Below are positions 1 to 50,364 of a stretch of 50,364 bases of DNA, piece by piece (positions within the stretch are counted from its first letter, which is position 1; every line of letters starts with the position of its first letter). The position numbers were made by a program, and so were the translations under genes. A model generated the notes under the pieces. The model was not told where the DNA came from. It searched no databases and was given only the letters and a program-made list of their open reading frames with translations. Source of the stretch: a virus (lineage: Duplodnaviria; Heunggongvirae; Uroviricota; Caudoviricetes); IMG/VR virus record IMGVR_UViG_2563366831_000011, positions 1 through 50,364 of that record; one strand, given 5' to 3'.

Positions 1-933
1 ATGGACAACGACAAAATTGATCAACACAGCGACGAAATTGAAGTTGAGAGCGAAGAAAAAGAGCGCGGCAAAAAAATAGAAATAGATGAAGATCGACTCC
101 CCTCCCGGGCGATGGCAATTCATGAGCATATCCGCCAGGATGGTGAAAAAGAGCTGGAACGCGACGCAATGGCGCTACTGTGGTCAGCCATTGCGGCGGG
201 TCTGTCGATGGGCGCTTCGCTACTGGCAAAAGGGATATTTCATGTCGAACTGGAAGGAGTGCCAGGCAGCTTCTTACTGGAGAATCTCGGTTATACCTTT
301 GGTTTTATTATCGTCATTATGGCCCGCCAGCAATTATTTACCGAAAACACCGTGACTGCGGTACTACCCGTCATGCAAAAACCGACAATGAGCAACGTCG
401 GCTTACTTATGCGATTATGGGGCGTCGTGCTGCTGGGTAATATTCTCGGGACAGGTATTGCTGCATGGGCATTTGAATATATGCCTATCTTCAATGAAGA
501 AACTCGCGATGCATTTGTCAAAATCGGCATGGATGTGATGAAGAACACCCCCAGCGAGATGTTTGCCAACGCGATCATTTCCGGCTGGCTGATCGCCACT
601 ATGGTTTGGATGTTTCCTGCTGCGGGTGCGGCAAAGATTGTGGTGATTATATTGATGACCTGGCTTATTGCACTGGGTGACACCACCCACATCGTTGTCG
701 GTTCTGTTGAAATCCTCTATCTGGTGTTTAACGGCACGCTGCACTGGAGCGATTTCATCTGGCCCTTCGCACTACCTACTTTAGCGGGGAACATCTGCGG
801 CGGCACCTTTATCTTCGCGTTAATGAGTCATGCACAGATTCGTAACGACATGAGCAACAAGCGTAAAGCAGAAGCACGCCAAAAAGCAGAACGTGCGGAA
901 AACATTAAGAAAAATGATAAAAACCCAGCATAA
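1..933 (+). CDS. yfdC: Inner-membrane formate/nitrite transporter (FNT) family protein
   Basis: 310-aa ORF starting at window base 1; multiple hydrophobic segments; recognised from memory as E. coli YfdC, which lies next to argW. Confidence 0.8.
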   Translation: MDNDKIDQHSDEIEVESEEKERGKKIEIDEDRLPSRAMAIHEHIRQDGEKELERDAMALLWSAIAAGLSMGASLLAKGIFHVELEGVPGSFLLENLGYTFGFIIVIMARQQLFTENTVTAVLPVMQKPTMSNVGLLMRLWGVVLLGNILGTGIAAWAFEYMPIFNEETRDAFVKIGMDVMKNTPSEMFANAIISGWLIATMVWMFPAAGAAKIVVIILMTWLIALGDTTHIVVGSVEILYLVFNGTLHWSDFIWPFALPTLAGNICGGTFIFALMSHAQIRNDMSNKRKAEARQKAERAENIKKNDKNPA

Positions 934-1008
934 ATGGCGAGGGTTTAAGCAATCGAGCGGCAGCGTACTTACCCCGCAGTCCATTAGCGGGTATACTCAT
1001 GCCGCATT

Positions 1009-1083
1009 GTCCTCTTAGTTAAATGGATATAACGAGCCCCTCCTAAGGGCTAATTGCAGGTTCGATTCCTGCAGGGGACACCA
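1009..1083 (+). tRNA. argW: tRNA-Arg (anticodon CCU)
   Basis: 75-nt sequence GTCCTCTTAGTT...GGTTCGATTCCTGCAGGGGACACCA folds as a cloverleaf by eye; anticodon loop CT-CCT-AA; ends in CCA. Confidence 0.9.
1069..1083 (+). repeat. attL core: 15-bp direct repeat CTGCAGGGGACACCA (tRNA 3-prime end)
   Basis: Identical 15-mer recurs at 48661..48675; integrase lies immediately inside. Confidence 0.65.
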
Positions 1084-1178
1084 TTTATCAGTTCGCTCCC
1101 ATCCGTACCAGTCCGTAAAATCCCCTGAATATCAAGCCTTCCGTAGATTTACAGTTCGTCATGGTTCGCGTCAGATCG

Positions 1179-1244
1179 TTGACAGCCGCACTACATGACG
1201 GGTAAAAAGTGGATAAAATAATTTTACCCACCGGATTTTTACCC
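1179..1244 (+). promoter_or_regulatory. int upstream region with perfect TTGACA hexamer and three copies of 8-mer TTTTACCC (two direct, one inverted)
   Basis: TTGACA at 1179..1184; GGGTAAAA 1200..1207 inverted against TTTTACCC 1222..1229; TTTTACCC again at 1237..1244 directly before the int ATG; -10 element ambiguous. Confidence 0.35.
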
Positions 1245-2405
1245 ATGCTCACCGTTAAGCAGATTGAAGCAGCAAAGCCGAAAGAAAAACCATACCGCCT
1301 TCTCGATGGTAATGGACTGTACCTTTATGTCCCTGTATCCGGGAAAAAGGTATGGCAGCTTCGCTACAAGATTGACGGTAAGGAGAAAGTCCTAACCGTA
1401 GGAAAATATCCGCTAATGACTTTGCAGGAGGCAAGGGATAAGGCATGGACTGCGAGGAAAGACATCTCGGTTGGCATCGATCCGGTAAAGGCGAAAAAGG
1501 CTTCGTCTAACAACAATTCATTTAGTGCGATTTACAAGGAATGGTACGAGCACAAGAAGCAAGTCTGGTCAGTAGGCTATGCAAATGAACTTGCAAAAAT
1601 GTTTGATGACGACATTTTACCTATCATCGGCGGCCTTGAAATTCAGGATATTGAGCCGATGCAACTACTGGAAGTAATCCGCAGATTTGAAGATCGCGGT
1701 GCAATGGAGCGAGCCAACAAAGCCCGCAGAAGATGCGGCGAGGTTTTCCGTTACGCTATTGTCACCGGCAGGGCTAAATATAACCCGGCACCTGACCTTG
1801 CTGACGCCATGAAAGGATACCGCAAGAAGAACTTCCCGTTTCTTCCTGCAGACCAGATCCCGGCATTCAACAAAGCACTGGCAACATTTTCAGGAAGTAT
1901 CGTATCGCTCATTGCGACCAAAGTTTTACGCTACACAGCCCTAAGAACGAAAGAGCTTCGTTCCATGCTATGGAAGAACGTCGATTTTGAAAACAGGATT
2001 ATCACCATCGACGCCAGCGTGATGAAGGGACGCAAGATTCATGTGGTCCCGATGTCGGACCAGGTGGTTGAACTTCTCACTACGCTAAGCTCCATCACTA
2101 AACCAGTATCAGAGTTTGTTTTTGCCGGACGCAACGATAAGAAGAAGCCAATCTGCGAGAACGCGGTATTGCTTGTGATCAAACAAATCGGCTATGAGGG
2201 TCTGGAAAGCGGTCACGGATTCAGGCATGAATTCAGCACGATTATGAACGAGCACGAATGGCCTGCTGATGCTATTGAAGTGCAACTTGCACATGCCAAC
2301 GGCGGATCTGTGCGCGGAATTTACAACCATGCTCAGTATCTCGATAAGCGCAGAGAAATGATGCAGTGGTGGGCTGATTACATCGATGGTCGTGCAGGAG
2401 TGTAA
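1245..2405 (+). CDS. intS: Tyrosine recombinase, P4-type phage integrase
   Basis: 386 aa from MLTVKQIEAAKPKEKPYRLLDGNGLYLYV, the typical P4-type integrase N-terminus; adjacent to tRNA att site; the tracked ORF begins 12 codons upstream at 1209. Confidence 0.85.
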   Translation: MLTVKQIEAAKPKEKPYRLLDGNGLYLYVPVSGKKVWQLRYKIDGKEKVLTVGKYPLMTLQEARDKAWTARKDISVGIDPVKAKKASSNNNSFSAIYKEWYEHKKQVWSVGYANELAKMFDDDILPIIGGLEIQDIEPMQLLEVIRRFEDRGAMERANKARRRCGEVFRYAIVTGRAKYNPAPDLADAMKGYRKKNFPFLPADQIPAFNKALATFSGSIVSLIATKVLRYTALRTKELRSMLWKNVDFENRIITIDASVMKGRKIHVVPMSDQVVELLTTLSSITKPVSEFVFAGRNDKKKPICENAVLLVIKQIGYEGLESGHGFRHEFSTIMNEHEWPADAIEVQLAHANGGSVRGIYNHAQYLDKRREMMQWWADYIDGRAGV

Positions 2406-2409
2406 GCCA

Positions 2410-3441
2410 TTACGCGAATTCTTCCACGATCGCCATGCCAGTAGCACCATCACCACCGGTAAATGCCGCACCGGTAAACCCAAGGTCATACGCGCCACCA
2501 CCACCGGATCCGGGAGCTGCGCCAGCAATACCGGCCTGAGAACCCGCCCGGCCACCGCCGCCAAAATACGACGCCCCGCCGTTGCCCGTCAGAAGGCTTG
2601 AGCCTGTCTGTCCATCTGAGCCGGTACCACCGTTGATCCTGATATCTCCGGTCGCCGCCGTACCTCCGGCGCCGCCGGCGGTATTGGACACGCCTGACTT
2701 CACGCCGCCTTTCCCGCCAGGAGCTGAGAACAGGCTGGCAAACGAGGTGGCCCCACCATCTGCACCACTTACTGCGCCAACTCCGCCCTTACCACCCTTG
2801 CCGACAGTAATCGCATAAGAACTGGCAGCAGACAGGTCAACCCATACGATAATGGTCGCGCCCGCGCCGCCGCCAGCACCGGAGAAGGTTTCTGTATTGT
2901 TGTAGGCCTGGCAGCCGCCACCGCCGCCACCGGCACCTGTCAACGTTACTTTTGCATAACGGGCCAGAGGAGATCGCGTATAGGTTCCGTTTGCATAGAA
3001 AGCTTTTGGAGCGCCAAGTGAACGCCCGACAAAACCAGAGGAATCAGATATTCCGAGGTTATAACGGGCTTCATTTACCGCATCCTCACCGGCATCTTTA
3101 ATTTCTGACAGGTTATTGCTGATCTGCAGGAACGATAACAATGATCCGGCTGTCATTAAATTCGCGACAATGTCATTCGTTGACCATACGCGTGCCGTTG
3201 TTCCTTCCTGACCACGAATTACTGTCATCACGTCACCGGATACAGACGTTACGTGCATAATTTCAGAAATTGTTTTCGTGGCCGCGTCGGTTATCGTTAA
3301 TTTGAAATAACTCTGCCCAGATACAGGAGAAGGGAATAAAGCCCCCGCTCCAGTTCCCACGGTAATAACGGTAGCGGACGCACTAATACCCGCAGCGAGA
3401 ACACTCTTTGCGTTATTATTGGCTAATAGCTTCAGCGCCAT
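2410..3441 (-). CDS. Tail fibre protein with glycine-rich C-terminal domain
   Basis: 343 aa; C-terminal half is a Gly-rich repeat domain (GGGGGGCQAY...GGKGGVGAVSGADGG...AYDLGFTG) paralogous to the C-terminus of the 6914..8209 product. Confidence 0.7.
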   Translation of the reverse strand: MALKLLANNNAKSVLAAGISASATVITVGTGAGALFPSPVSGQSYFKLTITDAATKTISEIMHVTSVSGDVMTVIRGQEGTTARVWSTNDIVANLMTAGSLLSFLQISNNLSEIKDAGEDAVNEARYNLGISDSSGFVGRSLGAPKAFYANGTYTRSPLARYAKVTLTGAGGGGGGCQAYNNTETFSGAGGGAGATIIVWVDLSAASSYAITVGKGGKGGVGAVSGADGGATSFASLFSAPGGKGGVKSGVSNTAGGAGGTAATGDIRINGGTGSDGQTGSSLLTGNGGASYFGGGGRAGSQAGIAGAAPGSGGGGAYDLGFTGAAFTGGDGATGMAIVEEFA

Positions 3442-3452
3442 ATATACCCCAG

Positions 3453-3770
3453 TTAAATAATAGAATTATCAGAACGAACATCGCAGATAGTAAATGTCAC
3501 GACGCCGATGACAGTAACATCGTCCAGGGCTTCACCCTCGATCACTTCGCCATCTTCGGTAATAAGTGATCTTCCTCTCAGCTTGGCAAGCTCCGTCCCG
3601 CCGCCATGCTGTATAAGCAGTTGGCTACCCTGCTTTGGCTTCAGGGAGATATCTAGTACAACGTAACCACCAGATCGCTCGAAAACTAGCGTGTTTGGGC
3701 CGACATTGCAGATCGAGTTAACAGACAACCTTTGCTCGACGTAGTCCGTCGCTGGTGAAGGGAATCCCAT
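3453..3770 (-). CDS. Hypothetical protein, second gene of an SOS-box operon
   Basis: 105 aa from the internal start MGFPSP; its ATG overlaps the upstream stop as TAATG (translational coupling); no family recognised. Confidence 0.5.
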   Translation of the reverse strand: MGFPSPATDYVEQRLSVNSICNVGPNTLVFERSGGYVVLDISLKPKQGSQLLIQHGGGTELAKLRGRSLITEDGEVIEGEALDDVTVIGVVTFTICDVRSDNSII

Positions 3771-4009
3771 TAGATCACCCTCCCCATGTTGGCCATCATC
3801 CACAGGCGGTTTTCACTATGCTCTGCCGTTTTATCGATGAAGTAAGACTGCTCGCGAGCGATCCAGGCGTTAGCCTCCACCTCGGAAAAGTGAATGCTAC
3901 GCCGGCGCAGCGCGGTAATGAAGTCGCGGGTGTGAAGGTACTGGAACCCCTTAGAACTGCGCAATACCGACTCGCGGAATGCCTGATTGATGTCTGACTG
4001 TCGATGCAT
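3770..4009 (-). CDS. Hypothetical protein, first gene of an SOS-box operon
   Basis: 79 aa from MHRQSD; GGAGG Shine-Dalgarno 7 nt upstream of the ATG; LexA box immediately upstream. Confidence 0.5.
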   Translation of the reverse strand: MHRQSDINQAFRESVLRSSKGFQYLHTRDFITALRRRSIHFSEVEANAWIAREQSYFIDKTAEHSENRLWMMANMGRVI

Positions 4010-4026
4010 GTCTTCCCTCCGATAAA

Positions 4027-4046
4027 TACTGTTTTTATATACAGTA
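4027..4046 (-). promoter_or_regulatory. LexA (SOS) box TACTGTTTTTATATACAGTA
   Basis: Matches the CTGT-N8-ACAG consensus with flanking TA/TA; sits 18 nt upstream of the 3770..4009 start codon, overlapping the likely -10. Confidence 0.6.
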
Positions 4047-4080
4047 GTTTTATTAGAAGGGAAGCTCAAGTGGTTGACAA

Positions 4081-4758
4081 TCAGTTGCCGTACTGGTCTC
4101 TATAGTATGATTTTATTTGTGAAATTTCTGATGTTGTCTTCGAAGTTGAAAAGATAAGAACTTCCGCATAGTTAACGTTATTCGCGGCAGTCGCCGCCAG
4201 CGTTAGCGGAGCATTCTGGTAGGTAATAGACGATGCCGCGGCTACGGTTATGGTCGCGTCGTTGACATACACCGTCTCGGTGTCAGTTATCGGGTCGTAG
4301 TTCACGATCACAAGATCAATGCCTGTGGATAAGGTCACCCCTCCCTGCTGGGTTGATGACCCTGTTTTGTAATAGTAGAGCTTGTTATCTGTCTGTGCCT
4401 GTAGCCGCAGATGGGGCCCCGCGATTAAAAAGGTAGCTTGTGTGGTGTTATCTCGCTTGAAAGCGAAGGCGTAGCAATAGCCGTTTTCCGCTGTAGCAGG
4501 GTAGACATTCTCAGATGTGACGCCGCCATTTGCGGTTAGCGCACTTTTCATCGTCTTGATTCCGTTCAGCGTCGACGCTGAGATTGCAGAACCTAATGCA
4601 ATATTCATATCGCCAGCGCGGTCTGCAAGAGTTGATACTCGCCAGTCAAAATAGTGCGAAGGGTTCCACCTGGCTGTTTTATCATCGCGCTCGGTATAGG
4701 TGGACTGAATACCGCTATTAACGGCGTTTGGAACCTGTAAAAAAGTACAAATTGCCAT
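4081..4758 (-). CDS. Hypothetical tail-fibre-associated protein
   Basis: 225 aa; AAGGA SD; directly downstream of the tailspike gene on the same strand; Ser/Thr/Asn-rich, beta-rich appearance. Confidence 0.5.
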   Translation of the reverse strand: MAICTFLQVPNAVNSGIQSTYTERDDKTARWNPSHYFDWRVSTLADRAGDMNIALGSAISASTLNGIKTMKSALTANGGVTSENVYPATAENGYCYAFAFKRDNTTQATFLIAGPHLRLQAQTDNKLYYYKTGSSTQQGGVTLSTGIDLVIVNYDPITDTETVYVNDATITVAAASSITYQNAPLTLAATAANNVNYAEVLIFSTSKTTSEISQIKSYYRDQYGN

Positions 4759-4769
4759 GGGTGTATTCC

Positions 4770-6899
4770 TTATTTTCTTAGGGATTGTACGGCGTAGTTC
4801 AGCAGTACTCGTTTTGCCTGATACGCGCCGATAATTCTGGCACCTCTGGCGTTAGGATGTGGGTCTGCGGGATTTGTTGTCGAATATGCATAGCCGTTCT
4901 GAAATGCAAAATTAGAATTCTTTATGAGGTCTCTTACATTGAATCCCAGCATTTTATAGGTTGACTGGATATTATCAAAAACGCTCTCACGCTTAATGTG
5001 ATTGTCGCTATACCAGCGCTCAAGGAAAATAGGCAATTTAGGAATCGCTGATTGAACACGTTCAACTATTGCACTATATCCGTTGAGAAAATCTGTGTCA
5101 GAAAGAGCATAATCATTTTCCCCAAGATTAATAAACGCGACATCCGGCTGAAAATATTGTATCCAGTATTGCTGATAAGACGCTGTTTGATTCAGGTAAT
5201 ACTGAAATGTTGCACCTCCTCTTGCGTAACGAATGACTCTGACGCCGCCAGCAGAGTTGATGCAATTGAAGCTGATCAGGGCAGGATAGCCTGCCTGACC
5301 AGATGCGGGAGGTTCAATTTCCAGGGCGAATCGACCTGAGTTCGGCCCCAGACCCTCCACCCTAACGATTGTTATCGTTTCGCTACCCTCAGGGTTATTC
5401 GGTATTGTGGCTGTTTGCCATTCCCCTGAACCCGCCGGGCCGGTGGAACCATCGTCATTCCTGTCGGTTGCACGGAACCGGAACTGACTAGATGTTCCGG
5501 CGTCTCCGGTACCAGTAAAACCGACCTCGACAACGTCGTGCTGATAAATGGGGTTGCTGCGGGCCGAATCTTTTACGCGAAAAAACAGGTTAGTTCGTCC
5601 AGCCCACGGTACTAGAGCAAAACTCAATGGTGCACATTTTTTCCCATAGGTCTGGTTATCGACCCAGCCAGTATAAACTAACTCCATATTCAGCAGATCT
5701 CTTGACGCTGTGTTATCGTTTGACGGTGCAAAATAACCGATACCCCCATGCCCAAGATTTGCTGCAAAAAGGCTGTACATAGCGTCAATGGCACCCAATC
5801 CCCCTGTGCCTGCAGTGAGAGAGTCACCCTGACAAAAAATAGTTAGATATCCTCCTGTGTATGCCCTTTCCTGCATCGCGATCATGTAATCAAGAAGACC
5901 AGTCTCTGGCAAGCTTGATGCAGCCTGAGAACCTCCTGACCCCGGCAATAGCAATTGGTCGTCGCTTCCGAGAATAGCGAATGGCGAAGATGAGTAGCCC
6001 TTTAAAATAGAACATCCGGCATCTTCTAAAGAATCAGTAGTTAAAAAAGATGCCATCTGGTTATCGCTTCCCATTACAGATAATGGCTTGCCTGGGATAC
6101 CGTAACCATATTTGATATCTGCCCCAGCATCGCGCATTCTGTCGCTATCATTGCCGTATTCAAGGACCTGATAATCAGTGCCTATGATTACGAATTTTTC
6201 ATCTCCGTATCCACTAAGAAATCTTACCCCTGCAAATATCCACGTTGAGGGCATCTGACGTCCGGTAGGCTGCAGCGTTCCGTCAACGTTTACTACCTCA
6301 ATAGCGAGCGTGTCGTCATTGTCAGTGCGATAATAAGCATTTGACCCAACAGGAATATTTCCAGCGTCTGCATCTGCCTGCGCCGCAGCCAGCGTCGGAA
6401 ACTCGCGGATTGTCCCTGTTATGGCCGCTGTACCCGGCTGCTTTGCCTGCAATACGGCCACGCCTGCTTTGTTTTGATACTGCCATGCAGCAGAAAGCGC
6501 ATCTGGACCTTGGGCTACCCAGAATGACTGCCCTTCAGTCGTTGCGGCCAGCCCGGCAATAGTGCCATCAGGATCGCTTGAGGTTTTATAGAATGTGAAC
6601 TTATTCCGTGCATATTCAGAGGCATCATTCTTGTACTCTTCAGCCTGCGCAGCTGAACCTGCGGCTGCCGTTGCCGATTCGGATGAGGCAGCGGCCGAAG
6701 TAGCAGCACTTTGTTCGGCCGTTTCTGCTGAGTTCTTGGCAGCTTCAGCCGCAGTTGCAGCATTAATCGCTTCCTGAGTGGTGGCGCTAATATCCTGATA
6801 GCCCTGCTGGACCTCGATCAGGTACTGCTTTGCCTCTGCGGCACTCACGGACGCCTCTGCCGCGAACTGTGCCGTTTGCTGTGTGTCGGTAGTCGCCAT
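4770..6899 (-). CDS. Tailspike/tail fibre with C-terminal SGNH (GDSL-like) esterase domain
   Basis: 709 aa from MATTDTQ (AGGAAA SD; tracked ORF extends to a GTG at 6920); Ala-rich N-terminus; SGNH blocks visible: FCQGDSLTAG (block I), FINLGENDYA (block III), PADPHPNARG (block V). Confidence 0.7.
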   Translation of the reverse strand: MATTDTQQTAQFAAEASVSAAEAKQYLIEVQQGYQDISATTQEAINAATAAEAAKNSAETAEQSAATSAAASSESATAAAGSAAQAEEYKNDASEYARNKFTFYKTSSDPDGTIAGLAATTEGQSFWVAQGPDALSAAWQYQNKAGVAVLQAKQPGTAAITGTIREFPTLAAAQADADAGNIPVGSNAYYRTDNDDTLAIEVVNVDGTLQPTGRQMPSTWIFAGVRFLSGYGDEKFVIIGTDYQVLEYGNDSDRMRDAGADIKYGYGIPGKPLSVMGSDNQMASFLTTDSLEDAGCSILKGYSSSPFAILGSDDQLLLPGSGGSQAASSLPETGLLDYMIAMQERAYTGGYLTIFCQGDSLTAGTGGLGAIDAMYSLFAANLGHGGIGYFAPSNDNTASRDLLNMELVYTGWVDNQTYGKKCAPLSFALVPWAGRTNLFFRVKDSARSNPIYQHDVVEVGFTGTGDAGTSSQFRFRATDRNDDGSTGPAGSGEWQTATIPNNPEGSETITIVRVEGLGPNSGRFALEIEPPASGQAGYPALISFNCINSAGGVRVIRYARGGATFQYYLNQTASYQQYWIQYFQPDVAFINLGENDYALSDTDFLNGYSAIVERVQSAIPKLPIFLERWYSDNHIKRESVFDNIQSTYKMLGFNVRDLIKNSNFAFQNGYAYSTTNPADPHPNARGARIIGAYQAKRVLLNYAVQSLRK

Positions 6900-6913
6900 A
6901 ATTTTTCCTGTTA

Positions 6914-8209
6914 TTACCACTCGATATGCACAATGCCATCGGCGCCATCGCCGGACGGGTAAGCTATTCCGCTGAAATCAATATCGTAAGCACCACCACC
7001 GCCAGAGCCTGCTGCTTTCCCTTTCACACCGCCGGTTGCGCCGCTGCGTCCTCCGCCACCCCAGAACGAAGCCCCGCCAGAACCGGTAAGCATGTTGGTC
7101 GCAGCCTGGCCGTCATGACCAGTGCCACCCTGAATGTTGATATCGCCACCTGACGCAACACCGCCATCACCACCGGCGCTGTTCACGATGCTGGCCTTGT
7201 TGGATTTTTTTCCACCGCGGCCGAAGATGATCCCACCCAAAGAAGAGTCACCGCCGTCATTGCCCGATACGGCACCTAAAACCGCTGCACCGCCTTTGCC
7301 GACGACAACGGATAAGGTCGTTCCCGGGACAACGTCCAGCCAGCCTAAAGCTGTACCGCCAGCCCCGCCACCGCCACCGCTATAGGACTCACTTGAGGAG
7401 GACGCCTGACAACCGCTTCCGGATCCGCCTGCACCCGTCACGGTGTAACGAATGCGCGTCACCCCTGCAGGCACGACGAACGAATACGTCCCGTTGACTG
7501 CGTAAGCGATGTTTCCGTGAGGCTTCGAAAGGGAGGTTACGTTGGTTCCATCGGAGTGGATTTGCGTAACCGTTCCTGGCTTGCTGACAACTGTTGCGCC
7601 CGCCGCCCTGGTACTTAACTGAACGTAGTAAGCGCTGCCGGTGCAGTTATTTTCGATGGTCCAGTCTTTCACCCATGGAGGGAGATATAGGATCCGGTTA
7701 CCAGTTAGCGCGCCGGTGAGAATTAGCCGTGGGTTAGCAGCCTGCAGATCGGTGGCGTTAACGTTAGCCGTCGATATTGAAATGCTGGCCGCTCCGCATC
7801 CCCATGAAGGCATCCAGCCAGATGCCGTTGCATCGGTTTTTTCCGGTGCGGTGTTATTGGAGTCAATGGTGTTGAGCCACGACACCGAGTAATCGCTGGA
7901 AGGGATCACCGCACCTTTAGGGTAGCCTGAAATTGCTGTTCTGAAATCTGCGTTAAAGGGGTACCCCATCCCGGCATCCGACCATTGCAGGCGAGTGTAA
8001 AGATCATTAAAAATGCCGTTAAAGTCCTGACCCTTTGGCGGCTTACCGCCGGCAGAAAGTGCGATACGGGTCAGCGGCGGGAAACCGGAATCCATAGCCG
8101 CCAGGCCGTCGGCCAGCGTTTCAGAGGTGGAATTGACCGGGATCGTGTTTTTGTCGCCGCTCGCAGAAAATACAACCGTCAGACGTGACGGTATGGCTGA
8201 ATTATTCAA
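6914..8209 (-). CDS. Tail fibre protein with glycine-rich C-terminal domain
   Basis: 431 aa; C-terminal Gly-rich domain (GGGGGAGGTALGW...GGKGG...AYDIDFSG) paralogous to 2410..3441; follows the baseplate I-like gene. Confidence 0.7.
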   Translation of the reverse strand: MNNSAIPSRLTVVFSASGDKNTIPVNSTSETLADGLAAMDSGFPPLTRIALSAGGKPPKGQDFNGIFNDLYTRLQWSDAGMGYPFNADFRTAISGYPKGAVIPSSDYSVSWLNTIDSNNTAPEKTDATASGWMPSWGCGAASISISTANVNATDLQAANPRLILTGALTGNRILYLPPWVKDWTIENNCTGSAYYVQLSTRAAGATVVSKPGTVTQIHSDGTNVTSLSKPHGNIAYAVNGTYSFVVPAGVTRIRYTVTGAGGSGSGCQASSSSESYSGGGGGAGGTALGWLDVVPGTTLSVVVGKGGAAVLGAVSGNDGGDSSLGGIIFGRGGKKSNKASIVNSAGGDGGVASGGDINIQGGTGHDGQAATNMLTGSGGASFWGGGGRSGATGGVKGKAAGSGGGGAYDIDFSGIAYPSGDGADGIVHIEW

Positions 8210-8210
8210 T

Positions 8211-8798
8211 TCAGACCTCCTGAACGATGTTAACTTTTACCCCGGGAGGGGAAGGAAGCGCGCCGGAGCTTTGCACTATGGCCAGCTCAGATTCGGAAAG
8301 CTGGAACTCGAATACGTAGCTCATGACATGGTTTCCATCGTCACGCACGTAAGCTCGCCCACTGGCTCCGAACATGTACATCAGCATGCGATTCATGACC
8401 GGCACGGTGCAGTCGCTGATTTTCGCCATCGCTTTGCACATGATCAGCTTGCGGTATGCCTCATTGGTCAGGACGACAGTATTCGTGTCCTGTACGCCGG
8501 TATAGAAAGGTGCCTGGTTAAAGGGTTGCGGGTCGGTGAGTTCTGCCGGGGTACTGGTCGCTTCGCCAAACCCCAGAAACTGCTGGGATGGCGTCACAGT
8601 CAGCAAGCGCTCTACATCAACGATTTTACCCCAGCACATCAGCCCGTAATCACCACAGGTCTCGATGTTGAATACGAGGTCATAGAACGTGTCTATCCAG
8701 TCCTCTGGCGCTACAGAAGCGTTAAATGTGTCAATCAGTGACCGCAGGCTGGTTGAGTTCACGTACTGCGCGTAGATCGTCCAGTCGACATTATTCAC
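8211..8798 (-). CDS. Baseplate/tail protein (P2 gpI-like position)
   Basis: 195 aa; between the baseplate J-like gene and a tail fibre gene, overlapping the J stop by 8 nt. Confidence 0.5.
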   Translation of the reverse strand: MNNVDWTIYAQYVNSTSLRSLIDTFNASVAPEDWIDTFYDLVFNIETCGDYGLMCWGKIVDVERLLTVTPSQQFLGFGEATSTPAELTDPQPFNQAPFYTGVQDTNTVVLTNEAYRKLIMCKAMAKISDCTVPVMNRMLMYMFGASGRAYVRDDGNHVMSYVFEFQLSESELAIVQSSGALPSPPGVKVNIVQEV

Positions 8799-10023
8799 TT
8801 ACCGCCTCCGTTATGATGTTTGTCGCATCGAGGGTCGGTTCCTGATCTATCCCCATAGTCAGCGCACTAGACCAGGTGGTTCCGTCCAGAGAGATCTGGA
8901 CAGAAAGAACGTTCATGTTCTGTGCATCGAGCGCCTGAATGGGTCCGATATAGCGGCTGCCATAAATTCGCGCGCCGGCACGCGCCCGGGTACCTCCATC
9001 TGCGCCGGTAAAGGCATTCAGGACGACCGTTCTGATCTGCGCGTTGATATCTGACGGAAGGCCATCATTTTCCTCATATTCCACCTTGATATGAACACTC
9101 ACCGCGTCCAGCGTTTTCCACCTGTAGGTGTACTCCGGATAAGGGGCGTCATAATTTTCGGTATCCTGCACGGTCCCGGTGGTGTCACCGTTCATAACGG
9201 TGCCCGGGGGGAGTTTTTTATTGATGGCCGCTGCAATCTCAGCTACTGCCCCGCCATAAACCCCGATATAAATCGAGCTGGCCAGCAGTGTGTAATTCGT
9301 GGAACCTTTTTCGACGGAAGTCGGCTCTTTGTTGTCGATCACATAAACATCAAGCACCCCGTCGACTTCCAGGACAGCAGCCCGCACAGCCGCCGCCGTG
9401 TTGAAGGCGTTACGTGCCACTGACTGGCGACGGCGATACTCAAATGCAGATCGCCCTTCAACATTCGAGCCCGGTACACCCGCGGTCTCGTTGGTGATAC
9501 TCGACCAGCCACTTACCGCGACATAGATGTTTGTCAGCGTACCGATGGGGCAAGCTATCGGACCGGTAGTCAGGTTCTGGAACTCAATTTTTACCGTCCC
9601 GTCTGCGCCAATCGTTCCGGCCGCCAGGGACACGTACATATAACCGTTATCGTCTGTTGCATAGGACTGTGCCGGAATAACCGTTCCCGGTACGCCGGAG
9701 CATGTGGCCGTTACAACCGTACCCGCAGCAGCAATACGATCGAGGAAGTAAATCCTGCCAATGCCATCCTGAAATCTTCCGGAGGAAAAGTCCGGGTTCA
9801 TGTTGTTGACGATAGCCAGAAGCTGATCGTTCTTGTCTGCGATGATTGCAGTATCAGTGACAGCCAGTTGCCCCTGTGGCGTCTTGAGGTTCGTGCTCAT
9901 CGCCGTCCCGAATGCAGAACCAATATCTGCTATACGCCCGGCAAGAATGTCTCCCTCATCCGGAACATCAAGGCCAGTGGTGGAAAAGGTCACGGCCGGT
10001 ACCGCCGTAGAGATTGTCGTCAT
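8791..10023 (-). CDS. Baseplate J-like protein
   Basis: 410 aa from MTTISTAV (GAGGA SD); size and position fit the baseplate J/gp47 family; assignment by recalled family features. Confidence 0.6.
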   Translation of the reverse strand: MTTISTAVPAVTFSTTGLDVPDEGDILAGRIADIGSAFGTAMSTNLKTPQGQLAVTDTAIIADKNDQLLAIVNNMNPDFSSGRFQDGIGRIYFLDRIAAAGTVVTATCSGVPGTVIPAQSYATDDNGYMYVSLAAGTIGADGTVKIEFQNLTTGPIACPIGTLTNIYVAVSGWSSITNETAGVPGSNVEGRSAFEYRRRQSVARNAFNTAAAVRAAVLEVDGVLDVYVIDNKEPTSVEKGSTNYTLLASSIYIGVYGGAVAEIAAAINKKLPPGTVMNGDTTGTVQDTENYDAPYPEYTYRWKTLDAVSVHIKVEYEENDGLPSDINAQIRTVVLNAFTGADGGTRARAGARIYGSRYIGPIQALDAQNMNVLSVQISLDGTTWSSALTMGIDQEPTLDATNIITEAVSE

Positions 10024-10030
10024 TTTTTCC

Positions 10031-10387
10031 TCACAGGGTGACGCTGGAATCCAGGCCGTTGGTATCCACGATCGCAATAACGCCGGTAGTGCGGCGCGTA
10101 TCGCGGTTGTTAATCAGCGTCGGCTCAGCTCGCGCGATATAGCTCATCCGCAACGCTTCAACCTGAAGCGCGGCCGCCATGGCGCCAGTGCTGGCCTTAA
10201 CGTTAAGCAGCTCTTTGTAATTAACGCCGGTGTCTTTTTCGTAAATGCACTCGCCGCGTATAGCCAGGCATGCCGTCGCTACGTCCTGAGCGCAGGCGTA
10301 GGGGTTTTCAACCGTGGCGATATTACCCAGCTCATCAAGGACAAGATCCCAGGTGTCGGGATCGAGTTTGAGAGAGATTGTTTTCAT
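10031..10387 (-). CDS. Small baseplate protein (gpW/gp25-like position)
   Basis: 118 aa ORF immediately upstream of the J-like gene. Confidence 0.45.
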   Translation of the reverse strand: MKTISLKLDPDTWDLVLDELGNIATVENPYACAQDVATACLAIRGECIYEKDTGVNYKELLNVKASTGAMAAALQVEALRMSYIARAEPTLINNRDTRRTTGVIAIVDTNGLDSSVTL

Positions 10388-10442
10388 GGATTTCGCCCAT
10401 AAAAAAACCCAGCCGAAGCTGGGTTTGTTAAGTTGTCAATTG

Positions 10443-11447
10443 TCAGTAGCGATGCAGTGAAGGCGGCAACTCTTTGTTCTTAAGTCTTACCCATGCGGAA
10501 AGATTCGTTGGTCCGTCTGGCTCATTGATATCAACATCTCGTGTGTGGTTGATTAAAACGTCTCTCGCCATTCCGATAACATACGAAAACTCATGACCGT
10601 AGTCGTAGCATCTTCCGGAATAGTTCGATTGAATTTGTTTTAATGCCGGATACAGTTCGCGGAATAATGCCTGTGATCGGTTAGCATAATCCCACAACCA
10701 TACAAGGCTGTTTGCTTCTTTTGCAGAAAGCTCGTTGGTGCTCTTCTCTTGTTTGCCAATGAACTCACCTTCAAGTGGAACTCGAGCTGCAAGTGACAGT
10801 GCTTCGGTAAACTGCTCCTCACTGATTTCTTTGTACGAACAGCCAAAATGAGATTTCAGTGACGACCACATAGTGATCATCGCCTTCGCCTGTTTTTCTT
10901 TTGGCAGAGACTGACCGCGACTCATGACGAGTTGTTTAATAGCTTCCTGCTGTTCAGTGGTGATTTTACCCGGCAACACCTTTTTAGCTTTGCGCGGGTT
11001 AACCACATGGCCTTTAGTCCAGTACTCGTAGAGCACATCGTCACACTCTTCCTGATACTGGATTACCTTGTCGCGGATTTCAGGGCGGACTTTGTTTGGT
11101 TGAATGCTTGAAAGCCAAGCCGCAAATTTACGAAAGGCAAGACATGTCATTAACTGTTTACCGCCAGCAGAAGGTATTTCGATTTCCGAAATACCTTTGG
11201 CAAACCTCTGTTTTAACTTAACAAATTGAGCAGCCCAAACCATCCCCATACCTTCAACAACAGGCTTCATAGGAACATAAGGCTCATTGTTAATTCCAAC
11301 CAAAAAGAGATTTGTTCCGTGGAATGGAACATTGATTGTGCGATCTGCAATTGCTAAACTAGTCATATCAGTTTTCTCGTGGTTAACTGGTAATTTAGAA
11401 GCCTCAATGGTTGCAGCCATTGAGGCTTCGCTGTTTTTAGCGACCAT
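10443..11447 (-). CDS. ant: Antirepressor (P22 Ant-like)
   Basis: 334 aa from MVAKNSE (GAGGTG SD; tracked ORF starts upstream at 11489); directly downstream of an Arc-like RHH gene and divergent from an Mnt-like gene, as in P22 immI. Confidence 0.55.
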
Positions 11448-11610
11448 TCGCCACCTCTTCCCTAACACCTTTTGCCAGCAAACGAACAATTGCAGAGTTC
11501 AGAGATATACAGTCCATTTCCGCCAGGCGGCGAAGGTCTTCATTCAGCCGTGATGGAAGGCGAAGGTTGAGTTTGATATTTTTGCGCTCAGTGAAAAGTG
11601 TATCTTGCAT
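11437..11610 (-). CDS. arc: Arc-like ribbon-helix-helix repressor
   Basis: 57-aa ORF found by hand (below the ORF-track cutoff): [45 protein letters not shown]; RHH pattern similar to P22 Arc. Confidence 0.55.
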
Positions 11611-11717
11611 TATCTAATCTCCTTTATTTGGTGCCAAAGTGACACCATGAAGGCCATGATGCCACCATTGAAATCGTATGGCAATATGGCACCATGATTT
11701 TTTTTGAGAGATTTGCA
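11611..11717. promoter_or_regulatory. Divergent promoter/operator region between arc-ant and mnt
   Basis: 107-bp intergenic with repeated GGTGCCA/TGGCACC-type motifs; by analogy with P22 Pant/Pmnt. Confidence 0.4.
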
Positions 11718-12038
11718 ATGGCCGAAAAACAAGTAAAAGACTACGACAAGTTCAACCTCCGTTTTCCTGACGGAATGCGAGATGCTATAGCTGAACGAGC
11801 CAAACGAAACGGGCGCTCTATGAACTCAGAGATTGTTCAGATACTGGAAGATGCCTTGAATGCAGAAAATACACTCGGGGAAATAGCAGATAAAATTAAC
11901 AGCGTCTCGGTTCCGCTAAATGTTGATGCGCTAGTTCAACTTCAAGCCCAGGTTATCGCCATGCAAAAAGAAATACAGGAAAAGTTCAGAGAGCAGAACG
12001 AAAAGTTGAGAGAACTGCTAAACAAAAAACCCACCTGA
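11718..12038 (+). CDS. mnt: Mnt-like ribbon-helix-helix repressor
   Basis: 106 aa from MAEKQVKD; FNLRFPDGMRDAIAERAKRNGRSMNSEIVQILEDAL resembles the P22 Mnt N-terminus; coiled-coil C-terminus. Confidence 0.6.
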   Translation: MAEKQVKDYDKFNLRFPDGMRDAIAERAKRNGRSMNSEIVQILEDALNAENTLGEIADKINSVSVPLNVDALVQLQAQVIAMQKEIQEKFREQNEKLRELLNKKPT

Positions 12039-12049
12039 CGGTGGGTTTT
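12024..12049. terminator. Bidirectional intrinsic terminator
   Basis: AAAAAA-CCCACC-TGAC-GGTGGG-TTTT between convergent mnt and the lipoprotein gene. Confidence 0.55.
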
Positions 12050-12051
12050 GG

Positions 12052-12705
12052 CTAGTACATCGACTTGATCTGCGTGGTACCGTCCGGAACGCCGTACTTG
12101 CTCATTTTCCAACAGGCCTCAGCAACCTGGATTATTTGGTATCTCATTTCAGGGCCAATTCCTTCTGTTAAGCTAATGTGCTGTTTCATAAACTCAAGGG
12201 TCACGCCTTCCCTTTGGGCTGCCCCCGCCACCCGGCACATATGCCTTACCCCGGCGTCAGAATCAGCCTGCTGGTATGGGTATCGGGCCATTAGAGAATA
12301 GTAGACATTATTTAAAGTGTAAGACGCAGCATCAATCTCACGCTTGGCCATACACTCCTTACTAGCCTGACACTCAGCTTCTTTCTGTGCTGCAAATGCT
12401 TCGTTTTCTTTTCTTTCTTTTTCTCTTTTTTTATCCATCATGGAATCGAAGACATTGGCATATTTATTGTAGTAGCAGACGTTATCTTTAAGGCATTCGC
12501 TTGTGTTTTGCTCAGGAAGGTTTAATCCAGTAACGTTTTTATATATCTCTCTTAGATCGTCTACAGACTGAGTACCACCTGAATTTGTTTTGAATTTTTG
12601 CTTATCAAAGCCATGCTCTTTTTGGTATTGGATAGCCTCAGTAGGAGATAAAGCACAGCTTGATAATAAAAATACCAAGGGGATAAAATATATTTTACTT
12701 ACCAT
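12052..12705 (-). CDS. Lipoprotein, unknown function
   Basis: 217 aa; N-terminal signal peptide with lipobox LLSSC; charged coiled segment; last gene downstream of the gpV-like spike gene. Confidence 0.6.
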   Translation of the reverse strand: MVSKIYFIPLVFLLSSCALSPTEAIQYQKEHGFDKQKFKTNSGGTQSVDDLREIYKNVTGLNLPEQNTSECLKDNVCYYNKYANVFDSMMDKKREKERKENEAFAAQKEAECQASKECMAKREIDAASYTLNNVYYSLMARYPYQQADSDAGVRHMCRVAGAAQREGVTLEFMKQHISLTEGIGPEMRYQIIQVAEACWKMSKYGVPDGTTQIKSMY

Positions 12706-12706
12706 T

Positions 12707-13294
12707 TCACGGCTCCAGGGGTTCAGTTCGGCTTCCTCCTGATACTACCCCACCATGAGTATGCCCATCAACGATAGAACCGTCGACAAGCTCAAGCTGC
12801 CCGTTTGGATGGACTTTCAGGCCGTTGATGTTAACCACTCCAGGGCTCTGTATGTTTATTCCGCTTCCTGTAAACTCAGCGAACTCCGTGGGTTCATCGT
12901 TCAAACTAGCGATAGCAGTGATGTAAACAGCATCCGAGTATGAATGGCGCCGCTGAGTTGGCGGTGGTCCACTTTGCCTTGACGCTCTGACATTGGTTGT
13001 GTCTTTGTCACAGGCGATTACCAGTCCAATATCGCCAATGCGGGGAGTCATTTTTACAGCGCTGTTCCCAGCCTGATACCGAATGAAGGGGATGTCATAT
13101 ACCTCCTGACATTTAATCTCCCCCCCGGAAACGTTCGCGCCGCTCACAAGAGGTAGCACAGTCATAACGCCATCACCAACATCTTTAACCAGAACAATAT
13201 CTGCAAAAACATTGCCCTTTGATGCCGTGGCTATAAGGGACAAGATCGCGTTACCCTGACAGGAGATATCAGAAGCTTTTTGGTTAGTTGCCAT
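12707..13294 (-). CDS. Baseplate central spike protein (gpV-like)
   Basis: 195 aa from MATNQKAS (GGAGGGG SD); C-terminal HTHGG motif typical of spike tips; position in baseplate cluster. Confidence 0.5.
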   Translation of the reverse strand: MATNQKASDISCQGNAILSLIATASKGNVFADIVLVKDVGDGVMTVLPLVSGANVSGGEIKCQEVYDIPFIRYQAGNSAVKMTPRIGDIGLVIACDKDTTNVRASRQSGPPPTQRRHSYSDAVYITAIASLNDEPTEFAEFTGSGINIQSPGVVNINGLKVHPNGQLELVDGSIVDGHTHGGVVSGGSRTEPLEP

Positions 13295-14153
13295 TGCTTT
13301 CCCCTCCGATGACAGATGCCGGAGATGCCACAACAAACGTCTCCCAAAGCCCACCAGGCACTTTACAGGACAGATAGTGGGTAGTCCCCGCCTGCACCAC
13401 CCACTCGCCGCTAGCGTGTGGCAAGTCTGTTTTCAGGATGATCTTCGTATTCAATTTTAGCGCCGGTGAATAAATGCACCTAAAGTTAATCCCCATCTCA
13501 TAAAATATTGGATACCCAATAAGTCCATGCTCTGGCGAAATTAACGGAACAACTGAATCCGACGGTGTTTTGCCTGTATAAATTGTGACAGTGCCAAAAT
13601 CTATATCAACAGATATGTCATGCGCTGCCGCAATTTTTAATATTTGGATTATTGCGTTGTCATCGAAATACGGATTCCGATGCGTCGCTTTGACGTCGAC
13701 ATTGATGAATTTCAGGCCAACTTTAAAGGCAAGAGCACGAATCATATCAGCAACATCAGCATCGCCGCGAATGGACGTAGGCTCGCAGGGGATCAGGCGC
13801 TCCCTGCCGGCGGCCGCCGCGGTTATCTCAATCGGTGCGTCCGGCATCTGGTTCAGGTTAATCCTGGCAGATGTTATTGACCCGGAAAAAACACGGGTGT
13901 CGCCGGCGTAAACGACAATTGAGTTCTGTGCATACGCGATTATCTTTTGCGCGTTGGTCGTCAACTTTGACATGTTTTCCAGGGAAAGTCCCCAGAGGCT
14001 AAGTTCAAGAATCGTTCCGGTAGCGCCGCCAAATGCTGATATAGCCGCCTCACACTTGAAACCTTTAACCGTCAAGGTGTCGCCAATGTCGCCGTCAAAC
14101 GTACCGTTGGCCAGCGTGAACGATACGGTAAGCTCTCTCTCCTTGTAACTCAT
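13284..14153 (-). CDS. Tail/baseplate structural protein (hub-like)
   Basis: 289 aa; between tape measure and spike genes. Confidence 0.45.
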   Translation of the reverse strand: MSYKERELTVSFTLANGTFDGDIGDTLTVKGFKCEAAISAFGGATGTILELSLWGLSLENMSKLTTNAQKIIAYAQNSIVVYAGDTRVFSGSITSARINLNQMPDAPIEITAAAAGRERLIPCEPTSIRGDADVADMIRALAFKVGLKFINVDVKATHRNPYFDDNAIIQILKIAAAHDISVDIDFGTVTIYTGKTPSDSVVPLISPEHGLIGYPIFYEMGINFRCIYSPALKLNTKIILKTDLPHASGEWVVQAGTTHYLSCKVPGGLWETFVVASPASVIGGESNGN

Positions 14154-14455
14154 CTGCCGACCTCACTGCTCGTCGCATAATACAGCTTGAATCTGGTGCC
14201 GATTTCGTCGTAATAGGGATCGGCTGTACCTTTTGAATCAACGAAAACCAGATCGCCACTGAACCCCAGATATTTATACCGAACCAGGTAAACGCAGTTC
14301 AGGCAGAGAACACCCTGAAATATCGGCTTGTCATCGACATACAGATCGGCGTAAAACCCGGTTGAACGCTGATGTAACTTGATCGCGCAGTTCTGGCCGT
14401 CAAGCGTGACATAGACCTTTTGGGATAGTGACGGTGATAAGCTAATTTCCTGCAT
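14150..14455 (-). CDS. Tail protein, hypothetical
   Basis: 101 aa ORF in the tail operon with overlapping stop/start. Confidence 0.4.
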   Translation of the reverse strand: MQEISLSPSLSQKVYVTLDGQNCAIKLHQRSTGFYADLYVDDKPIFQGVLCLNCVYLVRYKYLGFSGDLVFVDSKGTADPYYDEIGTRFKLYYATSSEVGR

Positions 14456-14456
14456 G

Positions 14457-15296
14457 TCACATCACCTTTTCCAGAAAGTCGGAGACGGTGCTTTTTATCT
14501 GCTTAGAAACTGCAGTTGAAGAGCTGTCCCACGACTTAGAGACCGACTCGGCTGCCGAGTTAACGTTAGACACAATCGCCGCCCCAGTCGTCTGGAGAGC
14601 GTCTGATAAGGTTGTATCTGCACTTGACCAGGCATTCTTAACATCGCTCAATGTCACCTCTTTCGTCGCCCCGGTGATCACCTGCGTTGATGCTGCGGCG
14701 CCATTGTTGGTTTTCGCATTGCTGGTCGGCGGCCCTTCAATAACAGCATTTGAAAGCATGACTTCCCCGCCGTCCATGATCTCCTCGAAAGTGCAGTTAG
14801 CCATCAACAACGTCTGCCCGCGATACGAACCCACAAAGTAATCGAAGTGGGTCAGATCGTAGCTGTAATACACCGTGTCCGGCGTCTCGATGTTGTAGGT
14901 GCTGGCCGTGTTTTTCATCTCATCCAGTTTCTGAATGAAATTATTCCTGCTCAGCAGAGAGAAGTTGGTCAGGTTAGGCAGTGACCCGGAAAAAGCCGTC
15001 CACCCCTCAAGGGCAAAAATGATCCTGAGTTCAGACGGCTGTTTCACTTTGTTGTAGGACGTGTACCGGCCCTTTTCTACCGGCCCCTTAGTCACTGCCG
15101 CATCACCGTAGCGATCAACGCTAACCCAGCCGGAAGGAGAGAAAACCTCCTGCCCGGCTGCAGCCGTCAAAAGCGACTCGTCAACGGTGTTATAGGTGAT
15201 CCGGTAAGTTGGCGACAGGGCGCTGTTAAGGACGGATAACAGGCTTCCTCCCTGAATGGCGGATAGCACTGTCGAGACATTCAGAGAAAACGACAT
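14457..15296 (-). CDS. Tail protein, hypothetical
   Basis: 279 aa ORF immediately downstream of the tape measure gene. Confidence 0.45.
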   Translation of the reverse strand: MSFSLNVSTVLSAIQGGSLLSVLNSALSPTYRITYNTVDESLLTAAAGQEVFSPSGWVSVDRYGDAAVTKGPVEKGRYTSYNKVKQPSELRIIFALEGWTAFSGSLPNLTNFSLLSRNNFIQKLDEMKNTASTYNIETPDTVYYSYDLTHFDYFVGSYRGQTLLMANCTFEEIMDGGEVMLSNAVIEGPPTSNAKTNNGAAASTQVITGATKEVTLSDVKNAWSSADTTLSDALQTTGAAIVSNVNSAAESVSKSWDSSSTAVSKQIKSTVSDFLEKVM

Positions 15297-15299
15297 GAG

Positions 15300-17204
15300 T
15301 TATTGTCCTGAGTAGCCAGCCAAAAGCATGACACGGTTGTCGCCGTGCTTTTTGATGTCGCTGGTAAGCTGTTCCACGTTCTGGGCCTGGGTGGTGATTT
15401 TGGTGCCATAAAAGTTATAAACACCGCCAGCCTGACCCGGCATCGCGCGGTCTACGGCCATCCCGGCCCCGGGGCGCATTCCGGCCATGACTTTAGGGAC
15501 GTAATTTCGAGTTTCCGACGGCAGGTTATCCATGCCTTTCTTCTGGACGTTTCCGAGCCCCCAGTTATAGGAAGCAAGAGTTTTTTCCAGATCTCCGCCA
15601 GTGGCATCCATTAACCATCTTAGATATTTCGCTGCTGCCTCTGCAGACTTGTGGGGATCGTAAACATCACGACCTTTGAGCCCCATATCCTTTGCCGTGC
15701 CAGGCATGAACTGGAACAGGCCTTTGGCTCCGGCCTTCGACTCCGCAAACGGATCACCACCTGATTCAGTAGCAGCTACCGAAGACAGCAGCCCGGCAGG
15801 TAGGTCATATTTACCCTCCAGCGCACCGAACTCACCCGCCATTGCCTGCAAGAATGATTTTCCTTTAATACCCAATTTTGCTGCTTTGGCATTTAATGGG
15901 ATGTTAGGCTGGTATTGGCCTACATCCAATTTCATTGCCGTAGACAAATCCATTTGGGTATCCATCATTGCCTGCTGGTAGGCATTAGGAACAGTCCTCT
16001 GTGAGCCATTAGGAACAGCGCCGGAGTCAATTTGCCGCTGCCTTTCCTCTGCGTCTTTCTTGTTAAGGAAAAACTCTCCATTAGAGGTCCAGAAAATACC
16101 GTGATTTTGCATCCACTCCTTATTTTCCTTGCTCACTATCTTCGACAGGAGCCCGTCAATTATTGGATAGAGCGCAGTTATGGCAAAAATGAGACCACCC
16201 GGACCACTTAGCGCAAACGCAATCCCTCTAAACCATGATGCAACCTTTAAAGCAAGCAACGCGACAATAACATTCTTCCACCCTCCCACTGCGTCGGCTG
16301 CATCATTGGCTGCAGCCGCCACGTCTTTGATGGCGCCGAAAAACGCATCAATACCGGCTTTCATCTCTTTAGGGTGAGATTTCATCCAGTCAGATAAGTC
16401 ACGAAGTACGCCATTGAACTCGCGCACATACGGGATCAGGAAGGTATAAAACTGGTTTTTTGTGGTATCAAGGTTCTGGTTTAATTCAGCCCATGCGGCT
16501 GTAAATTCCTTTGCGCCTTTGGTTGAGGCGTCTGTAATGCCGGAGCTTTTAGTCAGGCGATCAACGTCAGGCAGGAATTGCCCTTCCTGGTTGCGCTGGT
16601 TGATAGCATCATCAATACCTACCAACTGAAGAATCTGACGGCGGATATCTGGATCGGTAACCTTCCTTGCCGAATCCAGTATTTTCCTGAACGTGGTTTG
16701 TGCTGAGTCGTCCCTGATATTGAAAGAATCATGGGTCAGTGAATTAAGCCGGATTGCAGCTTCCTGCACTGGCGTATCGTACACCCCGACCTTAGCCAGT
16801 TGCTTTGCGTTCTGAAACCCCTGCAATGCTGCACTTATTTTCTCGACAGAACTACCGGCCGCCTCTGCCGCCTTGCCCACGCCGTCAAGCTCTTTGGCTG
16901 TCATCCCCAAAGATTTAGCCTGAATGGACAACTCCATTAGCCCTGAGGTAGTGCTTTTCACAAAGCTCATCAGGCCGCCGGCAGTGACGGTAACGCCAGT
17001 CAGTGCCAGCAATTCCGTCTTTATGCTGCCGAAGAATGCTGCTGCCTTTTTCCCCTGCTCCGCCATTTCCTTGGCAGTTTTTTTGGCATCTTCGCGCTGC
17101 TTTTTCAGGTCATCACTGACTTCCTGCTGGCCTTTGCGGAACTGAGAAGTATCAAGGCCCAGCGTAACCAGGAGGGCGTCAATTACCGTTGCTGCCATGA
17201 TCAC
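15300..17204 (-). CDS. Tail tape measure protein with lytic transglycosylase (SLT) domain
   Basis: 634 aa; helical N-terminal part; C-terminal SLT signature VAATESGGDPFAESKAGAKGLFQFMPGTA. Confidence 0.75.
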   Translation of the reverse strand: MIMAATVIDALLVTLGLDTSQFRKGQQEVSDDLKKQREDAKKTAKEMAEQGKKAAAFFGSIKTELLALTGVTVTAGGLMSFVKSTTSGLMELSIQAKSLGMTAKELDGVGKAAEAAGSSVEKISAALQGFQNAKQLAKVGVYDTPVQEAAIRLNSLTHDSFNIRDDSAQTTFRKILDSARKVTDPDIRRQILQLVGIDDAINQRNQEGQFLPDVDRLTKSSGITDASTKGAKEFTAAWAELNQNLDTTKNQFYTFLIPYVREFNGVLRDLSDWMKSHPKEMKAGIDAFFGAIKDVAAAANDAADAVGGWKNVIVALLALKVASWFRGIAFALSGPGGLIFAITALYPIIDGLLSKIVSKENKEWMQNHGIFWTSNGEFFLNKKDAEERQRQIDSGAVPNGSQRTVPNAYQQAMMDTQMDLSTAMKLDVGQYQPNIPLNAKAAKLGIKGKSFLQAMAGEFGALEGKYDLPAGLLSSVAATESGGDPFAESKAGAKGLFQFMPGTAKDMGLKGRDVYDPHKSAEAAAKYLRWLMDATGGDLEKTLASYNWGLGNVQKKGMDNLPSETRNYVPKVMAGMRPGAGMAVDRAMPGQAGGVYNFYGTKITTQAQNVEQLTSDIKKHGDNRVMLLAGYSGQ

Positions 17205-17402
17205 TCTCCGCTGCTATGGCTCTGTTGGTGTTATCCACGGTCATTATTTCTATCAGCCACCACATATCCTGAACGCTGTATACCGTGTCCAGTTCGTGGA
17301 GTGTCGCCATTTTCCCGGAGATCACCGCGGCGATGGTGCGCGGTACATTCGCATACTGTATGAAGCCGCGATCTGAATCTTCCGGGACGGATAGGGGAAT
17401 TT

Positions 17403-17879
17403 CTAACTTGCGGTGGCTGCTACAAAAGCGATATGGAGTTTGAAGGCTTCGATTTTCAGGCGCGACCAGGTGCTGATTTCTTCGATCTGACCTTCGTCAA
17501 CAAGCGCTGTTTCGATACCATTACCGCCGAGGAATTTCACGCAGCCAAGCAACTCATCAAGCAGAGGCTTTGACTGTGCGAACGGAACTTTAGCCAGTGA
17601 AGTGATACCCCACTGAGCGAGTCCGGCCATACCGCTGGCCATCACGCTTTCGTACAGCTCGCGAGCTTCTGCGTTATCCTCGGCTGGGGCCGGCGCCACC
17701 GCAGCACCGATGGCCATCATCATATTGTCGGGAACGGTAACGCCGGCGCCAATCACGGCACACGCCAGGCGGATCGCCCACTCTTCGGCCTTTCTCGCCG
17801 GCATTTCGGTGATTTTGAACTGCTTACCCTTGTCACGGTTATCTGCTTCAACCGTGAATACGATGCTTTTACGAGCCAT
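17403..17879 (-). CDS. Tail assembly chaperone-like protein
   Basis: 158 aa gene just upstream of the tape measure gene; the -1 frame stays open across its stop into the tape measure start. Confidence 0.4.
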   Translation of the reverse strand: MARKSIVFTVEADNRDKGKQFKITEMPARKAEEWAIRLACAVIGAGVTVPDNMMMAIGAAVAPAPAEDNAEARELYESVMASGMAGLAQWGITSLAKVPFAQSKPLLDELLGCVKFLGGNGIETALVDEGQIEEISTWSRLKIEAFKLHIAFVAATAS

Positions 17880-17915
17880 TTTTGTTTCCTGAATGAGTTA
17901 TCTGGCAATAAATAA

Positions 17916-17962
17916 GCCCACCGTAGTGGGCCATTCAAAAACCACGAATTTGTGGTTTTCAT
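17916..17962 (-). terminator. Tandem hairpins downstream of rha copy 1
   Basis: AAAACCAC-GAATTT-GTGGTTTT and GCCCAC-CGTA-GTGGGC followed by T-rich tracts on the minus strand. Confidence 0.45.
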
Positions 17963-18516
17963 GATTCGGTAAGCGCACCAGGAAAACCGGGCAATGCCAA
18001 CTGACCTTGCTTGTCCAGTTGCTCAATGCGTGAAAGTAGCTGTGGCTTCTTCTCTTTCCCCCACCGGCGCAACAGACGACCAGACATACTGGCAACATCC
18101 TTCTCTTTAAGGAACTCCAGCATGACGGCGTTACGCTCTTCTTCAAACTGGCGCCGCCCAACCTGAAGCATCGCGTACATCCAGTTGAAGGCGTTGATGT
18201 AGGCGATCTTGATACGCATCGCCTCTTTTTTGGTGTAGGACATAACCAGAAGCATCAATCCATCTTTGCGGAGGCGATAGAACTTCTGCGGCTTTCCGTT
18301 CTGCAACTCATTGTTTTTATAGCAAACCTCAAAATTGAGTTTTGTATCGAACTCTTCCGGGCATGCCTTAATAGTCTTTTCGATATCACGAATGACGTTG
18401 TCAGGACGTTTCCCAAATGCCTTCGCCACCATAAACGAGTCAGTTACCGGGTCGTTGTCAGCAACAAAAATGAGGTCACGGAAATCAAGTCCGTTAATAA
18501 CTGTTGGGTATGACAT
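17959..18516 (-). CDS. rha: Rha-family phage regulatory protein (moron copy 1)
   Basis: 185 aa; recalled Rha-family N-terminal domain; inserted between tail tube and chaperone genes and flanked by terminators. Confidence 0.65.
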   Translation of the reverse strand: MSYPTVINGLDFRDLIFVADNDPVTDSFMVAKAFGKRPDNVIRDIEKTIKACPEEFDTKLNFEVCYKNNELQNGKPQKFYRLRKDGLMLLVMSYTKKEAMRIKIAYINAFNWMYAMLQVGRRQFEEERNAVMLEFLKEKDVASMSGRLLRRWGKEKKPQLLSRIEQLDKQGQLALPGFPGALTES

Positions 18517-18526
18517 TGCGGTATTT

Positions 18527-18616
18527 CCTTTAGAAAGATGAGCCTGTTCGCACAGAAATGCCGCCCCGAGAAGGTCCGCACCTATACGGCATTTCTCAGG
18601 CTCAGCTTTCTGAAAG
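18527..18616. repeat. Conserved Rha leader element, copy A
   Basis: About 85 percent identical to 31848..31937; contains inverted repeat GAGCCTG...AGAAATGCCG...CGGCATTTCT...CAGGCTC. Confidence 0.7.
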
Positions 18617-18661
18617 ACTCGGGAGTTAAATGCGCTGCGACGCGCAGGAGGTTTATTTCTG

Positions 18662-18690
18662 GTATAAAAAAGCCCGGACTTGGCCGGGCT
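18662..18690 (-). terminator. Intrinsic terminator after the tail tube gene
   Basis: Minus strand AGCCCGGCCAAGTCCGGGCT followed by TTTTTT. Confidence 0.6.
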
Positions 18691-18696
18691 GATTGT

Positions 18697-19140
18697 TTAC
18701 GCTGAGTAGTCTGCCGGGGTGACAGTTTCCCACTGGATAAGTCCAGTTACCGGCTGAAGAACACGGCCGGCAGACGGCATGCGGCGTGCGCGCTGCAGGA
18801 TACCGTTAGTCATGATGTACTTTTTACCCAGCGACGGCAGGATCACAGTCCCATTGACACGCAGCACAGACCGCGTGGTCATCTGCGTGGTTTGCCAGTT
18901 GTCGATGTACTTAATCGACGGGGATGATGCCGCCAGATGGAAAGTCCACGGCAGATCACCATAAACAAAACCACCCAGCAGTTTACCGTCAGCAGTACGC
19001 TGGTACTCTGCCATGTCGGTATCACCCATTTCGAAGATGTTTTGTGCTTCGAACTGTTCCAGGTTAAACCCTGACGGGTAGAGCTCAGCGATTACCAGCT
19101 CAATGATGGCGTCAGCCGCCGTAATATTTTGACCGGCCAT
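18697..19140 (-). CDS. Tail tube protein
   Basis: 147 aa gene immediately downstream of the sheath gene, the typical sheath-tube order. Confidence 0.55.
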   Translation of the reverse strand: MAGQNITAADAIIELVIAELYPSGFNLEQFEAQNIFEMGDTDMAEYQRTADGKLLGGFVYGDLPWTFHLAASSPSIKYIDNWQTTQMTTRSVLRVNGTVILPSLGKKYIMTNGILQRARRMPSAGRVLQPVTGLIQWETVTPADYSA

Positions 19141-20621
19141 TACTGCACCTCCGTGCTGTTAACGGTGATACCCTGGATGATCCCGCCGTCGGTGTACCAG
19201 AAGTAAACCGTTGGCTTGGTACGCGCGGCGCGCATTGCCGGGGTGAACGGGCCGATGTAGACGTAATACCCTTCAGCCATAAGCGAATCCGTAACATCGA
19301 CGCCAGCGATGGCGTTAATCTGGTCGATCTGCGACTGGTCAAGATCGGTGCCCGCCGTCATGCCACCCCACGCCCTGAATTGCTCAATGGTCGGCTTCAT
19401 GCACGACTCAATGCGAGCTTTTCCGGCTGCTGCGTAGGGCAGATTGCTCGCCTGCTGGAACAGCGCAACGAGAGCCGCCTGCAACTGAGCATTTACCCAT
19501 ACCTGACCAGCCCATGCGTCAAGCCAGGCATAATCACCGGTAATAGAGCCGGGTGCCCACTGGTTGGTTTCGACGGCATTCGAGGCATAGTTGCCGTAGA
19601 AGTTATAACCGTTGGCCTTGGCCGCCTCGTAATCAGTATCGTTACTGATCATCGGCAACAGGCCGGACACCTGACGACCATTCAGCGAACAGCGCCCATT
19701 GGCCTGCGTGAAGTTCAGCGCGGCCACAAACCCCATCGCATTTGCTGCGTGGTTCGGGTAACCATACACCGGGCAGGTATCGTTATAGGCGTAGGTGTTG
19801 ATGATGTCGTACACCAGTGCATTCGAGCTGCCCGCCACGATTGCCGTTCCTGATGCGTCCCATGGGACATAGGCAAAGCGGTGGTTCTGGCTGTTTGTCC
19901 AGAGCGCAAACGCATTAGCCTGGTCTTTGGTGACAGCGAACGTCGTGGAGAATGTTACCCAGTCCTGCTCTTTGGCCAGAATGGCAGTAAAGATATCGTC
20001 AACCACTGCCGGCGCCGCACCCTGAGAGATCACCGCGCCGGTCGCTTCGGTCAGTTTCAGACCCGTAGCAAGCGTACCTTCATCGGCAAAGGTAATGGTG
20101 CTATCCACGCCCGTGGTGGCAGAGGTGATGATGAATTTCTTCAGCACGCTATCCCAGGTCACTACAACCGAGGAGCCAATGCCGGTTTCAATCAGCTCTG
20201 CCGCGTTATCAAAACTGGTGGCGCCGCTGAGGTTGATAGCCGCAGAAGTCTCCTCCGTGCCGTCAACTGTCAGAGTCAACGTACCAGAAAGCAACTTGAG
20301 CTGTGCCAGCGTGGTCGCTGCGTGCGATCCGGAACGAAGGAATGCCGCCACTGCTGCGGTATTGAATCGGCTAAAATACAGCTTGCCAGGCATCTGTGTT
20401 TTACCGGTGAATGCGGCGAAATACAGCACCGCGGCGGTGTACTCAATCGACGCGCTGCCGAAGTACGCCTTTACCTCATCCGCACTGGAAAATGAGGGTA
20501 CTGCACCAACCGGCGCATATGCGCTGTCGGTCAGGAACAGGCCATTGAGATCAATAGCTGTCCCTGTCGCCTTCAGTACGCCGGGAAGCATCTGGGCGAT
20601 TTTTGATAGCGAAATTGCCAT
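19140..20621 (-). CDS. Contractile tail sheath protein
   Basis: 493 aa; size and position typical of myovirus sheath proteins. Confidence 0.7.
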   Translation of the reverse strand: MAISLSKIAQMLPGVLKATGTAIDLNGLFLTDSAYAPVGAVPSFSSADEVKAYFGSASIEYTAAVLYFAAFTGKTQMPGKLYFSRFNTAAVAAFLRSGSHAATTLAQLKLLSGTLTLTVDGTEETSAAINLSGATSFDNAAELIETGIGSSVVVTWDSVLKKFIITSATTGVDSTITFADEGTLATGLKLTEATGAVISQGAAPAVVDDIFTAILAKEQDWVTFSTTFAVTKDQANAFALWTNSQNHRFAYVPWDASGTAIVAGSSNALVYDIINTYAYNDTCPVYGYPNHAANAMGFVAALNFTQANGRCSLNGRQVSGLLPMISNDTDYEAAKANGYNFYGNYASNAVETNQWAPGSITGDYAWLDAWAGQVWVNAQLQAALVALFQQASNLPYAAAGKARIESCMKPTIEQFRAWGGMTAGTDLDQSQIDQINAIAGVDVTDSLMAEGYYVYIGPFTPAMRAARTKPTVYFWYTDGGIIQGITVNSTEVQ

Positions 20622-20624
20622 TTA

Positions 20625-21176
20625 TTATTTCTCCGGAGGAAATCTCACGTCGACTGGCTGCGATATCACATCTGCGCCTGTCATAAACTGCTGAGGAACG
20701 CTGACGACAATCAGCGGGTTTGCGTGGAATTCAAGCGTCCAGCGGGATTCCCACTGCTTCTCGCCGTTGATCATCGATGTTTGCCGCGGGGGGCCGGAAT
20801 AAAGCGGTACCAGGACATTCGCGTTTTCCCTGAACCAGGTACATGCGAATTCTGAGCGGGCGATGCGCGAAAAGATGGTGGCATTGTTTTGCGCCTGATC
20901 TCCGTAGAAATCGAGCTGACATTGCCATTCATCAACGCGGCGAAGTTCTGCCCGCCCGTAATCGCTAACGCCGTCATACTCGTAATTGACAGCACTGGTT
21001 GAGAGGTCCGTCAGAAAAAGCGGCGTCATAGTAATGAAACCGCCTTTCGGCATGGGGGTCTGATTTTGCTGAGTCTGCGTGATCTCTGAATCCGGGAAGA
21101 GGACAGAAAGGAAATCGCCAGTCGCCTTAAACAGATCGCTTTCAGTGACCTGCAGGCCTACGTCAATTGTTGACAT
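20625..21176 (-). CDS. Virion protein (tail completion/neck), hypothetical
   Basis: 183 aa ORF between head and tail modules. Confidence 0.4.
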   Translation of the reverse strand: MSTIDVGLQVTESDLFKATGDFLSVLFPDSEITQTQQNQTPMPKGGFITMTPLFLTDLSTSAVNYEYDGVSDYGRAELRRVDEWQCQLDFYGDQAQNNATIFSRIARSEFACTWFRENANVLVPLYSGPPRQTSMINGEKQWESRWTLEFHANPLIVVSVPQQFMTGADVISQPVDVRFPPEK

Positions 21177-21526
21177 GCGATAACCCTCGTCCAGTCCGGC
21201 CAGATTTCAGGCACATCCACGACCAGCCACGTTTCATTGCCGATAACGAACTTATCGCCGCCCTGCTGCCGATCCCTGTTAACCCCGCACCAGTTGCCAT
21301 CCGTCCAGATACTGACCAGCACACCCTGGATATTCATGTTATCCATGTGCCTGATATCAGCCTGACTCAGCGCCTGCTTTTGCACCATCATCGTTACCGG
21401 CGGCGCGAAGCCCGGAGAAGTCGAGTAATCCGGGTTTTTGATTGGTCCGATCGAGCGGTAAATCTGCGCCTCGACGCGAGGATTAACCGCGCTAATGGCG
21501 CTTCGCACTATGGAATGAAGATTCAC
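21158..21526 (-). CDS. Virion protein, hypothetical
   Basis: 122 aa ORF in the head-tail joining region. Confidence 0.4.
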   Translation of the reverse strand: MNLHSIVRSAISAVNPRVEAQIYRSIGPIKNPDYSTSPGFAPPVTMMVQKQALSQADIRHMDNMNIQGVLVSIWTDGNWCGVNRDRQQGGDKFVIGNETWLVVDVPEIWPDWTRVIACQQLT

Positions 21527-22086
21527 TCTTTCACCTCGTAGTCGACCGAGTTCAGCATGTGGGCCGAGTCGATTAACGGGTCATTAAACCCTTTTTTGTC
21601 GACCGTGCTTTTTGCGTTCGGCGGCTCAGAAAAGGCGATGATTGACGACTGAATCTGCCCCTTGATCCGCTCCCCCATCAGCGCCAGGCTTTTGCGGGCG
21701 TCAAAATCGTTTGCCTTCATGAGTTTCCCGAGCTCTCCGACCCACTCCGGACCATGTTCAGAAATGGTCTTCCTGAAGTACGGCCGGGATGGGATCGTAA
21801 CGATATGCTCGGGTATCATTACTGACTGCGCGAAATTGGCCTTTGATGGCTTTGCGAAGCGCGAAACACCGTCACGGCGAACGTAAAAGTTCAAATCCCG
21901 GGTATGCGCCGGGATTTTTACAGTGCCGCCAAATTCGTTAGTGGCTGCCACAAGTGCTACCGGCGTCCCGTCCGGGTACTTATCCCCCTCAAGGAAGCCC
22001 ACCTTCAAATCATCGCCAGAGGACAGCCCCTTTGCGATCGACTGCAGGTGCTCCATCAGCTTATCGCCGCCTGACATTCCATCCAT
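21523..22086 (-). CDS. Head-tail connector-like protein, hypothetical
   Basis: 187 aa ORF, overlapping stop/start with neighbours. Confidence 0.4.
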   Translation of the reverse strand: MDGMSGGDKLMEHLQSIAKGLSSGDDLKVGFLEGDKYPDGTPVALVAATNEFGGTVKIPAHTRDLNFYVRRDGVSRFAKPSKANFAQSVMIPEHIVTIPSRPYFRKTISEHGPEWVGELGKLMKANDFDARKSLALMGERIKGQIQSSIIAFSEPPNAKSTVDKKGFNDPLIDSAHMLNSVDYEVKE

Positions 22087-22088
22087 AG

Positions 22089-22532
22089 CTACCTCCAGAT
22101 GAATGAACGACGGTTATAATGGCCCGGGTACATTGAAGGGGATGAGCCAGGGACATAAAAACCTGTCCTGTAAGGCTTCGTGGCTTCCCAGTAAGCTGAC
22201 CCGTAAGTAGTCTGCTTATACCACCAGGAGCTTTCGCTTGAGGGCCCTGCGTCAGCTGATACTGACACTGACCCCTCAGATGCGCTTGCCACACGGCCAA
22301 CCAGACCAGAAGCCTTTTCGCCGTTTACGCCTGAATTCAGCGCCGCAATGTGCGCAACCAGCATGTTCAGGAAAAGAGCCCGGATAGAGATATCTTTTAC
22401 CGGGCTGCTGTCCGTGTTATTCAGGTAAATCGTTGCCTCCGTGAAGTACGCATTAAGTAGCGTATTACTTACGGCATCGAACTCCGGATAACGCTCACGA
22501 AATGCGGCAACATCAAAGACAACGATCGCCAT
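22089..22532 (-). CDS. Head-tail joining protein, hypothetical
   Basis: 147 aa ORF downstream of the capsid gene. Confidence 0.4.
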
Positions 22533-22858
22533 TATTTTTTGTCCGCCTTCTCAACGCCCGGGGCCGGGTTGTTCTGATCCAGACCTTCCAGACCGGTTTT
22601 CTCCGAAGCGTTTTCATTCGCTTTCGCCTGGGCGCTGCTGGTTTTCGCTTGGGCAAACACCAGCTCTTTGCGAACATAGGGCTGATCAGCATGTACGGCC
22701 AGCCACGCCTCAAAGGCTTCCTTGTCCACGTTTTCGGTCAGGCCGTAGCCGCCGACAACGATAGAGGAGTTGGAGCCGTTAAGCTCCACTTTGTACTCGC
22801 CCTGCTCCAGGATCAGGCCGTTCGGCAGTTTGCATCCTACAGTTACTGTTTCGGCCAT
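22532..22858 (-). CDS. Small virion protein, hypothetical
   Basis: 108 aa ORF immediately downstream of the major capsid gene. Confidence 0.4.
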
Positions 22859-22859
22859 G

Positions 22860-23897
22860 TTACACCCCGATCATGCTGGCGATGCCCAGCGGTTGACGAA
22901 TGATTGCACCCCAGGTGCCACCGGATTTTTTCTGCCGCCAGGAAGACTCTTCTACCACGACAGCGTGCGCGCGCATCTTCTCGGTGAATGCTGCGTAAGC
23001 GGTGTCCTGCTCACCCAGACGCTCAACAATCAGTTGCACCAGCTCGCCTGAGGCGGTGCTGTATTCAACAGCGGTTTCGATACGCATGTTCGGGAAGTTT
23101 TTCTTCAGCTGATCGGTGACGTTCACGTTGTACTGGTTCGTCTTGGTCAGGTTGACTTCCATTTCCGGCGACATGCCGAGCACCATGCGATCGGTACGCT
23201 CTACGAGGCCTTTGGTCTGAGATACCAGCTGCTTATAGAGGCGACCGGAAATGTCGTCATATACAGCCTGCCCGTCTTTCGTTGCCCAGGTAACGCCACC
23301 GCCGGAACCAGTCGCCGCCGGAGTAACCGAAGCGCTCAGAGACGGATCGTTGAGCAGACCGTAGTTTTCCAGCCCGGCGATGCCGTAGAAGTAGGACTTG
23401 TTCTGGAACTTGTTCAGCACAAGCGCAGAGGCCACGTTGAGTTCGGCGGCATAGCCGATACGCCCGGCGCCATACATGTCCAGCTCGCGCTCACCCCAGC
23501 GGGTGTGAGTCTGATAATGGAACGACTGGCGCGGTACCCAGTTGACGTTGGCAGACGTCATGCCGTTGTTGTTGAAGTCGCCGTAAGCGCTGGTTTCACC
23601 AGTCGACTCGACGATCGGGAACTGCGAGGTCAGCGTGGTCCAGTCGCCTTTTTTCACTTCACCGATAATCTCTGCGGCCTTCATCGGCGTTACGAGAACG
23701 CGGATAAGTTCCGGATCGACGTAGTTAGTGAAGTAGGCCGGGATGCCGGCGTTATTCGCAGTGACCATTTGCGGCTGGGCATCCATCGCCAGCGCGAAAT
23801 TCTCCGCAAACTCCGGCTTCAGGTAGTCCTTCGCGCCGGGCAGCACAATGCCATATTTCCCGCTGGCTGCGGCGTAGTGTCGCTGAAATTCGTTCAT
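22860..23897 (-). CDS. Major capsid protein (E-like family)
   Basis: 345 aa; position after the scaffold-like and decoration-like genes; size typical of E-family capsid proteins. Confidence 0.6.
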
Positions 23898-24379
23898 TAC
23901 TTGCTCCAGGTGCTGATTTTGACCAGCTCGCCAGCGTCACAATCGCTTGCGGCATAGAATGCGGTCTCGATAAAACCGGCCACGGTCGCGCCGGCTGCGG
24001 CGACTTGCACCTCACCGGTGGTCAGGGATGCAAAAACCTTCTGCCCGCGGGTGGCAGCGGTTGACGTTTTGGCCCAGAAGTCACCGGCAACCATCAGGGT
24101 GATTTCGCGTCCGGGCTGGATAAGCATGGATGCCTGGCCCAGCCAGATGGTGATCGAGGCCTGACCGTCACGATGGACAAAGCCAGACGGAACACCGCTA
24201 CCGGCATTGGAAGCCACACCGTCAACGTCCCAGGCGAAGCGGCCGACAGTCAGGCCGTCCTCGCCAGCAACCAGAGCTCCCTCGCCGGCCTGATAGGTCG
24301 CGTGAGGGTTGGTGCCAGCAAAGGCCCCTTCGACGCCGGGGGCCGGATACTGGTTAATTCGTGTCTGAAAACCTGCCAT
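23897..24379 (-). CDS. Head decoration/accessory protein, hypothetical
   Basis: 160 aa Gly/Ala-rich ORF directly upstream of the major capsid gene. Confidence 0.4.
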
Positions 24380-24380
24380 G

Positions 24381-25553
<1,173 letters not shown>

Positions 25554-26381
25554 TCAATCCTGTTTTAAAAGCCCTGGAATGACAGCCTCCCAGGTGCAAC
25601 GACAATTTGGTAATTCGCCTGGCATGATGTGCTCGCCATCAATGAGCATCCCTTCCGAGAGATCGAACAGCTTGCCATTGGCTTTCACATGGGACTGGCG
25701 AGGCTTTTTACCTGCATGGGAGTGCTTCCATATTCCCTGGGTAATGCCGAGCGCCTGCTGTCGCGCAGACTGAACGACTGAGGTAGCCTTGTTGTTCTGA
25801 TCTCGGGCAATGAACGCCGCACGGCGCCGGGTAATCCCGTATCGCTTCTGGAGTTCATCGGTGAGATAGGACAAGTCGCGCCCACGCGCTACCGACCGCA
25901 TAACCAGCCCTTCCACCTCGGTGAAATACTTCTCGGGGATGGATCTGATAAGGCCGACGTTCTCGGCGATGGTCGCCTGAAGAGCGTTATTCATCTGCGA
26001 GGTCATCTTGAACTCGACAGTAAACCCCGCATCTTTGAAGGCTGTGGCCAGTGACGCATCCGCGTTTTTCATGGCGTCGTTAGCGAATCTGTCGGCCAGC
26101 TTTTGCGCCATGTCATCAAACCGCCGCGTCCAGCGCTTAGCCAGTTTCTGCATGGCATTCCGCATCATCACTGCAGGCGATGCATCCATGGCGACAGCCG
26201 CGCCGCTGGCCCGATAGTTTGCCGACAGCCAGTAGACAACAGATGCCTGCATTTCCTGCACCTGCTTATCAAGCTGTCGGCGGTACCATGCTTCGACGCC
26301 AGCGTTAGGATGAACCGCCCTTATCGTCAGGGTCTGTTTCTTCCTCTTCGTCGTAGTCGTCTTCGATTTCGAGGTCATCAT
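25554..26381 (-). CDS. Head morphogenesis protein (Mu F / SPP1 gp7-like)
   Basis: 275 aa; recalled minor head protein family features; N-terminus overlaps the portal gene end by 77 nt, so the true start may be internal. Confidence 0.6.
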   Translation of the reverse strand: MMTSKSKTTTTKRKKQTLTIRAVHPNAGVEAWYRRQLDKQVQEMQASVVYWLSANYRASGAAVAMDASPAVMMRNAMQKLAKRWTRRFDDMAQKLADRFANDAMKNADASLATAFKDAGFTVEFKMTSQMNNALQATIAENVGLIRSIPEKYFTEVEGLVMRSVARGRDLSYLTDELQKRYGITRRRAAFIARDQNNKATSVVQSARQQALGITQGIWKHSHAGKKPRQSHVKANGKLFDLSEGMLIDGEHIMPGELPNCRCTWEAVIPGLLKQD

Positions 26382-27825
26382 TCAGGTCCAGAGAGTGATA
26401 GGGAGAGTCCGGGTCATCGGCGATTTTTTCGCGGACTTCGTTGCCAGAGAGCACGCTGGCGGCCACATAGACAGCGTCCGTGTCAGCGTCTACTTTGCGA
26501 ATTTCCGCCCGCTCTTTAGCGCTCATTTCGTACAGCGGCTCAAAGTCGAAGGTTATGCCATCGTCAATGTCGCCGAACTCAGAGAGCTGAATGATGTCCA
26601 TCACGCGCTTCAGGTTGTCTTTAAAAACAGACTGCTGCAGGGCGTGAATGTAGTCGTAGAAAACGCGAATTTCGCCGTCAGACGTTGCGTTAAGGCCATT
26701 TGGAGTAATGCCCAGTAGTTTGACGAGCGGGATGCTCGAAACCGCTGACATGTGCTCCTGCGACTGTGCCTGCAGGGCATCTAGGCCGTTAAGCGGGGCG
26801 TTAACGAACTCAACCGTTTCTGGCTGGGTAGGGTTGTTGTCTTTTGCGAATGCGCCACGGTTATCACGGCATCGGTTGAAGACATCAAGCCTTGCCAGAA
26901 GACTATCTGCCCCACCGCCCTGCAGAATCGTGCTCATATTTGTTCCGATTACCGGAACTGAGAACGAGTGGATCATGTCGCTGACGCTGTCGCGGGTGCG
27001 AAGCCAGTTATTGACGTATGGCTCGGCAATCTGCGAAAGAGACAGGCCGCGGAAGTTATACGATGCTTTCAGCAGATCAGGCACCTGCCGCGAGACGAAA
27101 TCAATCATCCGGCTTGCATGTACGGTCCGGCCCATGACAAACCACTGAGTCGGCTTGTAGAAATCCGGGCTCAGCGGGTTGTCGGAGTTATAAATCCCCG
27201 GATAGGTCCAGATGGGCTCAATAACCCTGAACCCCTGCAGGCTGCCTTTCGTGATTTTCTTGTCGCTCATGAAGAGCTTCGATTGCAGCTCGTTGTCGTC
27301 CATCCATGCGGAGATTCCCCGCGGCGAACGAACGTCGATGTAAATCTGGCCACCGCCAAAGTAACCATCGTGTTCTGCGGCTTCTTTAAAGCGCTCGCGC
27401 ACCTTAAACCGCTTCATGGCCTCTTCAAGTTTTCTTACCCGATCCGCCTTGTCTTCATCGCCGACAGTTTTGAGCTTTATCCATTTGCGGGTCATTTCCT
27501 CCGCGATGGTGCCGACCATCTTGCGATATTCAGGCTTCTGCGCCAGCGTGGCCAGATACGGGTATCCGGGGAAGCTATCAAAGTCGCCGTAGCCGTAGCC
27601 GCCATACGCAGCATTGAGAGCATCGTAAGGCGTGGAGTCCATTGCCAGAATGGCGCTTTTGATAGCCTCGGGGATCACCCCTTTCGGCGGCTCGTAGCGC
27701 TGAAACTCTCTTTTCGGTAATGCGCGGACTTCGGCCACGGCCTCTGGCCTGATCCCGACCTTCGGTGCTTCAGGTTCTTTTGCCGGCTCAGGCGCGGCGA
27801 CTTCTTTCTTTTTAAACCACCACAC
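26305..27825 (-). CDS. Portal protein
   Basis: 506 aa ORF immediately downstream of the terminase large subunit; acidic C-terminal tail. Confidence 0.65.
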   Translation of the reverse strand: MWWFKKKEVAAPEPAKEPEAPKVGIRPEAVAEVRALPKREFQRYEPPKGVIPEAIKSAILAMDSTPYDALNAAYGGYGYGDFDSFPGYPYLATLAQKPEYRKMVGTIAEEMTRKWIKLKTVGDEDKADRVRKLEEAMKRFKVRERFKEAAEHDGYFGGGQIYIDVRSPRGISAWMDDNELQSKLFMSDKKITKGSLQGFRVIEPIWTYPGIYNSDNPLSPDFYKPTQWFVMGRTVHASRMIDFVSRQVPDLLKASYNFRGLSLSQIAEPYVNNWLRTRDSVSDMIHSFSVPVIGTNMSTILQGGGADSLLARLDVFNRCRDNRGAFAKDNNPTQPETVEFVNAPLNGLDALQAQSQEHMSAVSSIPLVKLLGITPNGLNATSDGEIRVFYDYIHALQQSVFKDNLKRVMDIIQLSEFGDIDDGITFDFEPLYEMSAKERAEIRKVDADTDAVYVAASVLSGNEVREKIADDPDSPYHSLDLNDDLEIEDDYDEEEETDPDDKGGSS

Positions 27826-29502
27826 TTAAATTCTCCTGAGTTGATTCGGGTCGATAACCATCGGCTGCGGGCCGGAAATCAGGTTGTCGTCGATTGCGTC
27901 CATCCAGGTATCGAGGATGTCGTCGTTATCGTGACTGTCATCAGCGGAGAAAGCAGCGCATTCCGTCATCGCCGTCAGCACCCACTCCGTTGAGCCTGCG
28001 ATCGTGCCATCCTCGTAGAAGATGCTGGAAAGCTTCTGTCCGTCTTCGGTGTGCGTCGCGGGGACAAACACTTTCCCGGTTTTGATTTGGGGGATGACGT
28101 TAAGGCAGCGAACGAGCTTGTTCTGTCCGGTTCCGCGCGGGATTTCCCTCACCGGGATGGCGAGTTGCCCTGGGGTCTGACTACGTTTTTTCAGCGTGGT
28201 GATGAGGCCCTGTCCGGCTTGCTTCTCTTCAATGGCCATGTGGCGGAGCGGCATAACCCGCATGGAGCCAGACAGGCGCCATTTTTCCCAAACCTCTTCC
28301 GCTTTCTTCAGGAGGTCTTCCGGGTCCCACCGGCCGCGAACGACGTCGATGATGTACAGATTCCCGTCCACGCCCATGCCAGCCAGCGTAAACACGGTGT
28401 AATCCAGCCAGTCCTCTACCTTCCCGCTGTTCGTATCGACATACACGGCACGGTGCGTAAGCTTCGGCAGCGTGGTGTACGTTCTGAACCAGCTGGTGTC
28501 GATAATCCCGCCAGTCAGCGCCATCGGGTTTTGCTGGTATTGCGACAGGAAGGTGTAGCGGTCCTTTTCCCACAGCTGCAGGAGGTCGTTAACGTCTTCC
28601 ATCTGCGGCCAGTAGGACCAGTAGCGAACGCCGCCAACGACCACAGAATCGGTATCTTTTACCGTTTCCCAGCAAAGCGAACGCCATGGCTCATCGAGCG
28701 ACTGGATGTACTTCTCGTCGATCATGGCCGGTATGGCGACATGGTGAAACGGCACGCCCATTCCGCCGGCAAGCATGAAGCCCGTTGCGTCGTCGGTGTG
28801 CAGGCGCTGCTGGATGCTCACAAACGGAGTCGGGTGCTCTTTCGACTTATCGCCGCGGCGTGATCGAATGGTGTTTACCAGCAGCGTATTCGCGCTTTTG
28901 CGTCGGGACTCGCTGAGCATGTCCACCGGCTTGTTGTAGTCGTCCAGCATCACCATGCCGGAGAACTCAGGTCCGTAGTATCCACCACGACCACCGGTGA
29001 TTTGCCCGTTGCTTGAGCGCGATACCGTCTGGCCTATAGAGCGCCCTCGCTCGTCCTTTATCTCCCACTCTTCTGCCTGGTTGACACCAAACGAGCAGGG
29101 CCAGAACTCCTGATATTCACGGCTGGCGATAATGTCGCGGGTGCGCCGGCTGTTACGCTTTACCAGCGTGTCAGCAAAAGAGATATTCAGGTTGCGAAAG
29201 CGTTTGAGCCGCTTCTCCTGCACCAGGGCGTTGACATACGCCGGGAAGTGAATGGAGAAGAACTCTGTTTTCGTACCGCCAGGGGGGATGTTGATAATCA
29301 GGTTTCGCGGGACAAGGCGCCCGGCAAGCAGATCATCAATTTTCGAAGCCATCAGGCGGTGATGCCAGTTAACCAGCAGCCGATCGCCCTGAATCAGCTC
29401 GAACCATATCCGGGTGAAGTTCAGGAATGACTTCGTGGACTTTGAACGGATGATCACGCGCTCCGGGAATGACAGGTCATCCCATTCGATAATTCCGCTC
29501 AT
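27826..29502 (-). CDS. Terminase large subunit
   Basis: 558 aa; P-loop-like NIPPGGTKTE; size and position between small subunit and portal. Confidence 0.8.
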   Translation of the reverse strand: MSGIIEWDDLSFPERVIIRSKSTKSFLNFTRIWFELIQGDRLLVNWHHRLMASKIDDLLAGRLVPRNLIINIPPGGTKTEFFSIHFPAYVNALVQEKRLKRFRNLNISFADTLVKRNSRRTRDIIASREYQEFWPCSFGVNQAEEWEIKDERGRSIGQTVSRSSNGQITGGRGGYYGPEFSGMVMLDDYNKPVDMLSESRRKSANTLLVNTIRSRRGDKSKEHPTPFVSIQQRLHTDDATGFMLAGGMGVPFHHVAIPAMIDEKYIQSLDEPWRSLCWETVKDTDSVVVGGVRYWSYWPQMEDVNDLLQLWEKDRYTFLSQYQQNPMALTGGIIDTSWFRTYTTLPKLTHRAVYVDTNSGKVEDWLDYTVFTLAGMGVDGNLYIIDVVRGRWDPEDLLKKAEEVWEKWRLSGSMRVMPLRHMAIEEKQAGQGLITTLKKRSQTPGQLAIPVREIPRGTGQNKLVRCLNVIPQIKTGKVFVPATHTEDGQKLSSIFYEDGTIAGSTEWVLTAMTECAAFSADDSHDNDDILDTWMDAIDDNLISGPQPMVIDPNQLRRI

Positions 29503-29503
29503 A

Positions 29504-29989
29504 TCAGTCCAGCCCTTCTAACCTTCCCTCCAGCTTCTGCTGGGCCTTCGCATAGTCTTCAGCGGTGTACGTCACCTGATTCAGTGGGCCGCCGTCTTTA
29601 CCGGTCAGCTCGACCTTTTGCTTGTTGCTGTAGGCGTCGCCAACCTCTTTTGCAGCCTGCTCCAGTAACTGAGCTGTCATGCCGAGGTTTTTCATACCTT
29701 CGGCAGTCGTAGACATTCGCTGAAGGACGCGCAGGCGGTAGGCTTTATTGGCGATCGGAATGTCGGAGATTTCGTTGAGGAAGCGGTCGCGGGTAAGGTT
29801 GAAAAGTTCGACCCATTTTTGAGCCAGACCTTTCCCTGCCACCTTTGTCGGGTCATGCGATGCCACCTGCTGGCGCGTTACCTGAACCTTGAATTCTTTT
29901 TGTACGGACTCGACGATTTGGGATGGCGTATCAAAGCATGCAAGCTCTTGAATGATAAAGGCTCTCACTTCTGGTTTTAGTGCAGCCAT
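29504..29989 (-). CDS. Terminase small subunit (putative)
   Basis: 161 aa ORF directly upstream of the large terminase gene; family recalled, not verified. Confidence 0.45.
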   Translation of the reverse strand: MAALKPEVRAFIIQELACFDTPSQIVESVQKEFKVQVTRQQVASHDPTKVAGKGLAQKWVELFNLTRDRFLNEISDIPIANKAYRLRVLQRMSTTAEGMKNLGMTAQLLEQAAKEVGDAYSNKQKVELTGKDGGPLNQVTYTAEDYAKAQQKLEGRLEGLD

Positions 29990-30019
29990 AACTCACCATC
30001 CGTATAAAGCAGTATAAAA

Positions 30020-30688
30020 TCACGCCAGCTTAAGCATGCACGTCCCGCACGCTCTGGCAACATCGATATGAGCAACCTCCGCCGGCCTGTTCGCAGCATC
30101 CACCATTTCCTGCACGTCTTTGCTGGCGCCGTAACGCCGGACAACTCCGACGAATTCCTCGACGTCGTGGCCGCGAAGTTTGAGCACCGGCATACCGGTC
30201 TCTTTGTTGAATTTCGGCGCGCCATAGTCATCGGTAGCCTGGGCGATGTGGTAAAGCTCATGCTCTACCAGTGCGCAGAACTCCAGATCGTTGCATTGCT
30301 CGCAGTAGTCAGCAGCCAGGGTGATGATGAACTTCGGTATGCGTCCGAACCATTCATGCATCTGCTGCTCCATTCTGGCTTTCTGCCAGCCACCGGCGCG
30401 CATCATTACCTGCTCACACTGGCCCAGCACAATGCGGCCGCTTTTGGCGAATGAGCCAGAGGCCCACATGAACGCGACATCAGCATCGAGCAAGTGCGCA
30501 TGGTCAGGGTTATGGATTCGGCCATCTTCGGAGAGGATGTTCTGATTTACCCATTCGCCGATTTCGGCAGCAGGGATCAGCCGGGTATAAGGCAGCCAGT
30601 TTTCGCCAGTGAAGTTGACGGGAGGGTATGGTCTGCGATTGTCATTTCCAGCCATACAGAATAATCCTCTGGGTTGCTTTGATGCCAT
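30020..30688 (-). CDS. HExxH-motif protein (putative zinc metallopeptidase-like), unknown function
   Basis: 222 aa; HELYH motif and flanking Cys clusters (CEQCNDLEFC, CGTC); first gene of the packaging operon. Confidence 0.4.
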   Translation of the reverse strand: MASKQPRGLFCMAGNDNRRPYPPVNFTGENWLPYTRLIPAAEIGEWVNQNILSEDGRIHNPDHAHLLDADVAFMWASGSFAKSGRIVLGQCEQVMMRAGGWQKARMEQQMHEWFGRIPKFIITLAADYCEQCNDLEFCALVEHELYHIAQATDDYGAPKFNKETGMPVLKLRGHDVEEFVGVVRRYGASKDVQEMVDAANRPAEVAHIDVARACGTCMLKLA

Positions 30689-30828
30689 TTCGGTAATTTC
30701 GACACCGCAGTACCCGTAAACTCACATAAAACTCTGTCAATGATACAAAAAGGCATCATTTGCAGAACTTTATAAAATTATTGAACGCCTCTTTCGGTAC
30801 CTACCTTTGTCTGCCGGCATGGATGTGC

Positions 30829-30848
30829 TTGTCTCTTATAAGAGACAA
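30829..30848. promoter_or_regulatory. Perfect 20-bp palindrome TTGTCTCTTATAAGAGACAA
   Basis: Self-complementary over all 20 positions; lies in a 620-bp noncoding island. Confidence 0.5.
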
Positions 30849-30890
30849 AGACTGCTCAGAAGCTATTAAGACTCACTATTAGGAAGGGCT

Positions 30891-30930
30891 TGTCCAACAC
30901 GTTGGACACTCAATAGTGGCGAGTATAGAA
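30891..30930 (+). promoter_or_regulatory. Inverted repeat TGTCCAAC-AC-GTTGGACA overlapping a candidate sigma70 promoter
   Basis: 8-2-8 inverted repeat sharing the GTTGGACA motif with the ori iterons; TTGGAC, 16-bp spacer, TATAGA. Confidence 0.4.
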
Positions 30931-31041
30931 CGAAAAATAACCGTTCAAGGCCTTTAATGTTACACGAGTAGGAACAGCCACAGGAGGAATAAGTTACACA
31001 ATAGAAATCAGACTTCGCCCAATAATCAAAAAGGAGAATAA

Positions 31042-31158
31042 ATGTTGAAAATCAGTTTGTTTAGAACAATCGTCAATCACAAAATAACCTTCGCTGTCAT
31101 CTGCTTCCTTTTGAGCCTGATTCACTTCTACTTAACCGGCTCGCCTCTATCTTTCTAA
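31042..31158 (+). CDS. Small hydrophobic peptide (38 aa), hypothetical
   Basis: AAGGAG Shine-Dalgarno 7 nt upstream of the ATG; product MLKISLFRTIVNHKITFAVICFLLSLIHFYLTGSPLSF is mostly hydrophobic; opposite strand to the flanking late genes. Confidence 0.3.
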   Translation: MLKISLFRTIVNHKITFAVICFLLSLIHFYLTGSPLSF

Positions 31159-31311
31159 TCCTCGATTAATCCAAATTTCACTGCCATAATGCCGACATTC
31201 TCTGCCATTGTTGGCTCCGTTTATCCGTTAAAAGGGATATCAGTTAAGTTATCCCGTGCAGGGTATAAGCCATTATCAAGCCCCCCGTAGATAGGCTTTG
31301 TAATGACATCT

Positions 31312-31836
31312 TCAATTAATCAGCAGTTCAGGCTGTGTCACCTGCAAGATGTATTCATGCTCGACAGCCAGGACACGCTTCTCTTTCTTCCGTTCGTTCA
31401 TTAACCGACTGCCGATCGTACCTTTCAGCTTTGAGCGTGTTTCTTTGATGGCGTAGCGGTGCTGCATTTCTTCGCCAATTGCCATGCGGCGGCTCAGTTG
31501 CTCTGCCATCCAGTTGAATGCTGCGATATAGCTCTCCTTGATTGCCGCAGCAGCTTTCCCGGTGAACCCCATCACAACCATGATCCAGCCATCTTTCGTC
31601 AGGCTGTACATCGGGCGAACCTTGCCCTGCTCATCGATATAATCAGCCGACGCAAAATTGCGTTGGCTAAACTCACGCGAGCAATCAGCCTTAACCTGCT
31701 CGATTTTCCTGAGAACATCACCGTGTCGCTTGCCGAAGTACTTGGCAATTTTTCTGGATGTGGTAACGACCTCTCCGTTTTTGGCTTGCACCATTTCTCG
31801 GAAGTCGAAGGCTGGAATAACTGAATGATTATTCAT
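31312..31836 (-). CDS. rha: Rha-family phage regulatory protein (moron copy 2)
   Basis: 174 aa from MNNHSVI (tracked ORF starts at 31872); paralogous to 17959..18516; shared C-terminal AFNWM motif. Confidence 0.65.
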   Translation of the reverse strand: MNNHSVIPAFDFREMVQAKNGEVVTTSRKIAKYFGKRHGDVLRKIEQVKADCSREFSQRNFASADYIDEQGKVRPMYSLTKDGWIMVVMGFTGKAAAAIKESYIAAFNWMAEQLSRRMAIGEEMQHRYAIKETRSKLKGTIGSRLMNERKKEKRVLAVEHEYILQVTQPELLIN

Positions 31837-31847
31837 AGCGTCTTTAC

Positions 31848-31937
31848 CTTTTAGAAAGTGAGCCTGTCTCACAGAAAAGCCGCCCGAGAGAGGTCGCCAC
31901 CTATAACGGCATTTCTCAGGCTCGCTTACTGAAAGGC
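31848..31937. repeat. Conserved Rha leader element, copy B
   Basis: About 85 percent identical to 18527..18616, same position relative to the rha start codon. Confidence 0.7.
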
Positions 31938-31977
31938 TCTCGTGAATATGCGCGTGAGATGCGCATTTACTGCGGAC

Positions 31978-32003
31978 ATAAAAAAGCCCCGCATCGCGAG
32001 GCT
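31978..32003 (-). terminator. Intrinsic terminator after Rz
   Basis: Minus strand AGCCTCGCG-ATG-CGGGGCT followed by TTTTTT. Confidence 0.55.
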
Positions 32004-32034
32004 CATTAAATGGACTTTGTGATTTGCAAAAAAA

Positions 32035-32472
32035 TTATTTCAGGCATTGCGCCCTGATGTATTCCTGCAGGTAGTTGACCTGTGCGGTTATCTTGTCGAT
32101 TCCACTTCGGAGACGGTAATAATTGAGTTCAGCATCTGCTGTAAGTCTTGGGCTTTCTCCATCGCCCATGCTGCTGGCTCTGGTCGTTGATTTTGCACAG
32201 GTGGCGGCGACTTGCAGGCGCTTACGCCCAGAAGAAACATCAGCACGGAGACTTTCGATAGTCGCGTTAGCATCAGCAAGCTCCTTTGTATATCTGGCGT
32301 CGAGTTCTGCTACGTCACGTTGACGCTTCTGCATGTCAGCGATGATGGATGTGGCTTTGTCGCGCTGGGCTTTGTAGGCGATGGCGTTATCACGGTAATG
32401 ATTAACAGCCCATAACAGGCAGACGATGATGCAGATAACCAGAGCGGAGATAATCGCGGTGACTCTGCTCAT
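32035..32472 (-). CDS. Rz: Spanin inner-membrane subunit Rz
   Basis: 145 aa; N-terminus [19 protein letters not shown] matches lambda Rz from memory; follows endolysin. Confidence 0.8.
32088..32279 (-). CDS. Rz1: Spanin outer-membrane lipoprotein Rz1 (embedded in Rz, +1 frame)
   Basis: 63-aa embedded ORF with lipobox LLGVSAC followed by a Pro-rich segment. Confidence 0.65.
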
Positions 32473-32945
32473 GCCTCAATCTCTCTGACCGTTCCGCCTG
32501 CTTCTTTGAATTTTGAAATCAGACTGTCAGCCTTATGCTCGAACTGACCATAACCAGCGCCCGGCAATGAAGCCCAGATATTGCTGCAACGGTCGATTGC
32601 CTGACGAATATCACCGCGGTCAATCATCGGTAAAGCGCCACGCTCTTTAATCTGTTGCAGTGCCACAGCGTCCTGGCTTTTCGGAGAGAAGTCTTTCAGG
32701 CCAAGCTGCTTGCGGTAGGCATCCCACCAACGGGAAAGAAGCTGGTAGCGTCCGGCGGCTGTTGATTTGAGTTTGGGGTTTAGCGTGACAAGTTTGCGAG
32801 GGTGATCGGAGTAATCAGTGAATAGCTCTCCGCCAACAATGACGTCATAACCATGATTTCTGGTTTTCTGACGTCCGTTATCAGTTCCCTCTGACCACGC
32901 CAGCATATCGAGGAACGCCTTACGTTGATTATTGATTTCCACCAT
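32469..32945 (-). CDS. R: Endolysin (lambda R-type lytic transglycosylase)
   Basis: 158 aa; [49 protein letters not shown] is near-identical to lambda R as recalled. Confidence 0.9.
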
Positions 32946-33252
32946 CTTCTACTCCGGCTTTTTTAGCAGCGAAGCGTTTGATAAGCGAACCAATCGAGTC
33001 AGTACCGATGTAGCCGATGAACACGCTCGTTATATAAGCGAGATTGCTACTTAGTCCGGCGAAGTCGAGAAGGTCACGAATGAACCAGGCGATAATGGCG
33101 CACATCGTTGCGTCGATTACTGTTTTTGTAAACGCACCGCCATTATATCTGCCGCGAAGGTACGCCATTGCAAACGCAAGGATTGCCCCGATGCCTTGTT
33201 CCTTTGCCGCGAGAATGGCGGCTAACAGGTCATGTTTTTCTGGCATCTTCAT
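32929..33252 (-). CDS. S: Holin (lambda S-type, class I) with dual-start motif
   Basis: 107 aa; [39 protein letters not shown] is near-identical to lambda S as recalled; Met1-Lys2-Met3 dual start. Confidence 0.9.
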
Positions 33253-33366
33253 GTCTTAGCCCCAATAAGGGGATTTGCTCTATTTATTTAGGAATAAGGT
33301 CGATTACTGATAGAACAAATCCAGGCTACTGTGTTTAGTAATCAGATTTGTTCGTGACCGATATGC

Positions 33367-33404
33367 ACGGGCAAAACGGCAGGAGGCTGTTAGCGCGACC
33401 TCCT
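33367..33404 (-). terminator. Hairpin with T-tract between tRNAs and the lysis genes (tR-prime-like)
   Basis: Minus strand GGAGGTCGCGCTAACAGCCTCC followed by TGCCGTTTTG. Confidence 0.35.
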
Positions 33405-33494
33405 GCCACCCGCTTTCACGAAGATCATGTGTAGAAGGCCGCAGCGTAACTATCACTGATGAATTCAGGATAGCCAGTGGCTACGGCTCAGTTA

Positions 33495-33570
33495 TGGTGC
33501 TGTTTAACGGACTTGAACCGCTACCCATTCGCTTACAAGGCGACCGCTCTACCATTGGAGCTAAAACAGC
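33495..33570 (-). tRNA. tRNA-Thr (anticodon UGU), phage-encoded
   Basis: 76 nt; perfect 7-bp acceptor stem, 4-bp D stem, anticodon loop CTTGTAA, T-loop TTCAAGT, discriminator A then CCA (folded by eye). Confidence 0.75.
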
Positions 33571-33575
33571 ATGTT

Positions 33576-33650
33576 TGGCGGGACAGCGTGGACTCGAACC
33601 ACGATAAGAAGGTTAACAGCCTTCCGTAATGACCTTTATACGACTGACCC
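33576..33650 (-). tRNA. tRNA-Asn-like (anticodon GUU), possibly degenerate
   Basis: 75 nt; 5-bp anticodon stem with loop CTGTTAA, T-stem and TTCGAGT loop, terminal CCA; one mismatch each in acceptor and D stems. Confidence 0.45.
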
Positions 33651-33713
33651 AAATAAAAAAAGCCACCGTTGCAACTTAAGAGTCACTAATGGCAGCTTAC
33701 CTTCTAATTATGG

Positions 33714-34232
33714 CTAAATGGATAATTGCATGTCAAGGCTTTTAACAGCAACATGCTTAACTTTCTCAACACGTTTACGCATTTTAAAAGCATTTTGCAT
33801 TGGCTGGTATAAAACAAATAATGACGCTTTCAGGATGTCGTCAATTTCGTTTCTACAGGTTGCCAGTGAAGGTTTTCTCCATCCCTCGCCACCACGTCCA
33901 CACATCTTGCGTGGCTTTGCAGTCGCGTGATAGTAGGATGCAATTGCTCGCTTAGATGAACCATGAGCGTAGTAGCTTAGGAGGATGCCAAAGGCTTTCT
34001 TGTCAATGTACATGACGGAATCGACGACCTGAGAAATCAACATTCCATCGTCATCATTACACATTGGCCTTGTCATAACTCTTCCCGGCTCTACGCTCTC
34101 CATGAACTTCGCTATTACGCTGCTCATGCGCTTTTCCAGACGACCTGAATAAACCCATGCGCCCCACAGTTCAAGCCAGCCATTCAGCCACTCATGCTGT
34201 TCTTTGGTGAGGTTTAGTTCTCTTATGCCCAC
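33714..34232 (-). CDS. Q: Late antiterminator Q (non-lambda type)
   Basis: 172 aa; WGAW...[12 protein letters not shown]...[10 protein letters not shown] pattern recalled from 933W-type Q proteins; located between the nin genes and the lysis cassette. Confidence 0.6.
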
Positions 34233-34894
34233 GCGCCTTCTCCCTGTACCTGAATCAATGTGAGGTTTCCGCAGAACACTGCGCCGGTATCGATATACAT
34301 CTGGTTGGCAAATTTGAGTGGTTTCACTGCTGGCGTATGACCAAAGATGAACGTGTCCACGCCTTTGATTTCTTTCACGATCCCGTCTTGTGAGTTGCCG
34401 ATTCGTTCGCGGTTCCAGATTACCTGCTGAGGATCAACTGGCTTTCCAAATTCGTATTCGTTACAAGGATAATCGGCGTGGCAGATGACATATTTTTTAC
34501 CTTTGCTCACCAGTTCGATGATTAACGGAAGTTCTTCTGCTTTATGGGCAAGAGCTTTAGCCAGAATCTCTTTGTCGTAATCGAGATTGAAGAACCAGCC
34601 ACCGCCATTAAGCAGCCAGTGATTAACGTTTCCACGCTCTGATAAGCCATCAATCATCATTTGCTCATGGTTTCCACGTACAGCTCTGAACCAGGGGAAT
34701 GTGATTAATTCCAGGCATTCAACGTTCTCTGCACCACGATCAACCAAATCGCCCACCGAGATAAGCAGGTCTTTTTTGTTGTCGAATCCAATCGTATCCA
34801 GTTTGTTCATCAGGTTCGTGTAGCATCCGTGCAGATCGCCAACTACCCAAATATTTCGGTATTTGCTGCCATCAATTCTTTCGTAGATATTCAT
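34223..34894 (-). CDS. Ser/Thr protein phosphatase (lambda PPase/NinI-like)
   Basis: 223 aa; metallophosphatase motifs GDLHG, GDLVDRG, GNHE; position upstream of Q. Confidence 0.85.
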
Positions 34895-35502
34895 GCAGCC
34901 TCACTTCTGCTGTTTCGCAGTTTTTTAAGTTTCTGTTGATACTCCGCCTTGATGGTCCTGCACTCTTCGACAGTCCAGCGATGGCGGTTATGGTTTGATT
35001 CGATTTCGTCTACTGCTTCCTGCCCGATGCGGTTAATCAGTTCGACGCGATACGGAACGAGATTTCCGCTTTTGTGCTGGTTGCACACCACGCATTGCTT
35101 GTGAATATTGCGTTCATCAAATCGGAGTTGAGGCGCCGCAGCAGTTGTCCGGTAATGCCCGGCATCCCACTGAGCAGACGTGAGCGTTCCGCACGAGATA
35201 CATGGTAAGTCGCGGTCTCTTTCTCTGATGAAGGCGTTTACGGCTTGTTGGGCTTGTTTAATCCAGTAACTGCGGGGCTTTAAGGCGAGTTTTCGAATCT
35301 TAAGTTTATCTTTCTGTTTCTGATCCTCTCGTCGTCGTTTCTTCTCTGCTGCTTTTTCCGCTTTTTCGCGTTCTTTACTTCGTCGTTCGAGTGCTATCTT
35401 GGTTCCACACTCTGGAGAGCACCACCACTGATTAGCGAATGCAGGGTGAAACCATTCCCGACATTCATCGTTTTTACATCGTCTTCGCGCTGGTTTAGCC
35501 AT
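34891..35502 (-). CDS. ninG: Recombination endonuclease NinG (Rap)
   Basis: 203 aa; Cys-rich N-terminus and basic middle region typical of lambda NinG as recalled; position. Confidence 0.8.
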
Positions 35503-35671
35503 CGTCTTCTTCCTCGTACATTGAGCTATTCGGATCGCTCATCAGTTCTGCGCAGCAGTGCTCACACACGTGAACTTCCAGCACATGCAGCTTCTGACCG
35601 CAGTTAGCGCACGTTAAAGCCCGCTCGACGCTTTCTTTCTGGTATTGGAGGGATTGGGATGGGCTAAGCAT
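35495..35671 (-). CDS. ninF: NinF-like small zinc-binding protein
   Basis: 58-aa ORF found by hand: [44 protein letters not shown]...; overlaps the ninG start by 8 nt. Confidence 0.55.
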
Positions 35672-36029
35672 TATTGGCGTCCTGCATCATGAGAAAGACA
35701 ATCATGGCGGCGCGGAGGGAATTTTCATGTATAGCTCGCTTAGATTTACAGTAGGCCACACCGCGTGCACCCCACTCGTCTTCATCGAGATTGATAATGC
35801 TAATCCTGTATTTTTCAATAATCGGCCATGCGTCTGCTGGGTTTGCGCATGGGTTAAAGGATCCGCGCTCAACTTCTACTTCAACTGCGTCTCCGTTTAC
35901 AATGTCTCCCTCAAATGAGACAAACACCATATCGCCATTCTCACCTTCTTTGTAATCCGGTGATCCGTTATGAATGGCTTCGAATACCGCCACGTTAATT
36001 TCAAAATCACTTAACTGTGAATAATCCAT
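35664..36029 (-). CDS. NinX-like hypothetical protein
   Basis: 121 aa from MDYSQLS (GAGGAA SD); sits between ninE-like and ninF-like genes as NinX does in P22. Confidence 0.4.
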   Translation of the reverse strand: MDYSQLSDFEINVAVFEAIHNGSPDYKEGENGDMVFVSFEGDIVNGDAVEVEVERGSFNPCANPADAWPIIEKYRISIINLDEDEWGARGVAYCKSKRAIHENSLRAAMIVFLMMQDANNA

Positions 36030-36031
36030 TG

Positions 36032-36208
36032 TCATTTCCTCGCACGATTTCTTAGCCACCGGATATCCCACAGGTGAGCAGTGTAATTGAATGTTTTCAC
36101 ATCAGATTCTTTTGGGATTGGCTTGGGTTTATTTCTGGAGCGCTTCGTTGGAAGGTATTTGCAGTTTTCGCAGATGATGTCGGTGATACTTCGTCGCTGT
36201 CGTCTCAT
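36032..36208 (-). CDS. ninE: NinE-like small protein
   Basis: 58 aa [34 protein letters not shown]...; ATG overlaps the ninB stop (ATGA). Confidence 0.5.
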
Positions 36209-36615
36209 TCGTACCTCCTGTCGGTAAATCTGACACCCTGACCAATAGCCCATGCTGTCGTGTACTCAATCAGACTTGCCATACGCTTCACGCTCATCTG
36301 CGCGCTGCTTTCGCGAATGTTGACGTATTCGCCTTCAAGGCCTGGCAAAACATCAGCTTCCTGTTTTGTTGCCACTGCATGACCGCTGATCAACAAAACC
36401 TTCCATTGTTCCGGTTTTAACCATTTGCCGCACCATTGAACCTGACGTGCGATATCCGCCAGCATCGCGTGAAATTTTGCGTTCTGATCAAGGTTGCGCT
36501 TGTAGTCAATAATGCGGATGGTGACTGGCTTGTCTTTATCGAGTGGTGTTGCGAGGATGGCGTTGATTGCGGCTTGCTGTTGTTGCTTAGTTCGGAGGAA
36601 TATTGTTTGCTTCAC
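36205..36615 (-). CDS. ninB: NinB (Orf) recombination mediator
   Basis: 136 aa; recalled lambda NinB features; position at the start of the nin region. Confidence 0.75.
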
Positions 36616-36626
36616 TGAACACTCCT

Positions 36627-36818
36627 TTATTTTTTATGCCTGTAACCCCATTCTTCCAGCAACCTTGCGGCGTACCACCCAAGAAACAAAGGAAAGAACA
36701 TTACAATGAGATATTCCCCGCCACGGTCAATGTTCGAAATTGACCAGATTACGATGTAACCAGTGCAGAACAGGAATATTACAAACCCCAAAAAGCTACT
36801 TCGTCGACTCATGCTCAC
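36627..36818 (-). CDS. Small membrane protein, hypothetical
   Basis: 63 aa with two hydrophobic segments. Confidence 0.3.
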   Translation of the reverse strand: MSMSRRSSFLGFVIFLFCTGYIVIWSISNIDRGGEYLIVMFFPLFLGWYAARLLEEWGYRHKK

Positions 36819-37078
36819 TCCTTCACTTTGATTCCAGCGGCGCGGATAGCCTCTACATCGCTTTCGTATTGCGATTCTGCACCTGAGTCATAGCCAATGT
36901 GATAATCACCGGGAAGTGGGCCTTTCTTTGGCTTTTGCAGCTCAATCTCGATAGCTGCTCGCGATGCCTGCCACGCTTGCCAATACATCTCAACCATATT
37001 GGCGTATATTTTATTTTTAGGATCACATCCGGTGTAATTTTCAAACCATTCTTCAAACTGCTTTCTTGATTCGTCCAT
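36815..37078 (-). CDS. Hypothetical protein
   Basis: 87 aa ORF with overlapping stop/start to neighbours. Confidence 0.4.
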   Translation of the reverse strand: MDESRKQFEEWFENYTGCDPKNKIYANMVEMYWQAWQASRAAIEIELQKPKKGPLPGDYHIGYDSGAESQYESDVEAIRAAGIKVKE

Positions 37079-37095
37079 CGATACTTACCCTCAGT

Positions 37096-37302
37096 TCAAC
37101 TCACAAAACGCCACGCCATTTTTGCTACAGCGACAGGCGCAACACCGATAATCACCCAGACAAATGCAGCGCCAAACAACGTATACCATGGGTCTTTACC
37201 GTCATTCACAAGACGAATGTAGCTATGCAGAACAATAAAAAACGTCAGAAGAATCCATCCAACGCCAACGAATTTGAGTGCGACGAGCATAAACTCAACC
37301 AC
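37096..37302 (-). CDS. Small membrane protein, hypothetical
   Basis: 68 aa, two predicted transmembrane helices. Confidence 0.35.
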   Translation of the reverse strand: MVEFMLVALKFVGVGWILLTFFIVLHSYIRLVNDGKDPWYTLFGAAFVWVIIGVAPVAVAKMAWRFVS

Positions 37303-37377
37303 GATTTACTCTCCCCCAAATAAAAAGGCCTGCGATTACCAGCAGGCCTGTTATTAGCTCAGTGATGTAGATGGTCA

Positions 37378-38829
37378 TCAGAATCCTCCTTTCTTCTTGG
37401 ACTGCGGTTCCTCGCGTTCACGGCGGCGCATTTCAGCAGACTGTTGGTCTGTGTCATAAATAGCGCCATTTGCCTGAATGCAATACACCGTGCCGGTATT
37501 GCCATGACGATTGAGACGAAGGATTAGTTCGGTTTCACCAGGTGGAACACTGTCATCAAAAGCACCTTCACGATGGATCCCCACCCAATAATCGCAATCC
37601 TGTTCAATCTGCCCTGTATCTCGTGAGTCACTTGGTAGTGGGCGTTTATTGGTTCGGCTTTCCAGTGCGCGGTTAAGCTGCGTCAGAAGCACAACAACGC
37701 AATCAAGCTCTTTGGCAAGGTTCTTCAGTCCTTTGGTGATCATGCCGTAAGCAAGGTCGTTGCGATCGGCCTTCTCAGCGGTCATTAGTGTCAGGTAATC
37801 GACCAGAATCATGCCAACACATCCTTTTTCTCGCTTGATTCGACGGCTTTCGCTGACGATTTGAGCCAGAGATAATCCCGGCGTGTCGTCGATGTAAAGC
37901 ATGTCGATTTCACTCAAGCGATTGGCTGTTTCGATCGCCCTGTTGAAGTCACCATCGTAATCACCCTGATAGCCGTCATCAGCGTCATTTGTCGCCGGAA
38001 GGTAAAAAATATTCGGGTTAACACCTGACTTCTGTCCTACCAGTTTTTCCAGTATCTGATCACCTGGCATTTCAAGGCTGAACATCAAAGCGGGCTTTTT
38101 CTCATGCACTGCGCAATTGATTGCCATCTGGCTGTATAGCGTCGTTTTCCCCATCTTAGGGCGAGCGCCAATGACAAACAGAGAGCCTTTCACCAGACCT
38201 TTCGGTGACAGCATCCTGTCCAGCGATGGGATCCCTGTGCTCATTCCCCGTTGTTCGCCTGATGGGTCAAATCGCTTCTCAAGGTCGCTAACCCAGTCTT
38301 CCATGACCTCACCAAATGAGCGAAGGCCGCGACGCGATCCGGTTTTTGCATGGTCTGTCAGTTGCGTGAAAATCGCCTGAATAGCTTCGTACTTCTGCAT
38401 TGCAGTCATTCCGTTGCGGGAATAGAGCAATTCCGTCGCTTCAGTCATGCGGTTGATGGCGTAGCGTTCCATTGCGGTTTCACGAACCTGCATTGCATAG
38501 GCAACGATGTTTGCTGCGCTTGGCGTGTTCTTTGCGATCTCAGCGATATAAGCAAAACCGCCAACAGACGCCGTTAACGATTTACGCTCCAGTTCATCGA
38601 AAAGCGTCAGGCCATCTACTGGCTTTTGCTCACGGTGCATTCTGGTTATTTCTTCGAAAAGGATTTTGTGTGGTCGGCTGTAAAATGAATCAGGCTTCAG
38701 CATCGCCAGAACTTTCTGGACGCGCTCACTGCTGTCATCATCCAGAAGCAATCCACCAATCACCGCCTGCTCTGCCTCGATGCTATGGGGCGGCGCATAA
38801 AAATTATCGGTCATCGTGTTCACCCTCAC
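37378..38829 (-). CDS. Replicative DNA helicase (DnaB-like)
   Basis: 483 aa; N-terminal PHSIEAEQAVIGGLLLD DnaB signature; Walker A GARPKMGKT; directly downstream of the initiator. Confidence 0.85.
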   Translation of the reverse strand: MRVNTMTDNFYAPPHSIEAEQAVIGGLLLDDDSSERVQKVLAMLKPDSFYSRPHKILFEEITRMHREQKPVDGLTLFDELERKSLTASVGGFAYIAEIAKNTPSAANIVAYAMQVRETAMERYAINRMTEATELLYSRNGMTAMQKYEAIQAIFTQLTDHAKTGSRRGLRSFGEVMEDWVSDLEKRFDPSGEQRGMSTGIPSLDRMLSPKGLVKGSLFVIGARPKMGKTTLYSQMAINCAVHEKKPALMFSLEMPGDQILEKLVGQKSGVNPNIFYLPATNDADDGYQGDYDGDFNRAIETANRLSEIDMLYIDDTPGLSLAQIVSESRRIKREKGCVGMILVDYLTLMTAEKADRNDLAYGMITKGLKNLAKELDCVVVLLTQLNRALESRTNKRPLPSDSRDTGQIEQDCDYWVGIHREGAFDDSVPPGETELILRLNRHGNTGTVYCIQANGAIYDTDQQSAEMRRREREEPQSKKKGGF

Positions 38830-39694
38830 GAACTTTCAGGTAGGTATTATCGTTAAGCAGGAAATCAAATCCCTTTTTGTGCCAGACGGTTCCGCGCTGA
38901 TGGTTTGGGCGCTCTTCGAACATCCATCGGCAATTTTCGCCTACGTAGCTCAAATAATTTCTCCAGTCCTGCATCGTGAAACCATGCCCGTCAAGCTGTC
39001 GGGTTATCACTCCGGCTTTGCGCCAGAACGTTCGGATCTGGTTTTTACGCTTGTCATTCAGTGCGCGGATTCTTGGCGCTTCAGGAAGGATTTCGTGGTA
39101 AGCATCGACAACATCCTGACAGCTGACGGAAGGTTTTTTCTTGTCAGACTTTTTGTCTGCTGTGGCACTCTCTAATACGTCAGTATTAGAGATATTATTT
39201 ATATTATTGTTTATGGACAACCGTTGGACAACCGTTGGACAATCTCCGCTGAGAGGCGCGCCATTACTGGTGTTTGCGTTGGACAACCGTTGGACAACCG
39301 TTGGACAATTTTTTGCCTGAAAATCGTCATATTTAACGATTGTAAACAGGCTAAATTTCTTCCCCATCGAGCAAATATTAAGCATCCCTTTCGACTCAAA
39401 AGTCCGTAATAAGCTCCGAACTTTGTTGTCGGGGATGAATGTTTCTCTGACCAGCGACGGGCGTCCAGTTATCATCTGACCGCGATCAACAGTTATCGGC
39501 CCGATATCCGTATTGACGACAGTAGATTCGTGATTAGCCTTGAGGATTAAGTGAAGCCAAAGATGTACTGCCTGAGAGTCCTTATAGAGCCTGCTGTCCA
39601 TAAACTGGCGGTGTATAGAGACATACCCCATACTGGATGCCTCCTGATGTTGTACAGGGTTATGCCTGTAATCAGCTAACTTAACGACGCCCAT
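38804..39694 (-). CDS. Replication initiator (lambda O-like organiser) with internal origin
   Basis: 296 aa; AGGAG SD; iteron arrays lie inside the coding sequence and encode repeated CPTVVQRLS peptides. Confidence 0.7.
   Translation of the reverse strand: MGVVKLADYRHNPVQHQEASSMGYVSIHRQFMDSRLYKDSQAVHLWLHLILKANHESTVVNTDIGPITVDRGQMITGRPSLVRETFIPDNKVRSLLRTFESKGMLNICSMGKKFSLFTIVKYDDFQAKNCPTVVQRLSNANTSNGAPLSGDCPTVVQRLSINNNINNISNTDVLESATADKKSDKKKPSVSCQDVVDAYHEILPEAPRIRALNDKRKNQIRTFWRKAGVITRQLDGHGFTMQDWRNYLSYVGENCRWMFEERPNHQRGTVWHKKGFDFLLNDNTYLKVREGEHDDR
39214..39308. repeat. Origin iterons: two clusters of three TGGACAACCGT repeats, followed by an AT-rich tract
   Basis: Repeats at 39214..39242 and 39280..39308; AT-rich sequence immediately after; inside the initiator gene as for lambda ori. 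Confidence 0.7.
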
Positions 39695-39842
39695 GTTTCA
39701 CTCCTGCTTTGGCTAGTCTGTAAACACCAACAAGGCGCTCTGCGAACGCCCTGTTATTTGCTGCGGCTACCACTAATCCCTCAGGTGAATCAGGGTGTCG
39801 AATCTCTTCTTTTTCCTGGTATTTCTTACGACGTTTTGTCAT
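39681..39842 (-). CDS. Small basic hypothetical protein
   Basis: 53 aa from MTKRRKKYQ with AGGGG SD, between cII-like and the initiator gene. Confidence 0.3.
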   Translation of the reverse strand: MTKRRKKYQEKEEIRHPDSPEGLVVAAANNRAFAERLVGVYRLAKAGVKHGRR

Positions 39843-39876
39843 AATTACCCCTGTGGATTGATCCAGTCTTTCTACA

Positions 39877-40155
39877 TCAGGCCTCAAAACTGTTGCAGCA
39901 GTCTTGAGGCTTTTCTTTTGTCAGCACCATGGCTACTTTCTTTGCCAGCTCTGCTAATTCCTCGTCTTCAACCCCCCACTCCAGCACAGCCAGAAGCATG
40001 GCCATCTTTGGGATAAAGCTGTCTTTCCATCGCGAAATTTGCGATTCATTAATCCCTAATGCATCAGCAACCTTTCGCTGACCACGTACAGCAATTCGAT
40101 TCAGGATGTTGCTTGTAATTGCATTCGCTTTCTTGCGAGTACTTGTAAGTTGCAT
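39877..40155 (-). CDS. cII: CII-like transcriptional activator
   Basis: 92 aa from MQLTSTRKK (AAGGA SD); central ESQISRWK...MLLAVLEWGV matches the lambda CII HTH region as recalled; divergent C-terminus. Confidence 0.65.
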   Translation of the reverse strand: MQLTSTRKKANAITSNILNRIAVRGQRKVADALGINESQISRWKDSFIPKMAMLLAVLEWGVEDEELAELAKKVAMVLTKEKPQDCCNSFEA

Positions 40156-40234
40156 ATGTAAGTATTTCCTTAGATAACAATTGATTGAATGTATGCAAAT
40201 AAATGCATACACCATAGGTGTGGTTTAATTTGAT

Positions 40235-40266
40235 GCCCTTTTTCAGGGCGGGGATGGGTAAGAGCG
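40235..40266 (-). promoter_or_regulatory. nutR (boxA CGCTCTTA, boxB GCCCTGAAAAAGGGC)
   Basis: Both boxes read directly on the minus strand between cro and cII. Confidence 0.7.
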
Positions 40267-40273
40267 GGGTTAT

Positions 40274-40483
<210 letters not shown>

Positions 40484-40500
40484 TTAGTACATGCAACTAT

Positions 40501-40564
40501 TATCACCGCCAGAGGTAAAATAGTCAACACGCACGGTGTTAGATATTTATCCCTTGCGGTGATA
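40501..40564. promoter_or_regulatory. Right operator oR1-oR2-oR3 with pR/pRM
   Basis: TATCACCGCCAGAGGTA (40501..40517), CAACACGCACGGTGTTA (40525..40541), TATCCCTTGCGGTGATA (40548..40564) match lambda oR. Confidence 0.85.
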
Positions 40565-40571
40565 GATTTAA

Positions 40572-41288
<717 letters not shown>

Positions 41289-41345
41289 TAGGAAGTAAGT
41301 TTTATGTTGACGGCACAGTCAACTTGGCATAGATTAATTAAACCA

Positions 41346-41406
41346 AGCCCAGCCCCGTTCGCAGACAATTGTTAATATCTGCATAACGGCTCTGGGCTAT
41401 TTTTTT
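41346..41406 (+). other. Compound stem-loop with U-tract between cI and the NYN-like gene
   Basis: AGCCCAGCC...GGCTCTGGGCT enclosing inner hairpin GCAGA..TCTGC, followed by ATTTTTTT. Confidence 0.35.
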
Positions 41407-41415
41407 GGGACTCTT

Positions 41416-42273
41416 ATGAAGAAAGCAGCAATTTTAATTGATGCGGGTTTTTTCATGCAGCGTGTTCATGCTACGCATCGTAAACACTTCGCCGAGCATG
41501 AACTGACTGCGCAATGCATAATGAAAGTAATATGGTCAATGGTTCTTTCCCATCTTAATGGAAAACGTCAATCACAAGAACGTAGGGAACCGCTTGAGCT
41601 TTATAGAATTTACTTCTATGACTGTCCACCACTCGACATTCAAACACGCCTTCCACTTCCTGAGCATGGCAATAAGACGCCTGGTCGCAAGAATTTCAAA
41701 CTCGAAAAATCATATATTCTGAGAACGGAGCTGCATGAAGAGTTAAGAAAAACTCGAAAAACAGCCTTAAGATTAGGGAATCTTGTTGATAATAAGCGAT
41801 GGCAACTAACTACATTCTCCCTTGATGCTCTGATGAAAGGAACGAAAAAATGGGATGAACTGACAAATGATGATTTTTACTATGACATCAAACAAAAACA
41901 AGTTGATATCAAGCTAGGGATGGATATCACGACTTTAGCTTATGAAAAACTTGTTGATGTAATTGTCCTTGTTGCTGGGGACTCAGACTTTGTGCCTGCC
42001 GCCAAACACGCCAGAATTAAAGGTATTGATTTTATTCTTGATCCACTAAGACAGAATGTTACCCCATCACTGTCAGAGCACATTGATGGAGTTCAGTCAT
42101 ACAGCTTGATATCAGGACTTGCCGATGCTTTACATGTTGAGCCAGACCCGGCACCTGACTGGTGGGAAGATCGAAAAAAAGGCAAGCCTAGAGGAAAAAA
42201 CAATAGCGGTAAACGCAGGTATGGAAACACTCAAGCTGAGTCTGCAAAGAAACATCAAAGAAATAAACGATAA
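41416..42273 (+). CDS. NYN/PIN-like putative ribonuclease in the rex slot
   Basis: 285 aa; N-terminal AAILIDAGFF and VIVLVAGDSDFVPAAKHARIKGIDF match NYN-domain acidic motifs; basic Lys/Arg-rich C-terminal tail; same strand as cI, upstream of oL/pL. Confidence 0.55.
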   Translation: MKKAAILIDAGFFMQRVHATHRKHFAEHELTAQCIMKVIWSMVLSHLNGKRQSQERREPLELYRIYFYDCPPLDIQTRLPLPEHGNKTPGRKNFKLEKSYILRTELHEELRKTRKTALRLGNLVDNKRWQLTTFSLDALMKGTKKWDELTNDDFYYDIKQKQVDIKLGMDITTLAYEKLVDVIVLVAGDSDFVPAAKHARIKGIDFILDPLRQNVTPSLSEHIDGVQSYSLISGLADALHVEPDPAPDWWEDRKKGKPRGKNNSGKRRYGNTQAESAKKHQRNKR

Positions 42274-42282
42274 TCCCATCAA

Positions 42283-42308
42283 CCCGGCCACCGAGCCGGG
42301 TTTTCTTT
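42283..42308 (+). terminator. Intrinsic terminator (t-imm-like) after the NYN-like gene
   Basis: CCCGGC-CACCGA-GCCGGG followed by TTTTCTTT. Confidence 0.6.
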
Positions 42309-42463
42309 GCCTCACGATCGCCCCACCTAAAAACACATAACCAATTGTATTTATTTTAAAATTAATAGGTGCAACTCACTAAACAACGCAATTCTGATCT
42401 CTCGATCACCTCCCAAGCCACACAACCCTGCAAAAAATAAATCTATATAAAAAACATACAGAT

Positions 42464-42526
42464 AACCATCTGCGGTGATAAATTATCTCTGGCGGTGTTG
42501 ACACAAATACCACTAGCGGTGATACT
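42464..42526 (+). promoter_or_regulatory. Left operator oL1-3 and promoter pL
   Basis: Three TATCACCGC-type operator sites; -35 TTGACA at 42498..42503 and -10 GATACT at 42521..42526, as in lambda pL. Confidence 0.8.
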
Positions 42527-42565
42527 AAACACATCAGCAGGACGTACTAACCACCATGAAGGTGA

Positions 42566-42596
42566 CGCTCTTAAAAATTAAGCCCTGAAGAAGGGC
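42566..42596 (+). promoter_or_regulatory. nutL (boxA CGCTCTTAAAAATTAA, boxB GCCCTGAAGAAGGGC)
   Basis: Both boxes read directly downstream of pL. Confidence 0.8.
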
Positions 42597-42767
42597 AGCA
42601 TTCAAAGCAGAAGGCTTTGGGGTGTGGTGAAGGGTTCATGGATGGGAATATGTCGCACGTAAAGCGGCGAGGCCTGCGGAACTATTGCCGAATTGAAGTC
42701 GGCCGAAGCAGGTCGAAATGGGTCTCCCACCTACCACACCACCAAAGCTAACTGACAGGAGATGAAC

Positions 42768-42896
42768 ATGAAACATAACGAACACTTTATGGCTTGGTTG
42801 AAGTCAATGCGTGATGAAGCAAAGCGTCCTGAAACAACAATGACGCGAATCGTGGAAATCTTCTCCTGCATCAGCAAGTACGCAACCTGCCAATAA
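42768..42896 (+). CDS. Small hypothetical protein (42 aa) inserted between nutL and N
   Basis: Uses the GGAG SD that serves N in lambda; product MKHNEHFMAWLKSMRDEAKRPETTMTRIVEIFSCISKYATCQ; followed by hairpin GGCCCC-GCTGA-GGGGCC. Confidence 0.4.
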   Translation: MKHNEHFMAWLKSMRDEAKRPETTMTRIVEIFSCISKYATCQ

Positions 42897-42937
42897 CTGT
42901 CGGCCCCGCTGAGGGGCCATTTATCTAAGGATGATAT

Positions 42938-43270
42938 ATGGACTCTCAAACACGCCGCCGCGAACGTCGCGCAGAGAAACAGGCTCAATGGAAAGCAGCA
43001 AATCCCCTGTTGGTTGGGGTAAGCGCAAAACCAGTTAACCGCCCTATTCTCTCGCTGAATCGCAAACCGAAATCACGAGTAGAAAGCGCACTGAATCCGA
43101 TAGACCTTACGGTGCTGGCTGAATACCACGAACAGATTGAAAGCAACCTGCAGCGTATTGAGCGCAAGAATCAGCGCACATGGTACAGCAAGCCACGCAG
43201 TGAAATGGGGGTGACTTGCTCAGGCCGCCAGAAGCAACGCGGAAAATCAATTCCAGCTTATTACGATTGA
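42938..43270 (+). CDS. N: Antitermination protein N
   Basis: 110 aa; MD.QTRRRERRAEKQAQWKAANPLLVGVSAKPVNRPILSLNRKPKSRVESALNPIDLTVLAEYH matches lambda N as recalled; AAGGA SD. Confidence 0.9.
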   Translation: MDSQTRRRERRAEKQAQWKAANPLLVGVSAKPVNRPILSLNRKPKSRVESALNPIDLTVLAEYHEQIESNLQRIERKNQRTWYSKPRSEMGVTCSGRQKQRGKSIPAYYD

Positions 43271-43278
43271 GGTGAGCC

Positions 43279-43416
43279 ATGCTCAAGAAAGTCAAACGCC
43301 GACTTTACAAGGAAGGTAGATATTCATGCCAGTTGCCAAAATGCGACACAACAAAATGGAGTGTCGATGATTGGTGTAACTGGATAGATAGATACGGAAC
43401 TTGGTGGGATAAATAA
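43279..43416 (+). CDS. Small Cys/Trp-rich hypothetical protein
   Basis: 45 aa MLKKVKRRLYKEGRYSCQLPKCDTTKWSVDDWCNWIDRYGTWWDK with GAGGTGAG SD. Confidence 0.3.
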   Translation: MLKKVKRRLYKEGRYSCQLPKCDTTKWSVDDWCNWIDRYGTWWDK

Positions 43417-43540
43417 CAGGTAACTTAAGCGTATTTACTTTCGCGGCAAACCACATATTTGAGGTGAGATATGGAAGAAGAATTTGAAGAGTTCGAAGAG
43501 CATCCTCAGGATGTGATGGAACAATACCAGGACTATCCGT

Positions 43541-43631
43541 ATGACTATTGATACAAATCAATGGTGTGGACAATACGAACGACGGCAATGATTGCCAGAG
43601 AACTTGGTAAACAGAATAACAAGGCTGCCTG
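43541..43631 (+). pseudogene. ral: ral (restriction alleviation) remnant with internal deletion and frameshift
   Basis: Begins MTIDTNQWCGQ like lambda Ral, stops after 16 codons; the Ral C-terminus IRTTAMIARELGKQNNKAA is encoded in another frame ending at 43631. Confidence 0.5.
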
Positions 43632-43768
43632 ATGGTGGCCTTTATTTTTGGCATAAACAACAGAATAAACACTGCACTGTGTATTCATTCCAACGAGTGA
43701 ATACACGGAGCAATGTCGCTCGTAACTAAACAGGAGCCGACTTGTTCTGATTATTGGAAATCTTCTTT

Positions 43769-43795
43769 GCCCTCCAGTGTGAGGGCAATTTTTTT
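43769..43795 (+). terminator. Intrinsic terminator-like hairpin in the pL operon
   Basis: GCCCTC-CAGTGT-GAGGGC followed by AATTTTTTT. Confidence 0.45.
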
Positions 43796-43807
43796 GACGG
43801 AGGATAT

Positions 43808-44776
43808 ATGAGTGAAGTAACAGATTTAGTTGTTATTGAAAAAGCAAATGCAATGACTGTATTTCAGTCTGCCGACCAGATTGAAGAAATCCTTCAAAAG
43901 GTTGAACGTGAAGTTATGTCCTTTGTGCCTGATATCACAACGGCAAAGGGCAGAAAGGAGATCGCTTCTCTGGCGTATAAAGTTGCGCAGACGAAAACAT
44001 ATCTCGATGGTCTTGGCAAAGACCTTGTTGCTGAACTGAAGGAAATTCCAAAGCTAATTGATGCTAACCGCAAGACAGTGCGCGATCGCCTTGATGAACT
44101 GAAAGCCAAGGCGCGCCAGCCTCTTACTGATTATGAGGAAGAACAGGCGCGGATTAAAGCCGAAGAAGAAGCTAAGGCAGCAGCTGAAGCTCTCGCAAAG
44201 CAAATTGAGTCTGACCATGAAATAGCTATTTTGATGGATCGCGAATTTGACCGCCAAAGAGAAGAGGCAAGACTCAAAGCGGAGCAGGAAAAGCGAGAGC
44301 ATGAAGAACGCTTAAAAAGAGAAGCTGAAGAGAAAGCCAGAGCAGAAGCCGAAGCAAAGGCAAAAGCCGAAATTGAAGCAGCAGCAAGGCGAGAAGCAGA
44401 AGCTAAGGCCGCAGCGGAACGTGCAGAGCGTGAACGCATTGAAGCCGAGCAGCGAGCACAGCGCGAAGCAAAAGAGGCAGCAGAACGAGCTGAAAGAGAA
44501 AAGCAGGCAGCAATTGAAGCAGAACGCAGAAAAGCACAGGAGGAGGCTGAACGAATCCGTCGCGATGCTGAAGCAAAAGAGCAAGCCAGAATAGCAGAAG
44601 AAAAAAGAATCAAGGAAGAAGAAGAGCGTAGAGCAAAGGATAAAGCTCACCGGAAAGAAGTAAATAACAAAATACTTGCTGACCTTATCAAGGTTGGTGC
44701 ATCAGAAGATGTTGCTAAAAATATCATAACAGCCATCGTAAAAGGCGAAGTATTCGCAACAAAAATAACCTACTAA
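43808..44776 (+). CDS. Coiled-coil protein rich in Glu/Lys/Ala/Arg repeats, unknown function
   Basis: 322 aa from MSEVTD (GGAGG SD); long central run of AEAKAKAE/REAEEKAR-type repeats. Confidence 0.55.
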   Translation: MSEVTDLVVIEKANAMTVFQSADQIEEILQKVEREVMSFVPDITTAKGRKEIASLAYKVAQTKTYLDGLGKDLVAELKEIPKLIDANRKTVRDRLDELKAKARQPLTDYEEEQARIKAEEEAKAAAEALAKQIESDHEIAILMDREFDRQREEARLKAEQEKREHEERLKREAEEKARAEAEAKAKAEIEAAARREAEAKAAAERAERERIEAEQRAQREAKEAAERAEREKQAAIEAERRKAQEEAERIRRDAEAKEQARIAEEKRIKEEEERRAKDKAHRKEVNNKILADLIKVGASEDVAKNIITAIVKGEVFATKITY

Positions 44777-44800
44777 TAAAACCAACATAAGGAACCACCC

Positions 44801-44932
44801 ATGATTTACGCAATCGCGGGAGGCGCTCGCATGGGTGCCTTCCAACTAAATGAATCTTTACTTGAACGAATCACCCGTAAATTACGTGACGGATGGAAAA
44901 GAGTTGAGGTCTTATTATGCGCAATGAAATAG
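44801..44932 (+). CDS. Small hypothetical protein (43 aa)
   Basis: AAGGA SD; part of a chain of overlapping short ORFs. Confidence 0.3.
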   Translation: MIYAIAGGARMGAFQLNESLLERITRKLRDGWKRVEVLLCAMK

Positions 44933-45069
44933 CCATAAATCATCAGATGCTTCGTGCTGCACAAAACAAAGCAGTAATAGCCAGATTTATTGGTGATTCC
45001 AAAATGTGGTTTGAAGCAAATAAAGCGATGAAATCAGCTATCAACCTTCCGTGGTATCGCAGGAAATGA
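44917..45069 (+). CDS. Small hypothetical protein (50 aa)
   Basis: Overlapping short ORF in the early-left operon. Confidence 0.3.
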   Translation: MRNEIAINHQMLRAAQNKAVIARFIGDSKMWFEANKAMKSAINLPWYRRK

Positions 45070-45224
45070 GTTTTACAGATAACTGGTCAGACGAAGAATT
45101 CATTCGTCAGATGAAAGATTTAATCGGTAACGAAGGAGATATTCATGTCACTTGCAACCACAGTGAAGGAGAGCAAGTTACAGAGACGCATGTACACGCA
45201 GAAAGCTCTCTGGTATCGCCATAA
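45066..45224 (+). CDS. Small acidic hypothetical protein (52 aa)
   Basis: ATG overlaps the upstream stop (ATGA); acidic composition. Confidence 0.3.
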   Translation: MSFTDNWSDEEFIRQMKDLIGNEGDIHVTCNHSEGEQVTETHVHAESSLVSP

Positions 45225-45325
45225 TGGTGACCGCGAAGGAATGCGGGTATGCCTTAATTTGTCCCGAGTCGAAGTATTAAATCAGCGTTATTTCCTTGGG
45301 CCGTGTCCATTCTGAGATCAAACAT

Positions 45326-45931
45326 ATGAGCAAAGAATTTTATGCAAGGCTGGCAGCCATTCAGGAGAATCTGAACGCGCCAAAGAATCAGTACAACTCA
45401 TTCGGTAAATATAAATACAGAAGCTGCGAAGACATTCTTGAAGGCGTTAAGCCGTTACTGAATGGTCTGTTTTTATCAATCAGCGATGAAGTTGTGTTGA
45501 TTGGTGATCGGTATTACGTGAAAGCCACGGCAACTATTACCGATGGCGAAAACAGTCATACGGCAACCGCTCTTGCACGAGAGGAAGAAAGCAAGAAAGG
45601 AATGGATTCTGCACAAGTTACGGGAGCTACAAGCTCTTATGCACGCAAGTATTGCCTCAATGGTTTGTTCGGCATTGATGATGCGAAAGATGCAGATACC
45701 GACGAGCATAAACATCAGCAGAACGCAGCAGCAAAGCAATCAAAACCATCACCTACACCTGAACAGGTTCTAAAAGCATTCACTGACGCAGCAATGCAGA
45801 AAAACACCGTAGAAGAGCTTAAACAGGCGTTCGCCAAAGCGTGGAAGATGCTCGAAGGCACACCGGAGCAGCACAAAGCGCAGGACGTTTACAACATCAG
45901 ACGAGACGAATTAGAAGGAGCGGCTGCTTAA
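45326..45931 (+). CDS. Single-strand annealing protein (Erf-like)
   Basis: 201 aa from MSKEFYARLAAIQ; motif SYARKYCLNGLFGIDD recalled as Erf-family-like; immediately upstream of an SSB gene. Confidence 0.5.
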   Translation: MSKEFYARLAAIQENLNAPKNQYNSFGKYKYRSCEDILEGVKPLLNGLFLSISDEVVLIGDRYYVKATATITDGENSHTATALAREEESKKGMDSAQVTGATSSYARKYCLNGLFGIDDAKDADTDEHKHQQNAAAKQSKPSPTPEQVLKAFTDAAMQKNTVEELKQAFAKAWKMLEGTPEQHKAQDVYNIRRDELEGAAA

Positions 45932-46314
45932 TGGCACATTCGATTACTGTAAGACTAAACAAGCCCGCAAGAGAGTTTCAGACCGGGGAAAATATCGGAT
46001 TCAACATCCGTGCTGGCGTTCAGTATTACGATCGCCAGACAAAAAAGAAAGAATGGACAAACTACAGCGCCGTTGTATTTGCCAAGCCGGGAGCGCAAGC
46101 GGATTACTATCGTAGCGTTCTGGTTGAAGGAGGCATTGTAGAAATTACCGGAGAAAACATCAGGGTTGATGTTTATCAGGGGCAAAATGGTCAATCAATC
46201 ACTCTTGAATTACTGAATGCAAAGATTGGATTTGCAACTTCAGGAAACAGCCAACAGCAGCAAAGTAGCAATCATCAAAATCATCCTGAATACGACGATT
46301 CAATTCCCTTCTAG
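45931..46314 (+). CDS. ssb: Single-stranded DNA-binding protein (phage SSB)
   Basis: 127 aa from MAHSITV; Gln-rich linker and acidic C-terminal tip DDSIPF, the hallmark SSB tail. Confidence 0.6.
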   Translation: MAHSITVRLNKPAREFQTGENIGFNIRAGVQYYDRQTKKKEWTNYSAVVFAKPGAQADYYRSVLVEGGIVEITGENIRVDVYQGQNGQSITLELLNAKIGFATSGNSQQQQSSNHQNHPEYDDSIPF

Positions 46315-46337
46315 ATTAGCAAAATAAGGATTCCATT

Positions 46338-46631
46338 ATGCCAGCGCCTCTGTATGGTGCGGATGACCCGCGCCGCTGTTCCGGCAATTCCGTATCGGAG
46401 GTGCTGGATAAATTCAGAAAAAACTACGATCGGATAATGTCGCTACCGCAGGAAACGAAAGAGGAAAAGGAATTTCGTCACTGTATATGGCTTGCAGAGA
46501 AAGAAGAACGCGAGCGAATTTACCAGACATCAATCCGACCATTCCGCAAAGCCACATATACCCACTTCCCTGAAATTGACCCGCGCCTGCGTAATTACCG
46601 CTCACGCTATGGCGCTATCAGTAATGACTGA
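46338..46631 (+). CDS. Hypothetical protein
   Basis: 97 aa with AAGGA SD. Confidence 0.4.
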   Translation: MPAPLYGADDPRRCSGNSVSEVLDKFRKNYDRIMSLPQETKEEKEFRHCIWLAEKEERERIYQTSIRPFRKATYTHFPEIDPRLRNYRSRYGAISND

Positions 46632-46932
46632 GGAATTAACAATGAAAACAATGAAGCTGAACATCGACCTCGGAAAATACGTTATTACCGGAACCAAACA
46701 CGACCTGATTCTTAGCGAAAGAGGAATTATCAAAGAAGGTGAGAATGCAGGGAAAGAAACACTAAGCCGTATCGGTTATTACAGCAAGTTTGAGCATCTG
46801 GTTAAAGAGTTATGTAACCGTGAAATCCTGTTATCTCAGGCGCAGACGCTACAGGATATTCAGCAGCATATCGAAACTTTAGGTATGTCACTTAGCATGG
46901 CTATTGACCAGTTCGTGGAGAGTAAATCATGA
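46624..46932 (+). CDS. Hypothetical protein
   Basis: 102 aa from MTEELTM, overlapping the upstream stop by 8 nt. Confidence 0.4.
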
Positions 46933-47096
46933 GAGGACTTGCATACAATCCCGGCATTCTTCCGGCAGAAATGATTATTCGCCAACGCGTAAAGCCAATG
47001 CCATCGAGAGAGGAATTGCTTAAGAGAAAGAGTTTCGGTTCTGTTAATGACAACAAATATCTGAATGCGATGTTGCGCAAAGGAGGCAACCGGTGA
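46929..47096 (+). CDS. Small hypothetical protein (55 aa)
   Basis: ATGA start/stop overlap with the upstream gene. Confidence 0.3.
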
Positions 47097-47176
47097 CTGG
47101 ACATGCAGCGATCCTCGACATGTGCTGTGGCAGCCGCATGTTCTGGTTAGATAAGAATGACGAACGGGCGAGATAA
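47093..47176 (+). pseudogene. Possible DNA methyltransferase remnant
   Basis: Short GTG-initiated frame [27 protein letters not shown]; DMCCGS resembles a methyltransferase motif I; truncated after 27 codons. Confidence 0.2.
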
Positions 47177-47226
47177 GCGATCGGTTAAGTGCTATAGTAA
47201 TGCGCTTTTGTATTTATGGAGTGAAT

Positions 47227-47925
47227 ATGAAAAATATCCTACTGGCATCATTGTTAGTGGCATCGCCGGGTGCATTTGCAGCCAGCTTTGACTGCCAAAA
47301 GGCTTCGACAGCAATCGAACATAAAATCTGCGATAACGAACGTCTGTCAAAATTAGACGAACAGCTTAGCTCTGCCTATTCTAGTGCCCTCAAAGAAAAC
47401 CCAGAGAACGCAGACACCCTAAAAATGGTTCAACGTCAGTGGGTAAATATGCGTGGAAAACTCACTGATAATAAGGCTCTGGAGCTGGCTTATCTTATCC
47501 AAATTAATGGCCTCAAAGGTTTGGGGAGTTCAGTCAGCGTAACAGCGGCCAATGAGATACCCACGTCGACGCAGAAACATTCTGAAGAGCAGGAAGAAAC
47601 AAGTAAGGCAGAAGTTAAGTCGGTCAAGAACGGCAATAAGCTAACCTTAGAGTCATTCCGAGCTAAATATGTAGAAGTAGATGGTGAGTATTACAGCACG
47701 ACATCCATTCCTAGAGGCAGTTCGTTCTTGTTCACTTGCGCCAGTCGTATTGCTGATGACCAAGTGAATGTTTGGAAGAAACATGCAGCCAAAGAGGGCA
47801 AAATCGACCTATTCTTTGAGGTTGAGAATCACTTACACACTGCTATGTTGAACGCCAATTTCCAGAAGTTGAATTCAGACCCTGCCAAAAGAGGTATTTG
47901 TAATCTGATTAACGCAGTGCCGTAA
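47227..47925 (+). CDS. Secreted LprI-like (DUF1311-type) protein
   Basis: 232 aa from MKNILLASLLVASPGAFA (signal peptide, GGAG SD); then FDCQKASTAIEHKICDNERLSKLDEQLSSAY resembling the recalled DUF1311 pattern. Confidence 0.55.
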   Translation: MKNILLASLLVASPGAFAASFDCQKASTAIEHKICDNERLSKLDEQLSSAYSSALKENPENADTLKMVQRQWVNMRGKLTDNKALELAYLIQINGLKGLGSSVSVTAANEIPTSTQKHSEEQEETSKAEVKSVKNGNKLTLESFRAKYVEVDGEYYSTTSIPRGSSFLFTCASRIADDQVNVWKKHAAKEGKIDLFFEVENHLHTAMLNANFQKLNSDPAKRGICNLINAVP

Positions 47926-47934
47926 GTAAATTTA

Positions 47935-47963
47935 GGGCCACAGTTGTGGCCTTAAATATTTTT
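47935..47963 (+). terminator. Intrinsic terminator
   Basis: GGGCCACA-GT-TGTGGCC followed by T-rich tract. Confidence 0.5.
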
Positions 47964-48161
47964 TCAGCCTTTTCTTATTTGTAATAAGCAGTACTTAGTA
48001 GTGCTTATAAAACAGAATAAAAAACATATGACTTTGGCGATTACCCAGTAAAGATATTCGAAATAAATGTAAATATCGGCAATGAATAACAATCCTCGCA
48101 TTCGCGGGGATTTCTTTTATCTGAACTCGCTACGGCGGGTTTTGTTTTATGGAGATGATAA

Positions 48162-48329
48162 ATGCACTTCCGAGTCACAGGTGAATGGAATGGAGAGCCA
48201 TTCGACAGGGTTATCGAAGCAGAGGACATCAACGACTGCTATAACCACTGGATGATATGGGCGCAGATAGCGCATGCAGACGTAACCAATATTCGAATTG
48301 AAGAACTGAAAGAACACCAAGCCGCCTGA
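48162..48329 (+). CDS. Small hypothetical protein (55 aa)
   Basis: GGAGATGATAA region upstream of the ATG; followed by an intrinsic terminator. Confidence 0.35.
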   Translation: MHFRVTGEWNGEPFDRVIEAEDINDCYNHWMIWAQIAHADVTNIRIEELKEHQAA

Positions 48330-48341
48330 TGGCGGTTTTTT
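48321..48341 (+). terminator. Intrinsic terminator
   Basis: GCCGCC-TGAT-GGCGG followed by TTTTTT. Confidence 0.55.
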
Positions 48342-48352
48342 ATTGCCTGATT

Positions 48353-48369
48353 TGCAGGTTCGATTCCCT
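48353..48369 (+). other. Fragment matching the argW T-arm (TTGCAGGTTCGATTCC)
   Basis: 16-nt identity to tRNA positions 1054..1069, upstream of the excisionase-like gene; non-overlapping with the attR core. Confidence 0.5.
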
Positions 48370-48386
48370 ATTCGGAGATAGCACTC

Positions 48387-48587
48387 ATGCAACACGAACT
48401 ACAGCCTGATTCACTGGTTGATTTGAAATTCATCATGGCCGATACTGGCTTCGGTAAAACCTTCATCTACGACCGGATTAAGTCCGGCGACCTGCCAAAA
48501 GCCAAAGTTATCCACGGACGAGCAAGATGGTTATATCGTGACCATTGTGAATTCAAAAATAAGCTCTTAAGCCGCGCTAATGGGTAA
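48387..48587 (+). CDS. torI: AlpA/TorI-family excisionase (recombination directionality factor)
   Basis: 66 aa; FIYDRIKSGDLPKAKVIHGRARWL fits the AlpA winged-helix pattern; recalled as the KplE1 TorI sequence; lies between tRNA-derived repeats at the prophage end. Confidence 0.6.
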   Translation: MQHELQPDSLVDLKFIMADTGFGKTFIYDRIKSGDLPKAKVIHGRARWLYRDHCEFKNKLLSRANG

Positions 48588-48660
48588 AATAGCGGGTAAA
48601 ATATTTCTCACATCTAAAAAATATCATTCCAATCAACCCCCTGCCGCGCCAAGTAGATGT

Positions 48661-48675
48661 CTGCAGGGGACACCA
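48661..48675 (+). repeat. attR core: 15-bp direct repeat CTGCAGGGGACACCA
   Basis: Exact copy of the tRNA 3-prime end at 1069..1083. Confidence 0.65.
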
Positions 48676-49116
48676 GATACCCTTCAAACGAAATCTACCT
48701 TCACCCCGTAAAAGATGGGTTTGGCAGCACACTTGCCTTATATCTACTCATTTTTACTGCAACAGGTTGAAATCTCAGCACTGTCAGAAAGCGCTGATGA
48801 CTAAACAGCCCTGGGCCGGGCGATGTAACCATCACACAGAATCCTGATAGCGAAATATGGCGTGACTCGATACTTCACTCCGCAATGCATTCCTTGATGA
48901 ATTCGCAGGACCGTGATACACGGGACAGGTCACTGAATGACGACAATGTCCTGGAAATCAGCGAACCGCGCATCTGAAGTACATTTGAGCGACTGTACCA
49001 GAACATGAATGAGGCGTTTGGATTAGGCGATTATTAGCAGGGCTAAGCATTTTACTATTATTATTTTCCGGTTGAGGGATATAGAGCTATCGACAACAAC
49101 CGGAAAAAGTTTACGT

Positions 49117-50364
49117 CTATATTGCTGAAGGTACAGGCGTTTCCATAACTATTTGCTCGCGTTTTTTACTCAAGAAGAAAATGCCAAATAGCAACATCAG
49201 GCAGACAATACCCGAAATTGCGAAGAAAACTGTCTGGTAGCCTGCGTGGTCAAAGAGTATCCCAGTCGGCGTTGAAAGCAGCACAATCCCAAGCGAACTG
49301 GCAATTTGAAAACCAATCAGAAAGATCGTCGACGACAGGCGCTTATCAAAGTTTGCCACGCTGTATTTGAAGACGGATATGACACAAAGTGGAACCTCAA
49401 TGGCATGTAACAACTTCACTAATGAAATAATCCAGGGGTTAACGAACAGCGCGCAGGAAAGGATACGCAACGCCATAATCACAACTCCGATAAGTAATGC
49501 ATTTTTTGGCCCTACCCGATTCACAAAGAAAGGAATAATCGCCATGCACAGCGCTTCGAGTACCACCTGGAATGAGTTGAGATAACCATACAGGCGCGTT
49601 CCTACATCGTGTGATTCGAATAAACCTGCATAAAAGACAGGAAAAAGTTGTTGATCAAAAATGTTATAGAAAGACCACGTCCCCACAATAAATATGACGA
49701 AAACCCAGAAGTTTCGATCCTTGAAAACTGCGATAAAATCCTCTTTTTTTACCCCTCCCGCATCTGCCGCTACGCACTGGTGATCCTTATCTTTAAAACG
49801 CATGTTGATCATCATAAATACAGCGCCAAATAGCGAGACCAACCAGAAGTTGATATGGGGACTGATACTAAAAAATATGCCGGCAAAGAACGCGCCAATA
49901 GCATAGCCAAAAGATCCCCAGGCGCGCGCTGTTCCATATTCGAAATGAAAATTTCGCGCCATTTTTTCGGTGAAGCTATCAAGCAAACCGCATCCCGCCA
50001 GATACCCCAAGCCAAAAAATAGCGCCCCCAGAATTAGACCTACAGAAAAATTGCTTTGCAGTAACGGTTCATAAACGTAAATCATAAACGGTCCGGTCAA
50101 GACCAGGATGAAACTCATACACCAGATGAGCGGTTTCTTCAGACCGAGTTTATCCTGAACGATGCCGTAGAACATCATAAATAGAATGCTGGTAAACTGG
50201 TTGACCGAATAAAGTGTACCTAATTCCGTCCCTGTCAACCCTAGATGTCCTTTCAGCCAAATAGCGTATAACGACCACCACAGCGACCAGGAAATAAAAA
50301 AGAGAAATGAGTAACTGGATGCAAAACGATAGTACGCATTTCTGAATGGAATATTCAGTGCCAT
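49117..50364 (-). CDS. cscB: Sucrose:proton symporter-like MFS transporter
   Basis: 415 aa; many hydrophobic helices; N-terminus MALNIPFRNAYYRFASSYSFLFFISWSLWW recognised from memory as CscB/LacY family; start codon at the last three bases of the window. Confidence 0.8.
   Translation of the reverse strand: MALNIPFRNAYYRFASSYSFLFFISWSLWWSLYAIWLKGHLGLTGTELGTLYSVNQFTSILFMMFYGIVQDKLGLKKPLIWCMSFILVLTGPFMIYVYEPLLQSNFSVGLILGALFFGLGYLAGCGLLDSFTEKMARNFHFEYGTARAWGSFGYAIGAFFAGIFFSISPHINFWLVSLFGAVFMMINMRFKDKDHQCVAADAGGVKKEDFIAVFKDRNFWVFVIFIVGTWSFYNIFDQQLFPVFYAGLFESHDVGTRLYGYLNSFQVVLEALCMAIIPFFVNRVGPKNALLIGVVIMALRILSCALFVNPWIISLVKLLHAIEVPLCVISVFKYSVANFDKRLSSTIFLIGFQIASSLGIVLLSTPTGILFDHAGYQTVFFAISGIVCLMLLFGIFFLSKKREQIVMETPVPSAI

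What the first reader, a model, noticed from the sequence alone, without database searches (positions are those of the whole stretch)
42600..42937. A 42-codon ORF and hairpin inserted between nutL and N, taking over the ribosome-binding site that serves N in lambda
pL and nutL are lambda-like, and CACACCACCAAAGCTAACTGACAGGAG matches the lambda N leader as recalled. Here that SD is followed by an ORF encoding MKHNEHFMAWLKSMRDEAKRPETTMTRIVEIFSCISKYATCQ, then a GC hairpin (GGCCCC-GCTGA-GGGGCC), then a new AAGGA SD and N. The first product of the pL transcript is therefore a new small protein, and N translation has been re-engineered.
Basis: partly seen in the sequence, partly recalled or inferred. 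Interest (0 to 1): 0.5.

Follow-up and report, generated by a model that had tools for sequence, protein, structure and literature searches.

The report
Stp-like small gene ahead of N
A lambda-type prophage carries a rare extra 42-codon gene in front of its antiterminator gene N, using the ribosome-binding site that serves N in lambda; it belongs to a conserved, unnamed family whose first dozen residues match the functional core of phage T4's anti-restriction peptide Stp.

Summary
Compared with lambda and CL707, 184 bases (42763-42946) replace 15 bases between N's Shine-Dalgarno sequence and N codon 4. The new segment holds a 42-codon ORF (42768-42896), a GC hairpin (42902-42918), a new SD (42927-42931) and N's first three codons (MDS instead of MDA).

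The ORF is a real gene:
- dN/dS is 0.12-0.22 against a subfamily that is 71% identical.
- There are 44 protein clusters in Enterobacterales and Pseudomonas.
- AlphaFold2 gives a confident two-helix hairpin.

It is rare: 8 of 5426 complete E. coli genomes and none of 50,697 phage records. In the lambdoid prophages examined it is the first ORF after the repressor gene on the leftward side, usually 20-21 nt after the conserved leader hairpin. Distant members sit in other mobile-element contexts, including two Pseudomonas plasmids, with no shared neighbour. It is therefore not just a leader peptide for N.

At profile level, residues 2-13 match residues 4-15 of T4 Stp (hhalign 95%, P = 2.9e-8; no column shuffle comes close). 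That stretch is the part of Stp where loss-of-function mutations cluster.

Best reading: a long Stp-like anti-restriction peptide made immediately and without N. This is inferred, not shown. Effects on N translation are untested. It is a new variant of a known kind.

The parts
42498..42526 (+). pL promoter (TTGACA, 17 nt, GATACT), overlapping the oL operators
   Evidence: Only promoter-like site found in 42200-43800. Aligns with the annotated pL of CL707 and the oL operators of lambda.
42566..42596 (+). nutL: boxA CGCTCTTA (42566-42573) and boxB GCCCTGAAGAAGGGC (42582-42596)
   Evidence: Identical to lambda nutL in alignment A1. Corresponds to the boxA and boxB features annotated in CL707.
42613..42748 (+). 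Structured leader hairpin (position of the structured N leader in lambda). The base stem GGCUUUGGGGUGUGGUG / CACCACACC-A-CCAAAGC is conserved; the interior is a swappable allele of the HK97/933W/CL707 type.
   Evidence: Fold of 42597-42790: -64.6 kcal/mol, z = -3.5, 0 of 200 shuffles as stable. Eight stem variants in related loci keep the pairing through compensatory changes and keep a single bulged base. The interior is 100% identical in CL707 and 97% in HK97/933W.
42757..42761 (+). Shine-Dalgarno AGGAG, the one that serves N in lambda, here 6 nt before the small ORF's ATG
   Evidence: Alignment A1; sequence read.
42763..42946 (+). The inserted module (184 nt), replacing lambda/CL707 ATCCAGATGGATGCA. 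It contains the small ORF, the hairpin, a new SD and N codons 1-3.
   Evidence: Alignment A1. In 8 E. coli genomes the 178-nt query 42760-42937 matches with a single base difference. The MDS-type N start was found only in contigs that also carry the ORF.
42768..42896 (+). Small ORF, 42 aa: MKHNEHFMAWLKSMRDEAKRPETTMTRIVEIFSCISKYATCQ. A long Stp-like peptide, identical to RefSeq WP_000682198.1.
   Evidence: dN/dS 0.12-0.22. 44 clusters. AlphaFold2 helices 2-19 and 25-41, pLDDT 89.8. hhalign against Stp: 95.1%, P = 2.9e-8, with controls.
42902..42918 (+). GC hairpin GGCCCC-GCUGA-GGGGCC followed by AUUUAUCU; looks like a weak intrinsic terminator
   Evidence: Flagged by the terminator scan. -14.7 kcal/mol. 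Not conserved in the other subfamilies, which carry different hairpins without a U tract.
42910..42949 (+). Alternative RNA hairpin that excludes the 42902-42918 hairpin. It pairs N's AUG and codons 2-4 and leaves N's SD in the loop.
   Evidence: It is part of the minimum-free-energy fold of 42885-42960 and 42890-42965. N's AUG has an unpaired probability of 0.06. Weak evidence: z = -1.6, and no covariation is available.
42927..42931 (+). New Shine-Dalgarno for N: AAGGA here, GAGGA in the five other copies aligned, 6 nt before the ATG
   Evidence: It is the only base in 42763-42946 that differs between the window and the aligned copies; all 8 E. coli matches show one mismatch over 42760-42937.
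42938..43270 (+). N antiterminator, lambda type, 110 aa, starting MDSQTRRRERR (lambda starts MDAQ)
   Evidence: Pfam N36 at 5.3e-26 and phrog_271 at 1e-25; alignment A1.

Best explanation
The 42-codon ORF is a genuine small protein gene. It encodes a two-helix peptide whose N-terminal helix carries the functional core motif of T4 Stp (HNEH-[VIF]-M-x-[WF]). T4 Stp inhibits type IC restriction enzymes.

The gene arrived as a 184-nt module that recombined in at N's Shine-Dalgarno sequence and at N codon 4. As a result it now sits 21 nt after the structured pL leader, essentially where N starts in lambda, and N follows 41 nt later with its own SD.

Because it lies upstream of N and of every terminator that needs N, it is the first protein made from pL after infection or induction, and it does not depend on N. 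That timing is what a phage needs to protect unmodified incoming DNA from a type I restriction enzyme.

Shown:
- the insertion and its exact junctions;
- purifying selection on the protein;
- a conserved family;
- the position as first ORF after the repressor gene in the lambdoid prophages examined;
- profile-level similarity to the Stp core.

Inferred:
- that the ORF is translated from 42768;
- that it inhibits restriction (or otherwise targets a type I enzyme complex);
- that lambda's N- and RNase III-dependent translational control now acts on this ORF rather than directly on N.
For: - **Insertion and RBS takeover:** alignment with lambda and CL707. The ORF starts 20-21 nt after the conserved leader stem in two subfamilies.
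- **Coding:** 14-16 synonymous against 18-21 non-synonymous differences to the 67-71% identical subfamily, dN/dS 0.12-0.22. The antisense ORF is interrupted in L009.
- **Family:** 10 representatives at E <= 0.001 in the profile search. 44 clusters from E. coli, Klebsiella, Citrobacter, Buttiauxella and Pseudomonas, none with a Pfam domain or a name.
- **Fold:** AlphaFold2 helical hairpin, pLDDT 89.8.
- **Synteny:** in L009-L017 and L034-L035 it is the first called gene on the pL strand after the repressor region, in the interval before N (L014 has one interposed gene on that strand); in L037 two other called genes lie between repressor and ORF.
- **Acts in trans:** distant members lie in non-phage gene arrays (some with an integrase or ParA-like gene) and on two Pseudomonas plasmids, with no conserved neighbour.
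- **Stp link, library scans:** PF08133 at 17.7-19.2 bits for three members; phrog_6763 at E = 1.4e-4.
- **Stp link, profile comparison:** hhalign of the family against seven Stp peptides gives 95.1% probability, P = 2.9e-8, score 33.7. 300 column shuffles give mean 8.0, maximum 19.1.
- **Stp link, decoy test:** an HMM built from Stp peptides alone ranks 32 family segments directly after the Stp peptides, ahead of every unrelated segment among 8870; the most divergent members (L029-L031) fall just below the first decoys.
- **Function of the matched stretch:** it is Stp residues 4-15. Loss-of-function mutations in Stp cluster at residues 4-14, and the last 8 residues are largely dispensable (PMC3014915).
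- **Relevance to lambdoid phages:** plasmid-expressed Stp rescues the lambdoid phage HK022 from EcoprrI. Lambda's Ral works on type IA enzymes, and the type IC enzyme EcoR124I does not respond to it (PMC12707154). In this window ral is a frameshifted remnant.
Against: - The similarity to Stp covers only 12 columns.
- The window's own ORF scores 7.6 bits against the Stp HMM (E = 1.5 among 8870 segments), and no family member reaches Pfam's gathering score of 25.
- The link therefore rests on the profile and on intermediate members (P0007, P0016, P0029), and convergence on a short motif cannot be excluded.
- The family is 42-45 aa, with a conserved second helix that Stp lacks.
- How Stp itself works is unknown.
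- There are no expression data.
- All E. coli copies are near-identical, so selection within this subfamily cannot be measured.
- An Stp-like peptide would be expected to trigger PrrC in prr+ hosts. No tRNA repair gene was recognised in the stretch examined (about 40.5-45 kb); the rest of the window was not searched.
Confidence: 0.55

Rival explanations
1. The ORF works mainly in cis, as an upstream cistron that sets how much N is made. Its translation would switch the intercistronic RNA between the 42902-42918 hairpin, which is terminator-like and leaves N's start free, and the 42910-49 hairpin, which buries N's AUG. It would also move lambda's nutL/RNase III-dependent translational repression away from N.
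For: - It sits 36-41 nt before two unrelated N types in two subfamilies.
- The module brings N's SD and first three codons with it, and those codons (GAC UCU CAA) form one arm of the alternative hairpin.
- The MDS-type N start was seen only together with the ORF.
- In lambda, N and Nus factors bound at nutL repress translation at the SD that follows the structured leader (PMC5725501).
- In the P0002 subfamily the end of the ORF and the CCUC after its stop are predicted to pair with N's SD and start region.
Against: - The amino-acid sequence is under purifying selection, and the model is a folded hairpin.
- Family members exist where there is no N gene at all.
- In Citrobacter prophages the ORF lies before the leader hairpin, 159-190 nt from the next gene.
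- The intercistronic folds are not better than shuffled sequence (z from -1.6 to +1.1), differ between subfamilies, and have no covariation support.
- This reading can also be true alongside a trans function.
Confidence: 0.2
2. It is a trans-acting early protein with a different target from Stp's, for example a host protease, a cell-division or SOS component, or another defence system. On this reading the N-terminal resemblance to Stp is convergent or reflects only a generic helix.
For: - Only 12 columns match, and every individual Pfam score is below the family threshold.
- The conserved second helix (R27, E30, I31, Y38) has no counterpart in Stp.
- The pL operon is known to hold several small host-directed proteins, such as cIII and Kil, which appear in the related loci.
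- Fold searches and searches of PADLOC, NCBIfam and the PDB give nothing.
Against: - The motif sits at the same N-terminal position in both families and coincides with Stp's mutationally defined core.
- The profile score is far outside the shuffle distribution.
- The Stp HMM separates nearly all family members from the decoys.
Confidence: 0.2
3. It is a chance ORF in a non-coding insertion and is not translated.
For: It is short, and neither PHROGs nor Pfam has a family for it.
Against: dN/dS of 0.12-0.22 with saturated dS. 44 clusters across two bacterial orders, with conserved length and motifs. A strong SD at the right spacing in each subfamily examined (AGGAG, or GGAGG followed by TCAAC and the ATG). 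A confident structure model.
Confidence: 0.03

Closest known systems
T4 Stp (Pfam PF08133, phrog_6763): a 26-aa peptide that inhibits type IC restriction enzymes (EcoprrI, EcoR124I) and thereby activates the PrrC anticodon nuclease
   Same: Both are small early phage peptides. Both carry the N-terminal motif HNEH[VIF]M-x-[WF], at residues 3-10 here and 5-12 in Stp. That is the region where Stp loss-of-function mutations cluster. Stp-like peptides are already spread over unrelated lytic phages: T-even, Drexlerviridae, Kagunavirus, Skatevirus.
   Different: This family is 42-45 aa against 25-30 aa and has a conserved second helix. It does not reach the Pfam threshold. It is found in temperate lambdoid prophages, other integrated gene arrays and plasmids, not in lytic phages. 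Its activity is untested.
Lambda pL leader and N (nutL, structured RNase III-sensitive hairpin, N Shine-Dalgarno)
   Same: pL, nutL, the base stem of the hairpin and the SD are identical or nearly identical to lambda. N is 110 aa of the lambda type.
   Different: In lambda the SD serves N directly. Here it serves the small ORF, and N is moved 170 nt downstream behind a hairpin, with a new SD and new codons 2-3.
Phage morons (extra genes inserted between genes that are adjacent in related phages, as described for HK97 and HK022; my own knowledge)
   Same: It is a discrete presence/absence module relative to CL707, which is identical to the window in the leader hairpin interior. A terminator-like hairpin follows it.
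   Different: It has no promoter of its own. It depends on pL and on the resident SD, and it lies inside a regulatory leader rather than between two structural or accessory genes.
First-expressed anti-restriction genes: T7 gene 0.3 (ocr), ArdA in plasmid leading regions, lambda Ral
   Same: The logic of position is the same: the inhibitor is encoded where it is expressed first after DNA entry. Like Ral it is a pL-operon product.
   Different: There is no sequence or fold relationship to Ocr, ArdA or Ral. Ral lies downstream of N, needs antitermination and acts on type IA enzymes.

Membership tests
T4 Stp / Pfam PF08133 (anticodon nuclease activator) | Scores at or above the Pfam gathering threshold (25 bits) | tested here: not met
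   The window ORF has no PF08133 hit. The best relatives reach 17.7-19.2 bits.
T4 Stp / Pfam PF08133 (anticodon nuclease activator) | N-terminal core motif, Stp residues 4-14: (F/W/H)HNEH(V/I)MQ(F/W)YR | tested here: met
   hhalign of family against Stp profile: 95.1%, P = 2.9e-8, family residues 2-13 against Stp 4-15. Shuffle control maximum 19.1 against 33.7. Decoy ranking. The window peptide has KHNEHFMAWLKS: five identities with T4 Stp over the 12 aligned residues (H, N, E, H, M).
T4 Stp / Pfam PF08133 (anticodon nuclease activator) | Peptide of about 26 residues | tested here: not met
   42 aa here and 40-57 aa in the family, against 25-30 aa for Stp peptides.
T4 Stp / Pfam PF08133 (anticodon nuclease activator) | Inhibits type IC restriction and activates latent PrrC | not testable with these tools
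   Needs plating and tRNA-cleavage assays.
Lambda-type pL/nutL/N leader | pL with oL operators, nutL boxA and boxB, large leader hairpin, SD about 10 nt after the hairpin | tested here: met
   Alignment with lambda and the annotated CL707; fold z = -3.5; stem covariation.
Lambda-type pL/nutL/N leader | N is the cistron served by the leader's SD | tested here: not met
   The SD at 42757-42761 is followed by the 42-codon ORF. N starts at 42938.
Moron | Extra gene between elements that are adjacent in related phages | tested here: met
   Absent from lambda and CL707, present here, with clean junctions.
Moron | Own promoter and own terminator | tested here: inconclusive
   No promoter-like site other than pL. 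A terminator-like hairpin with a weak U tract is present.
Cis-acting leader peptide or attenuator for N | Found only in cis with the regulated gene, with the peptide sequence itself unconstrained or a short arrest motif | tested here: not met
   Homologues occur without any N gene, and the whole peptide is under purifying selection.

The most novel reading that the evidence does not exclude
The family is an unrecognised, widespread class of long Stp-type inhibitors of type I restriction enzymes, used by temperate phages, integrative elements and plasmids. In lambdoid phages it has also been wired into N's control circuit. The peptide would inherit the N/Nus/RNase III-dependent translational repression that lambda applies to N, giving a self-limiting pulse of anti-restriction activity. 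N would escape direct autorepression and instead become conditional on the upstream cistron, through two mutually exclusive RNA hairpins.
Probability: 0.15. Interest if true: 0.7.

Novelty: new variant of a known kind. Interest (0 to 1): 0.5.

Why it matters
- **The lambda circuit is altered at a well-studied point.** N has always been taken as the first pL product, and its leader (nutL, the RNase III hairpin and autorepression of translation) is a textbook control circuit. Here, and in a set of related prophages, another protein occupies that exact slot. This gives a natural variant for testing how much of N's control depends on where its start codon sits.
- **Stp may be one member of a wider family.** Stp has been treated as a peptide of T4-like phages. 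A longer relative in temperate phages and on Pseudomonas plasmids would make Stp-type inhibition of type I restriction a general strategy of mobile elements. It would also supply new natural triggers for PrrC-type backup defences.
- **The experiments are cheap.** The peptide is 42 aa, and restriction-alleviation and PrrC-activation assays already exist.

Tried and rejected
- **Rfam** on the window region and on a related leader: nothing above noise.
- **tRNA/tmRNA scan** of the leader variants: none found.
- **Single-sequence Pfam and PHROGs scans** of the window ORF: only noise (GCK domain, a methyltransferase).
- **PADLOC, NCBIfam and a PDB profile search:** nothing.
- **Foldseek of the two-helix model against BFVD:** no hit at E <= 0.001, as expected for a helical hairpin.
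- **tblastn against 50,697 phage records:** the window peptide and a Pseudomonas-type relative found no match.
- **Species-representative genomes:** only one E. coli contig.
- **Conserved partner gene:** none found in the non-phage contexts.
- **Literature:** no paper mentions WP_000682198, and nothing relevant was retrieved for CL707. The Court et al. review could not be opened.
- **Antisense 85-aa ORF (42731-42988, minus strand):** rejected because it is interrupted in L009.
- **Real terminator in front of N:** considered, but the hairpin with its U tract is not conserved in the other subfamilies.
- **Start at ATG 42762 (44 aa):** rejected because that ATG abuts the SD, and most family members start at MKHNEH.

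Full report
**1. What is in the sequence**

The window is oriented so that the leftward early transcript of a lambda-immunity prophage reads on the + strand.
- A lambda-type cI gene lies at 40575-41288.
- A 285-aa ORF with an NYN domain (41416-42273) takes the place of rexAB.
- A terminator-like hairpin lies at 42281-42302.
- pL is at 42498-42526, nutL boxA at 42566-42573 and boxB at 42582-42596.
- From 42613 to 42748 the RNA folds into a large hairpin: -64.6 kcal/mol for 42597-42790, z = -3.5, with 0 of 200 shuffles as stable.
- Then follow AGGAG (42757-42761) and a 42-codon ORF (ATG 42768, TAA 42894-42896).
- After the ORF come the hairpin GGCCCC-GCUGA-GGGGCC (42902-42918, -14.7 kcal/mol), AAGGA (42927-42931) and N (42938-43270).
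- N is 110 aa, starts MDSQTRRRERR, and matches Pfam N36 at 5e-26.

**2. It is an insertion relative to lambda**

An alignment of the window with lambda, CL707 and four E. coli prophages (A1) shows the following.
- Everything up to GGAGA (42762) is shared with lambda, and everything from CAAACACGCC (42947) is shared again.
- In between, lambda and CL707 have 15 nt (ATCCAGATGGATGCA) and the window has 184 nt.
- The module therefore brings the ORF, the hairpin, a new SD for N, and N's first three codons (ATG GAC TCT instead of ATG GAT GCA).
- An exact search for the MDS-type N start in viral contigs found only contigs that also carry the ORF.
It is the interior of the leader hairpin in a common allele, 100% identical in CL707 and 97% identical in HK97, 933W and many Stx phages.

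**3. How common it is**

- The pL-to-N query region matches 1359 of 5426 complete E. coli genomes. The ORF module is present in only 8, each with one base different from the window over the 178-nt query.
- In the copies aligned, the single difference within the module is G instead of A at 42927, in N's SD.
- The six prophages inspected carry three different repressor proteins, and the window's lambda-type cI is a fourth. They use two different leader interiors.
- RefSeq annotates the product as WP_000682198.1, 'hypothetical protein'.
- None of 50,697 phage records encodes it (tblastn).

**4. It is a real gene**

- A word-indexed search found diverged homologues at 67-71% identity.
- Against these, the window ORF shows 14-16 synonymous and 18-21 non-synonymous differences. 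dS is 1.1-1.7 and dN 0.20-0.24, giving dN/dS of 0.12-0.22.
- The long antisense ORF (42731-42988) is interrupted in L009.
- A profile search of 1.8 billion cluster representatives found 10 at E <= 0.001.
- A second database search with a 10-sequence alignment found 44 clusters. They come from E. coli, Klebsiella aerogenes, Citrobacter murliniae, Buttiauxella gaviniae and several Pseudomonas species. All lack a name and a Pfam domain.
- Residues K2, H3, N4, H6, L14, E17, A18, R27, E30, I31 and Y38 are invariant or nearly so.
- AlphaFold2 gives two helices (2-19 and 25-41) with mean pLDDT 89.8.

**5. Where the family sits**

- *Nine loci of the 67-71% subfamily.* In all nine the ORF is the first called gene on the pL strand after the repressor region, before an N-like gene (L014 has one interposed gene on that strand). 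That gene starts 36-40 nt downstream and is of a different type from lambda N (Pfam N_peptide, 80-90 aa).
- *Distance from the leader hairpin.* In six of these nine loci the ORF's ATG lies 20 nt after the 3' arm of the hairpin. In the window and L002 the distance is 21 nt.
- *The hairpin stem.* Its base stem is kept in eight sequence variants through compensatory changes, with a single bulged base, while the interior varies from 35 to 114 nt.
- *Extra segments.* In L011, L015 and L017 further sequence has been added between the hairpin and the ORF, so this is an insertion hot spot.
- *Citrobacter prophages.* Here the ORF comes before the leader hairpin, 159-190 nt from the next gene.
- *Distant members.* They lie in arrays of small unnamed genes, variously next to an integrase and a ParA-like gene (L027), RadC and DUF4942 (L026) or UmuDC-like genes (L029, L036). 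They also occur on two Pseudomonas plasmids.
- *No shared neighbour.* An all-against-all BLAST of neighbouring genes found none.
- *Conclusion.* The protein is a stand-alone product that acts in trans. It is not merely a leader peptide tied to N.

**6. The Stp connection**

- *Library scans.* Scanning family members against the profile libraries gave one recurring hit. PF08133, 'anticodon nuclease activator', scored 17.7-19.2 bits for P0007, P0016 and P0029 (threshold 25). phrog_6763, 'activator of host PrrC lysyl-tRNA endonuclease', reached E = 1.4e-4. Both families are T4 Stp.
- *The Stp sequences.* I recalled the Stp sequence as [26 protein letters not shown]. tblastn confirmed it at 100% next to ndd in T4-like phages. 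I then collected six more Stp-like peptides from Drexlerviridae, Kagunavirus, Skatevirus and others.
- *Profile against profile.* hhalign of a 24-sequence family alignment against the seven Stp peptides gave 95.1% probability, P = 2.9e-8 and score 33.7 over 12 columns. Family residues 2-13 align with Stp residues 4-15.
- *Shuffle control.* 300 column shuffles of the family alignment scored 8.0 +/- 2.2, with a maximum of 19.1.
- *Decoy test.* An HMM made only from the Stp peptides was run against 8870 six-frame segments from the window and all loci. After the Stp peptides themselves it ranked 32 family segments ahead of the first unrelated segment. The most divergent members (L029-L031) fell just below the first decoys. 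The window's own ORF scored only 7.6 bits.
- *What this supports.* The link holds at family level, carried by intermediate members, and is not significant for the window peptide alone.
- *Multiple testing.* Corrected for the roughly 63,000 families scanned, the hhalign P value still corresponds to about 2e-3.

**7. Why that matters functionally**

According to the T4 review PMC3014915:
- Stp is a 26-residue peptide that relieves restriction by the type IC enzymes EcoprrI and EcoR124I, but not by type IA enzymes.
- In doing so it activates the latent PrrC anticodon nuclease.
- Loss-of-function mutations cluster at residues 4-14, and removing the last eight codons reduces activity only moderately.
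- Plasmid-borne Stp rescues the lambdoid phage HK022 from EcoprrI.

The stretch shared with the new family is therefore Stp's functional core.

The 2025 restriction-modification review (PMC12707154) adds two points. Lambda Ral acts on type IA enzymes, and the type IC enzyme EcoR124I does not respond to it. Stp's own mechanism is unknown.

In this window ral is only a frameshifted deletion remnant (43544-43632).

A position ahead of N means expression that is immediate and independent of N. That suits a protein that must act before a type I enzyme cuts unmodified DNA. This last step is inference.

**8. Consequences for N**

- In lambda, N and the Nus factors bound at nutL repress translation at the SD that follows the structured leader, and RNase III modulates this (PMC5725501, citing Wilson et al. 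1997 and 2002).
- Here that SD belongs to the small ORF, so this control is expected to fall on the peptide. N is translated from a separate SD 170 nt further on.
- Folding of the intercistronic RNA gives two mutually exclusive structures. One is the 42902-42918 hairpin. The other is a 42910-42949 hairpin that pairs N's AUG and codons 2-4, giving the AUG an unpaired probability of 0.06.
- The N codons that came in with the module form one arm of the second hairpin.
- This hints at coupling, but the evidence is weak. The fold has z = -1.6, the other subfamilies have different and non-significant folds, and no covariation can be measured because all copies are identical.
- The first hairpin with its AUUUAUCU tail was flagged as terminator-like, but this feature is not conserved elsewhere.

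**9. Verdict**

- The added finding is that the ORF belongs to a conserved, unannotated family whose N-terminal helix matches the active core of T4 Stp.
- I rate a long Stp-like anti-restriction peptide as the most likely function (about 0.55). The main rivals are a mainly cis-regulatory role (0.2) and a different trans target (0.2).
- It is a new variant of a known kind: a known peptide motif in a longer protein, in temperate and other mobile elements, placed in a new position inside the N leader.

Noticed in passing
window 43544-43632: ral is a deletion remnant. About 13 N-terminal and 21 C-terminal codons of lambda Ral are present in different frames, so the phage appears to lack functional Ral.
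   Followed up: partly
window 41416-42273: A 285-aa ORF with an NYN (RNase-like) domain (Pfam 6.8e-9; phrog_5783 at 1.5e-119, function unknown) occupies the place of rexA-rexB between cI and oL. CL707 has an annotated hypothetical ORF in the same position.
   Followed up: partly
window 42630-42731; L002 3097-3221; L009-L016 leaders: The interior of the conserved N-leader hairpin is a swappable cassette of 35-114 nt with at least eight alleles, while the base stem covaries. The allele in JCKP02 and Ecol_545 ends in GGTTCGACTCCAGCCACCA, which resembles a tRNA T-arm plus acceptor end. It gives only a 10-bit tmRNA hit in Rfam and no ARAGORN call.
   Followed up: partly
L003 and L004, about 2690-5100: In E. 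coli Ecol_545 and C1 an IS21-family element (ISEc12) has inserted into N a few codons after its start. N is destroyed but the small ORF is intact.
   Followed up: no
L017 about 3790-4000; L011 and L015 about 3840-4000: Additional segments are inserted between the leader hairpin and the small ORF. In L017 this is an uncalled ORF of about 63 codons starting at GTG, flanked by a repeated CATCGGAGGT(A/C)AA linker. This suggests serial insertion of modules that bring their own SD at this site.
   Followed up: partly
window 43471-43551: A 26-codon, extremely acidic ORF (MEEEFEEFEEHPQDVMEQYQDYPYDY) lies just upstream of the ral remnant, at the position of lambda orf28.
   Followed up: no
window 43279-43416: A 45-aa cysteine- and tryptophan-rich ORF immediately after N belongs to DUF5484 / phrog_1871, function unknown.
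   Followed up: no
L038 (phage U136B) 601-681 and 1251 onward: In this T1-like phage the annotated Stp-like peptide lies a few genes upstream of a putative polynucleotide kinase/phosphatase, echoing the T4 pairing of Stp with Pnk.
   Followed up: no

Follow-up and report, generated by a model that had tools for sequence, protein, structure and literature searches.

Mobile elements that integrate into tRNA genes ordinarily leave a displaced 3' fragment of the tRNA at their distal junction; such elements are reportedly the subject of Reiter 1989, as cited in PMC8787464. Among the described systems that use argW as a target, KplE1 (CPS-53) of E. coli K-12 is a 10-kb remnant in which intS lies beside the tRNA gene, with torI as the final gene, next to attR. 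Its att core was defined experimentally as the 16-mer CTGCAGGGGACACCAT, and the crossover was placed there (PMC2951348). Work on KplE1 further indicated that the control of excision in the IntS/TorI family rests on the expression of the excisionase gene, described its promoter, PtorI, as uncharacterised, and showed that TorI sites are inactivated by mutating their GTTCG, GATCG or GTCCG pentamers (PMC2951348).

Our window, by which we mean the whole stretch of 50,364 nucleotides analysed (features lie on the plus strand unless stated otherwise), very probably holds a single 47.6-kb lambdoid prophage (1084-48660), inserted in argW by an IntS/TorI module of the KplE1/HK620/Sf6/CUS-3 type. It shares with KplE1 the argW target and the core, but it is complete-looking rather than a remnant. 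The target gene, a tRNA-Arg(CCT) at 1009..1083 (ARAGORN; Rfam tRNA, 63 bits), is identical to the argW of an empty site. When the window is aligned with that site, the match extends to 1083 (1 mismatch in 1083 nt) and resumes at 48661 (3 in 1560 nt), which argues for one insertion with one 15-nt core. This core, CTGCAGGGGACACCA, is found by exact-match search at 1069..1083 (attL) and at 48661..48675 (attR), the two matches comparing with 0.07 expected by chance in the window. Together with T1084, the attL copy reads as the published 16-mer, of which 15 of the 16 nt are duplicated at the prophage ends, because in the host lineage, just as at the empty site, the tRNA is followed by a G. The host flank (48676..50364) is identical to the prophage-free site and contains a cscB-like gene for an oligosaccharide MFS transporter (49117-50364, minus strand). 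The corresponding flank of KplE1 is instead dsdC, and the direct repeat here is therefore 15 nt and not 16.

The two arms of the att sites also follow the KplE1 plan. The integrase is a P4-like heterobivalent tyrosine recombinase of the IntS type, 386 aa long (1245..2405; Pfam Arm-DNA-bind_3, Phage_int_M and Phage_integrase) and 97.6-99.0% identical to those of HK620, Sf6 and CUS-3; its gene adjoins argW, from which its transcription points away. Between the two genes, scanning of the P' arm of attL (1084..1244) with published site definitions (PMC2951348) predicted five TorI sites, with GTTCG, GTCCG or GATCG pentamers at 1091, 1111, 1154, 1164 and 1174, and IntS arm-type repeats reading GGGTAAAA or TTTTACCC at 1200, 1222 and 1237 and GGATAAAA at 1211, the repeats (1200-1244) overlapping the intS promoter. 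On the other side, two direct GGGTAAAA repeats, predicted as IntS arm-type sites of the P arm (48582..48601), overlap the torI stop codon at a spot where HK620 has an annotated attP repeat. KplE1 likewise has GGGTAAAA arm repeats and TorI sites of the GTTCG type, five in number, and judged by sequence the predicted TorI and IntS arm-type sites of attL and attR agree with those of the module. Directly before the attR core, GATGT (48656..48660) is kept in nearly all lineages and forms an inverted repeat across TGCAGGG with ACACC, located at 48678..48682 in attP terms and here at 48671-48675; GATGT is a putative left core-type (C) site.

At its right end the prophage carries two pieces of argW, both in the orientation of the tRNA. 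The T-arm piece, TTGCAGGTTCGATTCC, is an exact 16-nt copy of argW 1054..1069, the segment on the left (B) side of attB that corresponds to tRNA nt about 47-62 and spans the end of the variable loop, the 5' T-stem, the T-loop and the first two bases of the 3' T-stem. It lies at 48352..48367, slightly off the 48353..48369 given by the initial annotation, which had the 3' piece correctly at 48661..48675, an exact copy of argW 1069..1083. In argW the two pieces abut with one base in common (C1069), whereas in the prophage they are separated by 293 nt (48368..48660) that include an ORF of 66 aa (48387..48587). The encoded protein is a TorI-type recombination directionality factor (RDF), or excisionase (PDB 1z4h, TorI, E=6.6e-43). 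The arrangement proposed earlier, in which pieces contiguous in the tRNA stand about 290 bp apart around an AlpA/TorI-like gene, was accordingly borne out, both pieces being exact and unique copies of adjacent parts of argW. Since the search with TTGCAGGTTCGATTCC (up to 2 mismatches) gave 2 matches in the window against 0.02 expected, and that with the core was similarly improbable, a chance origin of either match could be ruled out.

The two pieces differ in nature. The 3' piece is the displaced repeat known from ordinary tRNA-integrating elements: the phage copy of the core supplies the argW 3' end (from 1069) upon integration and so restores the gene at attL. It alone, and not the T-arm piece, is the true att core at which IntS exchanges strands; 48661..48675 is the crossover region, and host DNA picks up within or after it. 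The T-arm piece, unlike such a repeat, is phage-borne, stands apart from the repeat and is not made by integration. Its extra copy is absent from prophage-free attB and is therefore phage DNA, and both the empty site and the free phage genomes rule out a host origin. It is neither host DNA nor a junction, but belongs to the phage and accompanies torI when the phage is excised and packaged. The same order, that is T-arm block, torI, two GGGTAAAA repeats, GATGT, CTGCAGGGGACACCAT, P' arm and int, is found in HK620, Sf6, KplE1 of K-12 and a circular replicon of 39,448 bp. From the block to int, HK620 (AF335538) and Sf6 (AF547987) are 97-98% identical to the window, their torI homologues being hkaC and gene 18, respectively, and K-12 is identical to it through the core, starting about 15 nt before the T-arm block. 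In a well-known family of argW-integrating phages, both tRNA pieces are thus part of the regular make-up.

This finding bears on both explanations that had been offered at the outset. The suggestion that the pieces reflect the attP architecture of this integrase family is right insofar as the T-arm piece comes with the phage as a constant component of the IntS/TorI module. The piece is not a crossover point, however, and a 135-bp attR that starts from the 3' end of torI and lacks it recombines in vitro (PMC3509656). Of the two conditions that the initial annotation set as a refutation, one holds, since excision junctions show a single simple core in which the T-arm piece is uninvolved, and the other does not, since prophage-free attB sites lack the extra copy. 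Excision at the core that depends on IntS, TorI and IHF would be in keeping with the empty site, with the attP seen in the circular replicon and with the lack of alternative junctions, all of them indirect indications.

The other suggestion, that this strain has a history of nested or tandem integration in which a second argW element left the T-arm piece as its leftover junction, did not hold up, and we regard it as extremely unlikely. It is true that argW is a known hotspot, and in other genera the attR core of the TorI phage is directly followed by a second, different integrase gene (loci L009, L128, L163, L171, L195 and L020). However, the only content between the two pieces is torI, a gene of 201 nt, together with the P arm that belongs to its own module, with no remnant of a second element (integrase, arm sites or cargo). 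Moreover, the flanks correspond to the empty site with one simple 15-nt junction, neither motif has a further copy in the window, and the arrangement recurs base for base in the genomes of HK620 and Sf6 as well as in the circular excised replicon, where the block, present in free elements, is not derived from a host.

A related question is raised by the CUS-3 record (CP000711), which begins and ends with the 16-mer TTGCAGGTTCGATTCC, labelled there as attL core and attR core. Were this annotation correct, the T-arm repeat would be the real att core and torI would lie outside the phage; we find this scarcely credible. The CUS-3 integrase (99% identical to ours) and its P' arm, the same as in the window, are of the IntS type, for which the KplE1 core was determined as CTGCAGGGGACACCAT (PMC2951348). 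In UTI89, DNA that is 100% identical to the right end of CUS-3 runs on into torI and then dsdC, and torI is inside the phage in HK620, Sf6 and the circular replicon. We also built both junctions expected from recombination at the T-arm repeat as synthetic queries. The argW-Tarm/torI junction occurred in 0 of 5,426 E. coli genomes, its reciprocal was never contiguous, and no such recombinants appeared among these genomes or 50,697 phage records; we therefore rejected recombination at this repeat. By labelling the T-arm repeat as the att core, the CUS-3 record therefore cuts off torI and omits the real core.

Apart from its origin, probably as a copy of the tRNA, the T-arm block is remarkable for its position. 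torI is the last gene before attR, so that in the free phage (HK620, the circular replicon) attP lies between the RDF gene and int; homologues at 98-100% identity are named TorI. The gene preceding its leader is a 55-aa ORF (48162..48329), homologous to a small lambda ORF upstream of xis, and is followed by a hairpin with a T run resembling an intrinsic terminator (48319..48342), directly upstream of the block. The terminator accounts for a weak Rfam match to STnc130 in this region, which reaches 25 bits where the cutoff is 55. Downstream of the block, the Shine-Dalgarno sequence GGAGA (48374..48378) starts 6 nt past the 16-mer, or 5 nt past the block when counted as CAGGTTCGATTCCC, and this spacing is conserved in relatives. 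The block thus sits between a terminator-like hairpin and the ribosome-binding site of the excisionase gene. Rho control of torI is said to be the topic of Menouni et al. 2013.

The portion of the block that is kept across genera is CAGGTTCGATTCC (48355-48367). In the form CAGGTTCGATT(C/T)CC, corresponding to tRNA nt 50-62, it lies about 5 nt ahead of the ribosome-binding sites of TorI-family genes in diverged Enterobacterales. The KplE1 papers (PMC2951348, PMC3509656) do not mention the T-arm block, and we found no description of this sequence ahead of TorI-family genes. Allowing up to one mismatch, we found GTTCGATT within 80 nt upstream of the gene for 28 of 36 distinct RDF proteins, and 113 of the 118 IMG/VR matches to CAGGTTCGATTCCC-N3-8-GGAG stand directly ahead of a TorI-family gene. 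The block even precedes an RDF that has diverged from TorI (about 45% identity, by eye and not computed), in a module whose arm sites differ but whose target is still the argW core. Across 11 clusters of related lineages, chosen for having the block, its pairwise identity was 0.91, compared with 0.33 for the upstream flank, 0.31 for the spacer and 0.58 for third codon positions of the RDF. On the other hand, several related modules lack the block (Klebsiella-type, Cronobacter, Dryocola, Tatumella and others), and it is therefore dispensable. Some phages have two tandem blocks, and two lineages read CAGTTCG within it. The base before CAGG in the block varies (G, C, A or T) while the core is TGCAGG in all those lineages, so that the block is mismatched to the T-stem implied by the core; for the same reason, we could rule out that the block tracks host tRNA variants. 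Among 43 related loci, ARAGORN found one local argW copy only, in Proteus. This gene has ACAGG/CCTGT, and no pattern matching the block emerges.

Such conservation has to be reconciled with the possibility that the block is a neutral scar. An ancestral attP would have contained about 30 nt of the argW 3' half, from the T-arm to CCA, and would later have been split at the crossover point by insertion of a torI-plus-P-arm segment, leaving a functionless T-arm piece. The pieces do abut in the tRNA and share its orientation, and many lineages have a T-loop-like TTCGAT just left of the core (TTCGATGTATGCAGG) and therefore T-loop-like sequence on both sides of the torI/P-arm segment. In addition, in some modules the block is missing as a clean indel of about 25-34 nt between ATTGCCTG and GGAG (L015 compared with L011). 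A functionless remnant would not, however, be expected to exceed so clearly both its flanks (0.31-0.33) and the synonymous positions of the RDF, or to keep a fixed distance to the Shine-Dalgarno sequence. In Serratia and Pantoea, moreover, the block extends two bases further into the tRNA sequence (…CCTG); the pieces therefore overlap there, which does not fit a clean split. Altogether, we consider a neutral origin of this kind rather unlikely.

Comparison with lambda suggests a promoter instead. The xis leader of lambda has a small ORF and a terminator upstream, with TTGC boxes at the same place before the excisionase gene, and the first four bases of our T-arm block (TTGC) form the second box of such a lambda-pI-like motif. 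The block could then be the spacer of a cII-activated promoter starting at or inside the torI ribosome-binding site, from which Int would be produced without excisionase before integration. HK620 is annotated here with 'promoter, phage integration' and a cII-binding site and Sf6 with 'pI', the block region being treated in these records as a predicted cII-dependent integration promoter (pI) and 'boundary sequence', and not as tRNA-like. Homology to lambda includes the terminator and the TTGC boxes and stops at 48355, and lambda pI occupies the same place before xis. Lambda differs, though, in having no T-arm-like sequence, in having xis and int adjacent on the same side of attP, and in spacing its boxes by N6, whereas the window and HK620 have TTGC-N5-TTGC. 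The boxes are also missing in the Edwardsiella, Hafnia, Serratia and Pantoea lineages that have the block, and the candidate -10 region falls in the unconserved spacer. A consensus scan of the torI leader detected no sigma-70-like promoter, and a promoter spacer would not need to be conserved in sequence. For these reasons, we doubt strongly that the block serves as part of a pI-type promoter.

The proximity to the ribosome-binding site might also point to an RNA element, in which AUU(U/C)CC, the block's 3' half in the torI mRNA leader, base-pairs with GGAG(AU) at the Shine-Dalgarno position and dampens translation of the excisionase. Indeed, the fixed spacer of about 5 nt, variable in sequence, resembles a hairpin loop; the Citrobacter-type leader permits a 6-bp pairing; and in Serratia, where the Shine-Dalgarno sequence is farther off, UUCCUG can pair with CAGGAG. 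Yet the consensus structure reaches just -3.0 kcal/mol with a covariation term of 0.06, the z-scores of single sequences (-1.6 to +0.7) are not significant and the fold differs per lineage. The best-conserved part of the block, CAGGTTCGATT, is not the part that pairs. A full T-arm hairpin forms in the Edwardsiella type only, and since the block showed no Rfam match and no covariation, we rejected a curated RNA family or a tRNA-like fold. Translational damping of this sort appears quite unlikely.

Autoregulation by the excisionase deserves consideration because the block contains GTTCG, the pentamer whose mutation abolishes the action of TorI at attL. Other RDFs, such as P2 Cox and 186 Apl, repress their own promoters, the block resembles site I4 (TGGTTCGC), and both the tandem copies and the CAGTTCG variant could be read as operator features. 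The context of TorI sites is nevertheless yAGTTCG(C/T), and although the block has the G(T/A)(T/C)CG pentamer, its flanks are atypical: the base after GTTCG is A, whereas it is C or T in 20 of 20 sites. A weight matrix made from these 20 P'-arm sites gave the block -0.95, compared with 3.9-15.0 for true sites, a score that 3.1% of all 11-mers in the window equal or exceed the block in reaching. An operator for TorI would also leave the conserved ATT(C/T)CC tail unexplained, and the spacing of the tandem copies is irregular (13-17 nt). We therefore hold a TorI operator to be highly doubtful.

The block is kept by selection in diverged modules. The reading that we therefore tentatively prefer, while recognising that it may well prove wrong, is that it is a cis-regulatory element of the excisionase gene. 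Its sequence copies the stretch of attB that directly adjoins the crossover region on the left, and it could most likely act as a mimic of the left half-site of attB, or else as an operator, to which the recombination proteins of the module itself would bind. The output of excisionase would thereby be tied to the occupancy of the recombinase. Against a half-site mimic, work on lambda Int has taught that isolated core-type half-sites are usually weakly bound by integrases.

A more specific proposal, which we think unlikely, is that the attB left half has been copied deliberately and placed ahead of the excisionase gene, so that integrase would bind a decoy half-site and either gate the expression of excisionase or hold attR/attP in an inactive loop. 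The copy of tRNA nt 50-62 would then end exactly where strand exchange starts. The core-binding and catalytic domains of the integrase would bind it, perhaps with a bridge to the arm sites that overlap the torI stop codon. By mimicking the target tRNA, the block would make the choice to excise depend on how far the recombinase occupies it. In a historical variant, the torI-plus-P-arm segment would have entered an ancestral tRNA-like attP by crossover in the T-loop, and the module itself would therefore be a fossil nested insertion.

Our analysis clarifies this locus as the product of one integration event, with prophage bounds at 1084 and 48660 and an excisionase gene owned by the phage. It also indicates that the CUS-3 reference record ends at the wrong repeat and can mislead prophage boundary calling at argW. 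The sole strongly conserved non-coding element in the torI leader is a 13-nt copy of the T-arm of the target tRNA. Should the integrase or the excisionase turn out to use this block as an operator, it would represent a new feedback link in a well-studied recombination module.

The tRNA-Arg(CCT) gene argW lies at 1009-1083 of the window, and two pieces of its 3' half recur at the right junction of the prophage. A scan of the window allowing up to two mismatches found TTGCAGGTTCGATTCC within argW (1054-1069) and again at 48352-48367 (two matches, 0.02 expected by chance), while CTGCAGGGGACACCA, the tRNA 3' end, was found at 1069-1083 and 48661-48675 (two matches, 0.07 expected). The two pieces abut within argW, where C1069 is common to both, and their right-junction copies, which keep the tRNA orientation, are separated by 293 nt. 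This interval contains a 66-aa ORF at 48387-48587 that matches the excisionase TorI (PDB 1z4h, E=6.6e-43). These matches confirm the initial annotation, which had described two separated argW pieces around an excisionase gene; its coordinates were exact for the 3'-end piece and wrong by one to two bases for the upstream one, hereafter the T-arm block.

In the prophage-free strain 2013C-3033, yfdC, argW, the flank of the window and the MFS transporter gene are all present. The window equals this empty site up to 1083 on the left (1 mismatch in 1083 nt) and from 48661 on the right (3 mismatches in 1560 nt), and the inserted DNA therefore spans 1084-48660, with both the T-arm block and torI inside it. 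Since both flanks equal the empty site, we are dealing with a single insertion bounded by one 15-nt direct repeat, which contradicts the earlier suggestion of a nested or tandem integration. A G follows the tRNA in this host lineage, which is why the repeat measures 15 nt and not 16 as published. The attR-side host gene, at 49117-50364 on the minus strand, encodes an oligosaccharide MFS transporter (cscB-like) where K-12 and UTI89 have dsdC, and the strain belongs to a lineage with a sucrose locus in place of dsdC beside argW. Among the comparison loci from other genera and IMG/VR contigs, seven (L009, L128, L163, L171, L158, L195 and L020) carry a second, different integrase gene, one example starting MKNDPSKLSLNARQVETAKPRDKAY, within 200-300 nt past the TorI-type attR core, a sign that unrelated elements are arrayed in tandem at argW there. 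The core is truncated (CTGCAGGGGACA...) in L009 and L012.

At the left end of the prophage, a P' arm of 161 nt follows argW and leads to the integrase gene (1245-2405; Arm-DNA-bind_3, Phage_int_M and Phage_integrase domains), whose product is 97.6-99.0% identical to the HK620, Sf6 and CUS-3 integrases. A sequence scan of the arm located GTTCG/GTCCG/GATCG pentamers at 1091, 1111, 1154, 1164 and 1174 and GGGTAAAA/TTTTACCC repeats at 1200-1244; in KplE1, such pentamers are the attL TorI sites and such repeats the IntS arm-type sites (PMC2951348). The argW T-loop itself contains GTTCG (1060-1064), which successive spacings of 31, 20, 43, 10 and 10 nt place approximately in phase along the helix with the five P'-arm pentamers, and which could be a sixth contact for the excisionase, within the bacterial part of attL. 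As the attL substrate used in the published work begins at this position, footprinting would have missed it.

The element body (2.4-48 kb) has a lambdoid layout, with torI as the final gene of a plus-strand block. Ahead of torI come, in order, a 55-aa ORF (48162-48329) whose lambda homologue is the small ORF preceding xis, a hairpin and T run resembling a terminator (48319-48342), the T-arm block and a GGAGA (48374-48378). Two copies of GGGTAAAA overlap the torI stop codon (48582-48601), and GATGT (48656-48660) stands directly left of the att core (48661-48675), after which host DNA begins. An inverted repeat, CCCCTGC...TGCAGGGG, surrounds the left core site (48639-48669), and nearly every lineage keeps CCCCTGC(A), at about 17 nt to the left of the core. 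The prophage also carries two tRNA genes, tRNA-Thr(TGT) and tRNA-Asn(GTT), at 33495-33650 on the minus strand. Near its right end, a 241-aa ORF (47200-47925, plus strand) with a signal-peptide-like start and a weak Pfam match to the lysozyme inhibitor LprI (E=1.7e-5) is followed by a strong terminator of its own (47930-47957), and looks like a moron gene.

The complete HK620 and Sf6 genomes, like K-12 KplE1, share an essentially identical sequence with the window over a stretch that starts about 15 nt before the T-arm block and reaches the core; in HK620 and Sf6 this stretch runs straight into the P' arm and then int. Sequencing of an excised attP had been proposed as a check, and this is in effect provided by a circular replicon of 39,448 bp from the E. 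coli 0H26 assembly, in which the T-arm block, torI, two GGGTAAAA, GATGT, CTGCAGGGGACACCAT, the P' arm and intS follow in line. This replicon is a phage of this type in its excised form. RefSeq has records of 39,448 bp or 29,741 bp from E. coli 0H24, 0H25 and 0H26 (NZ_CP081786.1, NZ_CP081778.1 and NZ_CP081694.1) that are labelled as plasmids but are apparently excised, circular phage genomes of the same type; torI, attP and intS are contiguous in NZ_CP081786.1. Every defining feature of the KplE1/HK620/Sf6/CUS-3 module that can be read from sequence is present in the window and, on that basis, the locus is a typical argW recombination module of this group. The proposal that the split pieces may reflect the attP architecture of this integrase family was right in outline.

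The published KplE1 core is the 16-nt CTGCAGGGGACACCAT, and excision was obtained in vitro from a 135-bp attR that had its left primer at the torI 3' end (PMC2951348, PMC3509656). This primer maps to 48564-48583, 197 nt downstream of the T-arm block. A synthetic query joining the argW T-arm to the torI leader matched none of 5,426 complete E. coli genomes. The reciprocal junction (orf55, T-arm block, TGCAGG..., P') was never contiguous in the phages or genomes searched, its query matching only in two parts, separated by about 533 bp that include torI. The Kapi1 and phiv205-1 records annotate the att site at the 3' 17-mer. The sole exception to this placement is the CUS-3 record (CP000711), which opens and closes with the T-arm 16-mer, labelled as attL/attR core (1713-1728 of locus L001 and 1-16 of L002); torI and the real core are missing from it. 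UTI89 carries a stretch that matches the CUS-3 right end at 100% identity and continues into torI (1749-1949 of locus L205) and then dsdC; the CUS-3 record was therefore cut at the wrong repeat. From an alignment of many lineages we infer a core layout of GATGT, N, TGCAGGG, G, ACACC, which would form an inverted repeat about an overlap of ~7 nt.

We collected TorI homologues with their flanks from one-genome-per-species bacteria and IMG/VR, obtaining 189 loci with an excisionase gene. In E. coli-type modules the block is present in 59/59 distinct upstream sequences, whatever the upstream gene, with occasional single substitutions. In diverged modules (70-88% protein identity; loci recorded as Citrobacter, Serratia, Pantoea, Enterobacter or Edwardsiella, together with relatives of the Hafnia-named excisionase) the upstream DNA is unrelated, yet CAGGTTCGATT(C/T)CC precedes GGAG(A/G)T and the start codon, with a gap of typically 5 nt (3-6 in most lineages, longer in Serratia). 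GTTCGATT, with at most one mismatch, occurs within 80 nt upstream of the genes for 28 of 36 distinct 66-aa excisionases. Across 11 clusters, which are related lineages selected for carrying the 8-mer, mean pairwise identity was 0.91 in the block, against 0.33 for the upstream DNA, 0.31 for the spacer and 0.58 for excisionase third codon positions. Searching IMG/VR for CAGGTTCGATTCCC-N3-8-GGAG gave 118 matches, 113 of them directly before a TorI-family gene; the other five were three real tRNA ends, one unrelated sequence and one site before a more distant AlpA/TorI-like gene (locus L232, reverse strand, ~4667-5010; ~45% identity, estimated by eye). This last module has the T-arm leader and the argW core with GGGCATA arm repeats instead, and a mosaic joint apparently at the start codon. 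Some phages carry two blocks in tandem (L177, L196, L199, ~60 nt upstream of the excisionase start, L163 and L011; for example ACAGGTTCGATTCCCGTCAGGTTCGATTCCCATCGGAG), irregularly spaced by 13-17 nt. Several related modules (Klebsiella-type, Cronobacter, Dryocola, Tatumella, Rouxiella, Arsenophonus) have no block, and there the ribosome-binding site directly follows the terminator or the preceding ORF.

The generally conserved part of the block is tRNA nt 50-62. The 16-nt argW match is restricted to the E. coli type, where its first four bases, TTGC, fall on the second of the TTGC boxes in a lambda-pI-like motif; lambda homology stops at 48355. HK620 and Sf6 annotators predicted a cII-dependent pI promoter at the block. 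However, the boxes are N5-spaced and absent from most block-keeping lineages, the candidate -10 is unconserved, and a promoter scan detected no sigma-70 promoter. A possible RNA element, in which (A)UU(U/C)CC of the block pairs weakly with the Shine-Dalgarno sequence, would fit the fixed spacer but leaves the best-conserved half of the block unexplained. We found no curated RNA family for the block and no conserved T-arm hairpin in the leader (consensus fold -3.0 kcal/mol, covariation term 0.06, z-scores not significant). The block also holds GTTCG, the pentamer mutated to inactivate TorI sites (PMC2951348), and is thus a candidate TorI operator; however, a weight matrix derived from 20 P'-arm sites gives it only -0.95, whereas the real sites reach 3.9-15.0, and 3.1% of the window's 11-mers score equally well.

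The right edge of the block is where attP/attB identity, and hence strand exchange, starts. As a candidate integrase half-site mimic, the block copies the left side of attB better than does the left core site that attP really has (GATGT context). Its end falls on the predicted cleavage side, and the more distant argW-targeting module of L232 also retains the block. Isolated core sites, however, usually bind weakly, and the outer stem base of the block varies although every lineage has TGCAGG in its core, so that the block and the implied T-stem disagree. An old insertion of torI and the P arm into a tRNA-like attP would fit as a neutral scar, given that the pieces are contiguous in the tRNA and that a T-loop-like TTCGAT lies beside the core in many lineages, but the conservation of the block speaks against neutrality. 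On comparative grounds, we take the block to be under selection as a putative cis-element in the leader of the excisionase gene, either derived from the tRNA or mimicking it.

We found no description in the KplE1 papers of a 13-nt T-arm copy conserved across genera before TorI-family genes, although an earlier one is possible. The torI promoter has been called uncharacterised, and excision control has been argued to target torI (PMC2951348). Altogether, the junction is ordinary and well understood; its study adds one database correction, for CUS-3, and one small, testable regulatory puzzle.
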